Sequence record: PV806337.1
Source of the DNA: a phage
Strand: one strand, 5' to 3'
DNA: 64,000 nt
Shown here: in pieces, positions 1-64,000 of the stretch
Layout of the letters: every line of letters begins with the position of its first letter
Numbering within the stretch: position 1 is the stretch's first letter
Translations under genes and position numbers: made by a program
The notes under the pieces: model-generated
Database searches by the model: none
Told to the model about the DNA's origin: nothing
Seen by the model: the letters and a program-made list of their open reading frames with translations, nothing else

Positions 1-864
1 TATAATAGTCTCTCGATATTCAGGATGATTATACACATCGTTAGCACGTAATGCCCATGGTACGTTTTGATTTCCTGATAGCTCAACAGGCACGGAGTAC
101 CTATGGATTGTAGGAGCAACAGTATTATTAACCGGAGGACTAAAGATTTTATATCCAAAGAAATCTTTGAACATAACTTGCAAGCCATCCTTACGTTTTA
201 ACGTACCAGATAGTCCAATCTTGTAGCGAGCACATGATATTTCTAGGAAGTTAGTGAAAGTTGTAGCCACACAATGGTGAACTTCATCAACTATAACAGT
301 ACCGAATACTTTAGAAAGATTATTCGCATGTTTATTCACTGTTTGAATATTACTGACTACAATTGGTGGATCAATATTGTATTTCCCAGAACCTATGATG
401 CCCGGTTCAAACCCAAACCATTTACGAACTTCTGCCGCCCACATTTCACGAATGGATGTATTCGTACAGATTACCAAAGTTTTCTGGCCAAATTTATACG
501 CAAGTGCAAGGGCTAGGATAGTTTTACCAAATCCAGGCTTACCATTAATAATACAGGTATCATCGCATTCTTCATATATTGGAAGCTGATCTTCTTCACG
601 CAGCTTGAACTTAGGTTTTGGTATATCTACCGGAGCTAATGTGCGTTTATCGACTAATTCATATTTTATTCCTTTAGCATCTAGTAAGTCCAGACGCGTA
701 ATAGGAATCCACTTAATCTCTTTGGCAACAACACCACTATTCTTATACATAATAGGGTATTTACTAGTCATTGTCTCAATGTGATAAGTGGTTTGTTTAC
801 TACAATAATCCCAAAGTTCATCATCGGGCTTGAAATAGGCTTTATTAGATATAACAACCTTCAT
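1..864 (-). CDS. SF2 DExH-box helicase, N-terminal part (ORF runs off window start; T5 D10-like)
   Basis: Minus-strand ATG at 864-862 gives MKVVISNKAYF...; Walker A GKPGFGKT and DExH box VDEVHH in translation; frame open to position 1; start overlaps upstream stop (ATGA). Confidence 0.75.
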   Translation of the reverse strand, partial: MKVVISNKAYFKPDDELWDYCSKQTTYHIETMTSKYPIMYKNSGVVAKEIKWIPITRLDLLDAKGIKYELVDKRTLAPVDIPKPKFKLREEDQLPIYEECDDTCIINGKPGFGKTILALALAYKFGQKTLVICTNTSIREMWAAEVRKWFGFEPGIIGSGKYNIDPPIVVSNIQTVNKHANNLSKVFGTVIVDEVHHCVATTFTNFLEISCARYKIGLSGTLKRKDGLQVMFKDFFGYKIFSPPVNNTVAPTIHRYSVPVELSGNQNVPWALRANDVYNHPEYRETII

Positions 865-1358
865 AATTTTATTCTAAGTCTAGGAATTTCAGGCTCCTCT
901 TGATGGACTTGGTAAATAACAGGGCTATTATTTACCAGAATATAGCTTATATAAGCTGGAACATAGGATAATACAAATGGATATGGAACTTTAGCTACAT
1001 AGCATTGGTATTTTCCGTTGTAAATTCTAGCTGAATGCAAAACTTTAGAGGTGACAACATCATAAAACGTAGTTTTCTTCCAGTTAATAAGATTTCCATC
1101 AGAATCTATAAATTGGCTACGCTTTGACCCAACTAATTGAGACAACATGGATATTCTGCCCCTAATAGGATAGAGCTTATATGGTAATTCTTTCCGTTTC
1201 TCAAATAGAATAAGCCTACGTTGAGAAAAAGTGCCAGGCAACTTCCTGTTATCTAGTACATATTTATTATATCTTGTTGTAATTACGGAATAATCACCTT
1301 CTTGCTCAATTGATACAAAAGCCCGTAAAGCATATACGGGCAATTTGAAATCAAGCAC
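861..1358 (-). CDS. hypothetical protein (165 aa)
   Basis: Track ORF; GTG start overlapping polymerase stop; no recognisable motif. Confidence 0.5.
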   Translation of the reverse strand: MLDFKLPVYALRAFVSIEQEGDYSVITTRYNKYVLDNRKLPGTFSQRRLILFEKRKELPYKLYPIRGRISMLSQLVGSKRSQFIDSDGNLINWKKTTFYDVVTSKVLHSARIYNGKYQCYVAKVPYPFVLSYVPAYISYILVNNSPVIYQVHQEEPEIPRLRIKL

Positions 1359-3918
1359 CGAGAATCCTTCTCACGTTATCCAAATCTTTACATACAGCAA
1401 TAAACTTATCATCCTTGTATTTGCTATGATCTGGATGCTCTTTATCCATTGCAGCTAGTTTCTTATACTCGAATTCTGCATCAAGTAATACACCCTTGAC
1501 ATAACGAGTATATTCATCATCATCAATACAAGCGATTGATGGGTGCTGTTTCTTCATCTTACCACAAGAGTAGTCGCGAGAACCTCCAGCTTCAGAATCT
1601 GAATCAATACCAATCGGACAGCCAGGAATACTAATACCGCGGTCTTTCTGAATATTACGAATCAGGATTTCATTGTATTGGTCGATCAAATCCTCACGAA
1701 CAATAGCAACTACGGAGTCGTGAACCAGCATAACAATCTTCATCTCTTGTTCTAGGCCAAGAGAAATGATCTCATTATCTGCATCTACAGCACCTAAAAG
1801 GAGACTATCAGAAGAAGCAGACTGAATGATTGCGTTAAATCCAGAACGGATTTCTTCACCTTGAACACCACGGTCTTCGGAGTGGATATTATGCAGACGA
1901 CGTTTACGACCAAAGTGACTATAGATAAATCCATGATTCTTGATCTGATCATGGCACTTATCAATCCAACGCTTAAGCTGCGGGAACTGACCGAAGTAAG
2001 TTTCTATATACTCTTTAGCATCTGCAACCGTACACTCTACAAACGGTTCGCCTGTCTTAGCAGCCTGTTCCAGAAGAGCTTCGTTAACAGAATGAGCTAC
2101 TTTAGCTGGGCCAGAACCATACAGAATACCAAAGGTGATTGCTTTAGCTGCTTGACGCAGAGCTGGGAATAACTTTTTAACATCACGAGGCTCGCATTGG
2201 AGCTTAAATACCATGTGTGCGATGTTAGAGTGGAAGTCGGGGTATTTATCTGGTTCATTTCTCATGTTGATAAATACTTGTTGCATATTTCTATCACCAG
2301 ATAGAACAGCAGCATAATAAACTTCCGCAGTTGTTAAGTCCCATGCGATTACACGATACCCAGGAGGAGCTACTACACAACCCTTGATAATAGATTCATC
2401 ACGAGGTAACTGTTGCAAGTTCAGTTTACCGGAAGAACTCAGACGACCAGAAGTAGTCATATGTTCGTGGAAACCAGTACGAATGCAACCATCTGCATCA
2501 ATACTCAGAAGAATCTTCTCAACATAAGTAGAGATCAGCTTAGTTAGCTTACGAATCTCTAGTAGAGTCTTAGCAATTGGATGCTGCGTAGACAATTCGT
2601 TCAGAGCTTCTGCATCTGTAGAATCTGCTCCAGTATCCGTCAATTTACCTGTTGGAGTTAAGCCAACATAATCAAACAGAAGAACACGGAGTTGTTTAAC
2701 AGAGTTTGGGTTAAACGCTTCGTTCTGATCTTTCTCTAGCTGAACGACTTCTGGATAAGTATACAGTTTTTCACGAGCTTTATTCAGATTATGGGTTAAC
2801 TGGTACTGAGCTTCTTTTAAACGATCAATAGAAATAGGTACACCACGATCCTCAACACGCTGGAGAAATACACAACCAGGCATTAGGACATCATAATACA
2901 GACTACAAAGTTTTTCATTCTTCTCAATTTTTGGTAAGAAGAAGTTGTGCAAACGTATGGTAGCATCGGTATCTTTCGCAGCGTAAGGCCACATAATATC
3001 AAACGGAATTAAATCATAGGTGAAATCTTCTTTCTTGATTTTATGTGCTTTGCAGTAATCCTCTTTGAACTTATCTAGTTCGAAGTCATAGTCACCCATA
3101 TCGGTATACTTCATTGCTAGAGATTTCAAGCCATGAGTACCACGACGTTCATCTAGAACATAATGCTGCAACATAGTATCATGGAGCCTGCGTTCTTTAT
3201 GCGCTTTATCAAAAGTAAGTCCCAGATGGTACTTATAAAAGTGCATATCAAACTTCAGGTTGTGAAAAACAATAGTGTGGTTTTCACTATCCAGAATTTT
3301 CTGGAGATAATATACTGCAACCTCTGTGAGACAATCAGAATCGATATATACACCCTGATACTCTTGGTGAGACATAGAAACACCAAGCAGATAACCATCT
3401 CGACAGTATAGTGCTGAGGTTTCGGAGTCGAATGCGACAGGTCCGATAACCATATTATACACCATCTTGATATATTCTTCCGCCTCGTCAGGGTCAGTAA
3501 TAGGACGGTAATCACCAGCTTTTGCAATCTTCTCACGACCATTGATAATATCGTGGATATTCTCTACTGTTGCATCGAAAACTGGTTTCATTTCAGGCTT
3601 AAAGTGTAACTGGGCTGGGCTGATACTCGCAATCCAGTTAGCATATCCATTATACTCTACACGTTTACCGGTATAATCACCAATACCTTTCTTACCTGCA
3701 AAGTACAGGAAAGGTTCGGCACCTACTAGTATAACAAAATCATAATCATTAGGATCAAATGGGTTTTCTGGTGTTCCAATAGTAATGTGCTTTTTAAGCA
3801 AACGACCAGATAACTTCTCGTTACACATATGGAATACATCAACTTCCTCGCCGTATAGCTGGAAATGTTTATCATAACGAGTGTTATTTAGAGCTTTATC
3901 AACTACTGCGATTTTCAA
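1351..3918 (-). CDS. DNA polymerase, family A with 3'-5' exonuclease domain (855 aa)
   Basis: Exo motif VAFDSETSALY; motif B RQAAKAITFGILYGSG; motif C LVHDSVV; length equals the 855 aa I recall for T5 polymerase. Confidence 0.9.
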   Translation of the reverse strand: MKIAVVDKALNNTRYDKHFQLYGEEVDVFHMCNEKLSGRLLKKHITIGTPENPFDPNDYDFVILVGAEPFLYFAGKKGIGDYTGKRVEYNGYANWIASISPAQLHFKPEMKPVFDATVENIHDIINGREKIAKAGDYRPITDPDEAEEYIKMVYNMVIGPVAFDSETSALYCRDGYLLGVSMSHQEYQGVYIDSDCLTEVAVYYLQKILDSENHTIVFHNLKFDMHFYKYHLGLTFDKAHKERRLHDTMLQHYVLDERRGTHGLKSLAMKYTDMGDYDFELDKFKEDYCKAHKIKKEDFTYDLIPFDIMWPYAAKDTDATIRLHNFFLPKIEKNEKLCSLYYDVLMPGCVFLQRVEDRGVPISIDRLKEAQYQLTHNLNKAREKLYTYPEVVQLEKDQNEAFNPNSVKQLRVLLFDYVGLTPTGKLTDTGADSTDAEALNELSTQHPIAKTLLEIRKLTKLISTYVEKILLSIDADGCIRTGFHEHMTTSGRLSSSGKLNLQQLPRDESIIKGCVVAPPGYRVIAWDLTTAEVYYAAVLSGDRNMQQVFINMRNEPDKYPDFHSNIAHMVFKLQCEPRDVKKLFPALRQAAKAITFGILYGSGPAKVAHSVNEALLEQAAKTGEPFVECTVADAKEYIETYFGQFPQLKRWIDKCHDQIKNHGFIYSHFGRKRRLHNIHSEDRGVQGEEIRSGFNAIIQSASSDSLLLGAVDADNEIISLGLEQEMKIVMLVHDSVVAIVREDLIDQYNEILIRNIQKDRGISIPGCPIGIDSDSEAGGSRDYSCGKMKKQHPSIACIDDDEYTRYVKGVLLDAEFEYKKLAAMDKEHPDHSKYKDDKFIAVCKDLDNVRRILGA

Positions 3919-4011
3919 ATTTAATCTCCTCTTGGTAAGTAAGTATAACTTCAGTGTTTCTTCTCTAACTTACCAATATATTATATCAAAATATTGGGAT
4001 AATAGCAAATA

Positions 4012-4341
4012 CTATTTATAGGTGTGAAGTAATTTACGCATTTCATTGCGCTGCTTTTCTAGTACCCGAAATTCTTCATCTATACGCAGAAAAGCATCTA
4101 GCGCTTTCATAGATTGCTCAGTATTTTCTACAACAGCCCAATCATATGTTAGGTATACCTCTTGACCTGTATCTTTTACTTTAAAGTAAATATAAGATGC
4201 AGGTAATTTAGGATCACCAAATAAATGGAAATTCTTTCGTTTATTAAGGGACTCCAGTGTTGTAAACCGCTCTAGTTTAACCTCTTTGTGTGTTACACTA
4301 TCATACACTGGAACATCCGCATAAATATATACATATTCCAT
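4012..4341 (-). CDS. hypothetical protein (109 aa)
   Basis: Track ORF between polymerase and primase; no motif recognised. Confidence 0.5.
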   Translation of the reverse strand: MEYVYIYADVPVYDSVTHKEVKLERFTTLESLNKRKNFHLFGDPKLPASYIYFKVKDTGQEVYLTYDWAVVENTEQSMKALDAFLRIDEEFRVLEKQRNEMRKLLHTYK

Positions 4342-4367
4342 AGTAGCTCCTCAGTTATTTAGGACTA

Positions 4368-5258
4368 TTATACCAAATCTTTAAGCGATTCAGCAACTAA
4401 AATTTCAATACGTTTTGCTAACGTATCGACTTCTTCTTTATTTAAATCACCAGGATCCTTACCCTCTGGAAGTAAGAAGTTAGCAACTACAGGTGTTAAA
4501 CGTGTTTTTGTACGGATTAGTTTAGCCAGTGCTTGCGCAGCTTTATTACCAGAAGCATCATTATCTAGTAAGATAACAACAACTTTTACACCGGCAATAA
4601 TATAAGGACTGAACTTATCTGCAATGTTATCTGAAGTAAACTGATGTGTACCAAAGCAGCAAGAAGTATAGTCTATACCATTATCCTCTAGGTTCAGCAT
4701 ATCAAAGATGCCTTCAACTAGAATAAGAACTGGAGTATTATATCGTACAGGAAAAATTGGCGGTGAAACTTGTTTTGGTTTTACTAAGTATTTAGGAGGG
4801 GCAGAACTGTTTATAGAACGACCCAAAAATAGGATATTGCGTCCAACAGCATCTGTGATTGGGAATACAATTCTGCCTTCCCAGTCTGCTTGGTGTTGGA
4901 AAGCAAAATATTTCTTCAAGGTCTTAGAACTTATACCTCGGAAATCACCTTCGAAAAGGCAAGCAGATTCAGGAATTGCAAGATTCGTTGATCCATTCCT
5001 AATCTCTGAAATCTTTTTACGTACTTGCGATAGCCTTGGGGACTGTCGGTACTGAGTCTCATTAAAATAATGGTAAATGCTCGGTATACCTTTACCGAAG
5101 CCACAACTCAAGCAGTGCATAATACCTGTTTCAGGGTCAATACGCAAACTTGGGTGTTTATCGTCATGATCTGGATTGAGACAACAGATGAGGATGTCCC
5201 CACCTGTGTCTTTATATTCAATGCCTTTCAGATCAAGTAGTTCTGTTATTCTACTCAT
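4368..5258 (-). CDS. DNA primase (DnaG-like: CHC2 zinc finger + Toprim)
   Basis: Zinc finger CCLNPDHDDKHPS...HCLSCG; Toprim Glu (LILVEGIFD) and DxD (ILLDNDASG). Confidence 0.8.
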   Translation of the reverse strand: MSRITELLDLKGIEYKDTGGDILICCLNPDHDDKHPSLRIDPETGIMHCLSCGFGKGIPSIYHYFNETQYRQSPRLSQVRKKISEIRNGSTNLAIPESACLFEGDFRGISSKTLKKYFAFQHQADWEGRIVFPITDAVGRNILFLGRSINSSAPPKYLVKPKQVSPPIFPVRYNTPVLILVEGIFDMLNLEDNGIDYTSCCFGTHQFTSDNIADKFSPYIIAGVKVVVILLDNDASGNKAAQALAKLIRTKTRLTPVVANFLLPEGKDPGDLNKEEVDTLAKRIEILVAESLKDLV

Positions 5259-6778
5259 ATATCGCTGGCCTGTTCACCTGTTGAATTTTCAGTTTTGTCT
5301 TTCTTAGCACGTTTAGGTTGAGCCGGCTTATCCTTCTCAATAGGGATAACGAACTCAGCTTCCATTTGAGATATATCTTCCATTGCTAGATTGGTAGTGT
5401 TATCCATCCGCAGGGTTTCCCAGTTCATTTTAGGCATAAACTTCACGCTATCAGAAGAACGAGTCTTAACGAAGTCAAACATAATAGCACCTTGACCATT
5501 ATCAGCTTTTGCAGCATTAAGATTAGCAGCCATGTCTGCGGAATCAAGAATCCCCTTTGACATACGTGTTCTACCATCTTGATCGATCTGGTAAGGAGCT
5601 ACGCCAGCCACGTTATGTTTCTGGCAGATGGATTTGAAAGACGAGCTAACAACCATCTGTTCTTTCCAGTCATACATATCAATGGTTTTAGAATCTGGAA
5701 GTCGGGTTTGGTTAATATAGTCCAGTAAAGCTACTGTAACTTTATCACCATATCTAGCAACTAATTTATTTAATTCTACGTCAACTGTTGTAATGGACAG
5801 TTCAGGGTCATAAACGATAATCATAGGAGTATGTAGTTCATACCCTTCTATTAGCTTACTCTCCATATCGTAGAAATCACTCATCTTAGCCATTGTATAC
5901 TGTTTAACGAAGTTATCGAAAAGCTCTTCACCACCGTTGAACATTCTAGCTCTAGTTCTGGCTAATCTCAATAGAGCTGCACCTTCTAGAGTATTATTAC
6001 GCATTGCTAGTGCTGATACCCCGGCTAACATGGCTAGATTACGTCTAAATACTTCATGTTCTTTCATCTCAATTGAGAAGTATGGAGCAATATCTCCATT
6101 CAAATATTGCTGAACCTGTATGTTTGAACAGATAATGGATTTACCAGTACCACGCCAACCACCAAGCAGTAACGTTTCTGTGCGAGCTAAACCAATTTGA
6201 GCGTCGAACTCATTACAAATACCAAGAGCGATTAAGTTCAGTTTGGTATCTTCTTCTCTCTGGAAAATACGCATGTTATCTGCGTTGAATACTTTTCCAG
6301 TATTCGTTACTTTCTCTTCTAATTTTAAGTGAAGGGAGGCAACTCGGTTGAGAATTTCTCCCTGATCCAGCATTGTTAAATCTTGAAGCACGTCTGTTTC
6401 TAGAAGCTTCAGGAATAAATCCTGTGTATATTCAGCCTCTAGGACTTCAAGTGCCTGTTCCATGCTCACTTCTGGAATTTGAGTGTTAGCTAAGACGACT
6501 AGAGCTTGAGAAAGGCGGGCGTTCCTATTAGCTTCAAGCATAAGTGCGTCAATGGACGGCATTGTGTTATATTTTTTATAATAATTCTGGACGGCTTGGT
6601 AAATTGAGGAGAAAGCGTCATTAAAATGATCTTTATGCAGTTTTGAGAATGTTTCCAATGCTATTTGCTTCTGTTCGGAAGCTAGAAGCATCTTCAACAC
6701 TACAGCTTGCACGTTAAACAAGGTCATTCTCCTTTGCACGCTTTCGTGCCTTCTAAATGCAAAAAGGGGAAGGAGCAT
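5255..6778 (-). CDS. replicative DNA helicase (DnaB/RecA-fold, 507 aa)
   Basis: Walker A GGWRGTGKS; directly upstream of primase in same operon; strong RBS (AAGGGGAGGGGG) before ATG 6778. Confidence 0.7.
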   Translation of the reverse strand: MLLPLFAFRRHESVQRRMTLFNVQAVVLKMLLASEQKQIALETFSKLHKDHFNDAFSSIYQAVQNYYKKYNTMPSIDALMLEANRNARLSQALVVLANTQIPEVSMEQALEVLEAEYTQDLFLKLLETDVLQDLTMLDQGEILNRVASLHLKLEEKVTNTGKVFNADNMRIFQREEDTKLNLIALGICNEFDAQIGLARTETLLLGGWRGTGKSIICSNIQVQQYLNGDIAPYFSIEMKEHEVFRRNLAMLAGVSALAMRNNTLEGAALLRLARTRARMFNGGEELFDNFVKQYTMAKMSDFYDMESKLIEGYELHTPMIIVYDPELSITTVDVELNKLVARYGDKVTVALLDYINQTRLPDSKTIDMYDWKEQMVVSSSFKSICQKHNVAGVAPYQIDQDGRTRMSKGILDSADMAANLNAAKADNGQGAIMFDFVKTRSSDSVKFMPKMNWETLRMDNTTNLAMEDISQMEAEFVIPIEKDKPAQPKRAKKDKTENSTGEQASDI

Positions 6779-6800
6779 AGCCCCCTCCCCTTAGGTTTAA
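6764..6800 (-). promoter_or_regulatory. hairpin plus T-run spanning RBS and start codon of the DnaB-like helicase gene
   Basis: Minus-strand AAGGGGAGGGGG-CTATGCT-CCTTCCCCTT then TTTTT; start codon lies in the loop. Confidence 0.45.
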
Positions 6801-6809
6801 TTTACCAGA

Positions 6810-7577
6810 TTATTCAGCAGCCGCAGCTTTTGCATCCAGTTTAGCACGCTTAGCGGCACCATCATAGTCCTTAGCAACCAGACCACGACGAGACAGCATA
6901 GATTTAACACCGCGCTCAGACTTACCAGTTTTCTCAGCGATCTCAGCAACAGTCATGTTAACCAGATCCAGACCTTCTAACAGATCTTCACGAGTTTTAG
7001 CACTTGAGGTTTCCTGTACCGGCATAGCAGCGATACGACCTTCACGAAGCAGGCTCAGAGCTTTACCGCGGATCTGCTTAATATTACGACCGAAGTGAGC
7101 AGCGATAGCTTCAATAGTAGCACCAGCAACAACCTGATTAACAAAATCAGTTTCTTCATCTGGAGTGAAGGAACGAACAGCAGCAGCTTTTTCGGTTGGC
7201 TTAACAGAAGCGGTCATTTCCAGACTCAGAATCTTACCCTGTACCTGCTTAGCACCGAACTGACCACCAGCCACAGCAGCAGCGATTTCAGCATAGGTAT
7301 ACTGACCAGCATGAGCGTTCAGGAAATCAACCAGTTCAGCTTCCTGCTCAGGAGTCCACGGGGATTTCTGTACTTCGTTAGCTTTCTGTACTTCAAAACC
7401 TTCTTTACGCAGTTTAGAGCCAACAGAGCGAGCGGTAACATCTTTGCCAGTTTCAGCGGCCAGTTCAGCAGCGATAGCAGCTACTTGTTCTTGAGAGATT
7501 ACAGCAACACCCAGAGCAGTGGCTTTTGCTTTCAGAGACTCGGTTACACCTTCTACGTTCCAGTTCAGTTTAGACAT
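6810..7577 (-). CDS. DNA-binding protein with three internal HTH-like repeats (T5 D5-like)
   Basis: Three repeats (YAEIAAAVAGG..., IEAIAAHFGRNIKQIRGKALSL, VAEIAEKTGKSERGVKSMLSRRGL); Ala-rich; sits in replication module. Confidence 0.6.
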   Translation of the reverse strand: MSKLNWNVEGVTESLKAKATALGVAVISQEQVAAIAAELAAETGKDVTARSVGSKLRKEGFEVQKANEVQKSPWTPEQEAELVDFLNAHAGQYTYAEIAAAVAGGQFGAKQVQGKILSLEMTASVKPTEKAAAVRSFTPDEETDFVNQVVAGATIEAIAAHFGRNIKQIRGKALSLLREGRIAAMPVQETSSAKTREDLLEGLDLVNMTVAEIAEKTGKSERGVKSMLSRRGLVAKDYDGAAKRAKLDAKAAAAE

Positions 7578-8340
7578 TATTATTTTTCTCCAATAGTTCT
7601 TTAATCGACAGGATTTCTATCCCATTCGTTTCGGCTTTCTTATAAGATGAGGAAGAACGTTTTGATTCATCCTCACAGATTAGGTATTTGACGTCTTTGG
7701 TAACGGATTTCTTAACCGTGTATCCTAGACCTTCTAAGTAGTTTGTTGCATCCGTTCGATTTGCAAAATCTTGCAAAGATCCGGTAATACATACCGCGAT
7801 TCCATTTGGCTGGGCAACTAAATCATCAGTAACGACGGTTTTAGCTTTAGCACCAGTTGAGAATTTCCACGGTAATTCGATAACATCCTTGCCTTGTGGG
7901 GAATTTAGCCAGGCTTTATAATTTTCTCCAGCCTTGCCGTCAGCCTTCACATCATGGAAGCTAGTGCAATTTTGGGATAATTTCTTTGCTGCAACCTCTC
8001 CAATTAGAGGGATTCCTAAAGAACCGAGAACTGAACCAAAGTCAATGTCTCCGCGAACTTTAGTATTTAATTCGCTAATTAACTTAGCGGCAACCTTGCT
8101 ACCCACGGCTCTAACCAAATCTTCTTCGGTTAGGTAAAAGAGTTCTGAAATCTTCGTCAGCTCCAGCTTCTCAATAGTTTTCGGGCCAAAGCCCTTTAAC
8201 TTCATTTTTGAACAGAAGTTCTCAATTAACTTACTTGATTGCGCTGGACAGTTGGACTTATTCCGACAGAATAATTGTCCGTTGACAAGATCTAGCTTAG
8301 AACCACAAGAGGGACATTGTGTTGGAATTTCGATTTTCAT
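7570..8340 (-). CDS. ligB: NAD-dependent DNA ligase, C-terminal subunit (Zn finger, HhH, BRCT)
   Basis: C4 zinc finger CPSCGSKLDL...CRNKSNC, HhH-like GFGPKTIEKL, C-terminal BRCT-like region; track start 8343 is TTG, ATG at 8340. Confidence 0.8.
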   Translation of the reverse strand: MKIEIPTQCPSCGSKLDLVNGQLFCRNKSNCPAQSSKLIENFCSKMKLKGFGPKTIEKLELTKISELFYLTEEDLVRAVGSKVAAKLISELNTKVRGDIDFGSVLGSLGIPLIGEVAAKKLSQNCTSFHDVKADGKAGENYKAWLNSPQGKDVIELPWKFSTGAKAKTVVTDDLVAQPNGIAVCITGSLQDFANRTDATNYLEGLGYTVKKSVTKDVKYLICEDESKRSSSSYKKAETNGIEILSIKELLEKNNNV

Positions 8341-8370
8341 CAAATTTCTTCCTTATCAATTTATATAAAT

Positions 8371-8399
8371 ATTATAGCAAGTATTTAAGCATTTAGCAA
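8371..8399 (-). promoter_or_regulatory. T5-type promoter upstream of ligB
   Basis: -35 TTGCTA and -10 TATAAT on minus strand, 17-bp spacer, then RBS AAGGAAG. Confidence 0.65.
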
Positions 8400-8542
8400 C
8401 TACAATTTTAACTAACTTTGCTTACCCTCGCCATAACTTTCTATCCCTCAACTGAATGATAATAGTATATACCTAAGCGGCGAAAATGTCAATAACCACT
8501 TTATAATTCCGATATGGTAGATGGGTAGCAAAGGGTTATGTA

Positions 8543-9514
8543 TTAATCGTATACTCGCTCTACTATGCACGGGATTACACCACCAGCACGAATCACTCGA
8601 ATTTGGCAACCGATCTCTAGATCAAGAGAGTTAATATAATCAACGTTATTAAGAGTCGCTTTAACAATTGTAGCATCATCAATAATTACCGGTTCGAAAT
8701 AACCAACTGGAGTTACTTTACCAGAAGCCCCTACCTGCCATTCAACTTTAGTAAGAGTTGTAATCTCACCTTCTTCATCCTCTTTAATAGCGAATGCTCC
8801 ACGAGGGAATTTATTAGTCCAGCCTTCTCGGAAGAACTTGTTGTTGTCGTTAATACGAACAACTTTACCGTCCGTCGGAATCCATTTAAAGAAGGAACGC
8901 ACATTAACAACTGTTAAGAAGTTCTCATTCTCTAGCCAAAGCATATCTTTTAAATACGCTTCTGTAATACCTACAGATTCAGCAGAACACTGGATACCAT
9001 ATGCAACGAAGATTAAACCACCTTCCCCGATACGTTGTACAAAATCATCACTATCTTTGAGGTTAATAGCACCAGAGGCAAAGTTACGTTTATTTTCTAC
9101 TTCTTTTGTAATTAGAACTTCACCAGTGATTTGAGTAGGTACTTTTTGGGAAATCTTTTTAGGGATGTTCAGCAATCTTACGTTGCTTGTGACATCATTC
9201 CCTAGAATACCATTACCACGAGTTAGTGCTTGAACAAATTCGCCATTAATATATAACAGAGAAATCGCACAACCATCTAACTTATCAGTTTCTACTTGAC
9301 CTAACGGGTTAAATGGGGGTTTATCTCCACGATTATAATAAACTTTCTGTAAAGAATACATACGATACAGATGTGGAATATCACCCTTAGGTCCGATCTC
9401 TTCTTCTAACGGGAAGCGTTTTACCAGGCAATCATACTCCTCATCTGAGATTAAAGACATACCTTGATAATATGCTTCTTGGCAACGTTTAATAAAGTCT
9501 TTTACATTGGTCAT
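8543..9514 (-). CDS. ligA: NAD-dependent DNA ligase, adenylation/OB subunit
   Basis: KxDG adenylation motif (KLDGCAISLLY); N-terminal Ia-like region; separate gene from Zn/HhH/BRCT part, as in T5 split ligase. Confidence 0.8.
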   Translation of the reverse strand: MTNVKDFIKRCQEAYYQGMSLISDEEYDCLVKRFPLEEEIGPKGDIPHLYRMYSLQKVYYNRGDKPPFNPLGQVETDKLDGCAISLLYINGEFVQALTRGNGILGNDVTSNVRLLNIPKKISQKVPTQITGEVLITKEVENKRNFASGAINLKDSDDFVQRIGEGGLIFVAYGIQCSAESVGITEAYLKDMLWLENENFLTVVNVRSFFKWIPTDGKVVRINDNNKFFREGWTNKFPRGAFAIKEDEEGEITTLTKVEWQVGASGKVTPVGYFEPVIIDDATIVKATLNNVDYINSLDLEIGCQIRVIRAGGVIPCIVERVYD

Positions 9515-9787
9515 TTATTCTGCCTCATAGTATGTGGGTTGTCTAGTGGATCCGTGCCATGTATAATTTTTGCAAAGATGCAAATATGTAGTTTTTACTA
9601 GCCTATCTGACAACGGAGAGTATATTTCAGCTACTAATACTTCTTTTTCGTAATGAAGTGAAATCAGCTTATACCCACTTCTAGTTTTAGTATACTTTTC
9701 TCCATTAATCTTCTCCTCCCACATAAGTATAAGAGGCTGTCCGATGTACGGGAAAGGTTTAAGTGTACTTATACTTATCTTTTTCAC
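9515..9787 (-). CDS. hypothetical protein (90 aa)
   Basis: Track ORF, GTG start, own T5-type promoter upstream. Confidence 0.5.
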   Translation of the reverse strand: MKKISISTLKPFPYIGQPLILMWEEKINGEKYTKTRSGYKLISLHYEKEVLVAEIYSPLSDRLVKTTYLHLCKNYTWHGSTRQPTYYEAE

Positions 9788-9817
9788 TTTGCAACCCTCT
9801 CATTAATTTATATAAAT

Positions 9818-9846
9818 ATTATATAACAAAACTGAGTTGAAAGCAA
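9818..9846 (-). promoter_or_regulatory. T5-type promoter
   Basis: -35 TTGCTT, 17 bp, -10 TATAAT on minus strand upstream of 9515-9787. Confidence 0.65.
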
Positions 9847-9873
9847 GTACATTTATAAAGAAAAAGCCAAGAA

Positions 9874-10182
9874 CTAGGCATTCTTGGCTTTGAGTTCTTC
9901 AGCTCGTTTCTGTACTTCATGTAAAACCTCAGATTCGCTAAGAATCTGTGTAAACGCATAGAAAAGCTGTGATGTTGTTTCTAGGGTGTAAGGAAAAGAG
10001 AAGCCAGATTTCGTTGGAAACCATTCATCATTAATATCAAGAAGCCAGTAACGAATACCCATGTATAGATTCCCACGAAATTCAGATACTGTTAATCTTA
10101 CTTGTTCCCCCTCCTTCTCCCAAAGTATGATGGACTGGTCATCAACGTGTCCTTCATAGTTTTGATTTACCTGTTCGCTCAT
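9874..10182 (-). CDS. hypothetical protein (102 aa)
   Basis: Track ORF; no motif recognised. Confidence 0.5.
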   Translation of the reverse strand: MSEQVNQNYEGHVDDQSIILWEKEGEQVRLTVSEFRGNLYMGIRYWLLDINDEWFPTKSGFSFPYTLETTSQLFYAFTQILSESEVLHEVQKRAEELKAKNA

Positions 10183-10200
10183 TTACATATCCCAAATACA

Positions 10201-10222
10201 CAAAAAGCCCCATATAGGGGCT
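10201..10222 (-). terminator. rho-independent terminator
   Basis: Minus-strand AGCCCC-TATAT-GGGGCT followed by TTTTTG, just after stop of 10233-10529. Confidence 0.65.
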
Positions 10223-10232
10223 AATTGGTTTC

Positions 10233-10529
10233 TTATCGGCCTACTGGAGAAGCACGATCTAACTCTGATTGGAGGCTAGTCACACGACGGACTTTCTCGA
10301 CAGGAATAAAACGGAAGCTATCATTAGTACGAGAGAAGACAAGGATCTCATCATCTTTCGCTTTACGAATACGTTCACGTTTAATACGCTCAGCCAGATA
10401 TTTATCTTGGGCTGGATCAAATTCCATCGTACCCTGAAGGTACGTGGTTCCTTTCTGACGAAGTTTCTCGTAATGAAGATAAAACTCACCAAATTTTTCA
10501 CATTGTGCGATAATTTCAGCTTTGGTCAT
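10233..10529 (-). CDS. hypothetical protein (98 aa)
   Basis: Track ORF; followed by minus-strand terminator hairpin at 10201-10222. Confidence 0.5.
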   Translation of the reverse strand: MTKAEIIAQCEKFGEFYLHYEKLRQKGTTYLQGTMEFDPAQDKYLAERIKRERIRKAKDDEILVFSRTNDSFRFIPVEKVRRVTSLQSELDRASPVGR

Positions 10530-10565
10530 AACTGTGTTCCTTTTGTTGGTGGATTTATCTAAAAA

Positions 10566-10976
10566 TTACTTAGTGATAGCTCGGATTGCTTCTGCCAGAT
10601 GAGCAGCCGCTTTACCGGTCAGTTTGTCGATAATTGCATCATCCAGAAAATCTGGTGCTAGGCCAGCATCAGAGAATGCTGAACGAAGATCGGCATGAGC
10701 TTGGGCTTTGGAAGTGCGAGAACCACCAGAAGCTTTTTCTCCAGTAGATGCACTAGATTTAGAAGCAGAGCCAGCAGCTTTCTTGATATATACACCTGCT
10801 TTGGTCAACTTCATACGAAAACCGTTCGGAGTTACACCATTTTCCTGAGCAATTTCGCTAACAATTTCCATGCTAACACCCGGACGTTCATCCTCTGGGA
10901 ATTGCTCCATACGAGCAACGTATTCGGAAGACATTTTTTCGAACAGTTCATCAGTCCACTGAGTTGGAGTAGTCAT
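10566..10976 (-). CDS. hypothetical protein (136 aa), S/A/G-rich linker
   Basis: Track ORF; RBS AAGGAA; T5-type promoter upstream on minus strand. Confidence 0.5.
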   Translation of the reverse strand: MTTPTQWTDELFEKMSSEYVARMEQFPEDERPGVSMEIVSEIAQENGVTPNGFRMKLTKAGVYIKKAAGSASKSSASTGEKASGGSRTSKAQAHADLRSAFSDAGLAPDFLDDAIIDKLTGKAAAHLAEAIRAITK

Positions 10977-11033
10977 ATTTTATATTTCCTTAATTAAGAA
11001 TTAAACAGAATAGTTCTTTCAAACTATGAGAAT

Positions 11034-11062
11034 ATTATATCAAGAATTATAGGATTAAGCAA
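11034..11062 (-). promoter_or_regulatory. T5-type promoter
   Basis: -35 TTGCTT, 17 bp, -10 TATAAT on minus strand upstream of 10566-10976. Confidence 0.65.
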
Positions 11063-11079
11063 CTGAAATTTTTCTGTAG

Positions 11080-11355
11080 TTACTCCACCAGGCCAACAGC
11101 AAGCATATCATCAATGCTGGCAATCTCCCAATCGTCAGCAATAGCTTCGCATACTGTTAACGTAACAACCTCACTATAGGGATAATTACCAGCTACCCAG
11201 GTATGTTGGGTAACTACATCTGAGTCAGCGTCTAAAGTTAGTAACACTAAGCCATTATTGTCATTATCCCAGCTTCTACGATATAGAGTTTTTACTTCCC
11301 CATCTTTAAGCAAATCTGTTAGCTTACTCACGGCGTTTTCCTTTTTCTTTATCAA
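11080..11355 (-). CDS. hypothetical protein (91 aa)
   Basis: Track ORF overlapping stop of upstream gene. Confidence 0.5.
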   Translation of the reverse strand: MIKKKENAVSKLTDLLKDGEVKTLYRRSWDNDNNGLVLLTLDADSDVVTQHTWVAGNYPYSEVVTLTVCEAIADDWEIASIDDMLAVGLVE

Positions 11356-12028
11356 GTTTCAGGGCAGCCTTAACAGCTTCGTTAATCAACGTAATAATTT
11401 CTTCACGAGTCCACTTATATCCTAGAGATTTTACGTCTACCCCTAACTTTTCCAGATGTTTAACAGAAGCCAGCTCGTAATTCATATAATGAACGTTCTG
11501 TTGTTTGCCTTCTGATAGAAGCCATACACGGTAACAACCAACAGGGTTATCCATTGCTTTTTTGATTTCACCGATACACTGGTATCCAGGAACCCAAACA
11601 AGCTCACCAACTGCAAATTCTTCTGCTACAGCATCATCAGGAATAATTGGAGGATTCAATGGATCTACAATATCATTCAAACGAAGCAGAGCACCATATC
11701 GTTCCAGAACAGATTTAACCATTGCTACAGAGCGGTAATTACGATCGGCAATCTCTTCGAAAGAATCACCAGATAAATACTGCTCAATAACGTTAGCTAA
11801 CTCAATGCCTTCAATGAGTGTGCCACGTTTCTTTTTCTTCATTTCGGCAACTTGAATCTGGCGGTCTTGCCACTCCTCAATCATCCTTTCCATAGTTGGA
11901 TTGGATGATACGCCGAGCATTTCACATGCTGCTTTCTTGGTACCACCGTTCTCCAGATGCTCTATAACCTTTTTAAAGACTTCATCTGGGATTTCATGGA
12001 TATGTTTCTTTCTACGAGAACCGGCCAT
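11324..12028 (-). CDS. hypothetical protein with HTH-like segment (234 aa); first gene after PN25-type promoter
   Basis: RBS GAGAGAGGAG and ATG at 12028 immediately downstream of PN25-like promoter; possible HTH KKAACEMLGVSSNPTMERM. Confidence 0.6.
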   Translation of the reverse strand: MAGSRRKKHIHEIPDEVFKKVIEHLENGGTKKAACEMLGVSSNPTMERMIEEWQDRQIQVAEMKKKKRGTLIEGIELANVIEQYLSGDSFEEIADRNYRSVAMVKSVLERYGALLRLNDIVDPLNPPIIPDDAVAEEFAVGELVWVPGYQCIGEIKKAMDNPVGCYRVWLLSEGKQQNVHYMNYELASVKHLEKLGVDVKSLGYKWTREEIITLINEAVKAALKLDKEKGKRRE

Positions 12029-12059
12029 ATTTAAACTCCTCTCTCAAATTTATGAATCT

Positions 12060-12088
12060 ATTATACAGAAAAATTTTCCTGAAAGCAA
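12060..12088 (-). promoter_or_regulatory. T5 early promoter, PN25-type
   Basis: Reverse complement reads AAAAATTTATTTGCTTTCAGGAAAATTTTTCTGTATAATAGATTCATAAATTTGAGAGAGGAGTT; -35 TTGCTT, 17-bp spacer, -10 TATAAT. Confidence 0.85.
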
Positions 12089-12096
12089 ATAAATTT

Positions 12097-12339
12097 TTAC
12101 GATTCCTTGAGCAAAGAAGCAAGTTCAGCATAGACTTTATCTAACTCAAAGCCTATGCGAAGAGACACGTTAGTTTTCCGTTGTTTAAGTAACCACTCGG
12201 ATATGTTAGGGATGCCAGCTAATCTATGTGGTACCACCCTACATAACTTTTCCGAAGTGTCGTAAACAGGAACTTTACGTTCTTTTACTGGGAACTTCCT
12301 TATTTCCCATTTTTTATTCTTCACTGTCATTTCTAGCAC
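12097..12339 (-). CDS. hypothetical protein (80 aa)
   Basis: Track ORF; no motif. Confidence 0.45.
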   Translation of the reverse strand: MLEMTVKNKKWEIRKFPVKERKVPVYDTSEKLCRVVPHRLAGIPNISEWLLKQRKTNVSLRIGFELDKVYAELASLLKES

Positions 12340-15103
12340 CTAGTTCTGCCATTGCTTCATCATGCATATGTTTCTCCTCATCAGTCATAAACTTATATGG
12401 GATTGGCATACACTCGATTTTACAATAGGTTCTGTACCAGTCTACAATATTCTCCGTGTTCATATCCTTACCAATACCCATCATACCAAGATACATTCTT
12501 GCATATTTAGGGTTAGCACTCTGACCTGTTTTAAGGAAGAAATCTTTCTTCTTACCTTTCAGAGCTTCTATGAATGGTTTGATAGTGACGTTTGAACACT
12601 TCTTAATATCTTCCCAGAACATCTCGTGCATCTTATGGAAGAATGCAGCCCGATCATTAGGTTTATCCTTGATATATTGTTCAACATGCTCAACTGTTAC
12701 ATCTTTAATAGACTCAAGATGGTAATAGCGAACAAGAAGTAGTTTAGCTTCATACGCATCTGCATGTCGTGGAGCACAATAATCAGGAGTTGAATACAAA
12801 ATGGCTTTGATTCGCTCTTCTGTATACTCTTTACCTGCACCTTCGATAGTTCCCCAGCTTTCACTGAAAATATCAATAGTTGCACCCTGATCAAGCAAGT
12901 AATAACGTAAAGTACTAGTATAGTTCCTAGACTCCAGCTCCCTGCGACGTGCGTATAATTGCTGTGCTAACTCCAGCCAACCTTCATCAATGTTATATTG
13001 TTCAGAACCTGCGGAGAATCCACTCGTAGATTTATCAATAAAATAATAAATGTTCTGAGCACCACGGTCGCGCCTGATTGCTTGGAAACGCATGTTTGGC
13101 GCCTGGTTACTAGTTCTAGTAATAACAAATACGTTATCAAAATAGTTGAAGTCAACTCCACTCGTTACGGATGGACTACATAATAAGCAATCAATTTGTT
13201 GGTCAATTAGCTCATTAGTTGTATAATCCAGAATACGTCTAATATCCACATCAGATGTAGAGTTTGAGTGGATTTCCTTAACTAACGCACCCGTATTACG
13301 ACGCAATGCCATGCCCTTCTCATTCAGTTCATCTGGCCCACAGTCAGATACTAGGATAGATTTCTCACCCATCTCTAGAGAAGTCTGAAGTGCAACCCAA
13401 ATACTGGATTCATCAGGGAACTCATAAGCATGAGCTTTTGATAGCATTTTACGGTGATGATTATAAAATGCAACCGGTTTATCAAACTCAATCAAAGAAC
13501 CATATGCTTCAATTGTTTCTGCACTAATATCCCCATCAGATAATATAATGATTTTTGCAGTTGCAAGAATATCCCGAAGAACCTGAATACATTCACGACG
13601 TTGTTTAACAACCGGGGCGAATAATAGGTCGTTCATTACTGCATCACATTCATCGATAAAGATTGCATCAATTTGACCAATAAAACTCTTGAACTTATGC
13701 AAAGAGTGAATAGTTGTGGACATACGGTCAATAGCACCACGCTTAAAATTAAGCATATCTACAGACTTATCGTATTGTCCTGCACTAAATTTCTTAGCAT
13801 TTGAAGATACCAGTGCTCTAGTATTGGTAATTGCTAAAAAATTACCTTTAATAACTCCTGAATCTAACCAACGCACAACCGCCGTGGTTTTACCTGTGCC
13901 TAAACTCGCTTTTACAAAAGTCATATAACCTTCTGGTGGCACAGTATTTAGTTTCAAGAAATTATCAGTTTCTAGAGAATTAGTTTCTAGCTTTTTAAGT
14001 GGAATACCTTTTAAAATATCGGGTATATCGCGTTTAGAATTATTAACAAACGCTTTCAGAGCCTGCTTACGACCGTTATTAAAATAATCTTGAATATTAC
14101 GACTGTTATCTTTAGTTGCGATATATTCTGATAAGGCTGGACGGATTTCTTTTTCTAGCCATGCAAAATCAACACCATCCTCTAATGCTCTATGGTATAG
14201 TTTGGGGATAATACGCAAGTACACCCCATCCTCAGCTTCTTCTAGTTCGCTGATAGTTTCCTCTACTTTATCAGAGGCAGCTTTTTTACCTTTAATTTGA
14301 TCGAGTAAAGAGTAAAACTCCTCCTTAAACTCACCTCTAGTTGTTTCATAGTCAACCAGATTATTTGGTAAATTTACTTTAGAACCTTTAACAAATACCA
14401 GACGTGAAGCACCCTCCGCTTTAAACGGATCTACTATACCATCGGTAAATAACGGATCTGCAAAATAATGGAGCTGTACGGAAGAGTAATAAGCTAAGTC
14501 GGCAATATCAAAGCCGTACTTTTGTCTACTACTTTCATTGATAGATGTAAATAAGAATTTGATTTGACCCTGAGTTACTTTAACATTAGATTCTAGTATT
14601 AAGTGCATTCGGATACCTGGTTTTAGCCCAGCCGAAGACGATGCATGAGCGATAAACCCTGCATCAAGAGGAAACATATCCTCACTAATACTATTTAACA
14701 TCCTAATAATATGTCGAGCCATGCCAACAAGATCAAACTTGTTACAACCACCTGTATCTACAATACCATCCACGTCCATTGCAATTATATGACTTGGGTT
14801 AGATACATTAAAGTTGCCCTTCTTACGTCGCACATTATTTTTAGGTGCAAGACATCGACCTCGTACCGCAACGATATGAGGGTCAGACGTTAAACGTCTC
14901 ATAAGAGGAAGCATTTCTACTAGGGTTTGAGGATCAACTTCATCAATTACATCAAACTTGAAGGGCATTGAGGCTGGTTTACCTTCAGGATGCTTTGAGG
15001 AAAATCTTTTAGCAAAAAGATAGTCTTCTGCTTTAACTTCTCGCCAATTGCCTGTGGCTAAATCGCGATGAAATCCTGCATGACCTTGTAGGATTGAGAA
15101 CAC
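12314..15103 (-). CDS. large SF2 helicase / putative replication-origin-binding protein (T5 D2-like)
   Basis: Walker A ASLGTGKTT, Walker B IFIDECD; about 930 aa; track start 15181 is TTG, likely GTG at 15103 with AGGAG 7 nt upstream. Confidence 0.7.
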   Translation of the reverse strand: MFSILQGHAGFHRDLATGNWREVKAEDYLFAKRFSSKHPEGKPASMPFKFDVIDEVDPQTLVEMLPLMRRLTSDPHIVAVRGRCLAPKNNVRRKKGNFNVSNPSHIIAMDVDGIVDTGGCNKFDLVGMARHIIRMLNSISEDMFPLDAGFIAHASSSAGLKPGIRMHLILESNVKVTQGQIKFLFTSINESSRQKYGFDIADLAYYSSVQLHYFADPLFTDGIVDPFKAEGASRLVFVKGSKVNLPNNLVDYETTRGEFKEEFYSLLDQIKGKKAASDKVEETISELEEAEDGVYLRIIPKLYHRALEDGVDFAWLEKEIRPALSEYIATKDNSRNIQDYFNNGRKQALKAFVNNSKRDIPDILKGIPLKKLETNSLETDNFLKLNTVPPEGYMTFVKASLGTGKTTAVVRWLDSGVIKGNFLAITNTRALVSSNAKKFSAGQYDKSVDMLNFKRGAIDRMSTTIHSLHKFKSFIGQIDAIFIDECDAVMNDLLFAPVVKQRRECIQVLRDILATAKIIILSDGDISAETIEAYGSLIEFDKPVAFYNHHRKMLSKAHAYEFPDESSIWVALQTSLEMGEKSILVSDCGPDELNEKGMALRRNTGALVKEIHSNSTSDVDIRRILDYTTNELIDQQIDCLLCSPSVTSGVDFNYFDNVFVITRTSNQAPNMRFQAIRRDRGAQNIYYFIDKSTSGFSAGSEQYNIDEGWLELAQQLYARRRELESRNYTSTLRYYLLDQGATIDIFSESWGTIEGAGKEYTEERIKAILYSTPDYCAPRHADAYEAKLLLVRYYHLESIKDVTVEHVEQYIKDKPNDRAAFFHKMHEMFWEDIKKCSNVTIKPFIEALKGKKKDFFLKTGQSANPKYARMYLGMMGIGKDMNTENIVDWYRTYCKIECMPIPYKFMTDEEKHMHDEAMAELGARNDSEE

Positions 15104-15602
15104 AACAATACTCCTGTGTTGGAAATAAAATAAGTTTTCTTTAGGACTATTCAGAAAGAATAGAACAACTGTTACTGTCAATTTCTCAACAAATTAATCG
15201 CAAATACTGAAGTGGGGTGGCAACTTCCACTTTCACGCTGCGCTGCTGCTTTGCTATATCGCACAAATCCTTGAGGATGGCCGCTAAGCCAGATTTGCTC
15301 ACCTAATGCTTCATATACTAGCTCATACTAGATGCAATATAACTTACAGAATCACGTCTCGGAGTTTTTCACTCCTCCCATCTCACTTCACAACCACCTC
15401 ATACTAGGTTGCTTCGAGGCCTTACCAGGGTTCCTATGGGACGCAGATCGCTAAGTATTCTATTAACTATTTGTTTAAAAACTAACACGTAACAGTTAAA
15501 ACAACCCTTAATGGGGCAGCCTAACTGTTCCGTATCGCGGATTGTAAACAAGAAAAATTAGCAAAATCAATTTTTACTAATGTCTCTCAATTCAATATAA
15601 AT

Positions 15603-15631
15603 ATTATATCAAGATTTTGGGCATCCTGCAA
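15603..15631 (-). promoter_or_regulatory. promoter heading a roughly 500-nt leader before the D2-like gene
   Basis: -35 TTGCAG, 17 bp, -10 TATAAT on minus strand; no ORF for about 500 nt downstream. Confidence 0.5.
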
Positions 15632-15722
15632 GTAAAATTTTCCGGATGGTGCTATCATTGGTCTTGAGTACGGATAAAACCGAGCCAAAATGACTCGGTA
15701 ATCAGAGTTCAGCTAATAAAAA

Positions 15723-16115
15723 TCATTCATCATTTAAGCCTGGAACATAAATCCCAACACGGTTTAATTGTTCTTTAGCTTCTTTGAGAATATCTGGAGT
15801 GTACTCCCAAATATCATCTTCCACCTGTAAAAGATGGGGCGAACAACCATCATCCGACACACGACATATGGCCAAACCACGTGGGTGGAACAAAGAGAAA
15901 TTTAGGGCAACAATTAAACCCATAGCAGACAACTCATTCCAATCCAACTCCCATTCCCCCGCGTAGCCGGATAGGAAAACACCAACACAGGGATCATCTA
16001 TTTGCTGCTCCGGAAAAGTGAAGGAGGCTTGTCTTACCCCCAACCAACGTTGTAGCAGCTTCTCCGCACGTTTCACCAAACTAGGATCAATCTGACGCCA
16101 ATATACTTGTTCCAT
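15723..16115 (-). CDS. hypothetical protein (130 aa), paralog of 16125-16553
   Basis: Shares blocks with neighbour (PCVGVFLSG, MGLIVALNFSLFHP, RVGIYVPGLN vs PCIGLIVQV, MGLVFALNYKLFMP, RFGYMIPGLT). Confidence 0.5.
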   Translation of the reverse strand: MEQVYWRQIDPSLVKRAEKLLQRWLGVRQASFTFPEQQIDDPCVGVFLSGYAGEWELDWNELSAMGLIVALNFSLFHPRGLAICRVSDDGCSPHLLQVEDDIWEYTPDILKEAKEQLNRVGIYVPGLNDE

Positions 16116-16124
16116 TCTGCCTCC

Positions 16125-16553
16125 TTAAGCAGTTAAACCTGGGATCATATACCCGAAACGTCGAAGTTTCTGAATCCCCTCATTTACTTCTTCCGGTGAG
16201 TAAGACCAACCATAACGTTCATTAACCTGAAAACCAGGAGATTCACTAGTTTTATAGTTAACAACAAGGCGATGCTTAGCAGGCATAAACAGCTTATAAT
16301 TTAACGCAAAAACTAAGCCCATTTCGTCTAACTCTTTCCAGCCCACAATCTCTTCAAGACCATCCTCTACCTGCACAATTAAACCAATACAGGGGGCCTC
16401 ATCAATATCATCTTTAAAAGCAAAGGAGATTTCGTTATTCTCACACCATATTTTCAAGGAGTTAATAGCCTCATTATACAGGCTAGCCGGTAGAGTACGC
16501 CAAAAGTTAACCAAAATTGGGTTAGCTTCTTTAGAGAATACATTATTGAACAT
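16125..16553 (-). CDS. hypothetical protein (142 aa), paralog of 15723-16115
   Basis: Same motif blocks as neighbour; tandem duplication. Confidence 0.5.
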   Translation of the reverse strand: MFNNVFSKEANPILVNFWRTLPASLYNEAINSLKIWCENNEISFAFKDDIDEAPCIGLIVQVEDGLEEIVGWKELDEMGLVFALNYKLFMPAKHRLVVNYKTSESPGFQVNERYGWSYSPEEVNEGIQKLRRFGYMIPGLTA

Positions 16554-16555
16554 AT

Positions 16556-17062
16556 TTACACCTTAAATTGTTGTAGGGCTTTACACATTTCAAGATCTGG
16601 ACTAAATTCTAGCATATAGCTAACAGCCATTAAATCTTGAAGATTTATTCCAGTTCTACCGTTGACTATAACCGTTGGATACTGGTACATCATAGCACCA
16701 GCGTCATCCAGAACACACCAATGTTTGAGCTTATGCTTTTCAACGAAGCGAAGAACAGAATTACCCCTAGATAATCCACCCCCAGTAAAATCCGTTGTAC
16801 CAAGAAAACGATCGATAAGACCTAATCCGGTCATAATCTGAACGTTCTCCATCTCATTCCTGACAGAGAACCATGAGGATACTCCAACAATCATTATCGG
16901 AGAAGGACGAATAAAGTCCTGAAAAGCCTTGAGAAGCGGTTTGAAAACCCAATCACTTCCAAAGAAAATCTTTTCGTCATCAGGTGCATGATGGTGGGAG
17001 ATGCTCGAATTGAGCACCCCATCAATATCTAGAAAAATAATTGGAGTATTACTTATTTCCAT
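16556..17062 (-). CDS. HAD-superfamily phosphatase-like protein (168 aa)
   Basis: HAD motif I IIFLDIDGVLNS and motif IV-like VLDDAG. Confidence 0.6.
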   Translation of the reverse strand: MEISNTPIIFLDIDGVLNSSISHHHAPDDEKIFFGSDWVFKPLLKAFQDFIRPSPIMIVGVSSWFSVRNEMENVQIMTGLGLIDRFLGTTDFTGGGLSRGNSVLRFVEKHKLKHWCVLDDAGAMMYQYPTVIVNGRTGINLQDLMAVSYMLEFSPDLEMCKALQQFKV

Positions 17063-17258
17063 TTTTGTTCCTTTCTAAGAACCTATCATACTCAACCGTA
17101 TCAACATATATAACACCATAGTCATCGGATTTATAGTCCATCTCCCACAGCTCACAGCGATAGCACCAACTACCATCCGCCCATACAAATATATCATCGG
17201 GGTGTGTATACACAGATTTAACTATGGACATACCTGTTTCCCTTGCTTCTCGACACAT
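17049..17258 (-). CDS. hypothetical protein (69 aa), Cys/Trp-rich
   Basis: Track ORF overlapping both neighbours. Confidence 0.4.
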   Translation of the reverse strand: MCREARETGMSIVKSVYTHPDDIFVWADGSWCYRCELWEMDYKSDDYGVIYVDTVEYDRFLERNKNGNK

Positions 17259-18054
17259 AAGGTCTACCCTCTAAATGAGCTTCTACACGAGCAATAAAAT
17301 CAGGATCACTAAAAGCATCTACCGCACCTTTACTCCAGTAAGGGACACCACGTTCTTCCAGCTGGTACATCTCACTACGAGTCATACCTTGATAGCCCGG
17401 TTCCGCCGCGAGGGCACTATCATAGTAGTTAACTACCATAAATTTCGCAGCAGTCCTATTAAGAACAGGAAATAATTCCCAGTAGAAGTTAATTACTTGG
17501 TTAGAGCAACCAACCACAATGATCATATCTTGACTGGTAATACCATCAAAAACATTATACATTTCTGCGTATGCAGGAGCATGCTCTCCAAAGAAGATTA
17601 CATTAGGTTTAACCCATTTATAATCATCTGGATCAATAGAATTGTATCCTACATCAATAATCCGTTTATTGCTACTATTGTAGCTATCAGCTACAACAAC
17701 CTCTTTTAAATATCCGTGAATATGCAGAATGTCACTATGTGGAACGCCAGCACGCTCAATAAGGTCATCAACGTTGGTAGTCAAGTTTACTACTTGACCT
17801 GGATATTGTTTATACCATTCACCAATACGCAAATGCGCAAGATTGGGTTCAACAGTTTTTAGCTCTTCACGACGCTTGTTGTAAAACATATGGGTTTTAT
17901 GATAAAAATTACCACGAAAGGCATGAATATTACATACTTCTTCTAGATCATAGTCATCCCACAATGCTTTACCACTAGCAGTATCAGTACGGAAGGCTCG
18001 TACACCACTTTCAACACTCAAACCCGCACCACTAATAATAATTAATCTACGCAT
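17218..18054 (-). CDS. Sir2-family (sirtuin-like) NAD-binding protein lacking the zinc ribbon
   Basis: Sirtuin motifs ISGAGLSVESGVRAFR, TTNVDDLIERAG, HIHGYL, KPNVIFFGE, IIVVGCS; no CxxC...CxxC zinc module. Confidence 0.65.
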   Translation of the reverse strand: MRRLIIISGAGLSVESGVRAFRTDTASGKALWDDYDLEEVCNIHAFRGNFYHKTHMFYNKRREELKTVEPNLAHLRIGEWYKQYPGQVVNLTTNVDDLIERAGVPHSDILHIHGYLKEVVVADSYNSSNKRIIDVGYNSIDPDDYKWVKPNVIFFGEHAPAYAEMYNVFDGITSQDMIIVVGCSNQVINFYWELFPVLNRTAAKFMVVNYYDSALAAEPGYQGMTRSEMYQLEERGVPYWSKGAVDAFSDPDFIARVEAHLEGRPYVSRSKGNRYVHS

Positions 18055-18268
18055 TTTTCACCTGTTCTCTGAAGTTTTGCCCAATACTGTCTAATAGCTC
18101 AGCTAATTCTTTATTGCCTTTCTCCATTAAGGTATTAGCAATAACTTCTAGCATAGTAGCGCAGGATTCAACACCATCCTTATAGCCAGTTTCCCACTGC
18201 TGCATTAATGCATTTTCCAAAGCGGAGTTTAAACCCTTATCTGGTAGCATCGGCTTCGAGAATGCCAT
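18047..18268 (-). CDS. hypothetical protein (73 aa)
   Basis: Track ORF in overlapping operon. Confidence 0.45.
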   Translation of the reverse strand: MAFSKPMLPDKGLNSALENALMQQWETGYKDGVESCATMLEVIANTLMEKGNKELAELLDSIGQNFREQVKNA

Positions 18269-18461
18269 AAAGTTTCTCCTCTAGTTCCATAACACGATTT
18301 TCATAAGAGGCACGCAACTTTTCAATTGCCAGTGCACGCACTGTAACCTCATTAGAGTTAATAGCTAATTGGGCCAGATCTTCTGTTTCCATACGTCCGT
18401 TGTAAATTAATCGATATTTAAGGTGTTTCACATTCTTAGTCATTATTAAACTCCACTGCAA
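18237..18461 (-). CDS. hypothetical protein (74 aa)
   Basis: Track ORF in overlapping operon. Confidence 0.45.
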   Translation of the reverse strand: MQWSLIMTKNVKHLKYRLIYNGRMETEDLAQLAINSNEVTVRALAIEKLRASYENRVMELEEKLYGILEADATR

Positions 18462-18816
18462 CTGTTTCTAGGTCTTCGTCAGAAAAACTAGAGTATACAT
18501 CTTTAAGATACTGTTTAATACTCCAAGTAATATCTTCGTACCCATTGGGGCTACGTTGGTATACTTTTAACACTCTATTATACACAAATTCAAGATTACA
18601 TTTTACTTCATCTCTGTCTTCATCAAACAAGCAATATGGGTTATAAGGCGATACATCTAGATTTGTTCCCACCCAATCGCCAATAATGGTAGGGTATCCA
18701 ACACCCTCTATATGCGAGTAATCACCTGTGGCAGCAAAGACAGCCTCAGCAATATCATCTACACCCAGATGGAAACTACCACATGTAGATTCAACTATAT
18801 AGGGCTTTAATTCCAT
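18436..18816 (-). CDS. hypothetical protein (126 aa)
   Basis: Track ORF; RBS GAGAGGAGAAAG; T5-type promoter upstream. Confidence 0.55.
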   Translation of the reverse strand: MELKPYIVESTCGSFHLGVDDIAEAVFAATGDYSHIEGVGYPTIIGDWVGTNLDVSPYNPYCLFDEDRDEVKCNLEFVYNRVLKVYQRSPNGYEDITWSIKQYLKDVYSSFSDEDLETVAVEFNND

Positions 18817-18844
18817 ATCTTTCTCCTCTCAAATTTATAAATCT

Positions 18845-18873
18845 ATTATATATAAATTTTTGGCTGAAAGCAA
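18845..18873 (-). promoter_or_regulatory. T5-type promoter for the 18816-15723 operon
   Basis: -35 TTGCTT, 17 bp, -10 TATAAT, then ATTTATAAATTTGAGAGGAGAAAG RBS region. Confidence 0.7.
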
Positions 18874-18915
18874 ATAAAATAAAAGCCAGGTCGACTAGCA
18901 ACCCGGCTGATTAGC

Positions 18916-20763
18916 TTACTTAGCTCGAATATCCTGATGTTTCACCCTGCCCATAACCTCATGCTGTTTGCCTGGGTTAAATGGACGAGCACCTGGATTT
19001 CCAAGATACCCACAAACTCGACGAGTTACTTCAAGAGTTTCGGGGTCATGATTACCACAGATAGGGCACTTAAATCCATCTTCGGATGCTATTGTTTCAC
19101 CTAAGAATCCACATTTACCACAAGAATCCACTGGAGTATTAATACCGAAGTAATGAACTTTACTAGCAGCATAATTAATAACCCATTCTAGTGCATCTGG
19201 GAATCGTTTCATATCCGGTAGTTCTACATAGGAAATACACCCACCAGAAGCAATCGGAGTAAAGTTAGATTCATAATCAAATTTCACATTGGGAGCAACT
19301 TTACGTTCCACATCAAGGTGGTGAGAGTTAGTGTAGTATCCTTTGGACAGAATATCTTCATGCTCCGGGAAATATTCACGATCTAAACGGCAAAACCTAT
19401 CACACAGGGACTCTGACGGTGTAGCATACAGGCTATAACCTAACTTAGTTTCTTCCTTCTTCTGATCGACTCTATCTCGCATGTACTGCAATACACGCTG
19501 AACAAACTTGATGCTGGTCTCGGACATTGTGTCTACATCTTTGCCAAACATGAACTGTAGCATTTCATGACAACCAATATATCCTAGAGATACAGAAGCA
19601 CGGTTATAGAAATGATCGAATACGTATTCATCAGGCTCCAAGCGCAGTCCAAAGGCTCCTGACATATAGAGGATGGGTGCAGCTTTAGCTTGAATGTATT
19701 TTAAGCGATCAACTCTCCACTCCAACGCTTTTAATGCTGTATCCACACGTAGCTCAAGCAAATCAAAGAATAGATCAATATTTCCTTCAGCTTCGATAGC
19801 AATTCTAGGCAAGTTTACAGAAACAACACCTAAGTTATTACGACCTGCAGTTTCACCATCTTCTGTAGCAGCTAGGAATGAACGGCAGCCCATAGAAACT
19901 TTATAGTCACCAGTAACTTCCACAACCTTATCATAGCTGATATAATCTGGATACATACGTTCAGCAGTACATTTCATAGCTAACTTCTTGATGTCATAAT
20001 TAACATCCCCTGGTTTCATATTAACGCCATCACGGAGTACAAATACCAGTTTAGGGAAGATAGCTGTACGCTTATTGATACCTAAACCATCCATGCGTAC
20101 TTTCAGTATTGCTTTCTGTACTAGACGTGCTTCCCAAGAAGTTCCTAGACCAAAACCAAAGGTAATAAATGGACTCTGCCCATTAGAGTTGAACATGGTA
20201 TTGATTTCATATTCTAAACCCTGACAAGCGTCATAGACTTCTTTTTCAGTCATCTCCGTAGCCATTACGGATGCTTTGGCTTCATCCTTAGTCCAACGTT
20301 TTGCAAACGCATGATTTTTGTCATAAGATTTACGAACATAAGGGGCTAATACTTCATCAAGGCGATCTACAGAAGTACCACCATACTGATGGGAGCTAAC
20401 CTGAGTGATAATCTGAGCAGTAATAGCCGCCGCAGTAGTGATAGAGTTTGGAGTGCTAATTTCAGCATTACCAACCTTCATACCATTCTTCAACATATCT
20501 TCCAGAGCTACCAGGCAACAGTTAGTCATACCTAATGCAGCATAATCAGCATCATGGAAATGAATATCCCCAATCATATGAGCATTTCGAATCTGAATTG
20601 GCATTTCTTCTAAAATCAGATACTTACTCAATTCACCTGCAAGCATATCCCTTTGTGTAGGGAAACGTTCACTCGGTTTGTTCGCGTTATTAAAAAGTAA
20701 CTCTTCATTGGCAGATCCCTCAATAATTTCCTTACAATTTCTAATCAATTCATCTTTGTTCAT
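18916..20763 (-). CDS. nrdD: anaerobic ribonucleoside-triphosphate reductase (class III RNR)
   Basis: C-terminal zinc site CGKCGF...CPICGNHD and glycyl-radical motif RVCGYLG; 615 aa. Confidence 0.9.
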   Translation of the reverse strand: MNKDELIRNCKEIIEGSANEELLFNNANKPSERFPTQRDMLAGELSKYLILEEMPIQIRNAHMIGDIHFHDADYAALGMTNCCLVALEDMLKNGMKVGNAEISTPNSITTAAAITAQIITQVSSHQYGGTSVDRLDEVLAPYVRKSYDKNHAFAKRWTKDEAKASVMATEMTEKEVYDACQGLEYEINTMFNSNGQSPFITFGFGLGTSWEARLVQKAILKVRMDGLGINKRTAIFPKLVFVLRDGVNMKPGDVNYDIKKLAMKCTAERMYPDYISYDKVVEVTGDYKVSMGCRSFLAATEDGETAGRNNLGVVSVNLPRIAIEAEGNIDLFFDLLELRVDTALKALEWRVDRLKYIQAKAAPILYMSGAFGLRLEPDEYVFDHFYNRASVSLGYIGCHEMLQFMFGKDVDTMSETSIKFVQRVLQYMRDRVDQKKEETKLGYSLYATPSESLCDRFCRLDREYFPEHEDILSKGYYTNSHHLDVERKVAPNVKFDYESNFTPIASGGCISYVELPDMKRFPDALEWVINYAASKVHYFGINTPVDSCGKCGFLGETIASEDGFKCPICGNHDPETLEVTRRVCGYLGNPGARPFNPGKQHEVMGRVKHQDIRAK

Positions 20764-21421
20764 TAATTATTTCCTCAATAAACCTTGCTACTACTTCTGG
20801 CTCAATACTAAAAAATTCTGTAGCACCATCAAAATCTTTATATTGACAATTATATTCCTTAAACTGTAAATGGGTTTCTCTCTCAATATGCATAGCTTTT
20901 GATCTATCTGAAAAGCTATACTCCTTAAATATTTTTAAATCATGTATGTTAGAGGAAGTTTTAATATCTCTGAGTCTATCTTTAGTTCTGCTAGACACAC
21001 CTATTTTGGTTCCCACATTACTTACTAAAATATATACGTTAGTAGGATAATTATCCTTCTCTAATAAACATATAGGACAACCAGAATTATGATTTCTAAC
21101 ACTATCAAGTGTAGACTCCCATTTATGATCATTCTCACAGCTGAACATGATTTTACTCTTGGAATTGATATATTTACCTTCCATCTTTATTCCACGGGCA
21201 GCTAAAGATTCATTTACTTCTTTAAGATCTAAAGTACGGCTAGCACAATAAGGGCAACCTCTACCACCTTTTACGTTATCTACTCTAGCCTCCCAACTAT
21301 GCCCATTAGAGCACTTAAATATAGCCTTGGATTTAGCTGATACATACGTGCTTAGCATAACTATTCCTCTAGGAGCAAGTGCTAAGTTCACATCTTCTGT
21401 AGTTATTTTCTTTCTTACCAT
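20750..21421 (-). CDS. zinc-ribbon x2 plus T5orf172/GIY-YIG-like domain protein (homing-endonuclease-like)
   Basis: Two repeats C..GH.W......CP.C; C-terminal NVYILVSN...KIGVSSR...EFF resembling T5orf172 domain; overlaps nrdD start. Confidence 0.6.
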   Translation of the reverse strand: MVRKKITTEDVNLALAPRGIVMLSTYVSAKSKAIFKCSNGHSWEARVDNVKGGRGCPYCASRTLDLKEVNESLAARGIKMEGKYINSKSKIMFSCENDHKWESTLDSVRNHNSGCPICLLEKDNYPTNVYILVSNVGTKIGVSSRTKDRLRDIKTSSNIHDLKIFKEYSFSDRSKAMHIERETHLQFKEYNCQYKDFDGATEFFSIEPEVVARFIEEIINEQR

Positions 21422-21442
21422 TAAATTCTCCTTAATTCACAT

Positions 21443-21471
21443 ATTATACATAATTCCACCCCATACGTCAA
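21443..21471 (-). promoter_or_regulatory. sigma70-like promoter for 21421 gene and nrdD
   Basis: -35 TTGACG, 17 bp, -10 TATAAT on minus strand; RBS AAGGAG. Confidence 0.6.
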
Positions 21472-21643
21472 CTACATTTTTCTAATACTATTTGACTTTT
21501 GATTTTTATCAATTTTTATTGATGCTATACAGCATAATATCTTTACATATAAATAAATGATTATCTAGTATCATATTTCTACCTTTATAAGCAAGTAAAT
21601 TTTTTATTTAAAAGCAATATCATAGGTTTATTTAAAATTATAC

Positions 21644-21673
21644 TTGCTTTTTGCTGTAAACCTTGTTATAATA
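21644..21673 (+). promoter_or_regulatory. T5-type promoter for phoH
   Basis: -35 TTGCTT, 17 bp, -10 TATAAT about 75 nt upstream of phoH. Confidence 0.65.
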
Positions 21674-21748
21674 TATTTGTAAGTTGATAAACAAGATCTC
21701 TTTGTTGATCCTCTGTTAGAAGCGAAGTACACTATAGGAGTGTTATTT

Positions 21749-22501
21749 ATGGGAAAAGCACGTCAAAAAAGAGAGAACCGCAATGGTTCAAGAAAGCGTG
21801 GCAACAAGTATGAGAATAACGTAATTCAGGCTGATTTTTCTAATGATTACGCTAACCCAGTTGCTAAATCCCTAGTAGGTAAAAACCGCGAGCAAAAATC
21901 ATATATCAATATGATCAAGAACAACACAGTGACTGTGGGCATCGGTGAGCCAGGTACTGGTAAAACCTTTATTCCGTCCGTTCTTGCAGCTCAGGAACTC
22001 GTAGACATTCACTCAGATATTGAGCAAGTGATCCTCGTACGTCCTAATGAACCTCTAGGTAAGTCTCTTGGTATGCTTCCTGGTGATCTAGCAGAAAAGC
22101 TAGAGCCTTGGTTGGAGCCAATAGCTGATGGTATGAAATGGGCCATCGGCGATCATGCCTATAAGGGATATGTCGAACGTCAGAAAATTAAATTTTTGGC
22201 TGTCGAACATGCTCGTGGCAGAACTTTCAACAACTCCTATGTAATTGTCGATGAAGCTCAGAATATTTCCGTTGAGGCAATGATTTGTCTTCTAACTCGT
22301 GTAGGGCAAGACTGCCGTTTAATTATCTGCGGAGATATAGCTCAGAAAGACATTAAAGGTGACTCAGGTCTAGCACTCCTTATGGAAGTCTATGAGAAAT
22401 ACGAAAATGCCCCATTCTCAATGATCGAATTGATTGATAACGTTCGTTCTGTTGAGTCTAAAGCATTCTATGACATCTTTAAAGACATGGGGAAGGTGTA
22501 A
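21749..22501 (+). CDS. phoH: PhoH-like ATPase
   Basis: Walker A GEPGTGKTF, Walker B VIVDEAQN; track start 21740 is GTG, ATG at 21749 with AGGAG upstream. Confidence 0.85.
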   Translation: MGKARQKRENRNGSRKRGNKYENNVIQADFSNDYANPVAKSLVGKNREQKSYINMIKNNTVTVGIGEPGTGKTFIPSVLAAQELVDIHSDIEQVILVRPNEPLGKSLGMLPGDLAEKLEPWLEPIADGMKWAIGDHAYKGYVERQKIKFLAVEHARGRTFNNSYVIVDEAQNISVEAMICLLTRVGQDCRLIICGDIAQKDIKGDSGLALLMEVYEKYENAPFSMIELIDNVRSVESKAFYDIFKDMGKV

Positions 22502-22502
22502 T

Positions 22503-22724
22503 ATGGGAAACGTCGTTCATCTGAGCCGTAAAACTAAAATACATCGTACTTCACTGAGTGCTGCTAATATGATTACACGTAAGGAAGGGGAAGAAAGTCC
22601 TAAGACAACCCTAGCGTGGAAAATTGTAACCTCAAATCCAAATAAACCATTCAATTATAACGAGTTGAGCACCTCCATAGATATTCTATTAAAAGAAGTA
22701 GCTAGAACTAAAGTAATTGAATAA
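22503..22724 (+). CDS. hypothetical protein (73 aa)
   Basis: ATG at 22503 with RBS GGGGAAGG; track start 22434 lies inside phoH. Confidence 0.5.
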   Translation: MGNVVHLSRKTKIHRTSLSAANMITRKEGEESPKTTLAWKIVTSNPNKPFNYNELSTSIDILLKEVARTKVIE

Positions 22725-22866
22725 GCTAAAAAGCTAGACTGGTAATATACAGGGCCTGGGTATGAAAATACTCGGGCCTTTTCTATCAGAAAATTTTATT
22801 TGCCTAATGACCGATAATAAAGTAGAATATTCCTTAAATCCTGATAACTATAAAAAGGAAAGCCAA

Positions 22867-25197
22867 ATGAGCCATCGCATTGAAAAAGTAATTAAACGTG
22901 ACGGTACTGTAGAAGACTTTGCTCCTGAAAAAATCAATGGTTGGGCAGAGTATGGTTGCAAAACAGTTGATGTAAGCTGGTCAGCCATTACTATGGCTGC
23001 TCAAAAAACTCTGCCTAAAGGGGTTGTAGATTCCGACACTCTGATGGATGCATTAATTAAAGCTGCTGAAAGTCTTATTAAAGATAATCCAGCATACGAT
23101 GTGCCAGCAAAGGAATTACGTCTTGCGCAAATGCGTAAACGCCTTTATGACTCTTTCGAACCACCTTCTTTACGCTTCTTCCATGACCACATGGTTAGCG
23201 TAGGTGCATGGGAAGACATGAGTGCATGGATTACCGATGAGCAATTTGAAGCTCTGAATCAGGTTATCGACCATGATCGTGACCGTCTTTTTACTAGTGG
23301 TGGGCTGAAGCAGTTCTTTGATAAGTATTCCCGTCGTAATATAGCCACTGGTGAAATTTATGAAACCCCGCAATTCGCCTACATGGGTATGGCAATGGCG
23401 ATGTTATCTCAACCTAACTGGACAATTCTAGATGCAATCGACCTCTACAACGCAATGTCGCTCCACAAAATCAACGTTCCTACGCCGCCACTGGTTGGTC
23501 TGCGCTCTAGTGACCGTGGATTTGCTAGTTGCTGTCTCGTGGATTCCACTGACACGTTGGATTCAATCGACACCGCCGAGCACATCGTCTTCAAAATGGT
23601 CGCAGCCAGAGCGGGAATCGGGTATCATCTTGAAAGCCGATCAATTGCTGATCCGGTGCGAAATGGGGCATTCCCGCATTCCGGAAAACTGCCATATTAT
23701 CGACACATTGACCGCTCAGTAAAGGCCAATACTCAGCAAACTCGTGGTGGTTCTGCTACAGTGTCTTATCCATACTTCGACCCTGAAATCATTCAATTGA
23801 TGCAGGTTAAGCAACAACGTGCTACAGATGAGAATAAAATCGATAAGATGGATTATTCTCTGAGCTTTAACAATCTTTTGTTAAAACGTTATCTTAAAAA
23901 CGAAGATATTACGCTAATGTCATACTTCTATGCTCCAGAAGTTCATGAAGCGTTTTATAGTGATGACGAGGCTAAATTTGAAGAAATCTACGTGGCAGCG
24001 GAGAAACGTGTGGCATCTCTTACAAAGATCGACCACGAAGGAAAAACAGTTCCTGCAGCTCCTAAAGTCTCTGCAAAAGAAATCCTAGATACTTGGCTAC
24101 GTATCCGAATGGAAACAGGACGTATGTATGCTCACCACATTGGGGAATCTAATCGTCACGGTAACTTCCTTGATCCGATCCGTATGACAAACCTTTGTGT
24201 TGAAATTACTCAGCCTACACGCCCGTTCCATCACATTACAGAGCTGTACAAGACAAAAGAGCAGCTTGATCAAATGAAGCCGGAGGATATTGGTGAAGTA
24301 TCTCTGTGTAACTTAGGTGGTGTTGTACTTGGACGCATGGAATCTCTGGCTGAGTGGGAAAAAACTTGCTACATCCTTCTGAAGTTTGTTGATACAATTA
24401 TTGAAATTCAGGATTATCCGTTCCCAACTATGGAATATACGGCCAAGAAACGTCGTAATGTCGGTATTGGCCTAATGAACGCAGCAGGTGCAATGGCAGC
24501 AGAAGGTCTGGCTTACGAAGGTATTGAAGCTCGTAACTGGATCCACCGTGAGGCTGAAAAACTGTCTTACTTCCTGCATAAAGCCTCTGTACGCCTGGCT
24601 AAGGAACAGGGTGCATGTGAGTGGTTTGATCGTACTAAACCATCTAAAGGAATTCTGGTAATCGACACGTACAAGAAAACTGTTGATGAGCTGGTATCCG
24701 TAGGTCTAGAAATGGACTGGGAGTCTCTGCGTGCAGATATTCTGAAATATGGTATGCGTAACTCTGTTCTGACTGCTCAGATGCCGGGAGAAAGTTCTTC
24801 TGTTCTGTTAGGTGTTACTAACTCTATCGAACCACCTCGTAAGATTGTATCTATCAAGGGTAGTGCAGTAAATAAAGTAATTGCAATTGCTCCAGGTGCA
24901 ACCGATTGGGAAACGTTAATGAGCTATAAATTGGCTTATGATGTAGATCGTATCGAGTGGATCAAATGGGTAGCAACTATGCAGAAATTCTTCAGCCAGT
25001 CTGTTAGTACTAATATGTACTACGACTACACCAAGTTTGAGAATGAAATTATTCCTGGCCCAGTAGTAGTTCGTGATTTCATGACTGCTGTTAAATACGG
25101 GTGGAAAACTTGGTATTATGCTAACTTCAACACCGCAAATGGTGGTGGTGCTGGAGAAGAAGCAGCTGGTTGTGCATCAGGCGGTTGTACTATTTAA
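22867..25197 (+). CDS. nrdA: ribonucleotide reductase class Ia large subunit
   Basis: N-terminal ATP-cone-like region, C-terminal redox pair GCASGGC; likely start M36 of track ORF with RBS AAAGGAAAG. Confidence 0.9.
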   Translation: MSHRIEKVIKRDGTVEDFAPEKINGWAEYGCKTVDVSWSAITMAAQKTLPKGVVDSDTLMDALIKAAESLIKDNPAYDVPAKELRLAQMRKRLYDSFEPPSLRFFHDHMVSVGAWEDMSAWITDEQFEALNQVIDHDRDRLFTSGGLKQFFDKYSRRNIATGEIYETPQFAYMGMAMAMLSQPNWTILDAIDLYNAMSLHKINVPTPPLVGLRSSDRGFASCCLVDSTDTLDSIDTAEHIVFKMVAARAGIGYHLESRSIADPVRNGAFPHSGKLPYYRHIDRSVKANTQQTRGGSATVSYPYFDPEIIQLMQVKQQRATDENKIDKMDYSLSFNNLLLKRYLKNEDITLMSYFYAPEVHEAFYSDDEAKFEEIYVAAEKRVASLTKIDHEGKTVPAAPKVSAKEILDTWLRIRMETGRMYAHHIGESNRHGNFLDPIRMTNLCVEITQPTRPFHHITELYKTKEQLDQMKPEDIGEVSLCNLGGVVLGRMESLAEWEKTCYILLKFVDTIIEIQDYPFPTMEYTAKKRRNVGIGLMNAAGAMAAEGLAYEGIEARNWIHREAEKLSYFLHKASVRLAKEQGACEWFDRTKPSKGILVIDTYKKTVDELVSVGLEMDWESLRADILKYGMRNSVLTAQMPGESSSVLLGVTNSIEPPRKIVSIKGSAVNKVIAIAPGATDWETLMSYKLAYDVDRIEWIKWVATMQKFFSQSVSTNMYYDYTKFENEIIPGPVVVRDFMTAVKYGWKTWYYANFNTANGGGAGEEAAGCASGGCTI

Positions 25198-25206
25198 TAA
25201 AAACAA

Positions 25207-25233
25207 GGAGATCTTCGGGTCTCCTTTTTCTTT
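25207..25233 (+). terminator. rho-independent terminator after nrdA
   Basis: GGAGAT-CTTCGG-GTCTCC followed by TTTTTCTTTG. Confidence 0.7.
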
Positions 25234-25243
25234 GAAATTTTAC

Positions 25244-25272
25244 TTGCTAATCGCTACCAGATTTGCTATAAT
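25244..25272 (+). promoter_or_regulatory. T5-type promoter for nrdB
   Basis: -35 TTGCTA, 17 bp, -10 TATAAT directly after terminator hairpin. Confidence 0.7.
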
Positions 25273-25303
25273 ATTCCTGAAATAGTGAGAAAGAGGAAAA
25301 TCA

Positions 25304-26449
25304 ATGACTACTTTACTAAACCTGAATTGGGATCATACTAACGCCGACCTTTTCCTGGGAGATTCTCTCGGTATCGCAGATTATGTACGTGTAGCACATC
25401 CAGAACTAGAACGTCTGGCACTTCTGCAGCGCTCTCAATTTTGGACTGAAACTGAAATCAGTCTGGAAGCAGATAAGAAACAATGGCCTAATCTCCCACG
25501 AGAAATTCAGGAAATTACACTCCTGAACTTAGCATGGCAAACTCAAACTGATTCCTTTATCAGTCGTGCCCCTGAAGCAGCTATTATGCCGCTTGTAAGT
25601 CGTCCAGAATTGGAAGGTATGCTCAAACAGTGGAGCTATTTTGAAGACCTGCATAGTCGTGCTTATAGCAATATTATTCGTAATGTGCTGACTGATCCAG
25701 CAGAATTTATTGATTCTGTAACCAAAAACCAAGAAGCATTCGCGCGCATCGCTGATTCTGTTGAACTATTCGATGAACTGTACCAGTTAGGTCAGTATTT
25801 CATCGCAGTACGCGATCATCGTGGCGACAATACATATCCAGAAACTGAGTTCCCTGAAGTTAAACGTGAAACTCAGGCTAAACTATTAGACGCTTACTTT
25901 GCGATCTATGGTCTGGAAGCAATGCAGTTTTACGCATCCTTTGCATGTACCTTTGCATTAGCAGAGAACGATATTCTGCAAGGTATTGCTAAAAATCTGC
26001 AATTAATCGCTAAAGATGAAGCTCTGCACACTCAGATGTCCAAAGCAATCATCCAGATTATGTTTCAGCAATTTGACAAAGATCTGGTAGATGAAGCAGT
26101 GGCTAAAGCACCAGCACAGCTCCTGAAAACTCTGAAAACTGAAATTGAATGGGGTCATTTCATTTTCAAAGGTCGTAGTCTGATTGGCTTGAATGCAGAA
26201 CTTCTAGAAGAATATCTGTATTTTGTGGGACGTAATGCATTTATGCACATCGGTGTAGAATGGCCTAGTCATTTACCAGTAATCACCAAAAACCCTATTC
26301 CGTGGATTATGAACTGGTTGGATACTACTTCTCTACAGCCTGCTCCACAAGAAATCCAGATTGGTGCAGCCTACCGTGTAGGTCAGGTAACTGAGACCTC
26401 TACTGATACTCTGAAAGATCTGGGTAATGAATTTGGAGATTTCTTATGA
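25304..26449 (+). CDS. nrdB: ribonucleotide reductase class Ia small subunit
   Basis: Diiron ligand blocks (EAMQFYASFA, DEALHTQ); own promoter and terminator upstream. Confidence 0.9.
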   Translation: MTTLLNLNWDHTNADLFLGDSLGIADYVRVAHPELERLALLQRSQFWTETEISLEADKKQWPNLPREIQEITLLNLAWQTQTDSFISRAPEAAIMPLVSRPELEGMLKQWSYFEDLHSRAYSNIIRNVLTDPAEFIDSVTKNQEAFARIADSVELFDELYQLGQYFIAVRDHRGDNTYPETEFPEVKRETQAKLLDAYFAIYGLEAMQFYASFACTFALAENDILQGIAKNLQLIAKDEALHTQMSKAIIQIMFQQFDKDLVDEAVAKAPAQLLKTLKTEIEWGHFIFKGRSLIGLNAELLEEYLYFVGRNAFMHIGVEWPSHLPVITKNPIPWIMNWLDTTSLQPAPQEIQIGAAYRVGQVTETSTDTLKDLGNEFGDFL

Positions 26450-26979
26450 TTACAGCAATGTATGCAGTTGGGCCGAATGGGGAGTTCGGCCTCCGCGGTA
26501 AACTTCCATGGGGTTCCTTCAAAGAAGAACTAGATGCTTTCTATTCTCAACTGGACGTGTTGAATCCAGATAACATCATCATTGGTGCGGGTACTTATTT
26601 AGCTCTTCCATACGCCGTTAGAGAACGTATGATTGGAGCTTCTGACCTATTTATTCGTGCTGATCGTCCACTGCCAGATGATATTACACATGATATTTAC
26701 ACCCCAATTTCTAAGATTGGGGATGCTTTACCTACATTTCTGAAAGATCAGCAGACAGTAGTTCTAGGTGGTGCTAACCTTCTTCTAGAAATGTATCAAT
26801 ATGGTCATATTGAAAGTGCTTTTGTATCCACAATCTTTAGTAATCAAAAACTAGAGGCAGATGTATATCTGGATAATACGATTCTAGATTACAACTATGA
26901 ATCTACTCGTTTAGTTTACGCAACTGGCGCAAACAGTGATAACAGCCTGCGATTTGTACAGGAATTGGTTACTTATTAA
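26446..26979 (+). CDS. frd: dihydrofolate reductase
   Basis: N-terminal [23 protein letters not shown] signature; overlaps nrdB stop and thyA start. Confidence 0.8.
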
Positions 26980-27833
26980 TGGATCAGTATATAGAAGTTG
27001 GAAAACGTATTCTATCAGAAGGTCAGTGGGTAACGAATCCCAGAACAGGGGTTCGTTGCCTCACCATTATTGATGCAGATTTTACTTTTAACGTAGGTGC
27101 AGGTGAATTCCCACTTATTACTACTCGTAAGGCGTTTGCAAAACAAGCAATAATGGAAATGATTGGGTATCTACGTGGGTATGATTCAGCAGCACAATTC
27201 CGCGCTATTGGTGTTAACACATGGAATGCTAATGCAAATGAAAACTTAGCTTGGCTAGACAATCCATACCGTAAAGGTGAGGATGATATGGGACGAGTCT
27301 ATGGTGTTCAAGGACGTCAGTGGACTAATTCCGATGGTCTTATGTTTGACCAACTAGTCAAGATTTATCATAATCTGAAAAAGGGCATTGATGATCGTGG
27401 GGAAATTCTAACCTTCTGGAATCCGGGGGAGTTCTCAAAGGGTTGCTTACGTCCATGTATGCATACTCATCAGTTCTCTATTTTGGGAGATACATTATAT
27501 CTGAACTCTTTCCAGAGATCTAATGACTTCCTGTTAGGCCAAGTATTTAACATGGTTCAGTGCTATACGCTTCTAGCATTAATGGCACAGATTACAGGCC
27601 TTAAACCAGGAATTGCACGCCAGAAGATTATCAATCTTCATATCTATGAGGATCAGTATAATGTTTTGATGGAGCACAAGCAATTCGATCGTGAACCTTT
27701 TGCACTCCCAACTCTAGAAATTAATCCAAATATTAAGACTTTAGATGACGTATTGACTTGGGTAAGTAAGGATGATTTTACTGTTCAAGGTTATGAACAT
27801 CATCCAGCTATTGCATACCCATTCACTGTTTAA
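26979..27833 (+). CDS. thyA: thymidylate synthase
   Basis: ThyA-like blocks (FWNPGEF, catalytic Cys region [19 protein letters not shown]); adjacent to frd. Confidence 0.8.
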
Positions 27834-27846
27834 TTTAAAATATTAT

Positions 27847-27876
27847 TTGCTTTAATCCCAGTACTTATAGTATAAT
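27847..27876 (+). promoter_or_regulatory. T5-type promoter for HNH endonuclease gene
   Basis: -35 TTGCTT, 18 bp, -10 TATAAT. Confidence 0.65.
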
Positions 27877-27903
27877 ATCTCCTATATACATTATAGGAGA
27901 TAT
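27875..27903 (+). promoter_or_regulatory. 12-bp perfect inverted repeat occluding the RBS of the HNH gene
   Basis: ATATCTCCTATA-TACAT-TATAGGAGATAT; right arm contains the AGGAG Shine-Dalgarno 5 nt before ATG 27908. Confidence 0.6.
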
Positions 27904-27907
27904 ATTT

Positions 27908-28462
27908 ATGATCGTACAAGAGGGGTGGACAAAAGAATCCGCACGTAATAGGTTTATCTATAATCCTCTTACTGGGGAGATTTTAAATAGAATTAACAGT
28001 GGTAGGGCTAAGAAAGGACAGATAGCCGGGTACCTAGACAAGTCTACTGGATATATTCGGGTAACATTGGCAGGAAAAAGAATGAAAGGACATCAGTTAG
28101 CCTTCTTATACATGGAAGGATATATACCTGATACTATAGATCACATCAACAGAATAAAATCTGATAATAGATGGTGTAATTTAAGGGAATCTTCACCCCA
28201 AGAGAATGCTAGAAATATTAAAGCAAGAAGTAAATCTGGTTATTTAGGGGTTGGGTGGCATAAGCCAAGTCAAAAATGGTGGGTATATACTAAAGATGTA
28301 AAAGGAGCGCAGATTAATGGTGGTTACTTTGATTATACGAAATTAGAGGAAGCAGTCAATAAAGCTAATGAACTCCGTCAGCAATTACATGGACATACTG
28401 CTATTTTAGAAGTTTTTAATCCTGATCAACCAATACCTACCATAGAGGAACTTAATAAATGA
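27908..28462 (+). CDS. HNH homing endonuclease with AP2-like DNA-binding region
   Basis: HNH motif HQLAFLYMEG...IDHINRIKSDNRWCNLRE; AP2-like GYLGVGWHKPSQKWWVY. Confidence 0.75.
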   Translation: MIVQEGWTKESARNRFIYNPLTGEILNRINSGRAKKGQIAGYLDKSTGYIRVTLAGKRMKGHQLAFLYMEGYIPDTIDHINRIKSDNRWCNLRESSPQENARNIKARSKSGYLGVGWHKPSQKWWVYTKDVKGAQINGGYFDYTKLEEAVNKANELRQQLHGHTAILEVFNPDQPIPTIEELNK

Positions 28463-28935
28463 GTGTTTTCCACATTTACACAGATGGTGCTTGTAAGTCT
28501 AACCCAGGTCCAGGTGCTTGGGGATTTATTGTCTATGATGATAACGATGATCGTTTAGGTTCTAAATCTGGATATAGTCCTAAAACTACAAATAATGAGA
28601 TGGAACTCACGGCTATTGTAGAGGCTCTACGTTGGTCAGTTAAAAAAGATAATAGACCAATTGTTATCTATACTGATTCTGCTTATTGCAAAAATGGTAT
28701 GGAAAGTTGGATGTTTTCTTGGCAAAGGAAAGGCTGGAAGAAAGCAGATGGTGAAGTTCCTCTTAATCTAGAACTTTGGCAGGAAGCATTTAAATTAACA
28801 CAGCAGTATATCAACTTTCATAATACTAACCCTACCTTTATTAAGGTTAAAGGACATTCTGGTATTAGTGGTAATGAAGCTGTAGACGCCTTATGTAACA
28901 CAGTTATTACTGAAGCTGAAATGGCTGAGATGTGA
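28459..28935 (+). CDS. rnh: ribonuclease H (RNase HI)
   Basis: HIYTDGACKSNPGPGAWGF, ELTAIVEAL, IYTDSAY, GHSGISGNEAVDAL. Confidence 0.85.
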   Translation: MSVFHIYTDGACKSNPGPGAWGFIVYDDNDDRLGSKSGYSPKTTNNEMELTAIVEALRWSVKKDNRPIVIYTDSAYCKNGMESWMFSWQRKGWKKADGEVPLNLELWQEAFKLTQQYINFHNTNPTFIKVKGHSGISGNEAVDALCNTVITEAEMAEM

Positions 28936-28956
28936 TAAATAAATTAAAAAATTTTC

Positions 28957-28985
28957 TTGCTTAAAGCCCTCTAATTTAGTATAAT
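28957..28985 (+). promoter_or_regulatory. T5-type promoter
   Basis: -35 TTGCTT, 17 bp, -10 TATAAT upstream of 29013. Confidence 0.7.
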
Positions 28986-29012
28986 ATTCGTATTGAAAGT
29001 GAGGAGGGCTTT

Positions 29013-29291
29013 ATGAGAATTTATAACTCAAATTCATTAGGATTTAAACCGTTGAGAAAACGTGCACAATCACCTCGTCAAATAAGAAAGGCTAATATTG
29101 GTGAGCCAGAAACACGTCTTCCACCTCCTCCGGAACAACGTTTAGTTTATCTGGATGAAGAATTAGCTGAACGCGAAAGAAAAGCTCAAGAAGAGATTGA
29201 GCGTAAGAAAATGTGTACTGCTCCAGCATATAATAAAGGAGCGTATCAATATGTTTCCGATGCAGAACAAGCCAAGATGGTTGGTAGATAA
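29013..29291 (+). CDS. hypothetical protein (92 aa)
   Basis: Track ORF with T5-type promoter and RBS GAGGAGGG. Confidence 0.55.
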   Translation: MRIYNSNSLGFKPLRKRAQSPRQIRKANIGEPETRLPPPPEQRLVYLDEELAERERKAQEEIERKKMCTAPAYNKGAYQYVSDAEQAKMVGR

Positions 29292-29307
29292 TTTTTAAAA
29301 AATTCAT

Positions 29308-29336
29308 TTGCTAAACGCTTCAAATTCTCGTATAAT
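29308..29336 (+). promoter_or_regulatory. T5-type promoter
   Basis: AAAAATTCATTTGCTAAACGCTTCAAATTCTCGTATAAT; -35 TTGCTA, 17 bp, -10 TATAAT. Confidence 0.75.
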
Positions 29337-29374
29337 ATACTTCATAAATTGATAAACAAAAAGGAAAATAAATA

Positions 29375-29890
29375 ATGGCTAAGCAGAAAAACGCAAAAAC
29401 TCAAGCAGCCCCGGCAGTTAAAACTTTCCCTCAGACTGAGGCTAACCGCAAAGCTCGTCTGGAACGCCACCTGCGCAAGCACCCTACTGATGCTCAAGCT
29501 GCACAGGCACTGAATCGTCCGGCTCCGATTCGTCAAAAGCCGAAGGCTAAGAATACCACTCGTTCTGTAGTCCGCCTTGTGACCTATGTACAGGGTTATG
29601 GTCACAAATCTGTTCCAGTAGCACTGAGTTTCAATGCTGGAGCAGAATTGTTCCCTCGTAATGGCATGGCCATGAAAGATTACGAGAAAGCAGTTAACCA
29701 GAAACGCAAACCAACGGCAGATGTATTGCGTGATACTCGTGGACAGTTTGGTTCTGTTAAGCCAAATATCTTCGGTGTAGAGTATAGCAAAGATAATGTT
29801 CGTGCTCTATGTTACGGTGTAGGCATTAAGTTCACGGGTGATTCTGCTCGTAAATCTGCTAAACCAGCTCGTAAACGTAAAGCGAAGTAA
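29375..29890 (+). CDS. hypothetical basic protein (171 aa)
   Basis: Lys/Arg-rich; own promoter; RBS AAAGGAAAA. Confidence 0.55.
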   Translation: MAKQKNAKTQAAPAVKTFPQTEANRKARLERHLRKHPTDAQAAQALNRPAPIRQKPKAKNTTRSVVRLVTYVQGYGHKSVPVALSFNAGAELFPRNGMAMKDYEKAVNQKRKPTADVLRDTRGQFGSVKPNIFGVEYSKDNVRALCYGVGIKFTGDSARKSAKPARKRKAK

Positions 29891-29899
29891 TAGATAAAT

Positions 29900-29915
29900 A
29901 GGGGCAGAAGCCCCT
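29900..29915 (+). other. GC-rich GNRA-tetraloop hairpin (intergenic RNA element)
   Basis: AGGGGC-AGAA-GCCCCT immediately after stop of 29375-29890; no T-run. Confidence 0.5.
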
Positions 29916-29954
29916 ACAATCTACTAATTCTCTAACTAATCAAGGATATTTTTT

Positions 29955-30170
29955 ATGTTCTCTAAGAAACCACGTTCCGTTACTGAAATCGTTGCTTCCT
30001 TTACCACTATCACTGATGAGCTTCAAGCTCGTATTGAGGCTGATCAAAAAATTGCGGCGGATATTCAGAAACAGCAGGAAGAACTCGCTTTAAAGTTGGC
30101 TGAAACCAACAAGAGTGAAAAATCTGCCCAAACTATTATGGAAAATATCCTTAAACTGCTGGGCAAGTGA
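29955..30170 (+). CDS. hypothetical protein (71 aa), coiled-coil-like
   Basis: Track ORF with RBS AAGGA. Confidence 0.5.
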   Translation: MFSKKPRSVTEIVASFTTITDELQARIEADQKIAADIQKQQEELALKLAETNKSEKSAQTIMENILKLLGK

Positions 30171-30178
30171 TTTAAATC

Positions 30179-30196
30179 AGGGGGCGAAAGCCCCTC
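30179..30196 (+). other. GC-rich GNRA-tetraloop hairpin (intergenic RNA element)
   Basis: AGGGGGC-GAAA-GCCCCT after stop of 29955-30170; near-identical to hairpin at 29900. Confidence 0.5.
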
Positions 30197-30211
30197 TTAT
30201 TTGGAGAAACT

Positions 30212-30448
30212 ATGCGTAATTTTGTAGCAAAGAATGATTTTAACCGTGCTAGCACTCATAAGTCCGCTAGAGATTATACACGACTTTCTAGTCATGAGGT
30301 AATGGACACCTGTTATGAAGAGCTGGAAGGTAGCTGGAATGAATGGCCCGACTTCTCTATGGAAGAGAACTGGGATGTCAGTGAGGATATGCTTCCTGGC
30401 TTTAAAGACCCCAAGAAGTGGGAGTCTATTAAAGAGCTGTCTCTTTAA
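30212..30448 (+). CDS. hypothetical acidic protein (78 aa)
   Basis: Track ORF with RBS GGAG. Confidence 0.5.
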   Translation: MRNFVAKNDFNRASTHKSARDYTRLSSHEVMDTCYEELEGSWNEWPDFSMEENWDVSEDMLPGFKDPKKWESIKELSL

Positions 30449-30476
30449 TAGTTTTCTACACAATAAAGGATAAGTT

Positions 30477-31178
30477 ATGAAAGTAAAACCATTTGGTATG
30501 CTAGATATTGAATCTCTGGGAACTCCAGGAGATTGTGGTACTACTCATATCGCAATGCCTTCTTTCGCTTTTGTGGCTATGCATGGAATTGATAAAGACC
30601 CTGATCTAATATTTGTTACTTTGGATGTACAAGATCAGCTTAATTCTGGTGCCAAAGTTACAGCATCTACTCTAGCATTCTGGATGGATCAAGCTAAAAA
30701 TAGCCCGTCTGCTATCCACATTATGGAAGCTATGAAGGAACGTAATCCAAAACTGATTGCCTTCCAAAATGGTAAACATCATTGCACTAATAAACTCGGC
30801 TCTAACTATGCTGCCTACTCTATGGCTAAAAATATTATGGAGTTGGCTTTAGGCGAAAATGCTTTGTATTATGGAAACGGTCCAGAGTTTGATATGACTA
30901 TCTACTCTGCAAACACGTTCCATGCTGGAACCAATGAAGAGGTAGTTCCGTGGAAATTCTGGAATTTGGGTAATGTTCGATCTCTTCGTAACCTCTGGAT
31001 GCAGGCTGGATACAGTTATAAAGCTCTAGAGACCGAAGGTATTAGCTGGGCAATAGCTAAAATGGAGAAGATGGACACCATTCGTTATGGGATCTATCCG
31101 GTTAAGCACGACCCAGCATTTGATGCCTTAGTTGAGAGCTATTGTGTTGCAGCTATGATCGAAAAAATGAAAATTTGA
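30477..31178 (+). CDS. DEDDh-family 3'-5' exonuclease-like protein
   Basis: Exo I-like MLDIESLG and Exo III-like HDPAFDALVE. Confidence 0.6.
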   Translation: MKVKPFGMLDIESLGTPGDCGTTHIAMPSFAFVAMHGIDKDPDLIFVTLDVQDQLNSGAKVTASTLAFWMDQAKNSPSAIHIMEAMKERNPKLIAFQNGKHHCTNKLGSNYAAYSMAKNIMELALGENALYYGNGPEFDMTIYSANTFHAGTNEEVVPWKFWNLGNVRSLRNLWMQAGYSYKALETEGISWAIAKMEKMDTIRYGIYPVKHDPAFDALVESYCVAAMIEKMKI

Positions 31179-31179
31179 T

Positions 31180-31208
31180 TTGCTTCCGGCTCCAAAATTC
31201 TGTATAAT
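31180..31208 (+). promoter_or_regulatory. T5-type promoter
   Basis: -35 TTGCTT, 17 bp, -10 TATAAT upstream of 31249. Confidence 0.7.
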
Positions 31209-31248
31209 ATATTCATAAATTTGAGAAAACAATAAAAGGAAAACAAAT

Positions 31249-31431
31249 ATGCCAGTATCTAAAAATGTTCGTAAAAATGGTAAGAAAGCTACTCGTAATC
31301 TGGGTATCCGTCGTATGGCTGAACGTCAATCAGGTATCCAGAAAATCTTTGATCTGCTAAATCGTGCTAATCCTAAAATTGATAACAGTAACGATACTGT
31401 TCTGCGCACTCTGCTGGCAATTGGTCTGTAA
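31249..31431 (+). CDS. hypothetical small basic protein (60 aa)
   Basis: Track ORF with own promoter. Confidence 0.5.
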   Translation: MPVSKNVRKNGKKATRNLGIRRMAERQSGIQKIFDLLNRANPKIDNSNDTVLRTLLAIGL

Positions 31432-31484
31432 TAGACCAACTTTAAACAAATTCAAATCTCAAACTTCATATAAGGAAGCAAATA

Positions 31485-32123
31485 ATGACTACTCGTATCT
31501 CTAAAACTCGCGCTCTGGCAACTATCAAATCTCTGGAAGCTAAAATCCGTAAAGCTACTGAACAACAGCTTCTGATCGCTGTTGGTGAAGGTAAGGATAA
31601 AAATAAGGTTGTAGTTGGCGCTGCAATCGAAGTAGATGATTTATCTGAGCGTATTAAGACAGATTTCCAGTCCCTGCTGGATATGATGTCCCAGCGTGAT
31701 CGTATCAAAGCTGCTCTGATTAAGAGCAATGCAGAAACGATCGTTGAGATAGGCTCTCGTAAAATGACTGTTGCGGAAGCAATTGAAGCTAAGCGTTCTA
31801 TGGAACTTAAAGCCCAACTGCTGGCTAACATGCGTAAGCAGTTCCATGCCGCCACGGTTAAGTTTAATACGCAGAAAGCACAGTTTGATGCTAAATATGA
31901 GCGTTTGCAGGATAGCATGGCTACCCGTGATAAGAAAACTTCCGAAGATGAAGTTAAAATGCAGCTCAACCTGCTGGAACTCAAGAATACTCCATTCTTG
32001 ATTGATCCGCTGGAACTGGAGAAGCTGATTAAGCAGCATGACGAGGAATACCAGGACTTTGCAACAAATGTTGATTTTGTTCTGTCCGAGTCTAACGCCT
32101 CTACCTTCATTGAAGTAGAGTAA
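31485..32123 (+). CDS. hypothetical protein (212 aa), coiled-coil-rich
   Basis: Track ORF with RBS AAGGAAG; antisense track ORFs look spurious. Confidence 0.6.
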   Translation: MTTRISKTRALATIKSLEAKIRKATEQQLLIAVGEGKDKNKVVVGAAIEVDDLSERIKTDFQSLLDMMSQRDRIKAALIKSNAETIVEIGSRKMTVAEAIEAKRSMELKAQLLANMRKQFHAATVKFNTQKAQFDAKYERLQDSMATRDKKTSEDEVKMQLNLLELKNTPFLIDPLELEKLIKQHDEEYQDFATNVDFVLSESNASTFIEVE

Positions 32124-32506
32124 TAATTTAAAAGCTAGTAAATCGGTAGACGAAAGCCCAAGCATCTTACCTCGCAGCAGCGGTTGAAATACGAGGTTAA
32201 ATAAGACCGCTGACCATACTATAAAGTATAATCTATTGGAGATTATGTTTATTACACCAGCCTTTTAAGCTGACACGTAAGAACAAAGCGTCGTTGATAT
32301 TACCGACACAACTTCAAAGATCAACATTTAAGTATGAAAGCTGAAAAGTTTAAAGAACTCAAACTTCTAAACTTCTAAAGCTAAAAGATGCAAAGTATTC
32401 GTTGATGATTCAAACCCTAGATCAAAGGTACATGGCTCATAAGATATGGCCTGTGGCGCCTCTAGGCTGTTTATCGGTTTACTAGTTTCACAATTTAAAA
32501 ATGTAT

Positions 32507-32535
32507 TTGCTAATTTACTAAGTTATCTGTATAAT
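32507..32535 (+). promoter_or_regulatory. T5-type promoter
   Basis: -35 TTGCTA, 17 bp, -10 TATAAT upstream of 32566. Confidence 0.7.
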
Positions 32536-32565
32536 ATATTTTTAAATTGATGAAACGAGGCTATT

Positions 32566-32883
32566 ATGACTTTTCATATTTTGATTGATGATGTGCGTAA
32601 TCTTCACGGAATGGATATTATCATTCGAACCCCAGAAGCCGCTGTAGAGTTTCTGAATAAAACTGATACCACCGGCCATTTCGTTTATATGGATAATGAC
32701 TTGGCTGTAGATGGTATGGAAGGTTATCAAATTCTTCGTTTACTCTTAGAATTTGGGCAGAGACCAAAGAAAGTGGTACTAGTAACCTCGAACCCAGTAG
32801 CTAAGCAAAATATGCGTAATGATTTGCTTGACTTAGGGTATAAAGAAAATCCCAATCGTGTTGAATATGATTGGCAGGAGTAA
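32566..32883 (+). CDS. hypothetical protein (105 aa), possibly receiver-like fold
   Basis: Track ORF with own promoter; acidic residues ILIDDV...MDNDL; weak. Confidence 0.5.
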   Translation: MTFHILIDDVRNLHGMDIIIRTPEAAVEFLNKTDTTGHFVYMDNDLAVDGMEGYQILRLLLEFGQRPKKVVLVTSNPVAKQNMRNDLLDLGYKENPNRVEYDWQE

Positions 32884-32888
32884 AAAGA

Positions 32889-33338
32889 ATGAAGGCAGCT
32901 TTGCTTTTAGTAGCTGCCCTTACCTTCAGCTTTAGTAGTCAGGCATCGCACGATGCAAAAGAAATAGATTGCATTGCTAAAAATATCTATTTCGAAAGTC
33001 GTGGTGAGGGCATAAAGGGAATGACGGCGATTGCACATGTTACTAAAAACCGTGTAAACTCCGGTAAATTCCCAGATTCCTACTGTAAAGTAGTATATCA
33101 GTCTAACCAGTTCTCTTGGGTATCTAAGAGACCAAAAGTTGATAAAACTGATGAGGCTTGGCAAACCGCTAAGAATTTAGCTAGAGTGATATACTACGTT
33201 GATTTACCACAAGATCCTACATATGGAGCACTATACTTCCATAGTGGTAAAGATAAACCTTACTGGACAAAGAAGTTTAAGAAAACAACTAAGATTAAGG
33301 GACATACATTCTATAAACCTGTTGTCACTAAAACTTAA
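32889..33338 (+). CDS. secreted cell-wall hydrolase, SleB/CwlJ-like
   Basis: Signal peptide MKAALLLVAALTFSFSSQA; block NIYFESRGEGIKGMTAIAHVTKNR typical of SleB-type hydrolases. Confidence 0.6.
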   Translation: MKAALLLVAALTFSFSSQASHDAKEIDCIAKNIYFESRGEGIKGMTAIAHVTKNRVNSGKFPDSYCKVVYQSNQFSWVSKRPKVDKTDEAWQTAKNLARVIYYVDLPQDPTYGALYFHSGKDKPYWTKKFKKTTKIKGHTFYKPVVTKT

Positions 33339-33346
33339 AAATTTAC

Positions 33347-33375
33347 TTGCTTAGCTACTTAAATTTCTGTATAAT
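33347..33375 (+). promoter_or_regulatory. T5-type promoter
   Basis: -35 TTGCTT, 17 bp, -10 TATAAT upstream of small ORF 33407. Confidence 0.7.
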
Positions 33376-33406
33376 ACTTTCATAAATTAATGAGAGGAAG
33401 CGAAAT

Positions 33407-33577
33407 ATGAAATCAGTTGTAATTATTGGTGTTAACACTCGCGGTATTCGTACTACGAAAACTGTTAAAACTTCTAACGTTGCTGAAATAACTACGAACC
33501 CTAAAAAGTTTGATTTCGCCAAAGTCTCAGCAGTTATGACAGAACAATCTTTTAACCAAGCATTGGGGATGAAATAA
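33407..33577 (+). CDS. hypothetical small protein (56 aa)
   Basis: Not in track (<60 aa); T5-type promoter and RBS GAGAGGAAG upstream; stop overlaps next start. Confidence 0.4.
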   Translation: MKSVVIIGVNTRGIRTTKTVKTSNVAEITTNPKKFDFAKVSAVMTEQSFNQALGMK

Positions 33578-34011
33578 TGGGTGAAAATATTCTAATGACC
33601 CTTCGTGGACTACTTAGTCTAGCACGTACTCACGGTGATAAGGAACGGGCACTTAATCTTCAGACCATGATTGGTGATCTGCAACGTATTGATAAAGACA
33701 TTGTTACTCGAACCGAGTTCGTAGCCTATCTGAAAGCTCAGATTAAGGCTCTAGAAAATGCAAAACAACGCGCTATTAAAGTTGGTATGGAAGTTCCTAC
33801 TGATGTAGACTATGAGCAACTGCTTTATTCCATGCTGCAAGAGTATCAGCCAAGTCAACTGACTGAGGTTCAGATTCGTGAGTATTTTGCAGAACTGGTT
33901 AAATTAAACCCAGGTATTACCAAAGCTCTATTAATGAAAACTATTAAGGCAGAATTTCCCGGACGTTATGACGGTAAAACAACTGCTTTGATTGCTAGTG
34001 AATTTTTCTAA
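33577..34011 (+). CDS. hypothetical protein (144 aa)
   Basis: Track ORF. Confidence 0.55.
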   Translation: MGENILMTLRGLLSLARTHGDKERALNLQTMIGDLQRIDKDIVTRTEFVAYLKAQIKALENAKQRAIKVGMEVPTDVDYEQLLYSMLQEYQPSQLTEVQIREYFAELVKLNPGITKALLMKTIKAEFPGRYDGKTTALIASEFF

Positions 34012-34019
34012 AAATTCAT

Positions 34020-34048
34020 TTGCTAAATGCTTATAAATTCTGTATAAT
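34020..34048 (+). promoter_or_regulatory. T5-type promoter driving an about 800-nt non-coding transcript ending in tRNA-Arg
   Basis: -35 TTGCTA, 17 bp, -10 TATAAT; no ORF with RBS until 34955. Confidence 0.7.
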
Positions 34049-34270
34049 ATATTCATAAATTAGGGAACAGCGAGCCGATTACGCTGAGTGCAGAATCCCA
34101 ACCGGAGCGCATTGAATAGAGTCGGTGGGTTAGTTGTAAAACTAGTACACAGGGGGCGGCAATCCCGGTTAGTGGCTAGAACGTGTAAAATGAGGCGTCT
34201 GAAACCTCTCCCCTAAACTCTTCTCTGATTTATAAATAGTGGGGTGTGGAAATCACTTATGTAGTAACAC

Positions 34271-34342
34271 TGCCGTCCTAGTATAATTGGTATTATCAAG
34301 CCGTAACTGGTGGAAGATGTAGGTTCGAATCCTACGGTCGGT
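34271..34342 (+). ncRNA. degenerate tRNA-like fragment (T-arm and acceptor only)
   Basis: T-arm GTAGG-TTCGAAT-CCTAC and 6/7-bp acceptor GCCGTCC/GGTCGGT, no convincing anticodon arm, no CCA. Confidence 0.3.
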
Positions 34343-34845
34343 AAGAACTGGATAACTGATGCTTTTAACATAAAAGCTTCCGAGGTTAGTTGCGCACTGC
34401 CTAAACCACGCGGTAGTTGGTTCCAGACTAACCAACCAGTCTGCTGAATAGTTTTATTACGATTTAACTATGTCCAGGCTAAAGAAGAACTTTAGAAGGT
34501 ATTCTAGGATAGTGAAGTTCTTTCTCCATATCGGAGTAGTTTTTCAAGCTATCCACAAAGTGGGAAATGCTGACATGAGAGATGTCACTAATGGTGCACA
34601 ATAGCACAGGTAATTCGCGATAACTCCTGTTGAGTAGCAGCAAAAGGTGGGAAGTCATGACCCCAAGCCTAACCGAGTCCTCAATATACCGCAGGACATA
34701 ACCACTAAGTCACCCTGACTTAAACTGGAAAATAATAGACGTTACTGTATTTTGTCTTGAAATACTTAATGAGTGAGACTTATGACTCTCCCGGTATCGT
34801 CTGTATTTTTAAGAGTTTTTACGAGAGTTCTTAAAAATACTTAAA

Positions 34846-34920
34846 CGGGGTGTAGTCTAAGGGAGAGGCAGGAGTCTTCTAAATTCCTTTATGCAGGTTC
34901 GAATCCTGTCACCTCGGCCA
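34846..34920 (+). tRNA. tRNA-Arg (anticodon TCT)
   Basis: Acceptor CGGGGTG/CACCTCG, anticodon stem GGAGT/ATTCC with loop CTTCTAA, T-arm GCAGG-TTCGAAT-CCTGT, encoded CCA. Confidence 0.8.
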
Positions 34921-34954
34921 ATTTTATTAACTGTAACTAAAACAAAGGAAATAT

Positions 34955-35902
34955 ATGTTTGCTACTAAAAATATGAAAGAACTGACTTCTGAGCAGAAAG
35001 TAATTCGTACTATTAAACGTTGGGGTATTGGTGCTGTAGTTGGTTTAGCAGGTTTAATCCTAGCTTTTAATTCATATACTATTGTTTCTGATGGTACGGT
35101 TAAAACCCAAACATTCCTGGGTAAAGTAGACCCTAATCCAGTATTGCCGGGCTTCCATCTTGTAAACCCGTTTGCATCTTTCGATACTTTTAGTACAAAA
35201 GATATTGCTGTAAAATTAGATAAACTTCAGGTTCCTAGCCAGGATAAGTTTAAATCCACTGTTGACCTGACTGTTATGTTGCAGTTTGATGGTTCTAAAG
35301 CACCGATTAACCGTATTAACGCAGGTACTCAGGATCAGGCACTAGACAAGTATGTAACTGAAAAATTACTGTCTACTATTCGTGAGTTTGGTAAGTCTGT
35401 ACCTAAAGCACAAGATTTATTTGATGCTAAAATTCAGGCTCAATTGCAAACTGCAATTCAACAGGAAGTTGAAGAGTATGCGCGCCCATATGGTTACACA
35501 GTTAAGCAGGTATTCCTTCAGGATATTACCTTGCCGCCAGTAATCATGGAACAGGTACAGAATACCAAAGTTCGTGAAGAGCAAGTTAATGCTGCGAAAG
35601 CTGAACTTGCTCGCGTTGAACAGGAAGCACAGCAAAAAGTTAAACAAGCAGAAGCAGATCGTGAAGCTCGTAACAACCAAGCTATTGCTAATGAACGTGA
35701 CGCAGATGCTAAACTGTACGCAGCTAAGAAAGAAGCTGAAGCTAACGCCGCATTGCAACGTACCATTACTCCTGAAATGATTCGTTGGAAACAACTGGAA
35801 GTTGAAATGATCCGTGCTCAGAAGTATCAAGGTGGTGTACCTCAGACTGTGGTAGGTACTGGCTACGATGGTCAAATGATCATGGATATGCGTAACAAGT
35901 AA
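34955..35902 (+). CDS. SPFH/band-7 (stomatin/prohibitin-like) membrane protein
   Basis: N-terminal TM (WGIGAVVGLAGLILAF), SPFH-like core, long Ala/Glu/Gln coiled coil. Confidence 0.65.
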   Translation: MFATKNMKELTSEQKVIRTIKRWGIGAVVGLAGLILAFNSYTIVSDGTVKTQTFLGKVDPNPVLPGFHLVNPFASFDTFSTKDIAVKLDKLQVPSQDKFKSTVDLTVMLQFDGSKAPINRINAGTQDQALDKYVTEKLLSTIREFGKSVPKAQDLFDAKIQAQLQTAIQQEVEEYARPYGYTVKQVFLQDITLPPVIMEQVQNTKVREEQVNAAKAELARVEQEAQQKVKQAEADREARNNQAIANERDADAKLYAAKKEAEANAALQRTITPEMIRWKQLEVEMIRAQKYQGGVPQTVVGTGYDGQMIMDMRNK

Positions 35903-35925
35903 TAGTTACACGTAATCTTCGAACC

Positions 35926-35960
35926 AAGCCCGCGTTTCCTACGAGAGCGCGGGCTTTTCT
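35926..35960 (+). terminator. rho-independent terminator after SPFH gene
   Basis: AAGCCCGCG ... CGCGGGCTT followed by TTTCTGTATTT. Confidence 0.7.
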
Positions 35961-35970
35961 GTATTTAAGG

Positions 35971-36015
35971 CAAAAGAAAAAGCCCCTTACCTTTCGGCAG
36001 GGGCTTTTGTTTTTG
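35971..36015. terminator. bidirectional terminator between convergent units
   Basis: AGCCCCT-TACCTTTCGGC-AGGGGCT flanked by A-run upstream and T-run downstream. Confidence 0.65.
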
Positions 36016-36221
36016 GTTTAGAACCATACTCTCGGTGTACAGCAACCACCCATACGGGAGGCCAATCTTGACTGAAAATCTACTCTAGGGGGCAGGATAA
36101 GAGTAGGCTTAAAGGCAAAGGGATTGAACGCCGGTATTTGCGTAAACATTGCTGGAGAGCAACAACGTGCTACAGGCACTGGGCAGCACGAAACAGATTT
36201 TCTGCAACACATATTTCCTCC

Positions 36222-36638
36222 TTAGGAGTTACTACCCCCATTTTGAGCTTTTGCAACTTGGCTTTGGCAGAAGCTATTAAACTTACCCATAAGTGATACA
36301 AGCTGTTTCCCATCCTCTGTCTTTGCGAAGTCTTCGAAAAGGGCTAGTACTGCCTGTCCTTCCGCAGAAACCTGCGGTTGTTGGGTTTGTTGCTGAACTT
36401 GCTGCTGAGGCACCTGTTGCTGCATTTGTTGAGGCATTTGCGACTGCCCGCTCATTTGCTGCATCATTTGCATAGGACTCACACTTCCAGGGTTTTGCTG
36501 GAGTTGTTGCTGCATCTGTTGCGCTTCTGCTAAACGCTGTTGCAACTGTTGTAAGTAGGGGTTATCCAGACCCGGAATGGGCTGCTGGGAGCCCATACTT
36601 TGATTAAGTCCGTTATTTACAAAACCATATTTACTCAT
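36222..36638 (-). CDS. Gln-rich low-complexity protein (138 aa)
   Basis: Track ORF; extreme Q/M/P composition (QQMQQQLQQ...). Confidence 0.5.
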   Translation of the reverse strand: MSKYGFVNNGLNQSMGSQQPIPGLDNPYLQQLQQRLAEAQQMQQQLQQNPGSVSPMQMMQQMSGQSQMPQQMQQQVPQQQVQQQTQQPQVSAEGQAVLALFEDFAKTEDGKQLVSLMGKFNSFCQSQVAKAQNGGSNS

Positions 36639-36659
36639 AATGGGCTCCTCCCCTTAATA

Positions 36660-37649
36660 TTAAGCCGGCAGTTTAGCCTGCAGACCAGCCAGAGTCTGAG
36701 TGATAGCACCAAGACTTAAAGCGATTTGATTAATTACCTGACCGTTAGCACCGCTACCCGCAGCGATTGCTTCACGTAGGCGACATGCGTCTAACTCATC
36801 CTGGATACGCGCAGTAGTTACACCAGCGATCGCAGTCTGAAGTTCACAGCAACATTCAGCGATCTGACGTTCCAGAGAGTTCTGGTTAGCACACATCTGA
36901 GCCTGAACAGCGGCAAACTGGTTATTAGTTTGTAAAGTCTGCTGGAAAGCGATCTGTGCAGAATCAAACTTATCTTGTGCACGAGCTATCTGGTTAGCTG
37001 CGAAAGATTGATCAATCTGGCGAGAAAGATCGAACTGACCCTGAATAACGTTGCGAGTTTCCTGGCAGATCTGATTAGACAGATTAGCACCTGTACCGTA
37101 GATCGTAGTTAGTACAGACTGAGTATCACGGCTCTGGTTTTGGGTTGTCTGGCTAAAACCATTGTTAACTGCGCTTAAAACAGCTCCAGTACCCTGGTTA
37201 GCCTCTGTACGAGTAGTGTTGATAGCTGCTAGAATACTAGCGGTATCTTGGTTCTGAAGTACTGCATCAACTGCGGTACCTTCACCAACTACACCACGTC
37301 CACCGAATCCACCGAAACCACCGAATCCGCCGGTTAATAGAGCACCGATTAGGATAGCTCCGAATAGTCCCATACCTTCACCACCGAAAGCACCTGCGTT
37401 TGCTGGGTAACCACCCAGTAGGCCAGGGAAGCCACTAGTGAATACGTTTACTGGTTCTTGCATTTTATGTTTTCCATATTTATGACAATGTTCATCATCG
37501 TCATCTTCTTCTTCATCATCGTGTTCACGATGTTTTTCTTCGTAGGCTCTGACCTTCTCCCACTTTTTCTTATCTGATTCCTCGTGACGGTGCAGTTCTG
37601 CTGCAACGCTAGCGACGGTCTCAGGACTCTTAGCTACTTCTTCTGTCAT
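36660..37649 (-). CDS. membrane protein with His/acidic N-terminus, Gly-rich TM and Q/N/T-rich C-terminus
   Basis: Likely start M21 of track ORF with RBS AGGAGGTG; HREHDDEEEDDDDEH block; GALLTGGFGGFGGFGG; own sigma70-like promoter. Confidence 0.55.
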   Translation of the reverse strand: MTEEVAKSPETVASVAAELHRHEESDKKKWEKVRAYEEKHREHDDEEEDDDDEHCHKYGKHKMQEPVNVFTSGFPGLLGGYPANAGAFGGEGMGLFGAILIGALLTGGFGGFGGFGGRGVVGEGTAVDAVLQNQDTASILAAINTTRTEANQGTGAVLSAVNNGFSQTTQNQSRDTQSVLTTIYGTGANLSNQICQETRNVIQGQFDLSRQIDQSFAANQIARAQDKFDSAQIAFQQTLQTNNQFAAVQAQMCANQNSLERQIAECCCELQTAIAGVTTARIQDELDACRLREAIAAGSGANGQVINQIALSLGAITQTLAGLQAKLPA

Positions 37650-37711
37650 ATTTTGACACCTCCTAGTATATAGAAAATGTGTGTCTCTTTGATCACTCAT
37701 CCATAACATAT

Positions 37712-37740
37712 ACTTTACACTACCCCAGCGAAAATGTCAA
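37712..37740 (-). promoter_or_regulatory. sigma70-like promoter for antisense island gene
   Basis: -35 TTGACA, 17 bp, -10 TAAAGT on minus strand; lacks the T5 early promoter downstream box. Confidence 0.5.
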
Positions 37741-37856
37741 GGGGTCTTTAAAAATTGCCCCCGGATTTTTAGTGGGGTCACAAATTTTGGTCCTCCCCAC
37801 TTATCTGCTACCCTTAAGTGCCCTATGATTTTCCTCTAAAAAGTTAAAAAATTTGA

Positions 37857-37885
37857 TTGCTTGAATGCTAAATTCTCTGTATAAT
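37857..37885 (+). promoter_or_regulatory. T5-type promoter for Toprim gene
   Basis: -35 TTGCTT, 17 bp, -10 TATAAT. Confidence 0.7.
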
Positions 37886-37915
37886 ATATCTATAAATTTG
37901 AGAGAGGAACCAAAT

Positions 37916-38434
37916 ATGAATGTTGATGAGCTAACACAGCACCTCTTATCCAGAGGATTTGATACAGATAAATATCATTGCTGGTTAAGTCCGGAAGGAT
38001 GGCTAACAGTCCCGTTGTATGACTTCTCCGGGATGTTGCGAGGCTATCAGACGTATAATCCTTCTGCTCCAAAAGGTCATGGTAAGTGTCCCTTTGAAGC
38101 TAAATATTTTACTTATTCTACTACCCAGTGTGTATGGGGACTAGAAACTCTCAATGGAGATGAAAAAGTAGTATTGATCGCTGAATCTGTATTTAAGGCA
38201 GTTGCGCTACATAACGCTGGTTATCCAGCCCTGGCAATGTTAGGTTCTTCTCCAGGAAAAGCGTTATTAAAGCAACTGAAATTATTACCTTTTAAATTGG
38301 TAGCTGTCGGAGACAACGATCCTGCGGGTGAAAAATTTGCTAGAAAATTAAACGGCTTTGTTTCTCCCGTAGATGTGGATGAGATGTCTACCGAAAACTT
38401 GAAAAATTTTCTTGCTATGAAGCTAAATTTCTAA
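37916..38434 (+). CDS. Toprim-domain protein (possible RNase M5-like/primase-like nuclease)
   Basis: Toprim Glu (VVLIAESVFKAV) and DxD (AVGDNDPAGEKFARKL); likely start M18 of track ORF. Confidence 0.6.
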   Translation: MNVDELTQHLLSRGFDTDKYHCWLSPEGWLTVPLYDFSGMLRGYQTYNPSAPKGHGKCPFEAKYFTYSTTQCVWGLETLNGDEKVVLIAESVFKAVALHNAGYPALAMLGSSPGKALLKQLKLLPFKLVAVGDNDPAGEKFARKLNGFVSPVDVDEMSTENLKNFLAMKLNF

Positions 38435-38440
38435 TATAAT
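38412..38440 (+). promoter_or_regulatory. T5-type promoter directly upstream of tRNA-Ser
   Basis: -35 TTGCTA, 17 bp, -10 TATAAT; tRNA starts about 16 nt after -10. Confidence 0.65.
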
Positions 38441-38455
38441 ATATCTTATAAATTC

Positions 38456-38544
38456 GGAAGAATAGCATAACGGTATTGCAGCAGATTGCTAATCTGTCGG
38501 TTTGAAATATAGCCTTGTGGGTTCGATTCCCACTTCTTCCGCCA
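38456..38544 (+). tRNA. tRNA-Ser (anticodon GCT), long variable arm
   Basis: Acceptor GGAAGAA/TTCTTCC, anticodon loop TTGCTAA, T-arm GTGGG-TTCGATT-CCCAC, CCA; T5-type promoter directly upstream. Confidence 0.8.
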
Positions 38545-38550
38545 AATTCT

Positions 38551-38628
38551 GGTTCTCAAGCTCATATGGTATGAGCACCCGGCTCATAACCGGAAGGTAC
38601 GTAGGTTCGAATCCTCGGGGAGCCACCA
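38551..38628 (+). tRNA. tRNA with CAT anticodon (Met/fMet/Ile2), non-canonical T-stem
   Basis: Acceptor GGTTCTC/GGGAGCC with G-U pairs; anticodon loop CTCATAA; T-loop TTCGAAT with bulged stem; CCA. Confidence 0.55.
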
Positions 38629-38648
38629 ACTTAATTAGGGGATTACAA

Positions 38649-38837
38649 GTGGAATTATACATAGTTTATGTTGTATTTATTCAAGATAGAGAATACCCGG
38701 ATGAATATAAAAAAGGATATAGGTTAGCCAGAGCTACCTCTGAGGCCCAAGCTATGGATAAAGTGGCAGATTATATGATTATGGTAGAAAACGTATACTA
38801 TATCGACTCCCTTGAAGCCTCAAAAGTAATTGACTAA
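38649..38837 (+). CDS. hypothetical small protein (62 aa, GTG start)
   Basis: C-terminal part of track ORF 38502..38837 downstream of two tRNAs; weak. Confidence 0.3.
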   Translation: MELYIVYVVFIQDREYPDEYKKGYRLARATSEAQAMDKVADYMIMVENVYYIDSLEASKVID

Positions 38838-38846
38838 GGAGACTAT

Positions 38847-39032
38847 ATGTCCAAGTTTCAAGAACTCAAGCAAGAGCTAGAAGAATGTGCCTGCCCTGAG
38901 TGTAGGGGAATTGGTGAAAGTTCTGATGCAGAAGCAGGAGATACTTTTTGCAATATCTGGATTTGTTCAAATTGCAACGGTACAGGTATTAATCCTAACT
39001 GCGGTGTTTCCCTAGATATTGAACGAGGATAA
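38847..39032 (+). CDS. small Cys-rich zinc-ribbon-like protein (61 aa)
   Basis: CPECRG...CNIWICSNCNGTG; RBS AAGGAG. Confidence 0.5.
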   Translation: MSKFQELKQELEECACPECRGIGESSDAEAGDTFCNIWICSNCNGTGINPNCGVSLDIERG

Positions 39033-39037
39033 TACCT

Positions 39038-39127
39038 GTGAAACTAAAAGATTATTATATTGGTTGGTTTGTGGGACTAGTAGTAGGATTTTCACTAGGC
39101 TATAATATGTATCAACTAATAAACTGA
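39038..39127 (+). CDS. possible hydrophobic micro-peptide (29 aa, GTG start)
   Basis: VKLKDYYIGWFVGLVVGFSLGYNMYQLIN; speculative. Confidence 0.2.
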   Translation: MKLKDYYIGWFVGLVVGFSLGYNMYQLIN

Positions 39128-39133
39128 TTACAT

Positions 39134-39210
39134 GGGGGTGTAATCGAATTGGCATAGGTACTGGACTTAAAATTCAGGTTTTGTGGGTTCGAATCCCACC
39201 ACCCCTACCA
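39134..39210 (+). tRNA. tRNA, probable anticodon TAA (Leu), short variable arm
   Basis: Acceptor GGGGGTG/CACCCCT, anticodon stem CTGGA/TTCAG with loop CTTAAAA, T-arm GTGGG-TTCGAAT-CCCAC, CCA. Confidence 0.6.
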
Positions 39211-39225
39211 ACTTAAGGAAATAAG

Positions 39226-39393
39226 ATGTATAGACATCCACCTCCGCCAACACGTCGTTCTAGGGAAGTCATCCTTATGGAATTGACTAAAAACTTCAAG
39301 GCAACTCTTGAAGATAGAGATTTAGGCACGGATGAAGACATTGATTTTATTTGTAGACTATTAAAGATGAAACTGGAGAAACAACATGGCTAA
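39226..39393 (+). CDS. hypothetical small protein (55 aa)
   Basis: ATG 11 nt after RBS AAGGAA; stop overlaps next start (ATGGCTAA). Confidence 0.4.
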   Translation: MYRHPPPPTRRSREVILMELTKNFKATLEDRDLGTDEDIDFICRLLKMKLEKQHG

Positions 39394-39592
39394 TCCTGAA
39401 ATTACCGCACAACGTTTCATGCTTAAAGGCATGATTGCTGAAGCAGGTATGACTCAAGAGGTTGCAGACTTTCATAAGCAATTTCTTGATATTATAACTC
39501 TAGCTAAAGAGACTGGAGAAAGAGAACACGGTGCAGCAATTATGGCTATATCTCTTATTAGCCTAGACTTAGCTGAAGAATCTGGAATTTAG
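39386..39592 (+). CDS. hypothetical protein (68 aa)
   Basis: Track ORF. Confidence 0.5.
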   Translation: MANPEITAQRFMLKGMIAEAGMTQEVADFHKQFLDIITLAKETGEREHGAAIMAISLISLDLAEESGI

Positions 39593-39622
39593 CTCCTCCA
39601 AACAGAATTTTTAAAAATGTAC

Positions 39623-39652
39623 TTGCCTTTTGCTTTAAATTTCTGATATAAT
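39623..39652 (+). promoter_or_regulatory. T5-type promoter
   Basis: -35 TTGCCT, 18 bp, -10 TATAAT upstream of 39683. Confidence 0.6.
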
Positions 39653-39682
39653 AGTTATATAAATTGATGAAGGAGTTAACTA

Positions 39683-39958
39683 ATGCAAAATCGTGTTGTA
39701 GCAACTGGTATTGAAAGTGCAATCTGTAAATCCTGGGAAGGCTGGGAAGGTGAGATTGAATGGCTTTATTTCTATGATGTAGAACTTCTACCGGAAGTTA
39801 AAGCTAAATGTGTTGAAGCTGGCATGGCTCCAGATGCAAAAGCTGATATTGATATTTCAATGTCTGAACTTAAAGGTCGTGTAATTACTGTTAGTGATGA
39901 GGGCGAAGAAGTCTTCGAACTTCCATTCTCCTTAACTGTCACTCCTAAGTTCGACTAA
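39683..39958 (+). CDS. hypothetical protein (91 aa)
   Basis: Track ORF with promoter and RBS AAGGAG. Confidence 0.55.
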   Translation: MQNRVVATGIESAICKSWEGWEGEIEWLYFYDVELLPEVKAKCVEAGMAPDAKADIDISMSELKGRVITVSDEGEEVFELPFSLTVTPKFD

Positions 39959-39994
39959 CTAATACAGCATTGGGTAAGTTCTTTAAAATTTGAC

Positions 39995-40023
39995 TTGCTC
40001 AGTGCCTTAAAACTTGGTATAAT
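39995..40023 (+). promoter_or_regulatory. promoter for tRNA sub-cluster (Tyr, Glu, Trp)
   Basis: -35 TTGCTC (overlapping TTGACT), 17 bp, -10 TATAAT. Confidence 0.6.
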
Positions 40024-40039
40024 AGTTATCTAATTTGGA

Positions 40040-40089
40040 AACATATTTAAAAGTGTTTAAACTAGTATTTGAATACTTTTAAATATGTT
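40040..40089 (+). promoter_or_regulatory. 15-bp perfect inverted repeat in tRNA leader
   Basis: AACATATTTAAAAGT ... ACTTTTAAATATGTT separated by 20 nt; right arm ends 3 nt into tRNA-Tyr. Confidence 0.6.
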
Positions 40090-40177
40090 GGATTAGTATC
40101 GTAGAGGTAGCGAAGCAGACTGTAAATCTGCCGACTCGGAAGGGTCTCGGGTGGTTCGACTCCATCATCCAACACCA
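40087..40177 (+). tRNA. tRNA-Tyr (anticodon GTA), long variable arm
   Basis: Acceptor GTTGGAT/ATCCAAC, anticodon stem GCAGA/TCTGC with loop CTGTAAA, T-loop TTCGACT, CCA. Confidence 0.8.
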
Positions 40178-40184
40178 AATTTAA

Positions 40185-40261
40185 GTCCTGTTAGACAAAC
40201 TGGTAAAGTCACTACCCTTTCAAGGTAGGATTTGCGGGTTCGATCCCCGCACAGGACGCCA
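40185..40261 (+). tRNA. tRNA-Glu (anticodon TTC)
   Basis: Acceptor GTCCTGT/ACAGGAC, anticodon stem CTACC/GGTAG with loop CTTTCAA, T-arm GCGGG-TTCGATC-CCCGC, CCA. Confidence 0.8.
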
Positions 40262-40267
40262 TTTTCT

Positions 40268-40346
40268 GCATTCCTAGAGTGTTACTGGACAGCATGTCGG
40301 TCTCCAAAACCGTACGGTCTAGGTTCGAGTCCTAGTAGGTTTGCCA
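40268..40346 (+). tRNA. putative tRNA-Trp (anticodon CCA); acceptor and D stems poorly paired
   Basis: T-arm CTAGG-TTCGAGT-CCTAG then ...G-CCA; anticodon loop CTCCAAA; weak acceptor pairing, possible pseudogene. Confidence 0.45.
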
Positions 40347-40352
40347 AAATTT

Positions 40353-40427
40353 GCACCTTTAGCTGAGATGGATTAGCGCTTGCCTGAAGAGCTTGAGAGG
40401 TTGGATCGTTACCAACGGGGTGCTCCA
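40353..40427 (+). tRNA. tRNA-like, possibly Phe (anticodon GAA), non-canonical T-loop
   Basis: Acceptor GCACCTT/GGGGTGC, D-arm GCTG...TAGC, anticodon loop CTGAAGA with mismatched stem, T-arm GTTGG-ATCGTTA-CCAAC, CCA. Confidence 0.45.
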
Positions 40428-40444
40428 AATTGAAGGAGCTGCTG

Positions 40445-40717
40445 ATGCATCCTGAAAACTTCTTTATTTACTGCGCTGATAAGTCGCTGAAACGTAGAAT
40501 TAACAAAGTCTATCATTATAGTGCTAGTCAACAGCCTTATGTATACGCTTTTGACGGTGATCACATTCCACTAGAACAATTATCTTGTGATTACATGATA
40601 TTGAAGAACTTTGATGAGACGAAGATCTCGAGCGTTCACAATCGACAGAATCCATTAACGTGGAAATATAAGAAGAAAAAGAAAGGCATCAAATTCTTAA
40701 AAAATGTAGTTGCTTAG
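40445..40717 (+). CDS. hypothetical protein (90 aa)
   Basis: ATG 40445 with RBS GAAGGAG; track start 40430 is TTG. Confidence 0.5.
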   Translation: MHPENFFIYCADKSLKRRINKVYHYSASQQPYVYAFDGDHIPLEQLSCDYMILKNFDETKISSVHNRQNPLTWKYKKKKKGIKFLKNVVA

Positions 40718-40738
40718 TTTCCAAAAGTTCTGTATAAT
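40710..40738 (+). promoter_or_regulatory. T5-type promoter upstream of tRNA-Cys
   Basis: -35 TTGCTT, 17 bp, -10 TATAAT. Confidence 0.65.
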
Positions 40739-40786
40739 AATTACATAAATTGAACTGGAGAAGCAACATGACAGAACAAGATAAAC

Positions 40787-40862
40787 CGACCGTTGGCTGA
40801 ATGGCTTAGGCGAAGGATTGCAAATCCTTTTTATGTGAGTTCAAATCTCATGCGGTCGTCCA
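40787..40862 (+). tRNA. tRNA-Cys (anticodon GCA)
   Basis: Acceptor CGACCGT/GCGGTCG, anticodon stem AAGGA/TCCTT with loop TTGCAAA, T-loop TTCAAAT, CCA; promoter directly upstream. Confidence 0.8.
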
Positions 40863-40883
40863 AATTACTAAAGGAAAGAAGTA

Positions 40884-41402
40884 GTGCATACAAAAGTTTT
40901 TGATAGTTTGGTAAAGAAAGGCGTTGTTACTAACGAGCCCTTCTATATAACCGCAGAACTAATCCAGAGATTTATGGAAGAATATATAAATCTTTCAGGA
41001 ACCAATGGTAATACCAAAAAGAATACAAATACTATGTATTCGAGAAAACTTGCTGCACTTTCCTTTATAAAGTTTAAGCAGGAAAATAAACTTCCTATTT
41101 CTGAAGGTTTTGTATACTGTATTAGTAATCCTGCATGGAAAAATCAGTATAAAATAGGTATGAGTCAAAATCCAAAAGAGAGATTAGCTCAATATCAGAC
41201 TTATTCCCCTTATAGGGATTATAAGTTAGAGCATTGGTCTTTTTGGTTTGACAAACGAAAAGGTGAAAAACTAATTCACCAGTATTTCAAAGATTTAAAA
41301 GAACATGAGTGGTTTAGTATAAATTCTAGGGATCTTAGTAAATATCTAGAACGTATTAACTCTAGTTCTGACTTATATGGTTCCTTAGCTCTAATTGGTT
41401 AG
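40884..41402 (+). CDS. T5orf172/GIY-YIG-like domain protein
   Basis: GFVYCISNPAWKNQYKIGMSQNPKERL...EWF; GTG start with RBS AAGGAAAG; last 24 nt overlap a tRNA 5' end. Confidence 0.6.
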   Translation: MHTKVFDSLVKKGVVTNEPFYITAELIQRFMEEYINLSGTNGNTKKNTNTMYSRKLAALSFIKFKQENKLPISEGFVYCISNPAWKNQYKIGMSQNPKERLAQYQTYSPYRDYKLEHWSFWFDKRKGEKLIHQYFKDLKEHEWFSINSRDLSKYLERINSSSDLYGSLALIG

Positions 41403-41456
41403 AGCGGCATCTTGTTAAGTTGAGGGTTGCTGGTTCGAATCCTGCAGGAACCGCCA
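41379..41456 (+). tRNA. tRNA, probable Asn (anticodon GTT)
   Basis: Perfect acceptor GGTTCCT/AGGAACC, D-arm GCTC...GAGC, loop TTGTTAA, T-loop TTCGAAT, CCA; 5' end overlaps CDS 40884-41402. Confidence 0.6.
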
Positions 41457-41558
41457 AATTCTGTGTAGAGTTAAGTAAACCGGTAGCCAACCAGCTATCA
41501 TTGCTGACATCGAATTCAGCCATAGATACCATTTTCGTTAATAACTGAGGAAACAAGC

Positions 41559-41744
41559 ATGTCCAAGAATGTAATTGCGCAGCTAGAAGTTCATCGTGAT
41601 AGCACTATCAACAATATTGAAGTTGAGAAGAAATACATAGAAGAACTTAAACATGATATACTGGTAAGTCTCAACCGTCTTAATGTACGAAAAGAGTTTC
41701 TTAAAGAACTTAATGCAGCTATTGAAAAACTCAAAGCTGAGTAA
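41559..41744 (+). CDS. hypothetical protein (61 aa), coiled coil
   Basis: Track ORF with RBS GAGGAAA. Confidence 0.5.
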   Translation: MSKNVIAQLEVHRDSTINNIEVEKKYIEELKHDILVSLNRLNVRKEFLKELNAAIEKLKAE

Positions 41745-41753
41745 ATGAATTAT

Positions 41754-41830
41754 GCGACCGGGGCTGGCTTGGTAATGGTACTCCCCTGTCACGGGAGAGA
41801 ATGTGGGTTCAAATCCCATCGGTCGCGCCA
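41754..41830 (+). tRNA. tRNA-Asp (anticodon GTC)
   Basis: Acceptor GCGACCG/CGGTCGC, anticodon stem CTCCC/GGGAG with loop CTGTCAC, T-loop TTCAAAT, CCA. Confidence 0.8.
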
Positions 41831-41847
41831 AATAAGGTAGGTTAGCT

Positions 41848-42006
41848 ATGGAACGTAGGGAGTTTACTCCAGAAGAGATAGAGCAGATAAAAGAATCTGC
41901 TATGAAAAATGCTAGAATATCTCTGTCACTGGAAGGTATCATTATTAGTGATGTAAACTTTGAAAAAATCAAAGCCATAGCTGATGAACTGGAAAAAGTA
42001 ATTTAA
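41848..42006 (+). CDS. hypothetical small protein (52 aa)
   Basis: Not in track; ATG after RBS AAGG. Confidence 0.35.
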   Translation: MERREFTPEEIEQIKESAMKNARISLSLEGIIISDVNFEKIKAIADELEKVI

Positions 42007-42007
42007 T

Positions 42008-42083
42008 ACATCCATAGCTCAATGGTTAGAGCTACCGCCTCTTAAGCGGAGGGTTCTAGGTTCAAGTCCTAGTGGGTGTACCA
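42008..42083 (+). tRNA. tRNA-Lys (anticodon CTT)
   Basis: Acceptor ACATCCA/TGGGTGT, D-arm GCTC..GAGC, loop CTCTTAA, T-arm CTAGG-TTCAAGT-CCTAG, CCA. Confidence 0.65.
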
Positions 42084-42109
42084 AATTAAACTAGCACGAG
42101 AAATATGCT

Positions 42110-42457
42110 ATGATTAATGCTAAAGAAGAATTGTTACTTGCCCTAAAGAATACTAATTCTGAAGTTAAGTGTATTAAGATAGAATTCGGTTATTATGGGG
42201 ATAAAGAAGTTTGGGTATTACCCGTAGGTTATACAGAAAAAGATATTGAAGATTTTCTAGATAATCTAGACTTTAAATATGATTCTGGTTTCGGCGGACA
42301 ATTGCTTTATGGTAACGTATGGTTTACCGATGGAACTTGGTTAGAACGTGGTGAATATGATGGTTCTGAATGGTGGGAATATAAGACTACACCAGCAATC
42401 CCAGAAGAATGCCGAACAATTAATGGTGAAGTAGATCGTACTTTACTATTAAATTAA
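42110..42457 (+). CDS. hypothetical protein (115 aa)
   Basis: Track ORF. Confidence 0.55.
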   Translation: MINAKEELLLALKNTNSEVKCIKIEFGYYGDKEVWVLPVGYTEKDIEDFLDNLDFKYDSGFGGQLLYGNVWFTDGTWLERGEYDGSEWWEYKTTPAIPEECRTINGEVDRTLLLN

Positions 42458-42579
42458 CAAAATTTCAGTGCAGAACACGGAGCTAGCAATTCGGAAGTGC
42501 TGACTCATGATAAGCTGCCTATGTACTTGCGAAGCGGTCGTGTCCAAGACTCGGACTCTTGCACTGAAAACAATCAAAC

Positions 42580-42700
42580 ATTCTAGCGTGGTTGATGGGG
42601 AAACCAGCTTGGCGAGGGCAGAAGCTCGTTCGATTCGAGTGAAAGAATGGTTCTCGTAAGTCCGCACAAGTGATAACAGGTTCGAGTCCTGTCTAGAATG
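42580..42700 (+). ncRNA. tRNA-like element about 121 nt, tRNA ends with expanded internal region
   Basis: Perfect 7-bp acceptor ATTCTAG/CTAGAAT, D-arm-like TGGTT-GATGGGGA-AACCA, 3' T-arm ACAGG-TTCGAGT-CCTGT, internal second T-arm-like CTCG-TTCGATT-CGAG; no CCA. Confidence 0.4.
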
Positions 42701-42711
42701 ACACTATAAAG

Positions 42712-42833
42712 TTTACTTATTATGTAGGTTCCGATAGACCGGCGGGTCTATTCTGGCATTTAAGAGAGGTCTCGCAAACTTCTTTGTCAGCCGTGGGGTT
42801 GGTAGCCTCCAGGTGGCCTACACAATAAGTAAA
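42712..42833 (+). ncRNA. structured non-coding element closed by a 17-bp long-range stem
   Basis: TTTACTTATTATGTAGG pairs with CCTACACAATAAGTAAA 105 nt downstream (16/17); internal hairpins AGACC-GGCG-GGTCT; no ORF. Confidence 0.4.
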
Positions 42834-42849
42834 TTTATTAAAAATTCAT

Positions 42850-42878
42850 TTGCTATTCTGCTTTATTATCTGTATAAT
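42850..42878 (+). promoter_or_regulatory. T5-type promoter
   Basis: -35 TTGCTA, 17 bp, -10 TATAAT upstream of small membrane ORF 42911. Confidence 0.7.
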
Positions 42879-42910
42879 ATATTTTATAAAGTGAAGAGAA
42901 GGAAAGCAAA

Positions 42911-43069
42911 ATGAAACACAAGATAGCTCAAGTTTTTATGGCATTATGGTGTATACCAATAGCTATAACAGCATTTAATCTAGATACTTTTACTATAGAA
43001 GAAAAATGTATCGGATTAGTTAGCGGTTTTATTATGCTGGGCTTATCTTTGCTGTGGTTAAAGAACTAA
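42911..43069 (+). CDS. small membrane protein (52 aa)
   Basis: Promoter and RBS GAAGAGAAGGAAAG; two hydrophobic segments. Confidence 0.4.
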   Translation: MKHKIAQVFMALWCIPIAITAFNLDTFTIEEKCIGLVSGFIMLGLSLLWLKN

Positions 43070-43073
43070 TATT

Positions 43074-43151
43074 CTCCGTGTAGCTCAGTTTGGCCAGAGC
43101 GTTTCGTTTGGGGCGATAGGGTCGGGGGTTCAAATCCTCCCACGGAGACCA
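43074..43151 (+). tRNA. tRNA-Pro (anticodon TGG)
   Basis: Acceptor CTCCGTG/CACGGAG, D-arm GCTCAGTTTGGCCAGAGC, loop TTTGGGG, T-loop TTCAAAT, CCA. Confidence 0.7.
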
Positions 43152-43157
43152 AACAAT

Positions 43158-43235
43158 TGCGGGTTAGATCTCTGGTAGAGATCGCTAGTCTCATAAGCTA
43201 GAAAGAGGTAGGTTCGATTCCTGCACCCGCTTCCA
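43158..43235 (+). tRNA. tRNA with CAT anticodon (Met/fMet/Ile2)
   Basis: Anticodon stem CTAGT/GCTAG with loop CTCATAA, T-loop TTCGATT, CCA end. Confidence 0.65.
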
Positions 43236-43255
43236 CTTTAATAGAGGATTTCGAA

Positions 43256-43423
43256 ATGAAAGTATTTCGATTAGTAGTAAGTGACAAACGTTTAGGTAAG
43301 AATACCTCAAAATCCTTACTTGCTCATTATGGAAAAGATGAGAAAGAAGTAATGGCGGAGTTTGGGATTAATCACCCTTACTTGAAAGTTCACTCTATTA
43401 AAGAAGTATATAATGGTTACTAA
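43256..43423 (+). CDS. hypothetical small protein (55 aa)
   Basis: ATG after RBS AGAGGA between two tRNAs. Confidence 0.4.
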   Translation: MKVFRLVVSDKRLGKNTSKSLLAHYGKDEKEVMAEFGINHPYLKVHSIKEVYNGY

Positions 43424-43424
43424 T

Positions 43425-43503
43425 AGATCGCTAGCTCAATAGGTTTAGTAGCATCCGACTTTTAATCGGAAGGTTCTGGGTTCGAGTCCCAGGCGATCTA
43501 CCA
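43425..43503 (+). tRNA. tRNA-Lys (anticodon TTT)
   Basis: Acceptor AGATCGC/GCGATCT, anticodon stem TCCGA/TCGGA with loop CTTTTAA, T-arm CTGGG-TTCGAGT-CCCAG, CCA. Confidence 0.8.
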
Positions 43504-43521
43504 ATTTCAAGAAAAACGCAG

Positions 43522-43550
43522 TTGCTTGATGCTTAATTTCTTGTTATAAT
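43522..43550 (+). promoter_or_regulatory. T5-type promoter driving a structured leader and tRNAs
   Basis: -35 TTGCTT, 17 bp, -10 TATAAT; followed by GAAA-tetraloop hairpin 43564-43583. Confidence 0.65.
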
Positions 43551-43563
43551 ATTTATATAAATT

Positions 43564-43583
43564 GATGAGGAGAAATCCTCATC
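43564..43583 (+). other. GAAA-tetraloop hairpin at 5' end of a promoter-driven transcript
   Basis: GATGAGGA-GAAA-TCCTCATC, about 14 nt downstream of -10 TATAAT. Confidence 0.5.
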
Positions 43584-43787
43584 ATAGTTCACTAAGGTAT
43601 TAGCTCGACCTAGGACTGGCTACCAAAAAGCACGATCCCTACGATTTGGAGAAGTTCTAGATTAGTCCACTAGATTCAGCGGCAACTGAATAGTGTATTG
43701 GGTTTGCGAGATGACGCAGTTCCTTCCGCTCGAAGCGAAGGTGCTGTAGTTACGCCGAGCTAATAGCCTTAGTAAACTAAAGAATTT

Positions 43788-43866
43788 GGGGGATGGGTCT
43801 GCTAGGGGTGGACACCTCACTTGCACCGAGGACATCAGAACGATTCGAATTCGTTATCCTCCACCA
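43788..43866 (+). tRNA. tRNA, probable Ala (anticodon TGC)
   Basis: Acceptor GGGGGAT/ATCCTCC, D-arm GTCT...GGAC, loop CTTGCAC, T-arm AACGA-TTCGAAT-TCGTT, CCA. Confidence 0.6.
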
Positions 43867-43871
43867 AATAC

Positions 43872-43948
43872 GCGTGATTGATGGAATTGGCATACATACC
43901 GTCCTTAGAAGTCGGGTTTTGAGGGTTCGAATCCCTTGTCACGCACCA
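43872..43948 (+). tRNA. tRNA, probable anticodon TAG (Leu), short variable arm
   Basis: Acceptor GCGTGAT/GTCACGC, loop CTTAGAA, T-arm GAGGG-TTCGAAT-CCCTT, CCA. Confidence 0.55.
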
Positions 43949-44073
43949 AATTTGATGGTCAGAGTAAATTAAACCTACTATCTCGGTTGAGCTGTTTTAA
44001 TGGGTTCGAATCCCAGCGAGGCGTAACTGCCTGGTGTGATAGAGGCATCATTCCACTAACATTGGAAAAACTA

Positions 44074-44304
44074 ATGAAACGAAAATTAAAAAAGTCTTAT
44101 ATAATTAAGATAAATAAGCTACGAAGTAGGGCAAAAGGATGGCCACTTCGAATATTAATTGCGGATAACCATACTAGATACCATGCGGAACAACGTCATT
44201 ACAAACAGTGGGAGTCATACTGCCGCTCAAAAGCAGGTCGTTTAGATGGATCTTATGAGTTTCTATTTGGTAAGAAGCCTACTAGAGTAGCTTTAGGTAA
44301 TTAA
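44074..44304 (+). CDS. hypothetical small basic protein (76 aa)
   Basis: Internal ATG of track ORF 43936..44304, whose N-terminus overlaps a tRNA; weak RBS. Confidence 0.3.
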   Translation: MKRKLKKSYIIKINKLRSRAKGWPLRILIADNHTRYHAEQRHYKQWESYCRSKAGRLDGSYEFLFGKKPTRVALGN

Positions 44305-44309
44305 TACTT

Positions 44310-44400
44310 GGAAGAGCAAATCGAATTGGCGACGAAAACCGCTTGGAAAGTGGCTGACTGGTAAAACGGCTTGAGAGTTCAAATCTCTCCTCTTCCGCCA
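44310..44400 (+). tRNA. tRNA-Ser-like (probable anticodon GGA), long variable arm
   Basis: Acceptor GGAAGAG/CTCTTCC, T-arm GAGAG-TTCAAAT-CTCTC, CCA; candidate loop TTGGAAA. Confidence 0.55.
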
Positions 44401-44412
44401 AACAATTTATAT

Positions 44413-44507
44413 GGTAGGTCAATCCAATGGCTGGCGTGGGACTCCGACTTGAAATCGGTTGATCGTAGTGATACGGTGTAAGGGTTCGATCCCCTTACCT
44501 ACCTCCA
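44413..44507 (+). tRNA. tRNA-Ser-like (probable anticodon TGA), long variable arm
   Basis: Acceptor GGTAGGT/ACCTACC, anticodon hairpin CCGA-CTTGAAA-TCGG, extra arm CGTA-GTGA-TACG, T-arm AAGGG-TTCGATC-CCCTT, CCA. Confidence 0.6.
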
Positions 44508-44512
44508 AATCT

Positions 44513-44644
44513 TGAAGTATGCCGGAATCGGTAGACGGGGCTGCCTAAAAGGTTTATAGGGAACATCCACTCCCTGCAACATACCTCATAAAGCGGCTGA
44601 GATAAATGGTCTATCTCGTGAAGGTTCAAGTCCTTCTGCTTCTT
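44513..44644 (+). ncRNA. tRNA-Leu-like element about 130 nt with extra internal sequence
   Basis: 5' TGAAGTA-TG-CCG-GAATCGGTAGA-CGG resembles type II Leu D-arm; 3' T-arm GAAGG-TTCAAGT-CCTTC; acceptor 6/7 pairs; extra hairpin GAGATA/TATCTC. Confidence 0.35.
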
Positions 44645-44873
44645 GATATATCTATGGCTCAAAGTGTAACGGTGCTATTTGATGCTCTTAGTAAGACTTT
44701 CCCGACATGCGTTCGGGAGTAAGCTGCTAAGGCTAGAGTAGAAGAGTTTCGGAGAGCCGCCACAATTGAAAATTCGTACTCGTCTTGAGCTGCGCGCAAT
44801 AGGAGATAACTTGATTAGTATTCTAGAACATGCTAATTGAGGATGGTTTCGCTAACCCTGCGAGTTTTCAATT

Positions 44874-44950
44874 GTGGCTATATCATAATTGGTTAATGAT
44901 CCTGATTGTGAATCAGGCCTATGTGGATTCGAATTCCACTAGCCACCCCA
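44874..44950 (+). tRNA. tRNA-His (anticodon GTG)
   Basis: Acceptor GTGGCTA/TAGCCAC, anticodon stem CCTGA/TCAGG with loop TTGTGAA, T-arm GTGGA-TTCGAAT-TCCAC, CCA. Confidence 0.8.
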
Positions 44951-44975
44951 AATTAACTTAAACAGGAAATAAAAT

Positions 44976-45170
44976 ATGGCTGATTTCTGCAAACAATGCT
45001 CCATTGATATGTGGGGCAGAGATACTGGTGATCTTTCTGGTTTGATTACAGAAGCTGAAGTTAAAGAAGGCTACGGTGCAGTTGTAGTTTGCGAAGGCTG
45101 TGGAGTTATTCGAGTAGATCATGAAGGCAAACGTTTAGAAGAACCTGGGCCAACTACTCTAATTCCATAG
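44976..45170 (+). CDS. hypothetical Cys-containing protein (64 aa)
   Basis: Track ORF with RBS AGGAAA; CxxC...CxxC. Confidence 0.5.
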   Translation: MADFCKQCSIDMWGRDTGDLSGLITEAEVKEGYGAVVVCEGCGVIRVDHEGKRLEEPGPTTLIP

Positions 45171-45182
45171 AGTAATAATTAT

Positions 45183-45258
45183 TGGGATGTAGATCAATTG
45201 GCAGATCGTCGGCCTCTGACTCCGAAGGTTCCACGTTCGATCCGTGGCATCCCAGCCA
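45183..45258 (+). tRNA. tRNA-Gln (anticodon CTG)
   Basis: Acceptor TGGGATG/CATCCCA, D-arm GATC..GATC, loop CTCTGAC, T-arm CCACG-TTCGATC-CGTGG, CCA. Confidence 0.7.
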
Positions 45259-45264
45259 AACAAT

Positions 45265-45340
45265 TGGAGAGTAGTGTAACGGTTAGCACAACGGCCTTTG
45301 ACTCCGTTAATGGTAGGTTCGATTCCTCCTTCTCCAGCCA
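45265..45340 (+). tRNA. tRNA-Gln (anticodon TTG)
   Basis: Acceptor TGGAGAG/TTCTCCA, loop CTTTGAC (paralogous to previous tRNA), T-loop TTCGATT, CCA. Confidence 0.7.
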
Positions 45341-45348
45341 AATAATAA

Positions 45349-45424
45349 GCGGTTAAGCACACGGGTTGTGTCGCAGGCCTTCCAAGCCTCGCTGAGTAGG
45401 GTTCGATTCCCTCTAGCCGCTCCA
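45349..45424 (+). tRNA. tRNA-Gly (anticodon TCC)
   Basis: Acceptor GCGGTTA/TAGCCGC, anticodon stem AGGC/GCCT with loop CTTCCAA, T-loop TTCGATT, CCA. Confidence 0.7.
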
Positions 45425-45440
45425 ACTTTAAGGAAATGTT

Positions 45441-45662
45441 ATGCACGTTTTTGAGTTTCGTAATAAAAATACTGATAAGCGAGTTATCATTATTGGAGAA
45501 ACATACCGAGCATATGAACAAACTGACGGCTCTGTTATCTTGAATGATGAGAAAGGAGGTTTTAGCTTTTATCCAGAAGAACCTTATGAAGAGTTTCGTA
45601 CTAAGTTTCTTTTACCAGACTGGCTAGCAGTAGCTGAGCAACGAGAATCCGAAGATGGCTGA
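45441..45662 (+). CDS. hypothetical protein (73 aa)
   Basis: Track ORF with RBS AAGGAAA. Confidence 0.55.
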   Translation: MHVFEFRNKNTDKRVIIIGETYRAYEQTDGSVILNDEKGGFSFYPEEPYEEFRTKFLLPDWLAVAEQRESEDG

Positions 45663-45819
45663 TAACCTAAAATTAAGGGTCGACAAACAAAAGAAATACA
45701 TTGAGGTTGAATTAGGCGAAGAACGCTTAAAGCTAACTTTCGAGTTTCTTCAGCAGTTGGCAATGACAGTTATGACTGATAAGTCTCCTGTTATTGAAAA
45801 AGAAATCCCGTTGAAATAA
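45655..45819 (+). CDS. hypothetical small protein (54 aa)
   Basis: ATG overlapping previous stop (ATGGCTGA); not in track. Confidence 0.35.
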   Translation: MADNLKLRVDKQKKYIEVELGEERLKLTFEFLQQLAMTVMTDKSPVIEKEIPLK

Positions 45820-45827
45820 CGGGTTCT

Positions 45828-45902
45828 GCTCCTAAAGCATTGCTGGCGATGCAGTTGCCTTGTAAGCATCTGAACCGGGTTCGATTCCTGGTGGGAGCAC
45901 CA
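45828..45902 (+). tRNA. tRNA-Thr (anticodon TGT)
   Basis: Acceptor GCTCCTA/TGGGAGC, D-arm GCAT..ATGC, loop CTTGTAA, T-arm CCGGG-TTCGATT-CCTGG, CCA. Confidence 0.7.
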
Positions 45903-45917
45903 AATTTAAAAATTCAT

Positions 45918-45946
45918 TTGCCTTCTCTCTTATTTCTTGTTATAAT
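45918..45946 (+). promoter_or_regulatory. T5-type promoter
   Basis: -35 TTGCCT, 17 bp, -10 TATAAT upstream of 45977. Confidence 0.7.
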
Positions 45947-45976
45947 ATTTATATAAATTAATGAGAGGGAAACCAA

Positions 45977-46270
45977 ATGAAACGTTATCTTTCTGTAGTA
46001 TTTCAAACTGGTGGTCAAAGATATACCTATGAATTTCCTAACTCTTGGAAAATCAAAGAAGGTGATCAAGTTGTTGTGTTAACACCACGTGAAGGATATA
46101 AAGTAGTAACTGTTAAACAAGTATTCCCAAAAGATCATGAACCAGCTAAAGGCATTTGCTATAAGATGATTCATGGTGTAGTTCGTCAAGTACCACGAGC
46201 GGAAGTCGAAATCAAAATAGATAAAGATGGTAAACTTAAATACACCTCCTGCTTAGACGAGTTGCTATAA
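45977..46270 (+). CDS. hypothetical protein (97 aa)
   Basis: Track ORF with promoter and RBS GAGAGGGAAA. Confidence 0.55.
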   Translation: MKRYLSVVFQTGGQRYTYEFPNSWKIKEGDQVVVLTPREGYKVVTVKQVFPKDHEPAKGICYKMIHGVVRQVPRAEVEIKIDKDGKLKYTSCLDELL

Positions 46271-46476
46271 TGAGGATTACTTTTACAGAAAAGATCATGA
46301 GTAATGGTGTTATGATCATTACCGCATGGGATGGTAATCAGTGGTGTAGTGTTTCAGGTATTAAACCTGAAGAACAAACACTAGAAAATATCTCAAAGAT
46401 TAAGCGAAGAATGGCAGAACGTGCACGACTTCCAGGTGCACCCAGAAATGGCAAACGTTCTGCAACTAAATGTTAA
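46270..46476 (+). CDS. hypothetical protein (68 aa)
   Basis: Track ORF overlapping previous stop. Confidence 0.5.
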   Translation: MRITFTEKIMSNGVMIITAWDGNQWCSVSGIKPEEQTLENISKIKRRMAERARLPGAPRNGKRSATKC

Positions 46477-46477
46477 T

Positions 46478-46554
46478 GCTTCGGTAGCTTAGCGATCTAA
46501 AGCACTCGGCTGATAACCGAGAGATCGGGGGTTTAAATCCCTCCCGGAGTACCA
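46478..46554 (+). tRNA. tRNA-Ile (anticodon GAT)
   Basis: Acceptor GCTTCGG/CCGGAGT, anticodon stem CTCGG/CCGAG with loop CTGATAA, T-loop TTTAAAT, CCA. Confidence 0.75.
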
Positions 46555-46650
46555 AATTTAGGAATTAAGACTATGCGTCCAGGAAAGTTTAAAAAAGCTA
46601 ATTGGTCTAAAGAGTATAAAGAATACTTACTTAGTCTAATAAAACATAAT

Positions 46651-46726
46651 AGTTAGTTGGCAGAGTGGTTATGCACCTCCTTCATACGGAGCGATTACAG
46701 TGGTTCAAATCCACTACTAACTACCA
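46651..46726 (+). tRNA. tRNA with CAT anticodon (Met/fMet/Ile2)
   Basis: Acceptor AGTTAGT/ACTAACT, anticodon stem CTCC/GGAG with loop TTCATAC, T-arm AGTGG-TTCAAAT-CCACT, CCA. Confidence 0.7.
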
Positions 46727-46763
46727 TTAAAAGAGCTAGAGATAGCTAAATATAGGAGCAGTT

Positions 46764-46958
46764 ATGTTAACAGTTAAAGTAATGGCCACTAATGGTGGTG
46801 AAGAAATTCATGACGGTACTAGTGTAGGATTTAATCCCAAAAATAAAAGTATTCATATTTCAGGATTAGATCAACCAATTTTCTTAAAAGAGAATGAAGT
46901 TGCCTATGTTATGAACCAAAATGGTAAAACTGTTTCCGTATACTATGGAAAAGTATAA
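46764..46958 (+). CDS. hypothetical protein (64 aa)
   Basis: Track ORF with RBS AGGAG; terminator follows. Confidence 0.55.
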   Translation: MLTVKVMATNGGEEIHDGTSVGFNPKNKSIHISGLDQPIFLKENEVAYVMNQNGKTVSVYYGKV

Positions 46959-46968
46959 AGAATAAAAT

Positions 46969-46995
46969 ATCAGGCCTTTGTGCCTGATTTCTATG
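46969..46995 (+). terminator. rho-independent terminator
   Basis: ATCAGGC-CTTTGT-GCCTGAT followed by TTCTATGTTTATT. Confidence 0.6.
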
Positions 46996-47143
46996 TTTAT
47001 TAAGCTGAATGGGACTATCAATCCACAAGCCGGACTACGAGCGATTATCGGGTATTCACTTAATAAACAGCCTGCCTTCCAGTTTTTATCTTGCTTCTGG
47101 GTTAACAAAAAGCTGAGCCAAATTCTAACATCGGGGAGATCTA

Positions 47144-47512
47144 ATGAAAGCATATCAAAATCTTAAATCTGGCGTAATTAACCTTGTTCATGAAAATCAG
47201 ATTATTCAGCTGTACTCCGACAATGGTGAACTTAAACAGAAAGTTCTAGTTGAAGATCTAGAAGGTATCACACCACAATTCGATTCCGAAGCCTTCCGTG
47301 AAGTCAAAGTGGAAGTCGCTCCTCAAATCGAAGGTGGTCAGCACCTAAATGTCAATGTGTTAAGCCGTGATCAGCTTTTGGATGCGCAGAAACATCCTGA
47401 AAAATATCCTCAGTTGACCATCCGTGTCTCTGGCTACGCTGTTCGATTTAATGCACTGACTCGCGAACAACAGAACGACGTTATTAGTCGTACGTTTACT
47501 CAGGCGATGTAA
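47144..47512 (+). CDS. grcA: autonomous glycyl-radical cofactor (GrcA/YfiD-like)
   Basis: C-terminal half [57 protein letters not shown] closely resembles E. coli GrcA incl. RVSGY glycyl radical motif. Confidence 0.8.
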
Positions 47513-47593
47513 TGGGGTTTGGATACGATTTCTCCCAGCTACGCAAGGTAGTCGAGCAAACTCCATTTATCTCCCAAGTTTTAGGAGAAATGT

Positions 47594-47908
47594 GTGGATC
47601 GAGCATTAAGACGCCATCACCGGCAACGTATGAAGAACAACCGCAAGAAGTACTGGACAGTCTTTCCACATGAAGAAAGCCCTAAGCGGTTAGGTATCAT
47701 CACTACTACTCCTTGCATCTGTTCTTGTTGGATGTGTGGGAACCCTCGCAAATATTATAAGAATAGTAAAGCAGGACTGAAAATTTCGGAGATTAGGAAA
47801 ATGGAAGCAATGATTATGGGCATTTCAAATGATGAATTTGATGGCTTTGTAGGATTCGGAGAAGGAATCAGCTCAGGCTGTTTCGAAGATGAATGCCACG
47901 ATCTGTAA
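47594..47908 (+). CDS. hypothetical protein with basic N-terminus and CxCxCxxC cluster (104 aa)
   Basis: GTG start with RBS AGGAG; TPCICSCWMCGNP; not a CX3CX2C radical-SAM motif. Confidence 0.5.
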   Translation: MDRALRRHHRQRMKNNRKKYWTVFPHEESPKRLGIITTTPCICSCWMCGNPRKYYKNSKAGLKISEIRKMEAMIMGISNDEFDGFVGFGEGISSGCFEDECHDL

Positions 47909-47917
47909 TTAATAACA

Positions 47918-47953
47918 AACCCCAGCTATTGAACAAGTAGTCTGGGGTTTTTC
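47918..47953 (+). terminator. rho-independent terminator
   Basis: AACCCCAG ... CTGGGGTT followed by TTTCT. Confidence 0.7.
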
Positions 47954-48029
47954 TGTATACAGGTAAATAGTTTATGTATAATAAAATTCATCCACATTAG
48001 GTTAATTTAAAAGACTTAATGGAGGTAAT

Positions 48030-48377
48030 ATGAGCCGTACTTATCGTAAACAATCTGGTGATCAGTGGTGGAAGTCTAAAGAACAATTCTCTCAAGAATA
48101 TTCTTTCATCAAAGAAAATGGCTACTGGATTCGTGTTATTTATGCCAAATCTTGGGACTACATCAAAAAAGAAATGAAGGAAGCAACCATTCGTAATGAG
48201 AAAAAGGATGGTTATAACTGGAATTCCATTAGTAAGAATGTTAAGTGGCACTCTAATAAAATGGTTCGTCAAGGGAATCGTCAAGAACTCCACCGCGTGA
48301 TGAAAGATACAGAAAATTATGATTATAATCGCGATCATGACATGCGTAAGCGTGGATTATGGTGGTGCTATGACTAA
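48030..48377 (+). CDS. hypothetical protein (115 aa), Trp/Lys-rich
   Basis: Track ORF with RBS GGAGG. Confidence 0.55.
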   Translation: MSRTYRKQSGDQWWKSKEQFSQEYSFIKENGYWIRVIYAKSWDYIKKEMKEATIRNEKKDGYNWNSISKNVKWHSNKMVRQGNRQELHRVMKDTENYDYNRDHDMRKRGLWWCYD

Positions 48378-48394
48378 ATTCTGAAATAATTCAT

Positions 48395-48423
48395 TTGCTA
48401 AACCTCTCTTTTCTTGCTATAAT
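48395..48423 (+). promoter_or_regulatory. T5-type promoter
   Basis: -35 TTGCTA, 17 bp, -10 TATAAT upstream of 48454. Confidence 0.7.
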
Positions 48424-48453
48424 ATATTTATAAATTGATGGGAGAGGTTTGAA

Positions 48454-48735
48454 ATGAAAACTCGTCTAGACTGTGCCCTTCATGTTCTTGAGCATGATGT
48501 TGTGGGAACCTGTATGTCTTACCACGAAGCAGGTCGTTTAATTAAAGAACGTGTGGCAGATGTGTGCGGATTGAAGATTACTGCTGAGGAATCTGAGGAT
48601 CTTTTAGGTCAAGCACTGGAGAAAACCGAAATGTTTCTCTGCGATTCTTGTTCTTGGTGGTGTGAAGCTCACGAACGTTCTTTCAACGATTATGATGTAT
48701 GTCGTGATTGTAGTGGGGAGGATGAAAATGAATAA
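48454..48735 (+). CDS. hypothetical Cys-rich protein (93 aa)
   Basis: Track ORF with promoter; CDSCSWWCEAH...CRDCSG. Confidence 0.55.
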   Translation: MKTRLDCALHVLEHDVVGTCMSYHEAGRLIKERVADVCGLKITAEESEDLLGQALEKTEMFLCDSCSWWCEAHERSFNDYDVCRDCSGEDENE

Positions 48736-49027
48736 GTTTATTATTGCACTGATGATCTCCGCAGTTAGTTTCGGTTCTATGGCGTCTACCAAAGTTTCTA
48801 TGAAAAATGGCAGTGTTAAAGTCCAACAGAACGGCATTATTACCGAGTATGGTAAAGTTCGTGATGTTAAAGAACGTAATGGTAAAGTAGAAATCTATAC
48901 TAACAAAAACTTTTCTACTCCAGCTGTTACTATTGGCAAACGCGGTGAAATAACCACTCAACGTACTAATAGCTCTAGTTCTTTTACTTGTCGTTATGAT
49001 TGCGACTTTGAAGGTGAAGATGAATAA
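48728..49027 (+). CDS. secreted protein with signal peptide (99 aa)
   Basis: MNKFIIALMISAVSFGSMAS signal peptide; RBS GGGAGG; track start 48662 lies in upstream gene. Confidence 0.5.
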   Translation: MNKFIIALMISAVSFGSMASTKVSMKNGSVKVQQNGIITEYGKVRDVKERNGKVEIYTNKNFSTPAVTIGKRGEITTQRTNSSSSFTCRYDCDFEGEDE

Positions 49028-49412
49028 TTTAGACCCTAGAATTAAATTTGCAATTACCGAAATCCAAGATCAAATTGATGAGGACTTTACTGTTTGGTCA
49101 AGGTCCGGTAACGGGGAATACTGCCAGCTTTATAGTATGAAAATGGGTATCTCAATTGAGCTTAATATCAACTCTGAGGGTAGAGTTGAAGCCCAACCCA
49201 TGTTCAGTGTTCCAGGCTTCTCTGGATTTGTTGCAGGTATAAAATTGTGCCTACCAAATAACCATCTTCATCGAGTTATTTGTCAGCTAGAGACTATTAA
49301 GCATTTCTTGCCAGAAGGTAATATTAATGACTACTACCATGAAGTTGTAGCAGCTCATATGATGAAAGAAAGTAAACGTCGGAGAGAAGAACGTGAAAAG
49401 ACTAAACATTAA
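49020..49412 (+). CDS. hypothetical protein (130 aa)
   Basis: Internal ATG of track ORF 48996..49412 with RBS GAAGGTGAAG. Confidence 0.5.
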   Translation: MNNLDPRIKFAITEIQDQIDEDFTVWSRSGNGEYCQLYSMKMGISIELNINSEGRVEAQPMFSVPGFSGFVAGIKLCLPNNHLHRVICQLETIKHFLPEGNINDYYHEVVAAHMMKESKRRREEREKTKH

Positions 49413-49689
49413 CAGCACAGTGCAGATTCCAGCAACTAAGGATGTTTTAACATTCCTACGAAGTGAAAACGCTCAGTTTTGGCATGATCATGTTGTAAAG
49501 AACGGTAGTATTCCAGATGTAGTTGCCTTTGCCAAAAAACGTATCGAAGAATATAAAGATCCAGAGATTAAAGATGGGATGATCACTATGCAATTGTGGG
49601 TAGCCATGAATACGTTTGGACCTACTATGAGTCTAGGAGTTACTCCACTGTTTACTAATATTCTAATTAATGAAAAGGATCTGAAATGA
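49393..49689 (+). CDS. hypothetical protein (98 aa)
   Basis: Track ORF, GTG start. Confidence 0.5.
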   Translation: MKRLNINSTVQIPATKDVLTFLRSENAQFWHDHVVKNGSIPDVVAFAKKRIEEYKDPEIKDGMITMQLWVAMNTFGPTMSLGVTPLFTNILINEKDLK

Positions 49690-49970
49690 TTATCTCTCCA
49701 TTTGCTCTTTGGTTCGTCATTGGATCTATAGTAGCTATTTACAGCTTGGTTGATGATCTGTATATTTCTAAGAATAAAGATGTAATATTATACGTTATAC
49801 ATAAAACTCGACCGTTAGATCTGCCTCCTCTTGATGATAAAACATTACTCAGATGTGCTAGATCTATGATATTTATTGTGGATATTCTTCTAGGCCCAAC
49901 ATCTGTGTTTTTCTTTTATAGAAAGACTCGTAATATGAAAAAATTTAAAGCTGAAATGCAGAATACCTAA
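49686..49970 (+). CDS. membrane protein (94 aa)
   Basis: Track ORF; N-terminal TM FALWFVIGSIVAIYSLV. Confidence 0.5.
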   Translation: MIISPFALWFVIGSIVAIYSLVDDLYISKNKDVILYVIHKTRPLDLPPLDDKTLLRCARSMIFIVDILLGPTSVFFFYRKTRNMKKFKAEMQNT

Positions 49971-50080
49971 AGAACTCGCGTAGGACCGAGTTGCGTCACC
50001 TGCAACTGTTACGGATAAGGGAGTCGTGCCCCTTAGTGCGGTAAGTGGTGAGGTGGCTGCTAGCCATAACTGGAGATAAT

Positions 50081-50425
50081 ATGACTATATTACTAATTCT
50101 TGTTACAACTTGGTTTTTAATCGGTGCTGTATATGCGATAGCTATTATTAGACATTTGGATGAACATTCTGCTGAATGGTTTGTTAAGTATCTACGTATT
50201 GATGATCAAGAACAGAAGTTTAAAGATGAAAAGCAGAAAAAAGCAGTAAATAATATGACAGCCAAAGAATGCTTGTTCTACATGCGTATTGTAGGGTTCT
50301 TTGGACTATTAGTTGCTGGCCCAATTGGTTCTACCATTGCTCCATATAAAGAAACAGTTGCTGACATCAAATTGTGGAGAAATGCAGGGGTACTACGCAA
50401 AGCTAGAGAAACTAATATTACATAA
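50081..50425 (+). CDS. membrane protein (114 aa)
   Basis: ATG with RBS GGAGA; two predicted TM segments; terminator follows. Confidence 0.5.
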   Translation: MTILLILVTTWFLIGAVYAIAIIRHLDEHSAEWFVKYLRIDDQEQKFKDEKQKKAVNNMTAKECLFYMRIVGFFGLLVAGPIGSTIAPYKETVADIKLWRNAGVLRKARETNIT

Positions 50426-50469
50426 GATTGATACTAAATCAACTTACTAGCAAAAGCAAATAATGACAA

Positions 50470-50505
50470 AGCCCAGCCTGCACTTTTGCGACTGGGCTAT
50501 TTTTA
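50470..50505 (+). terminator. rho-independent terminator
   Basis: GCCCAG-CCTGCACTTTTGCGA-CTGGGC followed by TATTTTTAT. Confidence 0.65.
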
Positions 50506-50519
50506 TAATAAAATTTTAG

Positions 50520-50548
50520 TTGCTTAGATGCCCAAACTTTTGTATAAT
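50520..50548 (+). promoter_or_regulatory. T5-type promoter
   Basis: -35 TTGCTT, 17 bp, -10 TATAAT upstream of 50580. Confidence 0.7.
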
Positions 50549-50579
50549 ATGTTTATAGATTGAGGCAAGAGGATTAAAT

Positions 50580-51278
50580 ATGAGGATTATTTCTAAGTTC
50601 GCCGATGTGTATGATTTGCAGAACAGTTTGTTCGACCCAGATCGTGTTTGGGAGCGTAAAACTGAAGAGTTGCTGGTTAAAGTAACCGATGATGCAGAAA
50701 AGAACATTGTGCATACTCGCCAGGTATTTCGTGATGGCTCGCTATCTTTTCGTGGTGATTTCGAATATTTTGTAAACCCACTATTTGTTGCAGGTGAAGT
50801 TTACTGGTTGCACGAGCTGTACTGCTGGCATCCGGCATTTAGCTTCAAAACGTTCAACCTCGACACTATGTTCGATAAAATGGAAGAGATGGGGTTGCAT
50901 GCCCGCTCTTATTTAATGGATAAGAGTCGCGGAGATGTTCGTGAAACAATGCGTGATTTGCTCGCTGAAGCAAAACCTAAAGCAGAACGTATCTTATCCG
51001 AACTGCGTGTACCGATTGCATATGTGAAAGGTATTAAAAAGAACGATAACGATGATGTTCGTAACTTCGTGATTCAGACTAACATTCGTTTCCATCAGTC
51101 AGGTATTCCGTGGCAGGAAATTGAAAGTAACTTATACCGTTTACACCAAGTTCTCGAACAGTATATCTTCGGTGTACTAGGAACTGGTGAGCCTGATATG
51201 ATTAAAGTATCAGATAAAGACAGGTTAGCAGCGCATGGATTTGATACAAAAACTTCTTTCAGGAATATGGCAAGGTAA
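50580..51278 (+). CDS. hypothetical protein (232 aa)
   Basis: Track ORF with promoter and RBS. Confidence 0.6.
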   Translation: MRIISKFADVYDLQNSLFDPDRVWERKTEELLVKVTDDAEKNIVHTRQVFRDGSLSFRGDFEYFVNPLFVAGEVYWLHELYCWHPAFSFKTFNLDTMFDKMEEMGLHARSYLMDKSRGDVRETMRDLLAEAKPKAERILSELRVPIAYVKGIKKNDNDDVRNFVIQTNIRFHQSGIPWQEIESNLYRLHQVLEQYIFGVLGTGEPDMIKVSDKDRLAAHGFDTKTSFRNMAR

Positions 51279-51684
51279 GTGGTATATCCTGGGAGCAGGT
51301 CTAGCGATAGGCATCGGGTTCGGTGCTTATCACTTAGTAGATAAAGTGGAGACTTTAGCAGGAGATCTTGCGGTAGCTACTAAAAAGATTTCTTCTCTAG
51401 AGACTTCCCTCAATAAGGTGAAAGCTGAAAGCGAACTTCGTGAGACTAGAATGAATCAGTATTTCACAATGAATAATATTTCGCAAGCAGATCTAGACAA
51501 AAAGATTAAGCAGTTAGACAAAGCTCTTAGTCGCCAAGATATTATAGCTGCAAAGCCTGGATTGGTAACATTAATTGCTAAAAAGCAGAGTAAAGAGTTC
51601 GAGGAAAGATTAGCATGTTTAACTGGAAACTTGGAATACTGCTCGCAGCCGCAATCACAATCACAGGCTGTGCAGAAGAAATAA
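51235..51684 (+). CDS. membrane-anchored coiled-coil protein (possible i-spanin-like)
   Basis: N-terminal TM WYILGAGLAIGIGFGAYHLV then coiled coil; overlaps both neighbours. Confidence 0.5.
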   Translation: MDLIQKLLSGIWQGKWYILGAGLAIGIGFGAYHLVDKVETLAGDLAVATKKISSLETSLNKVKAESELRETRMNQYFTMNNISQADLDKKIKQLDKALSRQDIIAAKPGLVTLIAKKQSKEFEERLACLTGNLEYCSQPQSQSQAVQKK

Positions 51685-51968
51685 AACCAGAGCCATCTCA
51701 TGAGTTAAAGCAAGCTCATGTAGACTGGCCTAAAGGACTTCAACCTTGTAGCTTTGACTTTAAGTTTGAAAAGAAAGTAGCTACAAATGGAGAAGATGGC
51801 GTAGTAGTTGTTGTACCATATAAAGATTGGAATATGTTGGCAAAATGCCGTGAGGCAGAATATTCATATATTTCACGACTGACAAGTATGGTTTGCTTCT
51901 ATCGCCAAGATTTACAAGAAAAACGTTGCTTAGTTTACTATCCACCCATTACAAATAGGAAAGATTAA
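51615..51968 (+). CDS. lipoprotein (possible o-spanin-like)
   Basis: Lipobox LAAAITITGC; start embedded in upstream gene; RBS GAGGAAAG. Confidence 0.5.
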   Translation: MFNWKLGILLAAAITITGCAEEIKPEPSHELKQAHVDWPKGLQPCSFDFKFEKKVATNGEDGVVVVVPYKDWNMLAKCREAEYSYISRLTSMVCFYRQDLQEKRCLVYYPPITNRKD

Positions 51969-52720
51969 TGTCAGTATTAGTCGGTTTACATGGTGAAGCT
52001 GGTTCGGGAAAAGATACCGTTGCAAAATTAATTATCGATTGGTGTAATGACACGTATCCAACGTGTTTACCCCGTCGTTATAGTTTTGCTAAGCCCGTTT
52101 ATGAACTTGCATCCGTAATCCTCGGTGTAACTCCAGAGTTTCTAGGAGAGCGCAGGGGAAAAGAGGTTGACCAATGGTTTACGGTCACACAATCTCAATT
52201 GGAGCGAGCCAGAGATGTGTGGTTTAAGTACGGTATCGATAAGTTTGAAGACTTCTCGTACGTTTGGCCTATTTTTGAGGAAAAATATCTTAATCCTCAA
52301 CAACTTATCTCAGAGAGTAAAAAAGACGGACTTTATAGTTTATTTATTTCTCCGAGAAAAATGTTACAGCTCGTAGGAACTGAGCTAGGAAGGCAGCTGG
52401 TGCATGAACGCATTTGGCTCATAATTCTGGAGCAATCCATCGCTAAAGACGACCCAGACGTCGCCGTAATAACAGATGTTAGATTCCCCAATGAAGGAGA
52501 GTTACTCAGAGAAACAAACCATTTAGATATGGATTCTTTGATAGTAAATGTAGTACCCGCTGAGCAGAAGTTCACTATTAAATCAGATCATCCATCTGAA
52601 AGTGGTATTCCTGCAAAATATATTACTCACGAATTAGTTAATAAATTCGATGGTATCAATAACCTTAAACTAGAAGTTTATAACTTCTGTGACTTAGAGC
52701 TAGAACCACTAGTTGGATAA
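51968..52720 (+). CDS. deoxynucleoside monophosphate kinase-like P-loop kinase
   Basis: P-loop GLHGEAGSGKDT at N-terminus; about 250 aa. Confidence 0.65.
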   Translation: MSVLVGLHGEAGSGKDTVAKLIIDWCNDTYPTCLPRRYSFAKPVYELASVILGVTPEFLGERRGKEVDQWFTVTQSQLERARDVWFKYGIDKFEDFSYVWPIFEEKYLNPQQLISESKKDGLYSLFISPRKMLQLVGTELGRQLVHERIWLIILEQSIAKDDPDVAVITDVRFPNEGELLRETNHLDMDSLIVNVVPAEQKFTIKSDHPSESGIPAKYITHELVNKFDGINNLKLEVYNFCDLELEPLVG

Positions 52721-52732
52721 TCAAGGATCGCT

Positions 52733-53332
52733 ATGACTAATAAAAAAGAAGAAAAGACTAACCTGTTTCACTCCATTCGCCAATCTAATGAGTATACCTT
52801 TTTCTTTGATGAAGAATTAGGTCCACCTGATGAATACCGTGATTTATCAATGGTACTTATGCAGGCAAATGAGGACGACGAAATTAATCTGATGATTAAT
52901 GGCCCGGGTGGTTATGTTGATACTGCCGCACAGTTATCTAACTTAATTGCTAATTGCCGTGGAACAGTTATAGGACACCTGATTGGTCCTAGTGCTTCTG
53001 CTTACTGCACAATTTTCCTATCTTGTCATGGATGGGTAGTACACCCACATGCTACGCTAATGGGACACACGTTCTCTGGCGGGTTCTGTGAGAAAGGTCA
53101 AGAAATCAAGAAAGCCTATGAATCTTACAACAAGTTCGTAGAAGATATGATGCTAGATGTCTACTATCCATTCTTCTCAATAGATGAAATCGACGAGATG
53201 GTAAAAGACAACAAAAATATCTATCTAGATAGCAAGGAAATACATAAGCGTATTGAAATCTTGGCAAAATATCGATCTGAGCAATATAATAAAATGCAGT
53301 TACCTCAATCCGAGGGGCACAACGAAGAGTAA
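52733..53332 (+). CDS. ClpP-like serine peptidase (S14 fold)
   Basis: ClpP-type INGPGGYVDTAAQL and Ser/His region GPSASAY...HPHATLMGH. Confidence 0.55.
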   Translation: MTNKKEEKTNLFHSIRQSNEYTFFFDEELGPPDEYRDLSMVLMQANEDDEINLMINGPGGYVDTAAQLSNLIANCRGTVIGHLIGPSASAYCTIFLSCHGWVVHPHATLMGHTFSGGFCEKGQEIKKAYESYNKFVEDMMLDVYYPFFSIDEIDEMVKDNKNIYLDSKEIHKRIEILAKYRSEQYNKMQLPQSEGHNEE

Positions 53333-53342
53333 GTAATTTTAA

Positions 53343-53374
53343 GCCAGGGTTAAGTACCCTGGCTTTTCTTTTAT
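53343..53374 (+). terminator. rho-independent terminator before lysis cassette
   Basis: GCCAGGG-TTAAGTA-CCCTGGC followed by TTTTCTTTT. Confidence 0.75.
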
Positions 53375-53434
53375 CTAAAATTCTTCTTGACAACGACATA
53401 ATTTTGTGCTCCAAGTGTAACATTTAAAAACCCA

Positions 53435-53463
53435 TTGAAATTTTCCTCCAAAATTAGTATAAT
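53435..53463 (+). promoter_or_regulatory. promoter for holin-endolysin cassette
   Basis: -35 TTGAAA, 17 bp, -10 TATAAT, then RBS AGAGGAGG and TTG start. Confidence 0.6.
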
Positions 53464-53488
53464 GGTACTGGTTAGAGGAGGTTACAAA

Positions 53489-54145
53489 TTGGAAAAGTTC
53501 TTACAATTATTAACAGTACTGCTCCAAGAAGCGAAAGACCCAGCATCGCTTCTTAAACGTCTGCTAACTATCTTAGTTGCTGTCATTATTTTCTTATTTG
53601 TTAGTAATACTAGTGAAGTGATGTCATTCTTAAAGACTTTTTCCACGTCTGCAGTTTTACAGGATTTACAAACCCAGAGGATAGATAACTTCCCTAATGT
53701 GGCGAGGGAAAAGAGCATGGTTCTCTTCTCTCAGACGGGTGCAGATGCTGTTTTTGTAGTCAAGTATAAACCAGATGCTATCAATGACTATTCCAATATT
53801 ATTGCATGGGAAAGTAATGCGCAATTAGATAGGGCTGACTTGGCCGATAAAGCGGTAAATAAAACGTCTGAATTATACAGACGTCATTTAGAGGGCTTTA
53901 ACTACGCATCGGATCTAAGTGTAAGAGTAAATAAATATATGGGGTTAAATATACCTGCGTTTAAAAACGTTACTTTTAATTACATATACACTTGTCCATA
54001 CTTCAATCTAAAAAATATCTATGCTGGGTACATTGGTATTGCTTGGAAAGATAATCCGGTAGATACAGCTGATTCTGAACAGTTCAAGGAATATTTAGCA
54101 AAGCTCTGTTCCCCACAACAGAGATCTTTAGGTAGATCAATATGA
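53489..54145 (+). CDS. hol: holin (218 aa, TTG start)
   Basis: RBS AGAGGAGG then TTG; N-terminal TM; immediately upstream of and overlapping endolysin. Confidence 0.65.
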   Translation: MEKFLQLLTVLLQEAKDPASLLKRLLTILVAVIIFLFVSNTSEVMSFLKTFSTSAVLQDLQTQRIDNFPNVAREKSMVLFSQTGADAVFVVKYKPDAINDYSNIIAWESNAQLDRADLADKAVNKTSELYRRHLEGFNYASDLSVRVNKYMGLNIPAFKNVTFNYIYTCPYFNLKNIYAGYIGIAWKDNPVDTADSEQFKEYLAKLCSPQQRSLGRSI

Positions 54146-54555
54146 GTTTTAAATTTGGTAAAAATAGTGAAAAACAATTAGCTACCGTTAAGCCCGAACT
54201 ACAAAAAGTAGCTCGTAGGGCTTTAGAACTATCTCCGTATGATTTCACAATCGTGCAAGGTATTCGTACAGTAGCACAAAGTGCCCAGAACATTGCTAAT
54301 GGTACTTCATTTCTAAAAGATCCTAGTAAAAGCAAACATATTACTGGGGATGCTATTGATTTTGCTCCATATATTAATGGCAAAATTGATTGGAATGACT
54401 TAGAAGCATTTTGGGCAGTTAAAAAGGCTTTTGAACAAGCTGGTAAAGAGCTAGGCATTAAACTTCGTTTTGGTGCTGATTGGAATGCTTCGGGAGATTA
54501 TCACGACGAAATAAAACGTGGTACCTATGATGGCGGTCATGTCGAACTAGTTTAA
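54142..54555 (+). CDS. lys: endolysin, zinc L-alanyl-D-glutamate peptidase (M15)
   Basis: 137 aa MSFKFGKNSEKQLATVKPEL... matches my recollection of T5 endolysin; zinc ligands HITGDAID and GGHVEL. Confidence 0.9.
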   Translation: MSFKFGKNSEKQLATVKPELQKVARRALELSPYDFTIVQGIRTVAQSAQNIANGTSFLKDPSKSKHITGDAIDFAPYINGKIDWNDLEAFWAVKKAFEQAGKELGIKLRFGADWNASGDYHDEIKRGTYDGGHVELV

Positions 54556-54566
54556 TTAATAACTGA

Positions 54567-54590
54567 GGCGGGAATATTCCCGCCTTTTTA
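54567..54590 (+). terminator. rho-independent terminator after endolysin
   Basis: GGCGGGA-ATAT-TCCCGCC followed by TTTTT. Confidence 0.8.
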
Positions 54591-54632
54591 GGCAAAGGGG
54601 GCTTTAATAATTTTTGAAGATAGGAGAAAGCC

Positions 54633-55049
54633 ATGTTTGCAGAACTATTCACTATGATGCTGCTAGGTATCTGGAAAATAAGTCTAGTAGTATTCGTTTT
54701 AATGATAGTCTTTACTATCATTGCATTAACTACCCGAAATAGCTTATTAATAAAGGTTATTCACGGACTAGAGTATATAATTATGGGTTCATTCGGCGTT
54801 TGTAAATGCAATTGCCATAGAGATACGAAATATTGTTGGTTATGGATGGAACTAGAGAATCCTATATCCATAGCTTTGGCTGTTTCATTCGGTATGATTC
54901 TTATGGCCCTTACTCTAGCATTAATACCTTTGATGTTAGCTGGGGGAGTTACAGCGTATTTCACCCTTTTCTCCCCGATACTTATGTACTCAATTTACCC
55001 AATAACTATGTATCTAGTTAGGAAAAAATTTATACATACAGTAGATTAA
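54633..55049 (+). CDS. multi-pass membrane protein (138 aa)
   Basis: Track ORF with RBS AGGAGAAAG; four hydrophobic segments. Confidence 0.5.
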   Translation: MFAELFTMMLLGIWKISLVVFVLMIVFTIIALTTRNSLLIKVIHGLEYIIMGSFGVCKCNCHRDTKYCWLWMELENPISIALAVSFGMILMALTLALIPLMLAGGVTAYFTLFSPILMYSIYPITMYLVRKKFIHTVD

Positions 55050-55062
55050 GATAAAAAAGTAG

Positions 55063-55091
55063 TTGACTTTTAGCCCTAGTTATTATATAAT
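55063..55091 (+). promoter_or_regulatory. sigma70 consensus-like promoter
   Basis: -35 TTGACT, about 17 bp, -10 TATAAT upstream of 55125. Confidence 0.65.
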
Positions 55092-55124
55092 ATATACATA
55101 AATTAGTTAAGAGAGGTATATATT

Positions 55125-55556
55125 ATGTCTGATCGTTTCTATACTCAAATGGCGGAACATTTTCGTATACCACATTACGAGCTAAACATTGCACTCCGTG
55201 ATCATGACTCTCCTGAGTACAAAAAGCTCGAAAAGAAAGCGGAAAAATCTATTGATACAAAGGTAGGTGCATCTATGTCTAAGGGCAAAAAGTTAACTCG
55301 TCTTGATCTTAATAAAATTTTAACTGAACTTTTGGGTACTGATATTGAAGGTGCTAAATTACCGCTTCTTGTACTAGAGACTATGATTAAAAAGGTCAAA
55401 AATAAAGAATATAAGAAGGTAGAAGTGCCAGAAGGCAGATTGAAGGCTCCTTATCAGGAAGCATTAACCGAGTGTTTGGGTGTAAATCTTGATCTAAGCA
55501 CCGCAACCGTAAAAACTATGAAAAACTTCTTAGAGGCCATTAATAACTATGAGTAA
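55125..55556 (+). CDS. hypothetical protein (143 aa)
   Basis: Track ORF with promoter (TTGACT/TATAAT) and RBS. Confidence 0.55.
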   Translation: MSDRFYTQMAEHFRIPHYELNIALRDHDSPEYKKLEKKAEKSIDTKVGASMSKGKKLTRLDLNKILTELLGTDIEGAKLPLLVLETMIKKVKNKEYKKVEVPEGRLKAPYQEALTECLGVNLDLSTATVKTMKNFLEAINNYE

Positions 55557-55839
55557 ATTAGTATATCTATTGAAAGGTTCCACTTGCAATCCTTGCAAAA
55601 TGTTTGAGCCAGTATTTGATAAAGTAGTCAATGACTATAATTTGGAAATCCATAAAGAGACTGATAATACAGAATTAATGCAGAAATTTGGTGTGCGCCA
55701 AGTTCCTGTAGTAGTTCTGGCAGATCGCTTACCTAATGGTCGAGTAGAAGCTAATCATATTCTGATTGGACGTCAGCTTCGTAAAGAAACTATGCACGAA
55801 GCTATTAAAAATTTCCTGGATGATAATCCAGAGGACTAA
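55549..55839 (+). CDS. thioredoxin/glutaredoxin-like redoxin
   Basis: CxxC active site GSTCNPCKMFEPVF near N-terminus; 96 aa. Confidence 0.6.
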   Translation: MSKLVYLLKGSTCNPCKMFEPVFDKVVNDYNLEIHKETDNTELMQKFGVRQVPVVVLADRLPNGRVEANHILIGRQLRKETMHEAIKNFLDDNPED

Positions 55840-55847
55840 TAAACAAA

Positions 55848-55878
55848 GCCTGATCTTAGCGGATCAGGCTTTTATTTT
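55848..55878 (+). terminator. rho-independent terminator
   Basis: AGCCTGATC-TTAGCG-GATCAGGCT followed by TTTATTTT. Confidence 0.75.
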
Positions 55879-55880
55879 AC

Positions 55881-55909
55881 TTGCTTTTTGCTAAAAATTT
55901 TGGTATAAT
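55881..55909 (+). promoter_or_regulatory. T5-type promoter
   Basis: -35 TTGCTT, 17 bp, -10 TATAAT upstream of 55937. Confidence 0.7.
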
Positions 55910-55936
55910 ATTTATATAAATTGATCGGAGGATTAA

Positions 55937-56182
55937 ATGTTAGCGGAACAGGCAAAACGTTTAGCCAGAATAAATAGAGCTGCACTTCTTAAAAGCAGAA
56001 AGAAACAATATAAGTATGTTAAAAAGAGAATAGTTTCTTCTGTGGGGATTGGAGGTTCTTTTGTACAGTTTAATCGTGATGAAATTGGTTATGAAGCTAT
56101 AAAAGCCCTCTATAAAGAGGGTTATACCCTCCAACTATCTAATGATTATGGCACAACTATTTTAACTGTTATTTGGGAATAA
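55937..56182 (+). CDS. hypothetical protein (81 aa)
   Basis: Track ORF with promoter and RBS GGAGGA. Confidence 0.5.
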   Translation: MLAEQAKRLARINRAALLKSRKKQYKYVKKRIVSSVGIGGSFVQFNRDEIGYEAIKALYKEGYTLQLSNDYGTTILTVIWE

Positions 56183-56184
56183 TT

Positions 56185-57048
56185 ATGAAAAAAGAATTTA
56201 ATGTACATAAAACTCTAGTAGTGCCGGATGATGCCAACTTGTTTTTCGTTGGTGATATTCATGGGTGCAACGATTTGCTAGAAGATGCGTTAAAATTAGC
56301 TGGGTATAATAGCAAAAAAGATTGCGTAGTATGTGTTGGTGACTTAATTGACCGAGGCACACAAAACTTACAAGTTTTAGCCAAATTCCTGTATAATCCA
56401 CGCTTTATCAGTGTCCGTGGCAATCATGACCAATTTATGATTGTGGGAGATTGGGCTAACTGGATGTATAATGGTGGTATGTGGGCCATGAATGAACTAG
56501 ATGCTGACACCATTAAAAATATTGCCGAAGATATGGCTGAAAAAATGCCAGTATTCCTAACTGTTAGACATCGTGGTAAGAAGTTTGGTGTTGTTCATGG
56601 TGGTATACCTTTTACATACAAAGAATGTGGTAATGAAGTAGAAACCCCAGTATGGGATAATCTTATTGCACAAGTAGAAGCAACTAAGGAAGACCCACAT
56701 GACCATCCGGGATACCATGTTGAACCATATTTATGGGATCGAGATGTAATCCAAGAAATAGGCTTCTACTTGTCCAAAAATGGTGAGGAACACCCATATT
56801 TCCAGCGTTATGCAGGATTTAAAGAAAAATACATGGTAGAAGTGCCTGAAGTTAAAGGGGTAGATTTCGTGTTTCACGGGCATACTGGGGTCCCTTACCC
56901 ACTTCTTTATAAAAACCGTGTTTATCTTGATACTGGCGGTGTTTTCAACGGGCAGTTGACGGTTGCGCAGGTTAATGATGAAACGGGCAAAATCACCACA
57001 TTTACTACACTCCGGGAAGATAGCTGTGGTGTACAGAGGATTCTTTAA
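56185..57048 (+). CDS. Ser/Thr protein phosphatase (PPP-family metallophosphatase)
   Basis: GDIHGC, GDLIDRG, GNHD, GH motifs; track start 56173 is TTG, ATG at 56185. Confidence 0.8.
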   Translation: MKKEFNVHKTLVVPDDANLFFVGDIHGCNDLLEDALKLAGYNSKKDCVVCVGDLIDRGTQNLQVLAKFLYNPRFISVRGNHDQFMIVGDWANWMYNGGMWAMNELDADTIKNIAEDMAEKMPVFLTVRHRGKKFGVVHGGIPFTYKECGNEVETPVWDNLIAQVEATKEDPHDHPGYHVEPYLWDRDVIQEIGFYLSKNGEEHPYFQRYAGFKEKYMVEVPEVKGVDFVFHGHTGVPYPLLYKNRVYLDTGGVFNGQLTVAQVNDETGKITTFTTLREDSCGVQRIL

Positions 57049-57347
57049 TGAATGATAGAATGAAAGAAGTACGAGAAGAATTACGAGCAATGCGTATTGA
57101 TGCCCTTCGTTGGAGGGCATTAGTTAATGCTTTCGTCAAAGGAGATACTGGGGTAATATATTCTGGGATAGCAGTCAATTTTTGTTTTAATTCTCCTACT
57201 GAAATAGAGGTAGAAACAAGGCTTACTACCTATCTTAATGAGGTAGACCTTAAGGAAGGAGAGACTTCCGAGGAGTTTAAAACCAAAGTGTTAACCTCTT
57301 GGGTTGATAGTTTAATACAGAATAAGGAAAAGAGTAATGAAAGTTAA
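57048..57347 (+). CDS. hypothetical protein (99 aa)
   Basis: Track ORF overlapping previous stop. Confidence 0.5.
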   Translation: MNDRMKEVREELRAMRIDALRWRALVNAFVKGDTGVIYSGIAVNFCFNSPTEIEVETRLTTYLNEVDLKEGETSEEFKTKVLTSWVDSLIQNKEKSNES

Positions 57348-57927
57348 ATTCTGGTCAGACTTGCACCTAGACCACCCTGGAGCGTTACGTTTCCGTCCGT
57401 GGTTTAAGAACATGAAGGAGCACGATGAGTATATTCTAGACACTTTGTCCAAGCATATTGGTAAACGAACAAAACTTATTTTGCTAGGAGATATTGCAGT
57501 AGGTCGTGAAGGTCTGGCCAAGTTAAAGTCGGTTATCCACAATGTCCCTAATCAACTCATTATGGGTAATCATGATGCGGAGCGTCAAGGACTGAGTATT
57601 AGGGACTTAGCGGAAGTTTATGACGATATTCAAGCTCTAGGCAAACAGACTGGAGGTGGCAAAAAGTTTTGGCTATCTCACTGCCCTTTGCATCCCAATG
57701 AACTTCGTGGCAAACTAAATATTCACGGACATGTACATACTACTTCTTTACGTGACCCACGTTATATTAATGTCTCATTTGAAATGAGTAGAACTCCAAT
57801 TCCACTAGAGGATATTGTGTCTGGTAAGTTTACTAGTTACGATAGAGTGGTTAATTGTACTACCGGCGAGGTATTACAAATAGGAGAAGACGTAGCTGCT
57901 GTATTGCGTGGCGATATAAATGTCTAA
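57337..57927 (+). CDS. calcineurin-like metallophosphoesterase
   Basis: SDLHLDH, LLGDIAVG, GNHDAE, GHVH motifs. Confidence 0.7.
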   Translation: MKVKFWSDLHLDHPGALRFRPWFKNMKEHDEYILDTLSKHIGKRTKLILLGDIAVGREGLAKLKSVIHNVPNQLIMGNHDAERQGLSIRDLAEVYDDIQALGKQTGGGKKFWLSHCPLHPNELRGKLNIHGHVHTTSLRDPRYINVSFEMSRTPIPLEDIVSGKFTSYDRVVNCTTGEVLQIGEDVAAVLRGDINV

Positions 57928-58035
57928 GTATATAGCTGAGGTTATTATTAAACGAATCATACAGGCGATAGCAATACTTATAATCATTTGTATTGCTATT
58001 GGCACAGGATTAGGCATTTTAATTAAAAGTTTTAT

Positions 58036-58064
58036 TTGCTAAAATGCTTAAGTTTCTGTATAAT
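58036..58064 (+). promoter_or_regulatory. T5-type promoter
   Basis: -35 TTGCTA, 17 bp, -10 TATAAT upstream of 58095. Confidence 0.7.
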
Positions 58065-58094
58065 TGCTGTATAAATTGATGAGAAGGAATCAAA

Positions 58095-58526
58095 ATGAAC
58101 AAAGTTGATAAAGCTCTAGTTTTCGCAGCAGCAGATAAGTTTGAACAAGTTAAGGCAACTTTCCGAACCCTGTTTCAGTCTTACGTACAGGATAAGTCTA
58201 ATCCTATTTCTGAACGCTTGATGGTTTGGGAGTGTCATGCTTGCAATGCCTTATTAATTGCGGATTATCGTAGCGATATAGATAAAGATCTATGCGAAAT
58301 TCTTATCGCTGAGGAGGCAGAACGTTATCAGTTAGTCTCTTTCCAAGATTTGGCGGAGCATATCATTCCCGATGATCTTTGGGATAAATACTATGGTGAT
58401 CCTGAAGATGAAGGAATGACTCCAGAAGCATGTATTGAGCTGATCTGCAAAGATCATCCTGAAATTGCAGAGAAATTTGAAAAAGTTTTTGCTTCTGAGT
58501 TCTCCGGCGTTGTTAACGATTGGTAA
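58095..58526 (+). CDS. hypothetical acidic protein (143 aa)
   Basis: Track ORF with promoter and RBS. Confidence 0.55.
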   Translation: MNKVDKALVFAAADKFEQVKATFRTLFQSYVQDKSNPISERLMVWECHACNALLIADYRSDIDKDLCEILIAEEAERYQLVSFQDLAEHIIPDDLWDKYYGDPEDEGMTPEACIELICKDHPEIAEKFEKVFASEFSGVVNDW

Positions 58527-58543
58527 GTAATTAAAAAATTCAG

Positions 58544-58572
58544 TTGCTTTAAGCCTTAAAATTCTGTATAAT
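58544..58572 (+). promoter_or_regulatory. T5-type promoter
   Basis: -35 TTGCTT, 17 bp, -10 TATAAT upstream of 58605. Confidence 0.7.
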
Positions 58573-58604
58573 AAGTTCATAAATTAATGAGAGAGGAAAT
58601 TCTA

Positions 58605-58856
58605 ATGGAAAACATGACTAAAAACGAAATGGCTAACGTTCTGGCAATTCTCCTCGACATGCAGGGTTTTGAAGGACAGCTCATGAAGATGTCTATTCCG
58701 GCGATGAAAAAGATGTATGATTCTCTGAATAAGAATGCTATGGCGTTCAACCTTGCAAAACAGGAAGCTCGTTTTGCTAAAGAGCATCAAGCGACTGCCG
58801 AACGTCGTGCAGCATCTTTTGAGCGTGAAGTTAAGCAACTGAAAGGTAAGAAATAA
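58605..58856 (+). CDS. hypothetical protein (83 aa)
   Basis: ATG after RBS GAGAGAGGAAA; track start 58587 lies in promoter leader. Confidence 0.5.
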   Translation: MENMTKNEMANVLAILLDMQGFEGQLMKMSIPAMKKMYDSLNKNAMAFNLAKQEARFAKEHQATAERRAASFEREVKQLKGKK

Positions 58857-58878
58857 GGACTAAGGGAGTATATAATTA

Positions 58879-59160
58879 ATGTTGATTGAAATTCTTATTG
58901 GGTTACTAGTTCTTACTACGCTAGTAGCGATTGGCGGAGTTATTGGGATTGTGAATGCACGAAAAAGCATGGAAAATATGCTTATTACTAATGATGGACT
59001 ACACCACCGTTTGCTAGAGCAAGAGCAGGATATTGAATTAGCACAAAGACGCTCGGATATTCTTAAGGAAAAATTAAATAATATAGAAGCAGTAGTTGGG
59101 AATAATAAATTACCTGCTAAAGTAATGCGTACACAGATAATCACGGAGATTAAAAAATGA
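58879..59160 (+). CDS. membrane protein (93 aa)
   Basis: N-terminal TM LIEILIGLLVLTTLVAIGGVIGIV; RBS AAGGGAG. Confidence 0.5.
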   Translation: MLIEILIGLLVLTTLVAIGGVIGIVNARKSMENMLITNDGLHHRLLEQEQDIELAQRRSDILKEKLNNIEAVVGNNKLPAKVMRTQIITEIKK

Positions 59161-59402
59161 TGATGTTTATCCTAGCATTTTATTTGATTGTGGTAGGGGT
59201 TCTAGTTACTAAGTACCACATATGGGCACCAAATAATGTAGGTAAGGTAGCACTGTTTGTTATCCCAGTTCCACTTATTATACTTTCTATGTTACTGGTG
59301 ATGTTAATAGGTAAAGTAACAAAAACAGATGTTAAGCGCATTGCTGACGAATTGCAACAGTCCTGTGATATGGTTGAGGATATTCTTAAAGATGAAGTTT
59401 AA
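59157..59402 (+). CDS. membrane protein (81 aa)
   Basis: Two TM segments; overlaps previous stop. Confidence 0.5.
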   Translation: MMMFILAFYLIVVGVLVTKYHIWAPNNVGKVALFVIPVPLIILSMLLVMLIGKVTKTDVKRIADELQQSCDMVEDILKDEV

Positions 59403-59718
59403 TTTTAATGAATTAAATACCTTACATGAGATATTACAGTTTGTGAATAATAATATTAGTATTCCAGATGATACACTAGAAGTTCTCATGTTAATCGAGA
59501 AAAAGGTAGGAATTGAAATTGAGGATTCTTGGAAACCACTTTCTGTATTAACACCTCTTAATATGAAAGTGATAGTTAAAAATATTGATACTGGTGAAGA
59601 GTGTGAAATGATTCGTAAAGAACTAGCTGATAGCTACTCACCAAAGTCTGTAGTAATGTACCATGATGATACCGCTAAGACTCTACAGACAGCTAATTAC
59701 GTATGGCGTCTCCCATGA
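59392..59718 (+). CDS. hypothetical protein (108 aa)
   Basis: ATG overlapping previous stop; track start 59329 lies in upstream gene. Confidence 0.45.
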   Translation: MKFNFNELNTLHEILQFVNNNISIPDDTLEVLMLIEKKVGIEIEDSWKPLSVLTPLNMKVIVKNIDTGEECEMIRKELADSYSPKSVVMYHDDTAKTLQTANYVWRLP

Positions 59719-59817
59719 TTAATTTAGTACCAATTACTGCGTGGCTAATAGCACTATTAGTGCTCGCAGTTTTTATTATTGTGGAGCAGGCCAAAGTAAT
59801 AAGGAGACTTAAAAACA

Positions 59818-60018
59818 ATGATAAAACGTCTTGTTTATCAGGCACCAAAGATTGTAACTGAGTATTTTGTATTACTGCCTCAGATTGTATTTCTAACAGC
59901 ATTATTTAATATACTTTTTCGACATCTAGGAATAACGGAAAATATCTTCTACACTTCTGGACTACTTCCTTTTATGTACGAAGGCATTATCGTGGCAATT
60001 AACGGAGTTCGTAAATGA
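59818..60018 (+). CDS. small membrane protein (66 aa)
   Basis: Track ORF with RBS AAGGAGA. Confidence 0.4.
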   Translation: MIKRLVYQAPKIVTEYFVLLPQIVFLTALFNILFRHLGITENIFYTSGLLPFMYEGIIVAINGVRK

Positions 60019-60476
60019 CAGCACTACAACAACTACAGAATTACTGGTTTGATAACCAATTTAACGATCTTTTCATCCAGTTGTTTGTCGAAACGAACGG
60101 ACGCTTCAACTACCGATTCTTTAACAAGTTTCACGAAACAAAATTCTCGCATACAGAAATTAATGCAGCGATCCAAGACCTAACTGGTTCTAAAGTAGTT
60201 CAATATCGTGAAGTAGACTTTACACCAGATTGTTTTGGGTTTGAGTTGTTTAAGAAAGCATATAAATTTGGTAAGTTTGAGGATGCTCGTCAATGGGTTC
60301 ATGATTTCTGGTACAACACTGATATTGTTCCTAGTCGTGTACTGATTCTTAACTGGATTGCTAAACAACATCCGCCTAAAGCTCAATCATCCTTCTTACC
60401 AACTGACACAGGAAACCTCTACCATGACAGAAAAGAAAAATCCATTATTGGAGCAGATGAAGGAGTGGGAGAGTAA
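60015..60476 (+). CDS. hypothetical protein (153 aa)
   Basis: Track ORF overlapping previous stop. Confidence 0.5.
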   Translation: MTALQQLQNYWFDNQFNDLFIQLFVETNGRFNYRFFNKFHETKFSHTEINAAIQDLTGSKVVQYREVDFTPDCFGFELFKKAYKFGKFEDARQWVHDFWYNTDIVPSRVLILNWIAKQHPPKAQSSFLPTDTGNLYHDRKEKSIIGADEGVGE

Positions 60477-60795
60477 TATTGAATCTGGTCTAGTAGACGG
60501 AGAAGATATTGTTAACTCCATGCTAGAAGTAACAGTAGATAATATTAATCCTATTTTGGCCAAAGAAACCTCCGATCTTATAGGACTCTCTAGCACATTT
60601 GATTCTTTAGCTAAATTAGCCTTAGATGACGAAGAGATAACCAAAGAAGATCTCGCCTCAGCTATGAATATGGCTATTAACGCTTACATTGGTAAACGTA
60701 CCGATGAACTTGGTAAACAGATCAATAAGCGTGATGCTACGCTAGGTCTTATGGAAACGGCCACTATGTTAAGAAGTGGTAAACAACTTCATTAA
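60424..60795 (+). CDS. hypothetical protein (about 123 aa)
   Basis: Internal ATG (MTEKKNPLLEQ) of track ORF 60358..60795; start uncertain; terminator follows. Confidence 0.45.
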   Translation: MTEKKNPLLEQMKEWESNIESGLVDGEDIVNSMLEVTVDNINPILAKETSDLIGLSSTFDSLAKLALDDEEITKEDLASAMNMAINAYIGKRTDELGKQINKRDATLGLMETATMLRSGKQLH

Positions 60796-60802
60796 TTCTA
60801 GA

Positions 60803-60840
60803 GGCCAGGACTTAATTGTTCTGGCCTTTTGAGTACATAT
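60803..60840 (+). terminator. rho-independent terminator
   Basis: GGCCAG-GACTTAATTGTT-CTGGCC followed by TTTT. Confidence 0.65.
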
Positions 60841-60854
60841 AAAAGGAGACTATA

Positions 60855-61088
60855 GTGGAAATTGTATTAGTTATTCTTGCAATAGCACTATTATTCGCAA
60901 TCAGCGTATCTATTAAAAAGACTCGTGATCTTAATAGGACTATAGATGATAACAGAAAACTACGTGGTGAAAAGGCTAGGCTTAACCTACAACATGAAGC
61001 TCTGAAGTTATTTGTAGTTCAGGGCAATAGAAACCATACTCCTGAAGACTTTATTAAACAGCTTAAAAAGCACTTAGGGCTCAAATAA
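60855..61088 (+). CDS. small membrane protein (77 aa, GTG start)
   Basis: RBS AAGGAG; N-terminal TM IVLVILAIALLFAISV. Confidence 0.45.
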   Translation: MEIVLVILAIALLFAISVSIKKTRDLNRTIDDNRKLRGEKARLNLQHEALKLFVVQGNRNHTPEDFIKQLKKHLGLK

Positions 61089-61273
61089 TGGAAACTCTTT
61101 TTCTTTTAATGCTCGTAGGTTCTCTGTTACTAATACTAGCACTTCTACTAATCTGCAATATTCTTAATAATAAGAATCTAGAGCTAAAGTGTGAGAACCA
61201 AATCCTTAACCGTGAACTTAAACAATATAATCTAGCAGCCTATAAACTGTTAGACAAACTGGAGAATAAATAA
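61088..61273 (+). CDS. small membrane protein (61 aa)
   Basis: TM LFLLMLVGSLLLILALLLI; overlaps neighbours. Confidence 0.4.
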   Translation: METLFLLMLVGSLLLILALLLICNILNNKNLELKCENQILNRELKQYNLAAYKLLDKLENK

Positions 61274-61875
61274 TGACTTTTAATGCGCAACAATCTATTC
61301 AAGTAGTGCCAGATCATGAACTGAACACATGGGATTATAGCTTTAAAGATTTAACCGCTACTGTACAATTTAAATCTATGAAGCTAACATTTGCACACAC
61401 TGACCTTAGAGCATGTAAAGGTCTTGAGGATAAGCTCGAAGATGCTCGCAAGATTTTTGGTAAGGCTCGCATCCCAGCTGATAATCTAATTAACGCATTA
61501 ATCGATGCAGGGTACAAACTTGTGAAGACTGAGGTGAACCGCCCTAGTACTCCAGTGACTATTAGAGATCCGTGGCAGTCAGGGACAATCGCAATGCTGA
61601 ATAAATCATCGGATTTGCACAATGTTCCTTGTGGGGGTGTGATAAGTAGTACGCAGTCATATAAGTTTGGGGAAGATTACGGCCCTTCTGTACAGTTGAA
61701 ACATACTCAAGAAGCTTTTGAATCTGATATGCGAAGCGTAGCACCTGCGGATGCTGAAGGTTTTAGAAGTCCCATCTATGTTACTCACTTTAATAATCTT
61801 AGGCCTGGGAGTATAAATGATGCTATCCTTGAAGCGTTGGGAGCTGCTATTAATGAAGATAAGAGGGGTAATTAA
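61273..61875 (+). CDS. hypothetical protein (200 aa)
   Basis: Track ORF. Confidence 0.55.
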   Translation: MTFNAQQSIQVVPDHELNTWDYSFKDLTATVQFKSMKLTFAHTDLRACKGLEDKLEDARKIFGKARIPADNLINALIDAGYKLVKTEVNRPSTPVTIRDPWQSGTIAMLNKSSDLHNVPCGGVISSTQSYKFGEDYGPSVQLKHTQEAFESDMRSVAPADAEGFRSPIYVTHFNNLRPGSINDAILEALGAAINEDKRGN

Positions 61876-62600
61876 TGAGTATAAAAAAGAATTTAGCAGA
61901 GATTATTAAGTTAGCTAGAGCTTGTAATGGAAAATGTGTTTCTCAGCTTAATGAACTAGAAGCACATGCAGTAGCATTTTGTGCAGAGTTTTATCCTGCA
62001 TACCTTAATGCTAGTGGGCAACCTAAATATAATAAGGATGCCGAAGAAGTTACGTTAGCTCCTTCATATATTAGCTTGCGTCGTTTAATTCAAACCGTTG
62101 ATCCTACTATTAAAGGATTCTCAGCAGATTCATTCCACGTCTTTGCAGATAAAGAACTCCCGTATTTTAAAGAAGGAAATGCAAAGTCATGTTTAGAATG
62201 TTATCCTAATATACTGATGATTCCTCAAAAGCAATGTAAATACGATCATCTTCCTAGACTTACAAAGAAAGTAGCACCACCTTATTCTTCTCTATCTGAA
62301 TTAAAGCTAGGAATTGTATCTACACTTGCGCAGATTCATCTAAGTATAGTTGACGACTCAACAACATCTAACCCTATTCTAGATGCTGCTCACTTTGAAA
62401 TTTTACGTGATCCTGAACAAGCTAGAAAAGTTGCTAAGTCTGTTAAGTTTGATATATCAACAATTCTTGACACTAAACAAGAAACTAGACCTAGAGGAAG
62501 TGTAGATTATTCTGCGCTAAATTCCGAGTCATCTTACTTAGCAACATTCCTTTTCATGGCGTCAAAAGGGGTTATTCTAAAGGTTAATAAAGATGGATGA
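61875..62600 (+). CDS. hypothetical protein (241 aa)
   Basis: Track ORF. Confidence 0.55.
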   Translation: MSIKKNLAEIIKLARACNGKCVSQLNELEAHAVAFCAEFYPAYLNASGQPKYNKDAEEVTLAPSYISLRRLIQTVDPTIKGFSADSFHVFADKELPYFKEGNAKSCLECYPNILMIPQKQCKYDHLPRLTKKVAPPYSSLSELKLGIVSTLAQIHLSIVDDSTTSNPILDAAHFEILRDPEQARKVAKSVKFDISTILDTKQETRPRGSVDYSALNSESSYLATFLFMASKGVILKVNKDG

Positions 62601-63321
62601 TTTACGTGCTGAAATTAATAAAAAGTTACGAGAGGAAGCCCGGAGGTTTCCTCTTAAAAACTTTTTGAAGTCAAATGGCTCTACTAATATAACGAAGATT
62701 AGGCAACTTCACCCTGACTTCCAACAAGAGGCCTTAAACCTTATCTTTATTAGGAAAGCTTTAAAAGTCCAGAAAGAAGAGTATGGGTATGAAAGAGTTA
62801 ATTATAAGACAGCCAATCAGTTAGTAGAGATATGGTGCTATAAACATAAAGGATACTTTATGCAAACTGCTAGATCTCACCTAGATGGGCACGGTTGTTT
62901 ACAATGTGCTAGGGAAAGCAACCTAAATACACCTATCGAGAAACCGGAGGTAGAAGAAGATGTTCAGTCCCCCACATATCTCTATATCTTCTCTAATAAA
63001 GATCAGTCTAGGAAGAAATTAAAGACAAAGATTGGGGTTTCTAGAGAGCCACATCAAAGGTTTAAGAATCTAGAGTATGATAAATTGCGTGTGCCGGGTT
63101 TTGAAGATATGGAAGTATTTGGTATCTACCAGTATAAGAAAGGATCGAAAGAACTCGCTTACAAAATAGAACACCAAGCACATAAATTTTTCGAGAATAA
63201 ATTTGCTAACCATTATAAATTCGATGGAGCAAAAGAGATATTCAACATTAAAGCTGTAGAGGCAGAAGAATATCTATTAAGTCAAGGTTGCATAAAAATT
63301 TACCCAACTCCAAACTCATGA
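62593..63321 (+). CDS. zinc-ribbon plus T5orf172/GIY-YIG-like domain protein
   Basis: N-terminal CYKHKGYF...GHGCLQCAR; C-terminal YLYIFSNKDQ...KIGVSREPHQR...GAKEIF, same family as 20750-21421 and 40884-41402. Confidence 0.6.
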   Translation: MDDLRAEINKKLREEARRFPLKNFLKSNGSTNITKIRQLHPDFQQEALNLIFIRKALKVQKEEYGYERVNYKTANQLVEIWCYKHKGYFMQTARSHLDGHGCLQCARESNLNTPIEKPEVEEDVQSPTYLYIFSNKDQSRKKLKTKIGVSREPHQRFKNLEYDKLRVPGFEDMEVFGIYQYKKGSKELAYKIEHQAHKFFENKFANHYKFDGAKEIFNIKAVEAEEYLLSQGCIKIYPTPNS

Positions 63322-63348
63322 CAAAAATTTAAAAGTAACGAAATCTGC

Positions 63349-63378
63349 TTGACATTCGTGAGAATAATGTGTTATAAT
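63349..63378 (+). promoter_or_regulatory. sigma70 consensus promoter facing the repeat region
   Basis: -35 TTGACA, 18 bp, -10 TATAAT; no ORF downstream within window. Confidence 0.6.
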
Positions 63379-63699
63379 AATCTCATAGATTAAAAACATC
63401 AACTTGTTTTTACCTCTAGGCCGTAGATTTACATCATTCCTCGTAGGAAAACACTTGATGACGGTTCTGCTCGCAGGTTCTCGTCAATTGTTCTTCCACA
63501 CCGAGACTTAGGAGGATGTATCAAATCGCACGCGCCTAGAGGGGCTAACTCTCATGAAATGGGGGTATATTTACTTTTAAATAACTAAAAAATATTTAAA
63601 GGCAATATCTGTGTTCAAGATGATACACCTGTTGCCGCTCTCCATCTCTAGGATCACATACACTTTCCTAGAAACTCCAGAGTTCTCACTAAATACTCA

Positions 63700-63950
63700 C
63701 GAAATATCACACTTCTAGTGGGCGGTTCTCCTAAGTTTCTAGGAACATATACTAGGCGGTTAATATAGGGCGGTTAATATAGGGCGGTTATTTCTAGGAG
63801 ACATTTTTCCAAAACACATTTCCAGAAATTACTATCGGATTTGCACATTGTGTTTCTAGAAATTTATGGTCGGATTTGCACAAACGCCTAAGTTTTTAGG
63901 AACTCTTACTCCCCTGAAAATGGCAGCATTATTTCGGGCCGAAGGCCCAT
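63700..63950. repeat. iteron-like direct repeats and repeated motifs in non-coding region
   Basis: Three tandem copies of about 14 bp (TAGGCGGTTAATA, TAGGGCGGTTAATA, TAGGGCGGTTATTT); GGGCGGTT 4 times; CTAAGTTTCTAGGAAC twice; TCGGATTTGCACA twice; hairpin GGGCCGAAGGCCC. Confidence 0.6.
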
Positions 63951-64000
63951 AATTGCCTGAGTTTTTAGAGCCACAGAAATTTTCACTTGTCAAGCTATTT

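What the first reader, a model, noticed from the sequence alone, without database searches (positions are those of the whole stretch)
36018..37740. Antisense two-gene island with extreme composition and its own non-T5 promoter
In an otherwise plus-strand region, two minus-strand genes sit between a bidirectional terminator and a TTGACA/TAAAGT promoter. One encodes a protein with a His/Asp/Glu-rich N-terminus, a GGFGGFGGFGG glycine-zipper membrane segment and a Q/N/T-rich tail with a CCC triplet. The other is almost pure Gln/Met/Pro repeats. This is unlike the surrounding early genes and looks like a moron or effector pair, possibly membrane-targeting or condensate-forming.
Basis: partly seen in the sequence, partly recalled or inferred. 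Interest (0 to 1): 0.6.

Follow-up and report, generated by a model that had tools for sequence, protein, structure and literature searches.

The report
Dispensable three-gene membrane-protein operon of T5
This is the already-annotated but never-characterised T5.077-078-079 operon of T5-like phages. It is a self-contained, dispensable three-gene unit whose main product is a membrane-anchored coiled-coil protein, and that protein belongs to a large phage family of unknown function marked by an invariant Cys-Cys-Cys motif.

Summary
The window is a T5-like phage and the island is the annotated T5 operon T5.077-T5.078-T5.079. Its promoter is P12 (TTGACA-17-TAAAGT) and it ends at a bidirectional terminator. 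077 and 078 are under purifying selection (omega about 0.1-0.2). A third, Cys-rich 64-aa ORF (079, starting MCC) is kept in distant relatives.

About half of T5-like genomes lack the operon. At least two independent deletions leave remnants of it. The viable T5 st0 and T5Mos mutants also lack it. It is therefore a non-essential accessory unit, ancestral in the family and lost repeatedly, rather than a fresh insertion. The same three-gene set occurs in the unrelated Pseudomonas phage KPP23.

P12 differs from the 26 stereotyped early promoters in the window but resembles T5 promoters P-K28b and P-J5. No Pfam, NCBIfam, PADLOC, PDB or fold match exists. 077 belongs to a family of at least 1,000 clusters. 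These share a Gly-rich hydrophobic anchor, a long helix and an invariant CCC.

Function is untested. My best guess is a membrane-anchored complex with a conditional envelope or competition role. Canonical holin, endolysin and spanins lie elsewhere. Interest is moderate.

The parts
37712..37752 (-). Promoter P12. The -35 TTGACA is at 37735-37740 and the -10 TAAAGT at 37712-37717. A conserved upstream block TTTAAAGACCCC precedes them.
   Evidence: Consensus scan. Annotated as promoter P12 in T5 NC_005859 and in phage 5 AJ604531. Unique in the window. Conserved in the distant contig L008.
37650..37711 (-). 5' untranslated leader with the ribosome-binding site AGGAGG of gene 077. Positions 37664-37723 are 100% identical in five Tequintavirus and Epseptimavirus comparisons.
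   Evidence: Sliding identity, RBS. The predicted fold is no more stable than shuffles (z = -0.72).
36660..37649 (-). Gene 077 (T5.077 homologue, 329 aa). It has a charged N-terminal helix, an acidic/His-rich linker, a Gly-rich hydrophobic anchor, a long Q/N/T-rich helix with CCC, and a conserved C-terminal helix.
   Evidence: ORF. PHROG 8119, E = 8e-205, function unknown. omega 0.08-0.19. AlphaFold helices 9-45, 137-274, 280-298 and 303-326 at mean pLDDT 64.
37299..37379 (-). Gly-rich hydrophobic segment EGMGLFGAILIGALLTGGFGGFGGFGG (residues 91-117). It is the predicted membrane anchor, with a run of small residues at i, i+4 spacing: G94-A98-G102-T106-G110-G114.
   Evidence: Kyte-Doolittle 19-residue maximum of 1.72 at residues 94-112. 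Invariant Gly and Leu columns. Remote homologues have strongly hydrophobic segments at this position.
36846..36854 (-). Codons for the Cys266-Cys267-Cys268 triplet.
   Evidence: Invariant in alignments A1 and A6. In A5, C266 is invariant and C267 and C268 are at least 90% conserved. Present in at least 90% of the 111 remote members of A7 and in 132 of 143 library representatives.
36222..36638 (-). Gene 078 (T5.078 homologue, 138 aa). It has a conserved N-terminal motif NPYLQQLQQRLAEAQ, a Q/M/P-rich linker of variable length (residues 29-90), and a conserved C-terminal domain AVLALFEDFAKTEDGKQLVSLMGKFNSFCQS.
   Evidence: ORF. PHROG 7894, function unknown. Alignment A3. omega 0.08-0.32. No hydrophobic segment (maximum KD19 0.45).
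36018..36212 (-). Gene 079 (T5.079 homologue, 64 aa). It is Pro- and Cys-rich with four vicinal CC pairs, starts MCC, and has the strong RBS AAGGAGG.
   Evidence: ORF. Annotated in T5 and phage 5. A positional, MCC-starting counterpart exists in L008, L009 and KPP23. The selection signal is ambiguous.
35975..36012 (.). Bidirectional intrinsic terminator that ends the operon: AAAAAGCCCCTTACCTTTCGGCAGGGGCTTTTGTTTTT.
   Evidence: Folds on both strands. Annotated as 'efficient bidirectional rho-independent transcription terminator' in T5 and as ter1 in phage 5.

Best explanation
The island is the T5.077-T5.078-T5.079 operon of T5-like phages (Demerecviridae). It is one autonomous transcription unit that runs from promoter P12 to a bidirectional terminator.

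Shown:
- All three ORFs are conserved as a set.
- 077 and 078 evolve under purifying selection.
- The unit is dispensable for lytic growth and has been lost repeatedly.
- The same gene set occurs in an unrelated Pseudomonas siphophage.

Inferred mechanism:
- gp077 is anchored in the inner membrane by its Gly-rich hydrophobic segment.
- It self-associates through that small-residue zipper and through its helix of about 140 residues, forming an elongated rod.
- The invariant Cys triplet cross-links the subunits or binds a ligand.
- The charged N-terminal extension, which only the T5-type and KPP23-type long forms have, stays in the cytoplasm. There it recruits the two soluble, signal-less partners gp078 and gp079. 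These two genes occur only with the long forms.
- The complex alters the infected cell's envelope in a way that helps only under some conditions. The most likely role is excluding or competing with other phages or mobile elements, or countering a membrane-associated host response.
- It has no part in core replication, assembly or lysis.
For: - Identity: the region is 100% identical to T5_ev212 and SUT_E520. It is annotated as P12, T5.077-079 and a terminator in NC_005859, and as ORF 327aa/138aa/64aa in AJ604531.
- Coding: omega is 0.08-0.19 for 077 and 0.08-0.32 for 078. All three genes have strong ribosome-binding sites.
- Set conservation: both larger proteins occur in exactly 223 phage records. 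The three genes are in the same order and antisense orientation in L008 and L009, where 077 is 36-43% identical. The triplet in Pseudomonas phage KPP23 is bracketed by terminator-like hairpins.
- Dispensability and loss: the cassette is absent from Shivani, which keeps a remnant of P12. It is absent from Gostya9, which keeps a remnant of 079. It is deleted in T5 st0 and truncated in T5Mos (PMC11464382).
- Membrane anchor: the hydropathy maximum is 1.72. Remote family members have clearly hydrophobic segments at the same place, before the CCC motif in 60 of 60 cases.
- Rod shape: AlphaFold predicts helix 137-274 at pLDDT 70-87.
- The N-terminal extension co-occurs with 078 and 079. Short homologues (240-270 aa) lack all three and have other neighbours.
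- Not the lysis machinery: holin, endolysin and Rz-like spanins are annotated elsewhere in MM-1, a phage that matches the 2-kb cassette query at 100.0% identity with a slightly lower score.
Against: - No experiment and no homology to any characterised protein supports the envelope or competition role. Pfam, NCBIfam, PADLOC, PDB sequence search and Foldseek all returned nothing.
- Topology is unresolved. In 87 of 113 family members the N-flank of the hydrophobic segment is more acidic than the C-flank. By the positive-inside rule this favours a cytoplasmic C-terminal domain.
- AlphaFold gives no confident structure for the anchor (pLDDT below 50).
- The KPP23 N-terminal extension does not align with the T5 one. 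The idea that it docks 078 and 079 is therefore weak.
- A pattern-based scan of 185,579 bacterial genomes found no relatives. Known exclusion genes are often prophage-borne, so this is unlike them.
- Interaction among the three proteins is inferred from co-occurrence alone.
Confidence: 0.35

Rival explanations
1. The complex is a cytoplasm-facing thiol- or metal-binding membrane scaffold. The short or acidic N-terminus faces outward, and the long helix with CCC lies in the reducing cytoplasm. There it works with the Cys-rich gp079 and the Gln-rich gp078. The cysteines bind a metal or cofactor, or act as a redox sensor.
For: - Charge bias across the hydrophobic segment favours a C-in topology in 87 of 113 members against 4.
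- 078 and 079 have no signal peptide or hydrophobic segment.
- 079 has four vicinal CC pairs.
- 46 of 182 family members end in Cys/Pro/Gly-rich tails such as GCGCG. T5.079 resembles these tails weakly: 7.1 bits, reached by 1 of 500 shuffles.
- His-rich stretches occur in the 077 N-terminus, for example HHYHHHHHEH in Epseptimavirus forms. They also occur in the neighbouring gene of eiAU and RCIP0096.
- The neighbouring gene shows weak Ferritin-domain hits in metagenomic relatives (E = 6e-4 and 0.045).
Against: - A C-in topology would require exporting the 90-residue N-terminal extension of T5.077. It carries 12 Lys/Arg and has no signal peptide.
- The His-rich tract is not conserved in the distant Demerecviridae forms.
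- The resemblance between 079 and the tails fails for the KPP23, L008 and L009 ORFs.
- The ferritin hits are below Pfam thresholds.
Confidence: 0.2
2. The operon is an accessory lysis or membrane-fusion module. gp077 acts like an inner-membrane spanin or a class-I-fusion-like protein, with an N-terminal anchor and a periplasm-spanning helix that folds back at a Cys-containing turn. It modulates envelope disruption.
For: - Architecture: a hydrophobic Gly-rich segment beginning GLFGAI, a helix of about 140 residues, a break at residues 275-279 just after C253...CCC, then two shorter helices.
- A helix of this length is comparable to the width of the periplasm (own knowledge).
- A SleB-like hydrolase gene lies about 3 kb away in T5, L008 and L009.
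- Some distant homologues lie near VanY/M15 endolysin and holin genes.
Against: - There is no outer-membrane partner. 078 and 079 lack a signal peptide and lipobox (sequence).
- Canonical holin, endolysin and overlapping Rz-like spanins are annotated elsewhere in the MM-1 genome. A T5-like lysis cassette with spanins is also described for Shivani, which lacks this operon (PMC4342426).
- Deletion mutants lyse and form plaques.
- The charge bias argues against a periplasmic C-terminal domain.
Confidence: 0.1
3. The island is a recently acquired moron that encodes a toxic effector pair, which either targets the membrane or forms condensates.
For: - It has its own promoter and terminator.
- It shows a GC island and a presence/absence polymorphism.
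- The C-terminal half of 077 is 60% identical to a Pseudomonas phage protein, which implies horizontal transfer between phage families.
- It contains low-complexity Gly-, Gln- and Asn-rich sequence.
Against: - The operon sits at the same locus and in the same orientation, with a conserved promoter, across deeply diverged Demerecviridae.
- The GC3 of 077 equals the genome background.
- Cassette-free genomes show deletion scars, so they lost it rather than never having it.
- There is no PADLOC or toxin-family match.
- The low-complexity linker of 078 varies in length, while the flanking conserved domains carry the constraint.
Confidence: 0.1
4. Only 077 and 078 are genes. The '079' stretch is a conserved untranslated 3' region, either an RNA element or a DNA element, and not a protein.
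For: - Synonymous divergence in 079 is 3-8 times lower than in 077 and 078 for the same genome pairs, and omega is erratic at 0.15-1.7.
- Many annotations omit it.
- The distant versions have an odd composition rich in Ser, Pro and Phe.
Against: - An ORF of 60-69 codons starts ATG-TGT-TG(T/C) directly after 078 and follows a strong Shine-Dalgarno sequence. It is kept in L008, L009 and KPP23 although the nucleotide sequence there is otherwise unalignable.
- No Rfam match reaches a gathering threshold.
Confidence: 0.15

Closest known systems
Morons, the accessory transcription units of lambdoid phages such as those in HK97 and lambda (own knowledge)
   Same: The unit has its own sigma-70 promoter and its own intrinsic terminator. 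It lies between two genes of a conserved backbone, is present or absent among relatives, is dispensable, and has a distinct bulk base composition.
   Different: The phage is virulent, so there is no lysogen for the unit to benefit. The unit is ancient at this locus in Demerecviridae and has been lost by deletion, not recently inserted. The GC3 of its main gene matches the genome.
T5 llp (annotated in NC_005859 as lpp, T5.158), the lytic-conversion lipoprotein that blocks FhuA
   Same: It is another small T5 accessory unit with its own promoter, read divergently from its neighbour. It is variably present in T5-like phages (PMC4342426) and acts on the envelope of the infected cell.
   Different: Llp is a single lipoprotein with a signal peptide and lipobox, and its promoter is of the stereotyped early type. 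077-079 show no sequence similarity to it, have no lipobox, and use a different promoter type.
Inner-membrane spanin Rz and class-I-fusion-like helical hairpins
   Same: Both have an N-proximal hydrophobic anchor followed by long helices with conserved cysteines and a predicted break or turn.
   Different: There is no outer-membrane lipoprotein partner. The canonical spanins are encoded elsewhere in the same genome. 077 has a 90-residue cytoplasmic-type N-extension and is not needed for plaque formation. There is no sequence or fold match.
Membrane-anchored phage exclusion or organiser proteins, such as T4 Imm and Sp, HK97 gp15 and phi29 p16.7 (own knowledge)
   Same: These are small, non-essential proteins with a single hydrophobic anchor and a helical domain, made by the infecting phage.
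   Different: There is no detectable homology. The unit here is a three-protein set with an invariant CCC motif. The resemblance is one of general design only and was not tested.
PHROG 8119, 7894, 9288 and 16490 (phage protein families of unknown function)
   Same: 077 matches PHROG 8119 over its full length (E = 8e-205) and 078 matches PHROG 7894 (E = 1e-79). Short homologues match 9288, 16490 and 8119.
   Different: These families carry no functional annotation, so membership says nothing about mechanism.

Membership tests
T5.077-079 operon of Tequintavirus | Same genes in the same order, between the primase-like gene (T5.076) and the SPFH gene (T5.080), with P12 and the bidirectional terminator | tested here: met
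   100% DNA identity to T5_ev212 and SUT_E520. The feature tables of NC_005859 and AJ604531 map one-to-one onto the window.
Moron | Own promoter and own terminator flanking the inserted gene(s) | tested here: met
   P12 consensus match. The terminator folds on both strands. Both are annotated in T5.
Moron | Present or absent between otherwise syntenic relatives | tested here: met
   The SPFH flank is in 437 records and the cassette proteins in 223. Shivani and Gostya9 lack the cassette.
Moron | Foreign base composition that indicates recent acquisition | tested here: not met
   Bulk GC is 47% against 39%, but the GC3 of 077 is 0.35 against a background of 0.33 +/- 0.05. Only 078 (0.45) lies above the background maximum of 0.43.
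Moron | The absent state is the ancestral empty site (insertion rather than deletion) | tested here: not met
   Shivani keeps a degraded P12 and leader. Gostya9 keeps fragments of 079. The cassette is present at the same locus in Demerecviridae with 36-43% protein identity.
Two-component spanin (Rz/Rz1) | Inner-membrane subunit with an N-terminal transmembrane domain and a periplasmic coiled coil | tested here: inconclusive
   A hydrophobic segment and a long helix are predicted. However, a 90-residue N-extension precedes the anchor and the charge bias favours a C-in topology.
Two-component spanin (Rz/Rz1) | Partner outer-membrane lipoprotein with a signal peptide and lipobox, encoded overlapping or adjacent | tested here: not met
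   078 and 079 have no N-terminal hydrophobic signal (maximum KD19 0.45 and 0.97) and no L-x-x-C lipobox.
Two-component spanin (Rz/Rz1) | Acts as the phage's spanin, with no other spanin in the genome | tested here: not met
   Holin, endolysin and two overlapping Rz-like spanin genes are annotated elsewhere in MM-1, a phage that matches the 2-kb cassette query at 100.0% identity with a slightly lower score. The operon is deleted in viable T5 st0.
Glycine-zipper transmembrane segment | Repeated small-xxx-small (GxxxG-like) spacing within a hydrophobic helix | tested here: met
   G94-A98-G102-T106-G110-G114 at i, i+4 spacing, plus G107/G111 and G113/G117. These Gly columns are invariant in A1. 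Membrane insertion itself was not tested.
Known anti-phage defence or anti-defence protein families (PADLOC) | Profile match to a defence-system component | tested here: not met
   No PADLOC family at E <= 1 for 077, 078, 079 or the SPFH neighbour.
Superinfection-exclusion membrane proteins | Blocks entry or development of a second phage | not testable with these tools
   This family is defined by phenotype and has no shared sequence signature. No homology was found.
T5 early promoter class | Stereotyped A-tract, TTGCTT -35, TATAAT -10, ATATT discriminator and ATAAATT | tested here: not met
   The alignment of annotated T5 promoters shows that P12 lacks all of these elements except a partial ATATG. 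The ATATT rule is from PMC7472727.

The most novel reading that the evidence does not exclude
gp077 is the T5 representative of a large, unnamed family of phage membrane-anchored coiled-coil proteins with an invariant Cys-Cys-Cys motif. The family has at least 1,000 clusters at 50% identity and no Pfam model. In this reading it would constitute a previously unrecognised type of phage machine: a thiol- or metal-dependent membrane device with detachable Cys-rich and Gln-rich subunits, acting on the host envelope or on incoming competitors by a mechanism unlike holins, spanins or known exclusion proteins.
Probability: 0.2. Interest if true: 0.7.

Novelty: new member of a known kind. Interest (0 to 1): 0.42.

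Why it matters
T5 is a model phage, yet this operon in its classic 'deletable region' has had no proposed function since it was annotated in 2004. Four results make it an accessible entry point to a widespread unknown family:
- It is a conserved three-gene set, not a two-gene oddity.
- It has been lost repeatedly but is under purifying selection where it is kept.
- It is shared with an unrelated Pseudomonas phage.
- Its main protein belongs to a family of more than 1,000 clusters with an invariant CCC motif.

Natural and laboratory deletion strains (T5 st0, T5Mos, Shivani-like phages) already exist for phenotype tests. Accessory genes with this evolutionary pattern often govern phage-phage or phage-defence conflicts. 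If the function proves mundane, the result still corrects annotations: the third ORF is often omitted, and it is annotated in the wrong frame in KPP23.

Tried and rejected
- Pfam, NCBIfam and PADLOC scans of 077, 078 and 079 gave nothing above threshold. The only hits were weak compositional ones to RIFIN.
- PHROGs returned only families of unknown function.
- A PDB sequence-profile search gave nothing below E = 1.5.
- Two AlphaFold runs gave mean pLDDT 52 and 64. Foldseek against PDB and BFVD gave nothing below E = 1.6; the top hit was the vimentin rod, which is not significant.
- Rfam found no family at gathering score in 35800-37900. Only terminator-like sub-threshold hits appeared. There are no tRNAs in the island.
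- The 5' leader fold is no more stable than shuffles.
- hhalign of the 078 family against the Gln-rich, HTH-like proteins next to short 077 homologues showed no relationship (probability 0.2%).
- The hydrophobic periodicity of the 077 helix does not exceed shuffles.
- A scan of 185,579 bacterial genomes with the short-homologue profile confirmed no relatives. It rested on a single peptide pattern, so sensitivity was limited.
- A Pfam scan of 111 remote family members found no shared domain.
- A profile test of 079 against the Cys-rich C-terminal tails of family members was borderline for T5.079 and negative for the other three ORFs.
- The Bas33 RNA-seq and proteome dataset (PMC13250531) could not be used. 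Gene coordinates show that Bas33 lacks the cassette.
- Literature searches for T5.077, T5.078, T5p075 and similar names found no paper that discusses these genes.
Full report
**What the window is.** The 2-kb stretch around the finding is 100% identical to Escherichia phages T5_ev212 and SUT_E520. It is 97-99% identical to many Tequintavirus genomes. In the T5 reference NC_005859 the same segment is annotated as promoter P12, CDS T5.077, T5.078 and T5.079, and an 'efficient bidirectional rho-independent transcription terminator'. It lies between the primase-like gene T5.076 and the SPFH-domain 'lipoprotein' T5.080. The phage 5 record AJ604531 names the same elements: P12, ORF 327aa, ORF 138aa, ORF 64aa and ter1, each ORF with a ribosome-binding site. 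The feature is therefore already in public annotation, but only as hypothetical proteins. A full-text search for the gene names found no paper that discusses them.

**Check of the observation.**
- The minus-strand ORFs are at 36660-37649 (329 aa from the ATG behind the AGGAGG site), 36222-36638 (138 aa) and 36018-36212 (64 aa).
- The promoter-like site TTGACA-17-TAAAGT is at 37740-37712.
- The hairpin at about 35975-36012 has an A-run on one side and a T-run on the other. It folds at -23.7 and -22.9 kcal/mol on the two strands.
Only residues 29-90 are Q/M/P-rich (68%). Both ends are conserved and non-repetitive.
- GC is 47-48% across the island against 39% for the window. For 077, however, this comes from codon positions 1 and 2 (Gly, Ala). 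Its GC3 is 0.35 against 0.33 +/- 0.05 for 28 long ORFs of the window.

**Are they genes?**
- Across T5, ESCO30, EH3, Stitch and STG2, 077 has dS 0.10-0.71 with omega 0.08-0.19. 078 has omega 0.08-0.32. Both are clearly coding.
- 079 is odd. Its protein is almost invariant in Tequintavirus and Epseptimavirus. Yet its dS is 3-8 times lower than in its neighbours, and omega ranges from 0.15 to 1.7.
- An ORF of 60-69 codons follows directly after 078 in two distant Demerecviridae contigs (L008, L009) and in Pseudomonas phage KPP23. It begins ATG-TGT-TG(T/C) (Met-Cys-Cys), sits behind a strong Shine-Dalgarno sequence and contains further CC pairs.
- The nucleotide sequence in those three cases is otherwise unalignable. 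In KPP23 the deposited annotation uses a different frame.
- No Rfam family reaches threshold.
- I conclude that 079 is most likely a real small protein with an additional, unexplained nucleotide-level constraint in T5-like phages.

**Distribution and history.**
- By tblastn, 077 and 078 each occur in exactly 223 phage records, with identical organism breakdowns. The flanking SPFH gene occurs in 437 records. About half of T5-like genomes therefore lack the cassette.
- Shivani has only 285 bp between the two flanking genes. It retains a degraded copy of the P12 -10 region and leader but not the genes. Only 10 records share that junction.
- Gostya9 has a different junction that retains fragments of 079 and lacks P12. 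These are independent deletions.
- The laboratory strain T5 st0 lacks the whole region. T5Mos (deletion of 30661-38625) lacks P12 and the 5' part of T5.077 and still grows (PMC11464382).
- Metagenomic Demerecviridae contigs whose 077 is only 36-43% identical keep the three genes antisense to all their neighbours.
- The unit is therefore old in this family, dispensable, lost repeatedly, and constrained where it is kept.
- Pseudomonas phages KPP23 and RSP (63 kb, unrelated) carry the same triplet. The C-terminal half of their 077 is 60% identical, and the triplet is bracketed by terminator-like hairpins. The set has thus moved between phage families as a unit.

**The promoter.**
- The annotated T5 promoters of this region are strikingly uniform: an A-tract, TTGCTT, a 17-nt spacer, TATAAT, ATATT and ATAAATT.
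- A loose version of this pattern occurs 26 times in the window against 0.16 expected. Klimuk et al. report ATATT as the mark of T5 early promoters (PMC7472727).
- P12 shares none of this architecture. It has TTGACA, a G+C-rich spacer and TAAAGT, and its pattern is unique in the window.
- It is not alien to T5, however. P-K28b has the identical TTGACATTTTCGC block, and the validated late promoter P-J5 also uses TTGACA with a non-TATAAT -10.
- The P12 region and leader (37664-37783) are 97-100% identical in all five comparisons, more conserved than the genes themselves.
- The core TTTTAAAGACCCCTTGACATTTT...TGTAAAGTATA survives in L008. L009 keeps TTTTAAAG, TTGACA, a 17-nt spacer and TAGAGT.
- This points to specific regulation. 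The temporal class of P12 is unknown.

**What the proteins are.**
- None of the three matches Pfam, NCBIfam or PADLOC. PHROGs 8119 and 7894 have unknown function.
- A profile of 077 homologues found 79 proteins in the indexed search. In the exhaustive search it found 1,081 cluster representatives at E <= 1e-3 (210 at <= 1e-10, 47 at <= 1e-30).
- Typical members are about 240 aa. They have a short acidic N-tail (median 25 residues) and a hydrophobic segment, often unmistakably membrane-like (for example WIILIFLFFLAF). After this come a Gly-rich stretch and a Q/N/S/T-rich helical region of variable length.
- The conserved core reads Q.A.CCC..K.AI...G..TRALI, and its CCC is nearly invariant. A quarter of members end in Cys/Pro/Gly-rich tails.
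- No Pfam domain is shared by 111 remote members.
- Members occur in Edwardsiella phage eiAU (gp08, directly after the tail genes) and Klebsiella phage RCIP0096. They also occur in many metagenomic phage contigs with a recurring set of small neighbours.
- AlphaFold with 56 sequences predicts a confident N-terminal helix (residues 9-45, pLDDT 88-97) and a disordered linker and anchor. It then predicts helix 137-274 (pLDDT 70-87), a break just after the CCC region, and two shorter helices.
- Foldseek finds no significant neighbour.
- 078 consists of a conserved N-terminal helix motif, a Q/P/M linker of variable length and a conserved 42-residue C-terminal domain.

**How it probably works.**
- *Shown:* a co-inherited three-gene unit, a hydrophobic anchor in the family, an elongated helical protein with invariant cysteines, and non-essentiality.
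- *Inferred:* gp077 sits in the inner membrane and oligomerises through its small-residue zipper (G94-A98-G102-T106-G110-G114) and its long helix.
- *Inferred:* the T5-type N-terminal extension and the two signal-less proteins gp078 and gp079 occur together and are absent together from short homologues. I therefore take them to be cytoplasmic partners.
- *Inferred:* repeated loss combined with purifying selection is typical of conditionally useful host- or competitor-interaction genes. I favour an envelope-level exclusion, competition or counter-defence role (confidence about 0.35).
- *Main alternative:* a cytoplasm-facing thiol- or metal-binding scaffold. It is supported by a strong charge bias (N-flank more acidic in 87 members, the reverse in 4), the vicinal cysteines, His-rich tracts and weak ferritin-like neighbours. 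It is hard to reconcile with the charged 90-residue N-extension.
- *Spanin or fusion-like role:* suggested by the architecture. It fails the partner-lipoprotein test and is redundant with the canonical holin, endolysin and Rz-like spanins annotated elsewhere in the MM-1 genome, a phage that matches the 2-kb cassette query at 100.0% identity with a slightly lower score (PMC4342426).
- *Recent-moron or toxin model:* contradicted by the deep conservation and the deletion scars.

**Verdict.** The finding is real and accurately located. It is structurally a moron-like autonomous unit, but it has three genes, is ancient rather than newly acquired, and is already annotated in T5. Its function is unknown. 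The new points here are:
- the conserved third gene;
- the transfer to Pseudomonas phages;
- the recurrent independent losses;
- the unusually conserved, atypical promoter;
- membership of 077 in a large unnamed CCC-motif family.

Interest is moderate at 0.42. It would be higher if the family proves mechanistically new.

Noticed in passing
window 37664-37783: The P12 promoter and the 5' leader of 077 are 97-100% identical across Tequintavirus and Epseptimavirus genomes whose 077 coding sequence has dS 0.35-0.7. The promoter core is also kept in contig L008, where the 077 protein is only 36% identical. This suggests an operator or a regulatory RNA. The predicted leader fold is no more stable than shuffles.
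   Followed up: partly
window 35926-35956 (GCGC at 35947): The plus-strand terminator of the SPFH gene contains the T5 nick consensus (Pu-GCGC). It corresponds to the annotated 'major DNA single-chain interruption' at T5 39746/39747. One of T5's fixed nicks therefore lies inside a terminator hairpin directly beside this operon.
   Followed up: partly
window, 26 sites from 3979 to 58573: The stereotyped T5 early-type promoter (TTGC-N19-TATAATA) occurs 26 times against 0.16 expected. The sites are on the minus strand up to about 18.9 kb and on the plus strand from 21.6 kb onward, which marks a divergence point in early transcription.
   Followed up: no
L005 (Pseudomonas phage KPP23, AB910392) 4936-5118: The third cassette gene of KPP23 (MCCNQPVPQCC..., 60 aa) is not annotated. 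The deposited ORF072 (locus 4938-5132, GTG start) is in another frame and is probably a mis-call.
   Followed up: partly
window 36018-36212: ORF 079 has much lower synonymous divergence than the two genes upstream in the same genome pairs. Two alternative C-terminal endings (CCTPRVWF and CCNKSIWF) are distributed mosaically among phages.
   Followed up: partly
L019 (eiAU) 6529-6894; L020 (RCIP0096) 5511-5831; L015 7179-7748; L017 7083-7598: Genes next to short 077 homologues encode small proteins with a His-rich N-terminus (HHHYYH, HKHHH). They also encode proteins of about 175 aa with weak Ferritin-domain similarity (E = 6e-4 and 0.045). This echoes the His-rich N-terminus of T5-type 077.
   Followed up: partly
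proteins P0183-P0367 (family members): 46 of 182 CCC-family members end in Cys/Pro/Gly-rich tails such as ..RPCPVPAYITCSPY..GCGCG. T5.079 (CCPVPVARCCSP...GGCC) resembles them weakly. This raises the possibility that 079 is a detached version of that tail.
   Followed up: partly
L008 6573-8206: In a distant Demerecviridae contig, the gene convergent with the cassette is not SPFH. Instead there is a 190-aa protein that looks LemA-like by eye, with an N-terminal hydrophobic helix, followed by a 353-aa multi-pass membrane protein. Membrane proteins thus flank the cassette in both lineages. The LemA-like assignment was not checked against any library.
   Followed up: no
L024 (T5 NC_005859) 4367-4441 and 37911-37985: T5 promoter P-K28b shares the exact block TTGACATTTTCGC with P12. 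The late promoter P-J5 also has TTGACA with a TATACT -10. This hints at a second, minor promoter class in T5.
   Followed up: partly
window 34955-35902: The neighbouring gene (T5.080) is a Band 7/SPFH-domain protein (Pfam E = 2e-17). It is widely annotated as 'lipoprotein' and is kept in nearly all T5-like phages whether or not the cassette is present.
   Followed up: partly

What the first reader, a model, noticed from the sequence alone, without database searches (positions are those of the whole stretch)
37916..38544. Toprim-domain protein at the head of the tRNA array
A 172-aa ORF with Toprim catalytic signatures (conserved Glu and DxD) but no primase zinc finger or helicase partner lies immediately upstream of the first promoter-tRNA unit. 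Stand-alone Toprim proteins include RNase M5 and OLD-type nucleases, so this could be a phage-encoded RNA processing or nicking enzyme.
Basis: partly seen in the sequence, partly recalled or inferred. Interest (0 to 1): 0.5.

Follow-up and report, generated by a model that had tools for sequence, protein, structure and literature searches.

The report
Known phage T5 anti-retron protein Rad
This ORF is the already described T5-family gene rad (T5.076 / SP15 ORF75), a zinc-finger-less copy of a DNA-primase catalytic core that lets the phage escape bacterial retron immunity; it is not a new tRNA-processing enzyme.

Summary
The ORF is real: 37916-38434 (+), 172 aa. The finding's end, 38544, is the end of the next tRNA-Ser. 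The window is a T5-like phage. The protein is 100% identical to phage SP15 ORF75 and 97% identical to T5.076. That gene was annotated in 2004 as a "putative DNA primase-related protein". In 2023-24 it was shown to be the determinant that lets T5-like phages evade retrons, and it was named Rad.

A complete primase with a zinc ribbon sits elsewhere in the window beside a DnaB-like helicase, and rad is deletable, so it is not the replicative primase.

A preprint reports that Rad lowers retron ncRNA and msDNA. The peer-reviewed paper leaves the mechanism open.

Verdict: already known, with the biochemistry unresolved. Side observations: relatives are fused to CCA-adding enzymes or lie in tRNA arrays and RNA-repair cassettes, and the family shows an active-site covariation (K94/D155).

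The parts
37857..37885 (+). Early promoter P15a: -35 TTGCTT (37857-37862), 17-nt spacer, -10 TATAAT (37880-37885). The ATG at 37865 that gives the 189-aa annotation lies inside this spacer.
   Evidence: Read directly from the sequence. Promoter P15a is annotated at the equivalent position in AJ604531 and NC_005859. The simple scan missed it because the -35 matches only 3 of 6 positions.
37904..37908 (+). Ribosome-binding site GAGGA, 7 nt upstream of the ATG at 37916.
   Evidence: Sequence. A ribosome-binding site for 'ORF trn 2.1' is annotated at the same place in AJ604531.
37916..38434 (+). rad coding sequence (172 aa plus stop). It equals T5.076, 'ORF trn 2.1', SP15 ORF75 (E0157_075) and ORF071 of AY587007. 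The protein is a zinc-finger-less DnaG-type primase catalytic core.
37916..38161 (+). Residues 1-82: the primase-specific N-terminal subdomain. It contains the helix 'HLLSRGF' (R13), 'GYQTY' (G43, Q45, Y47) and 'KYFT' (K63, Y64).
   Evidence: hhalign of family alignment A2 against the window's own canonical primase aligns residues 28-169 across DnaG motifs II-VI (probability 96.5%, E 7.9e-10). Conservation table. Model secondary structure. That 'HLLSRGF' corresponds to the RG-containing helix at the start of the T7 and DnaG polymerase domains is my reading of the sequences, not a scored alignment.
38162..38395 (+). Residues 83-160: the Toprim subdomain. E90 sits in 'AESVFK' (canonical EGxxD, with S91 and K94). 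D133-N-D135 is motif V. D153-V-D155-E156 is motif VI.
   Evidence: Pfam Toprim_2 covers residues 88-149. T7 E157 and D207/D209 align to E90 and D133/D135. Family conservation and the covariation of residues 94 and 155.
38412..38440 (+). Promoter P15b: TTGCTA, 17-nt spacer, TATAAT. Its -35 lies inside the 3' end of rad and its -10 begins directly after the stop codon. No terminator-like site lies between rad and the tRNAs.
   Evidence: Scan match 10 of 12. Annotated as P15b in AJ604531 and T5.
38456..38544 (+). tRNA-Ser(GCU), the first tRNA of the main array. The finding's end coordinate is the end of this gene.
   Evidence: ARAGORN. Rfam 60.5 bits.
38551..38625 (+). Second tRNA of the unit, anticodon CAU. 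It is annotated tRNA-Ile2 in T5 and phage 5.
   Evidence: Missed by ARAGORN. Rfam tRNA 40.3 bits. Annotated tRNAI2 in AJ604531 and NC_005859.

Best explanation
The ORF is rad (retron anti-defense), an early gene of T5-like phages.

Shown by sequence and structure prediction: it is transcribed from the strong early promoter P15a at the head of the tRNA-rich region. It encodes a 172-aa protein consisting of nothing but the RNA-polymerase domain of a DnaG/T7-type primase, that is, the N-terminal subdomain plus the Toprim subdomain. It lacks the zinc-binding domain that reads the template and it lacks any helicase-binding part.

Shown by published experiments on the identical SP15 protein: it is the genetic determinant that lets the phage plate on cells carrying retrons Eco2 (Ec67) and Eco7 (Ec78). 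At preprint level only, it also works against Ec83, Ec48 and Se72, and its expression lowers retron msDNA and msr-msd ncRNA but not the RT or effector mRNA.

Inferred: the conserved metal-binding acidic cluster of the Toprim centre (E90, D133, D135, D153, D155, E156) acts on a nucleic-acid component common to retrons. The most likely mode is cleavage or destabilisation of the structured msr-msd ncRNA, so that no msDNA-RT-effector complex is formed.

My estimates: identity with Rad about 0.97; anti-retron role about 0.9; catalytic attack on the ncRNA about 0.4-0.5.
For: Identity:
- tblastn gives 100% identity over 172 aa to SP15 (AP019559, locus tag E0157_075, annotated as 189 aa from the upstream ATG) and 97.1% to T5.076.
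- The residues mutated in the preprint (R13, P33, I88, D135, E156) fall exactly on those residues in the 172-aa numbering.

Function (literature):
- bioRxiv 10.1101/2023.03.15.532788.
- Nat Commun 2024, PMC11555353: ORF75 is the determinant for evading Eco2 and Eco7.
- PMC10644984: 'previously annotated as primase ... later established as Rad'.
- PMC12673091: SP15m lacks Rad and tRNA-Tyr.

Fold:
- AlphaFold2 mean pLDDT 89.3.
- Foldseek top 39 hits are all DnaG, T7 gp4, Twinkle or T4 gp61.
- The family profile hits only DnaG primases among PDB sequences at E below 1e-3.
- hhalign to the window's own primase gives 96.5% probability.

Active site under selection:
- E90, D135 and D153 are kept in at least 90% of 118-119 relatives, and D133 in 88%.
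- Residue 94 covaries with residue 155, which keeps the number of acidic residues constant: 46 of 46 against 6 of 68.

Not the replicative primase:
- A complete primase (zinc ribbon, DnaG_N and Toprim) lies at 4368-5258 (-) next to a DnaB-like helicase.
- Phages with 8-kb or 4-kb deletions that remove rad are viable.
Against: - The mechanistic part rests on one preprint. [quoted passage not shown]
- Lower ncRNA and msDNA levels were measured in vivo (gel and qPCR). No in vitro nuclease activity has been reported.
- Single substitutions of putative metal ligands (D135H, E156H) only reduced activity; double mutants were needed to abolish it. That is weak behaviour for a strictly catalytic mechanism.
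- A T5 isolate carrying ORF75 did not evade a related type I-A retron, FORC 82, so the target is not universal among retrons.
- The fold is that of a nucleotidyl-transferase, not of a known RNase.
Confidence: 0.6

Rival explanations
1. Rad blocks retrons without catalysis. As a zinc-finger-less primase core it binds single-stranded or structured nucleic acid, either msDNA or the RT-bound msr-msd RNA. This prevents priming, reverse transcription or complex assembly. The drop in ncRNA and msDNA is then secondary turnover by host nucleases.
For: - Single changes at D135 and E156 only weaken activity.
- The authors withdrew the degradation claim in the published paper.
- In the T5 clade the canonical EGxxD motif is ESxxK.
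Against: - All Toprim acidic residues are kept across a very diverse family.
- The coupling of K94 with D155 looks like the maintenance of a metal site rather than its decay.
- The histidine substitutions used in the preprint might still bind metal.
Confidence: 0.25
2. One reading: a phage RNase, or another RNA-end enzyme, that serves the tRNA array itself. It would process precursor tRNAs, or belong to a tRNA repair or maintenance pathway.
For: - rad is probably co-transcribed with tRNA-Ser and tRNA-Ile2, because no terminator lies between them.
- Relatives sit inside same-strand tRNA arrays in Providencia phage PR1 and in 6 of 80 IMG/VR loci, which fall in 4 sequence clusters.
- Relatives are fused to CCA-adding enzyme domains (P0072, P0098) or to a HAD phosphatase (P0107).
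- A relative lies directly after a tRNA nucleotidyltransferase gene in Vibrio phages.
- Relatives lie beside an Rnl1-type RNA ligase, an AAA_33 kinase, phosphatases and a Ro-like protein in one or two environmental lineages.
Against: - Rad expressed alone from a plasmid rescues phages whose 8-kb tRNA region is deleted. It also acts on retrons whose effectors, as I recall, do not target tRNA (Ec48, Se72); the effector types are background knowledge, not checked here.
- Similarity to RNase M5 is limited to the Toprim half.
- The RNA-repair neighbourhood is confined to one or two lineages, and no matched control was run.
- tRNA-rich regions of T5-like phages are anti-defence islands, so co-location may reflect shared counter-defence use rather than shared chemistry.
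Confidence: 0.08
3. It is a second, auxiliary DNA primase that makes primers without sequence-specific template recognition.
For: - The primase catalytic fold is complete and motifs II-VI align.
- RefSeq and PHROG name it 'DNA primase'.
- In Kagunavirus the 47%-identical homologue lies in the replication module directly after a helicase gene, and no other primase is annotated in the roughly 10 kb examined.
Against: - There is no zinc-binding domain and no helicase-binding part.
- The Kagunavirus helicase is of the SNF2 type, not DnaB-like, and has no zinc finger.
- The phage has its own full primase next to a DnaB-like helicase.
- The gene is dispensable for growth.
- K94 replaces the second acidic residue of EGxxD.
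- None of the 20 longer family members examined carries a helicase or CHC2 zinc-ribbon domain.
Confidence: 0.05
4. It is the site-specific nickase that makes the single-strand interruptions of T5-type genomes.
For: Toprim enzymes cut phosphodiester bonds. An annotated major nick site lies about 2 kb away in T5.
Against: The sequenced BF23 strain lacks the gene because of a 4-kb deletion, and the same paper describes BF23 as carrying multiple specific nicks like T5. There is no similarity to known nicking enzymes.
Confidence: 0.02

Closest known systems
Rad / ORF75 of Escherichia phage SP15 and T5.076 of phage T5 (retron anti-defense protein; Azam et al. 2023 preprint and Nat Commun 2024)
   Same: The amino-acid sequence is identical to SP15 and 97.1% identical to T5. 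The position is the same, between promoters P15a and P15b at the head of the tRNA-rich region. The mutated residues have the same numbering.
   Different: Nothing of substance. The SP15 record starts the gene 17 codons upstream (189 aa), at an ATG that lies inside the promoter spacer.
RNA-polymerase domain of DnaG-type primases (T7 gp4 residues about 64-255, E. coli, Aquifex and B. subtilis DnaG cores, T4 gp61, Twinkle primase-like domain)
   Different: There is no zinc-binding domain and no helicase-interaction domain or fused helicase. The motif is ESxxK instead of EGxxD, with an extra Asp (D155) in motif VI. No Arg/Lys occupies the position aligned with the motif II Arg of the window's own primase (Y47; next residue N48). 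Sequence identity is only 12-24%. The gene is dispensable and has a counter-defence phenotype.
PHROG 849 ('DNA primase'), i.e. the Rad-like family of roughly 165-190-aa stand-alone phage proteins
   Same: Full-length match at E 2.5e-62. The representative search found 855 clusters at E up to 1e-3, and most of the best 150 are stand-alone proteins of this size.
   Different: The family name comes from homology only. Members occur in very different settings: after an SNF2 helicase in Kagunavirus, in tRNA arrays, in RNA-repair cassettes, fused to CCA-adding enzyme, Mom, Arr, GNAT, ParB_N or HAD domains, and split into two ORFs in jumbo Erwinia phages.
RNase M5 (Toprim RNase that matures 5S rRNA)
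   Same: The Toprim subdomain is shared, with Glu and DxD. The idea of a Toprim centre cutting structured RNA is the nearest precedent for the proposed ncRNA degradation.
OLD-family and related defence Toprim nucleases (P2 Old, GajA, PARIS AriB, the retron-Eco2 RT-Toprim effector)
   Same: They share Toprim catalytic chemistry and take part in phage-host conflict. One of Rad's targets, retron Eco2, itself uses a Toprim effector.
   Different: Rad has no ABC ATPase or other partner domain. PADLOC gives no OLD, Gabija or PARIS hit; its only hit is a DRT-associated DnaG-like model (E 5.3e-7) over the Toprim part. These are host defence proteins, whereas Rad is a phage counter-defence protein.

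Membership tests
Rad (retron anti-defense; SP15 ORF75 / T5.076) | Sequence identity with the experimentally tested protein | tested here: met
   100% over 172 aa to SP15 (AP019559) and 97.1% to T5 (NC_005859). The mutated residues R13, P33, I88, D135 and E156 match the 172-aa numbering.
Rad (retron anti-defense; SP15 ORF75 / T5.076) | Same locus: between early promoters P15a and P15b, upstream of tRNA-Ser(GCU) and tRNA-Ile2, inside the deletable tRNA-rich region | tested here: met
   Annotations of AJ604531, NC_005859 and AP019559 compared with the window. Promoter sequences.
Rad (retron anti-defense; SP15 ORF75 / T5.076) | Neutralises retron defence (Eco2, Eco7) when expressed | not testable with these tools
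   Taken from the literature on the identical protein. It did not help against the FORC 82 retron.
DnaG-type DNA primase | CHC2 zinc-binding domain for template recognition | tested here: not met
   No Zn_ribbon_DnaG hit and no CxxC pair; the protein has three Cys in all. The window's true primase does have it (PF01807, E 1.5e-6).
DnaG-type DNA primase | RNA-polymerase-domain fold: N-terminal subdomain plus Toprim | tested here: met
DnaG-type DNA primase | Full set of catalytic acidic residues (EGxxD, DxD, distal D) | tested here: inconclusive
   E90, D133, D135 and D153 are present and conserved. The second acid of EGxxD is Lys (K94) and the Gly is Ser (S91). An extra D155 covaries with K94.
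DnaG-type DNA primase | Helicase-binding domain or fused/adjacent replicative helicase | tested here: not met
   The protein ends about 12 residues after motif VI. The neighbours are tRNAs and a divergent gene cluster. The DnaB-like helicase lies 31 kb away beside the real primase.
DnaG-type DNA primase | Template-directed oligoribonucleotide synthesis | not testable with these tools
   No published assay was found in the library searched.
RNase M5 | N-terminal Toprim plus a C-terminal 5S rRNA/uL18-binding domain, with sequence membership in the family | tested here: not met
   No RNase M5 model hit in NCBIfam or Pfam at E up to 10. Structural overlap is limited to 83-100 residues of the Toprim half.
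OLD-family nucleases (including GajA and AriB) | ABC-ATPase (or DUF4435) module coupled to the Toprim domain | tested here: not met
   The 172-aa protein is entirely accounted for by the primase core. PADLOC gives no OLD, Gabija or PARIS hit at E up to 10.
PHROG 849 | Significant full-length profile match | tested here: met
   E 2.5e-62, residues 3-167 against profile positions 146-337. The longer family members match the same profile segment.

The most novel reading that the evidence does not exclude
The Rad family as a whole (PHROG 849; 855 representative clusters) may not be 'DNA primases'. It may instead be a class of primase-core enzymes that work on RNA in phage counter-defence, linked to tRNA supply and repair. 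On that reading, anti-retron activity would be one instance of a broader RNA-directed activity, and the K94/D155 versus D94/G155 active-site types would mark two chemistries.

Support for this reading:
- Fusions to CCA-adding enzyme, HAD phosphatase and a cytidylyltransferase-like domain.
- Adjacency to a tRNA nucleotidyltransferase gene in Vibrio phages.
- Location inside tRNA arrays in T5, in Providencia phage PR1 and in IMG/VR loci from four further sequence clusters.
- Co-location with an Rnl1-type ligase, a Pnk-like kinase, phosphatases and a Ro-like protein.
Probability: 0.15. Interest if true: 0.6.

Novelty: already known. Interest (0 to 1): 0.25.

Why it matters
For the scan, this finding can be closed. 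The ORF is a named, experimentally supported anti-defence gene of T5-like phages, not a new system.

What remains open is the biochemistry: how a zinc-finger-less primase catalytic core disables retrons. Answering it would give the first mechanism of a protein inhibitor acting on a retron's nucleic-acid component. It would also correct the 'DNA primase' label carried by hundreds of phage records.

The context data gathered here (tRNA arrays, CCA-adding-enzyme fusions, RNA-repair cassettes, the 94/155 covariation) give concrete mutants and substrates to test.

Tried and rejected
- Single-sequence phmmer against PDB sequences gave only chance hits such as xylanases (E at least 0.24). The family profile was needed.
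- BLASTP of Rad against the window's canonical primase was not significant (E 0.089, matching only around DND). The relationship appears only at profile or fold level.
- The word-indexed homologue search returned only 6 proteins. The exhaustive representative search was needed.
- I looked for a zinc finger supplied in trans. The Kagunavirus helicase upstream of the homologue is of the SNF2 type with no zinc-finger or zinc-ribbon Pfam domain. The 45-aa ORF downstream looks like a coiled coil and has no Cys. The window's 61-aa CxxCxGxG ORF (38847-39032) has no Pfam hit, and nothing links it to Rad.
- RNase M5 and OLD membership were tested and rejected.
- The 189-aa start codon was rejected. Its ATG (37865) lies between the -35 and -10 of P15a. 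Most relatives start at the position of M1, and the published mutant numbering fits 172 aa.
- Correlation of residue 48 (R versus N) with residue 94 was weak and was not pursued.
- The RNA-repair neighbourhood looked striking, but it collapses to one or two lineages when Rad sequences are clustered at 55-70% identity. I therefore treat it as a lead only.
- No follow-up paper on the Rad mechanism was found in the library.

Full report
**1. What is at the coordinates**

The window carries an ORF from the ATG at 37916 to the stop at 38432-38434 on the + strand (172 aa). A GAGGA ribosome-binding site lies 7 nt upstream. The finding's end coordinate, 38544, is the end of the following tRNA-Ser(GCU) gene at 38456-38544.

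The mechanical ORF list extends the frame to an ATG at 37865 (189 aa). That codon lies between the -35 (TTGCTT, 37857-37862) and the -10 (TATAAT, 37880-37885) of the upstream promoter, so it cannot be on the promoter's transcript. A second promoter (TTGCTA-17-TATAAT, 38412-38440) overlaps the 3' end of the ORF and precedes the tRNA. No terminator-like site separates the ORF from the tRNAs.

**2. Where the window comes from**

The region is 92-95% covered at 95-97% identity by many T5-like phages (Tequintavirus).

- The protein is 100% identical in 40 or more records, including Escherichia phage SP15, and 97.1% identical to T5.
- In the curated record AJ604531 (tRNA gene region of "bacteriophage 5") the gene is "ORF trn 2.1; putative DNA primase-related protein", flanked by promoters P15a and P15b.
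- In T5 RefSeq it is T5.076, "DNA primase", named from an InterPro Toprim match.

**3. It is Rad**

A 2023 preprint (10.1101/2023.03.15.532788) screened fragments of an 8-kb region that is missing from the spontaneous mutants T5n and SP15m. It found that SP15 ORF75 rescues the mutants from retrons Ec67 (Eco2), Ec78 (Eco7) and Ec83, and rescues lambda vir from Ec48 and Se72. The authors named it Rad and described it as a 189-aa protein with a "primase/helicase and TOPRIM/RNase domain".

- SP15 locus tag E0157_075 is the 189-aa reading of exactly this ORF.
- The residues they mutated (R13E, P33T, I88T, D135H, E156H) are exactly R13, P33, I88, D135 and E156 in the 172-aa numbering.
- The peer-reviewed paper (PMC11555353) keeps the genetic result: ORF75 is the determinant for evading Eco2 and Eco7. 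[quoted passage not shown]
- Independent papers use the assignment. [quoted passage not shown] PMC12673091 says SP15m lacks Rad and tRNA-Tyr.
- PMC12475279 reports that a T5 isolate carrying ORF75 does not evade the FORC 82 type I-A retron.
- I found no later mechanistic study in the library.

**4. What kind of protein it is**

The Toprim signature is real.

- Pfam Toprim_2 scores above its threshold.
- Among 118-119 stand-alone relatives, E90, D135 and D153 are kept in at least 90%, and D133 in 88%.

But Toprim is only the C-terminal half.

- AlphaFold2 gives a confident model (mean pLDDT 89.3).
- Foldseek gives the same order.
- A profile of the family hits only DnaG primases among all PDB sequences at E below 1e-3 (E 1e-6 to 8e-4).
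- hhalign against the window's own canonical primase gives 96.5% probability over residues 28-169 and lines up motifs II-VI.
- hhalign against T7 gp4 puts E90 on E157 and D133/D135 on D207/D209.
- By eye, the N-terminal helix "HLLSRGF" (R13 nearly invariant) resembles the "ARGIS" and "RGL" helices that open the T7 and DnaG polymerase domains.

What is missing:

- There is no CHC2 zinc ribbon.
- There is nothing after motif VI that could bind a helicase.
- NCBIfam and PADLOC give no RNase M5, OLD, Gabija or PARIS hit. PADLOC's only hit is a DRT-associated DnaG-like model over the Toprim part.

So the protein is a bare primase RNA-polymerase domain, not an RNase M5- or OLD-like Toprim protein.

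**5. It is not the replicative primase**

- The window holds a complete primase at 4368-5258 (-). It has Zn_ribbon_DnaG, DnaG_N and Toprim domains and overlaps the end of a DnaB-like helicase gene at 5255-6778 (-). These correspond to T5 pri and D6.
- Rad and this primase are not detectably similar by BLASTP.
- rad lies in a region lost without loss of viability in T5n, SP15m and a sequenced BF23 strain.
- The same BF23 paper describes BF23 as carrying specific nicks like T5, which argues against a role as the genome nickase.

**6. Peculiarities of the active site**

In the T5 clade the canonical EGxxD motif reads ESVFK (S91, K94), and motif VI reads D153-V-D155-E156.

Across 119 stand-alone relatives, residue 94 is D/E in 68 and K/R in 46. 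All 46 K/R members have D/E at position 155, against 6 of the 68 D/E members (Fisher p about 1e-25, not corrected for phylogeny). The number of acidic residues is therefore kept constant, which argues for a working metal site rather than a decayed one.

The Arg of DnaG motif II has no clear counterpart. In the hhalign to the window's own primase, the nearly invariant Y47 falls on that primase's motif II Arg. The next residue is N48 in T5 Rad and R in about a third of the family.

**7. Mechanism**

Shown by others: expression of the identical protein blocks several retrons. At preprint level, it lowers msDNA and msr-msd RNA but not the RT or effector mRNA.

Inferred: the Toprim centre attacks or destabilises the retron ncRNA. 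I put this at 0.4-0.5, for three reasons.

- No in vitro activity has been reported.
- Single D135H and E156H mutants are only weakened.
- The published paper withdrew the claim.

The main rival (0.25) is non-catalytic binding of msDNA or of the RT-ncRNA complex. An auxiliary primase (0.05), a tRNA-directed enzyme (0.08) and a nickase (0.02) are less likely, for the reasons given under the rival explanations.

**8. The wider family**

- The exhaustive search found 855 representative clusters at E up to 1e-3. Most of the best 150 are stand-alone proteins of 165-190 aa.
- PHROG 849 ("DNA primase") is essentially this family. Longer members always match the same profile segment.
- None of the 20 longer members examined has a helicase or CHC2 domain. 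Their partners are CCA-adding-enzyme domains (P0072, P0098), a HAD phosphatase (P0107), a cytidylyltransferase-like domain (P0054), Mom (P0090), Arr ADP-ribosyltransferase (P0023; with GNAT in P0065), ParB_N (P0081) and a DUF3268 zinc-finger domain (P0061).
- In Vibrio phages the gene follows a tRNA nucleotidyltransferase gene.
- In Providencia phage PR1 it lies in the tRNA region.
- In Kagunavirus it follows an SNF2 helicase in the replication module.
- In jumbo Erwinia phages it is annotated as two 87-aa ORFs.
- Among 80 IMG/VR loci, 6 have the gene inside same-strand tRNA arrays; these fall in 4 sequence clusters.
- One or two lineages place it a few genes from an Rnl1-type RNA ligase (PHROG 562, E 7e-47), an AAA_33 kinase, DSP and calcineurin-type phosphatases and a Ro-like RNA-binding protein.

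These associations hint at an RNA- or tRNA-related counter-defence role for the family. They are lineage-limited and have no matched control, so I report them as leads.

**9. Verdict**

- The gene is already known as Rad. Interest for the scan is low. The unresolved biochemistry and the family context carry the remaining value.

Noticed in passing
window 38551-38625 (+): ARAGORN did not report a tRNA with anticodon CAU that lies directly after tRNA-Ser. Rfam scores it at 40.3 bits, and T5 and phage 5 annotate it as tRNA-Ile2. Its acceptor stem contains two G-U pairs.
   Followed up: yes
window 34272-34343 (+) and 40353-40424 (+): Rfam finds two further tRNA-model hits that ARAGORN missed (35.5 and 31.5 bits). 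The first lies in the region that T5 annotates as 'RNAX, stable RNA with unknown functions', upstream of tRNA-Arg. The second is at the position of T5 tRNA-Phe.
   Followed up: partly
window 39386-39592 (+) and 39683-39958 (+): By position and length, these 68-aa and 91-aa ORFs correspond to SP15 E0157_072 and E0157_071. The 2023 preprint reports that two small ORFs of this fragment (numbered 71/72 in its text and 72/73 in a legend) together neutralise retron Ec83. I did not check sequence identity.
   Followed up: partly
window 38847-39032 (+): A 61-aa ORF carries two CxxCxGxG motifs (CPECRGIG and CSNCNGTG), which resemble a DnaJ-type zinc finger. It has no Pfam hit. One T5-like record labels it 'antitermination protein Q'. 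T5 itself has the HNH endonuclease hegA at this locus.
   Followed up: partly
window 4368-5258 (-) and 5255-6778 (-): The canonical primase (zinc ribbon, DnaG_N, Toprim; 296 aa) overlaps by 4 nt the end of the DnaB-like helicase gene. In T5 the homing endonuclease gene hegJ (T5.120) sits between these two genes; it is absent here.
   Followed up: partly
Rad family alignment (window residues 94 and 155; codons at 38195-38197 and 38378-38380): There is strong covariation in the family. K/R at position 94 always occurs with D/E at position 155 (46 of 46). Members with D/E at 94 mostly have G or another residue at 155 (62 of 68). T5 Rad is of the K94/D155 type. The test was not corrected for phylogeny.
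   Followed up: partly
proteins P0072, P0098, P0107, P0054, P0090, P0023, P0065, P0081, P0061; locus L008 3703-5537: Rad-like domains are fused to CCA-adding enzyme, HAD phosphatase, a cytidylyltransferase-like domain, Mom, Arr, GNAT, ParB_N or a DUF3268 zinc-finger domain. In Vibrio phage F102 the Rad-like ORF overlaps the end of a tRNA nucleotidyltransferase gene. None of the 20 longer members examined has a helicase or CHC2 domain.
   Followed up: partly
loci L051, L062, L088, L045, L070 (IMG/VR), within 6 kb of the Rad-like ORF: These environmental phage loci show a recurring gene order: Rnl1-type RNA ligase, DSP phosphatase, AAA_33 kinase, a GNAT/MCD-like protein, then the Rad-like ORF. 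Some also have a calcineurin-type phosphoesterase, a Ro/TROVE-like protein (PHROG 850) and an HD phosphohydrolase. This looks like an RNA-repair cassette, but it is confined to one or two lineages.
   Followed up: partly
locus L005 3989-4502 (Erwinia phage Alexandra) and other jumbo Erwinia and Dickeya phages: The Rad homologue is annotated as two consecutive, overlapping 87-aa ORFs, and tblastn matches it in two pieces. This could be a frameshift, a split gene or a decayed copy.
   Followed up: no
window 37916-38431, PADLOC scan: The only defence-library hit is 'RTasDnaG-like' (a DnaG-like protein associated with defence reverse transcriptases; E 5.3e-7, Toprim part only). DnaG-like cores therefore occur on both sides of reverse-transcriptase-based phage-host conflicts.
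   Followed up: no
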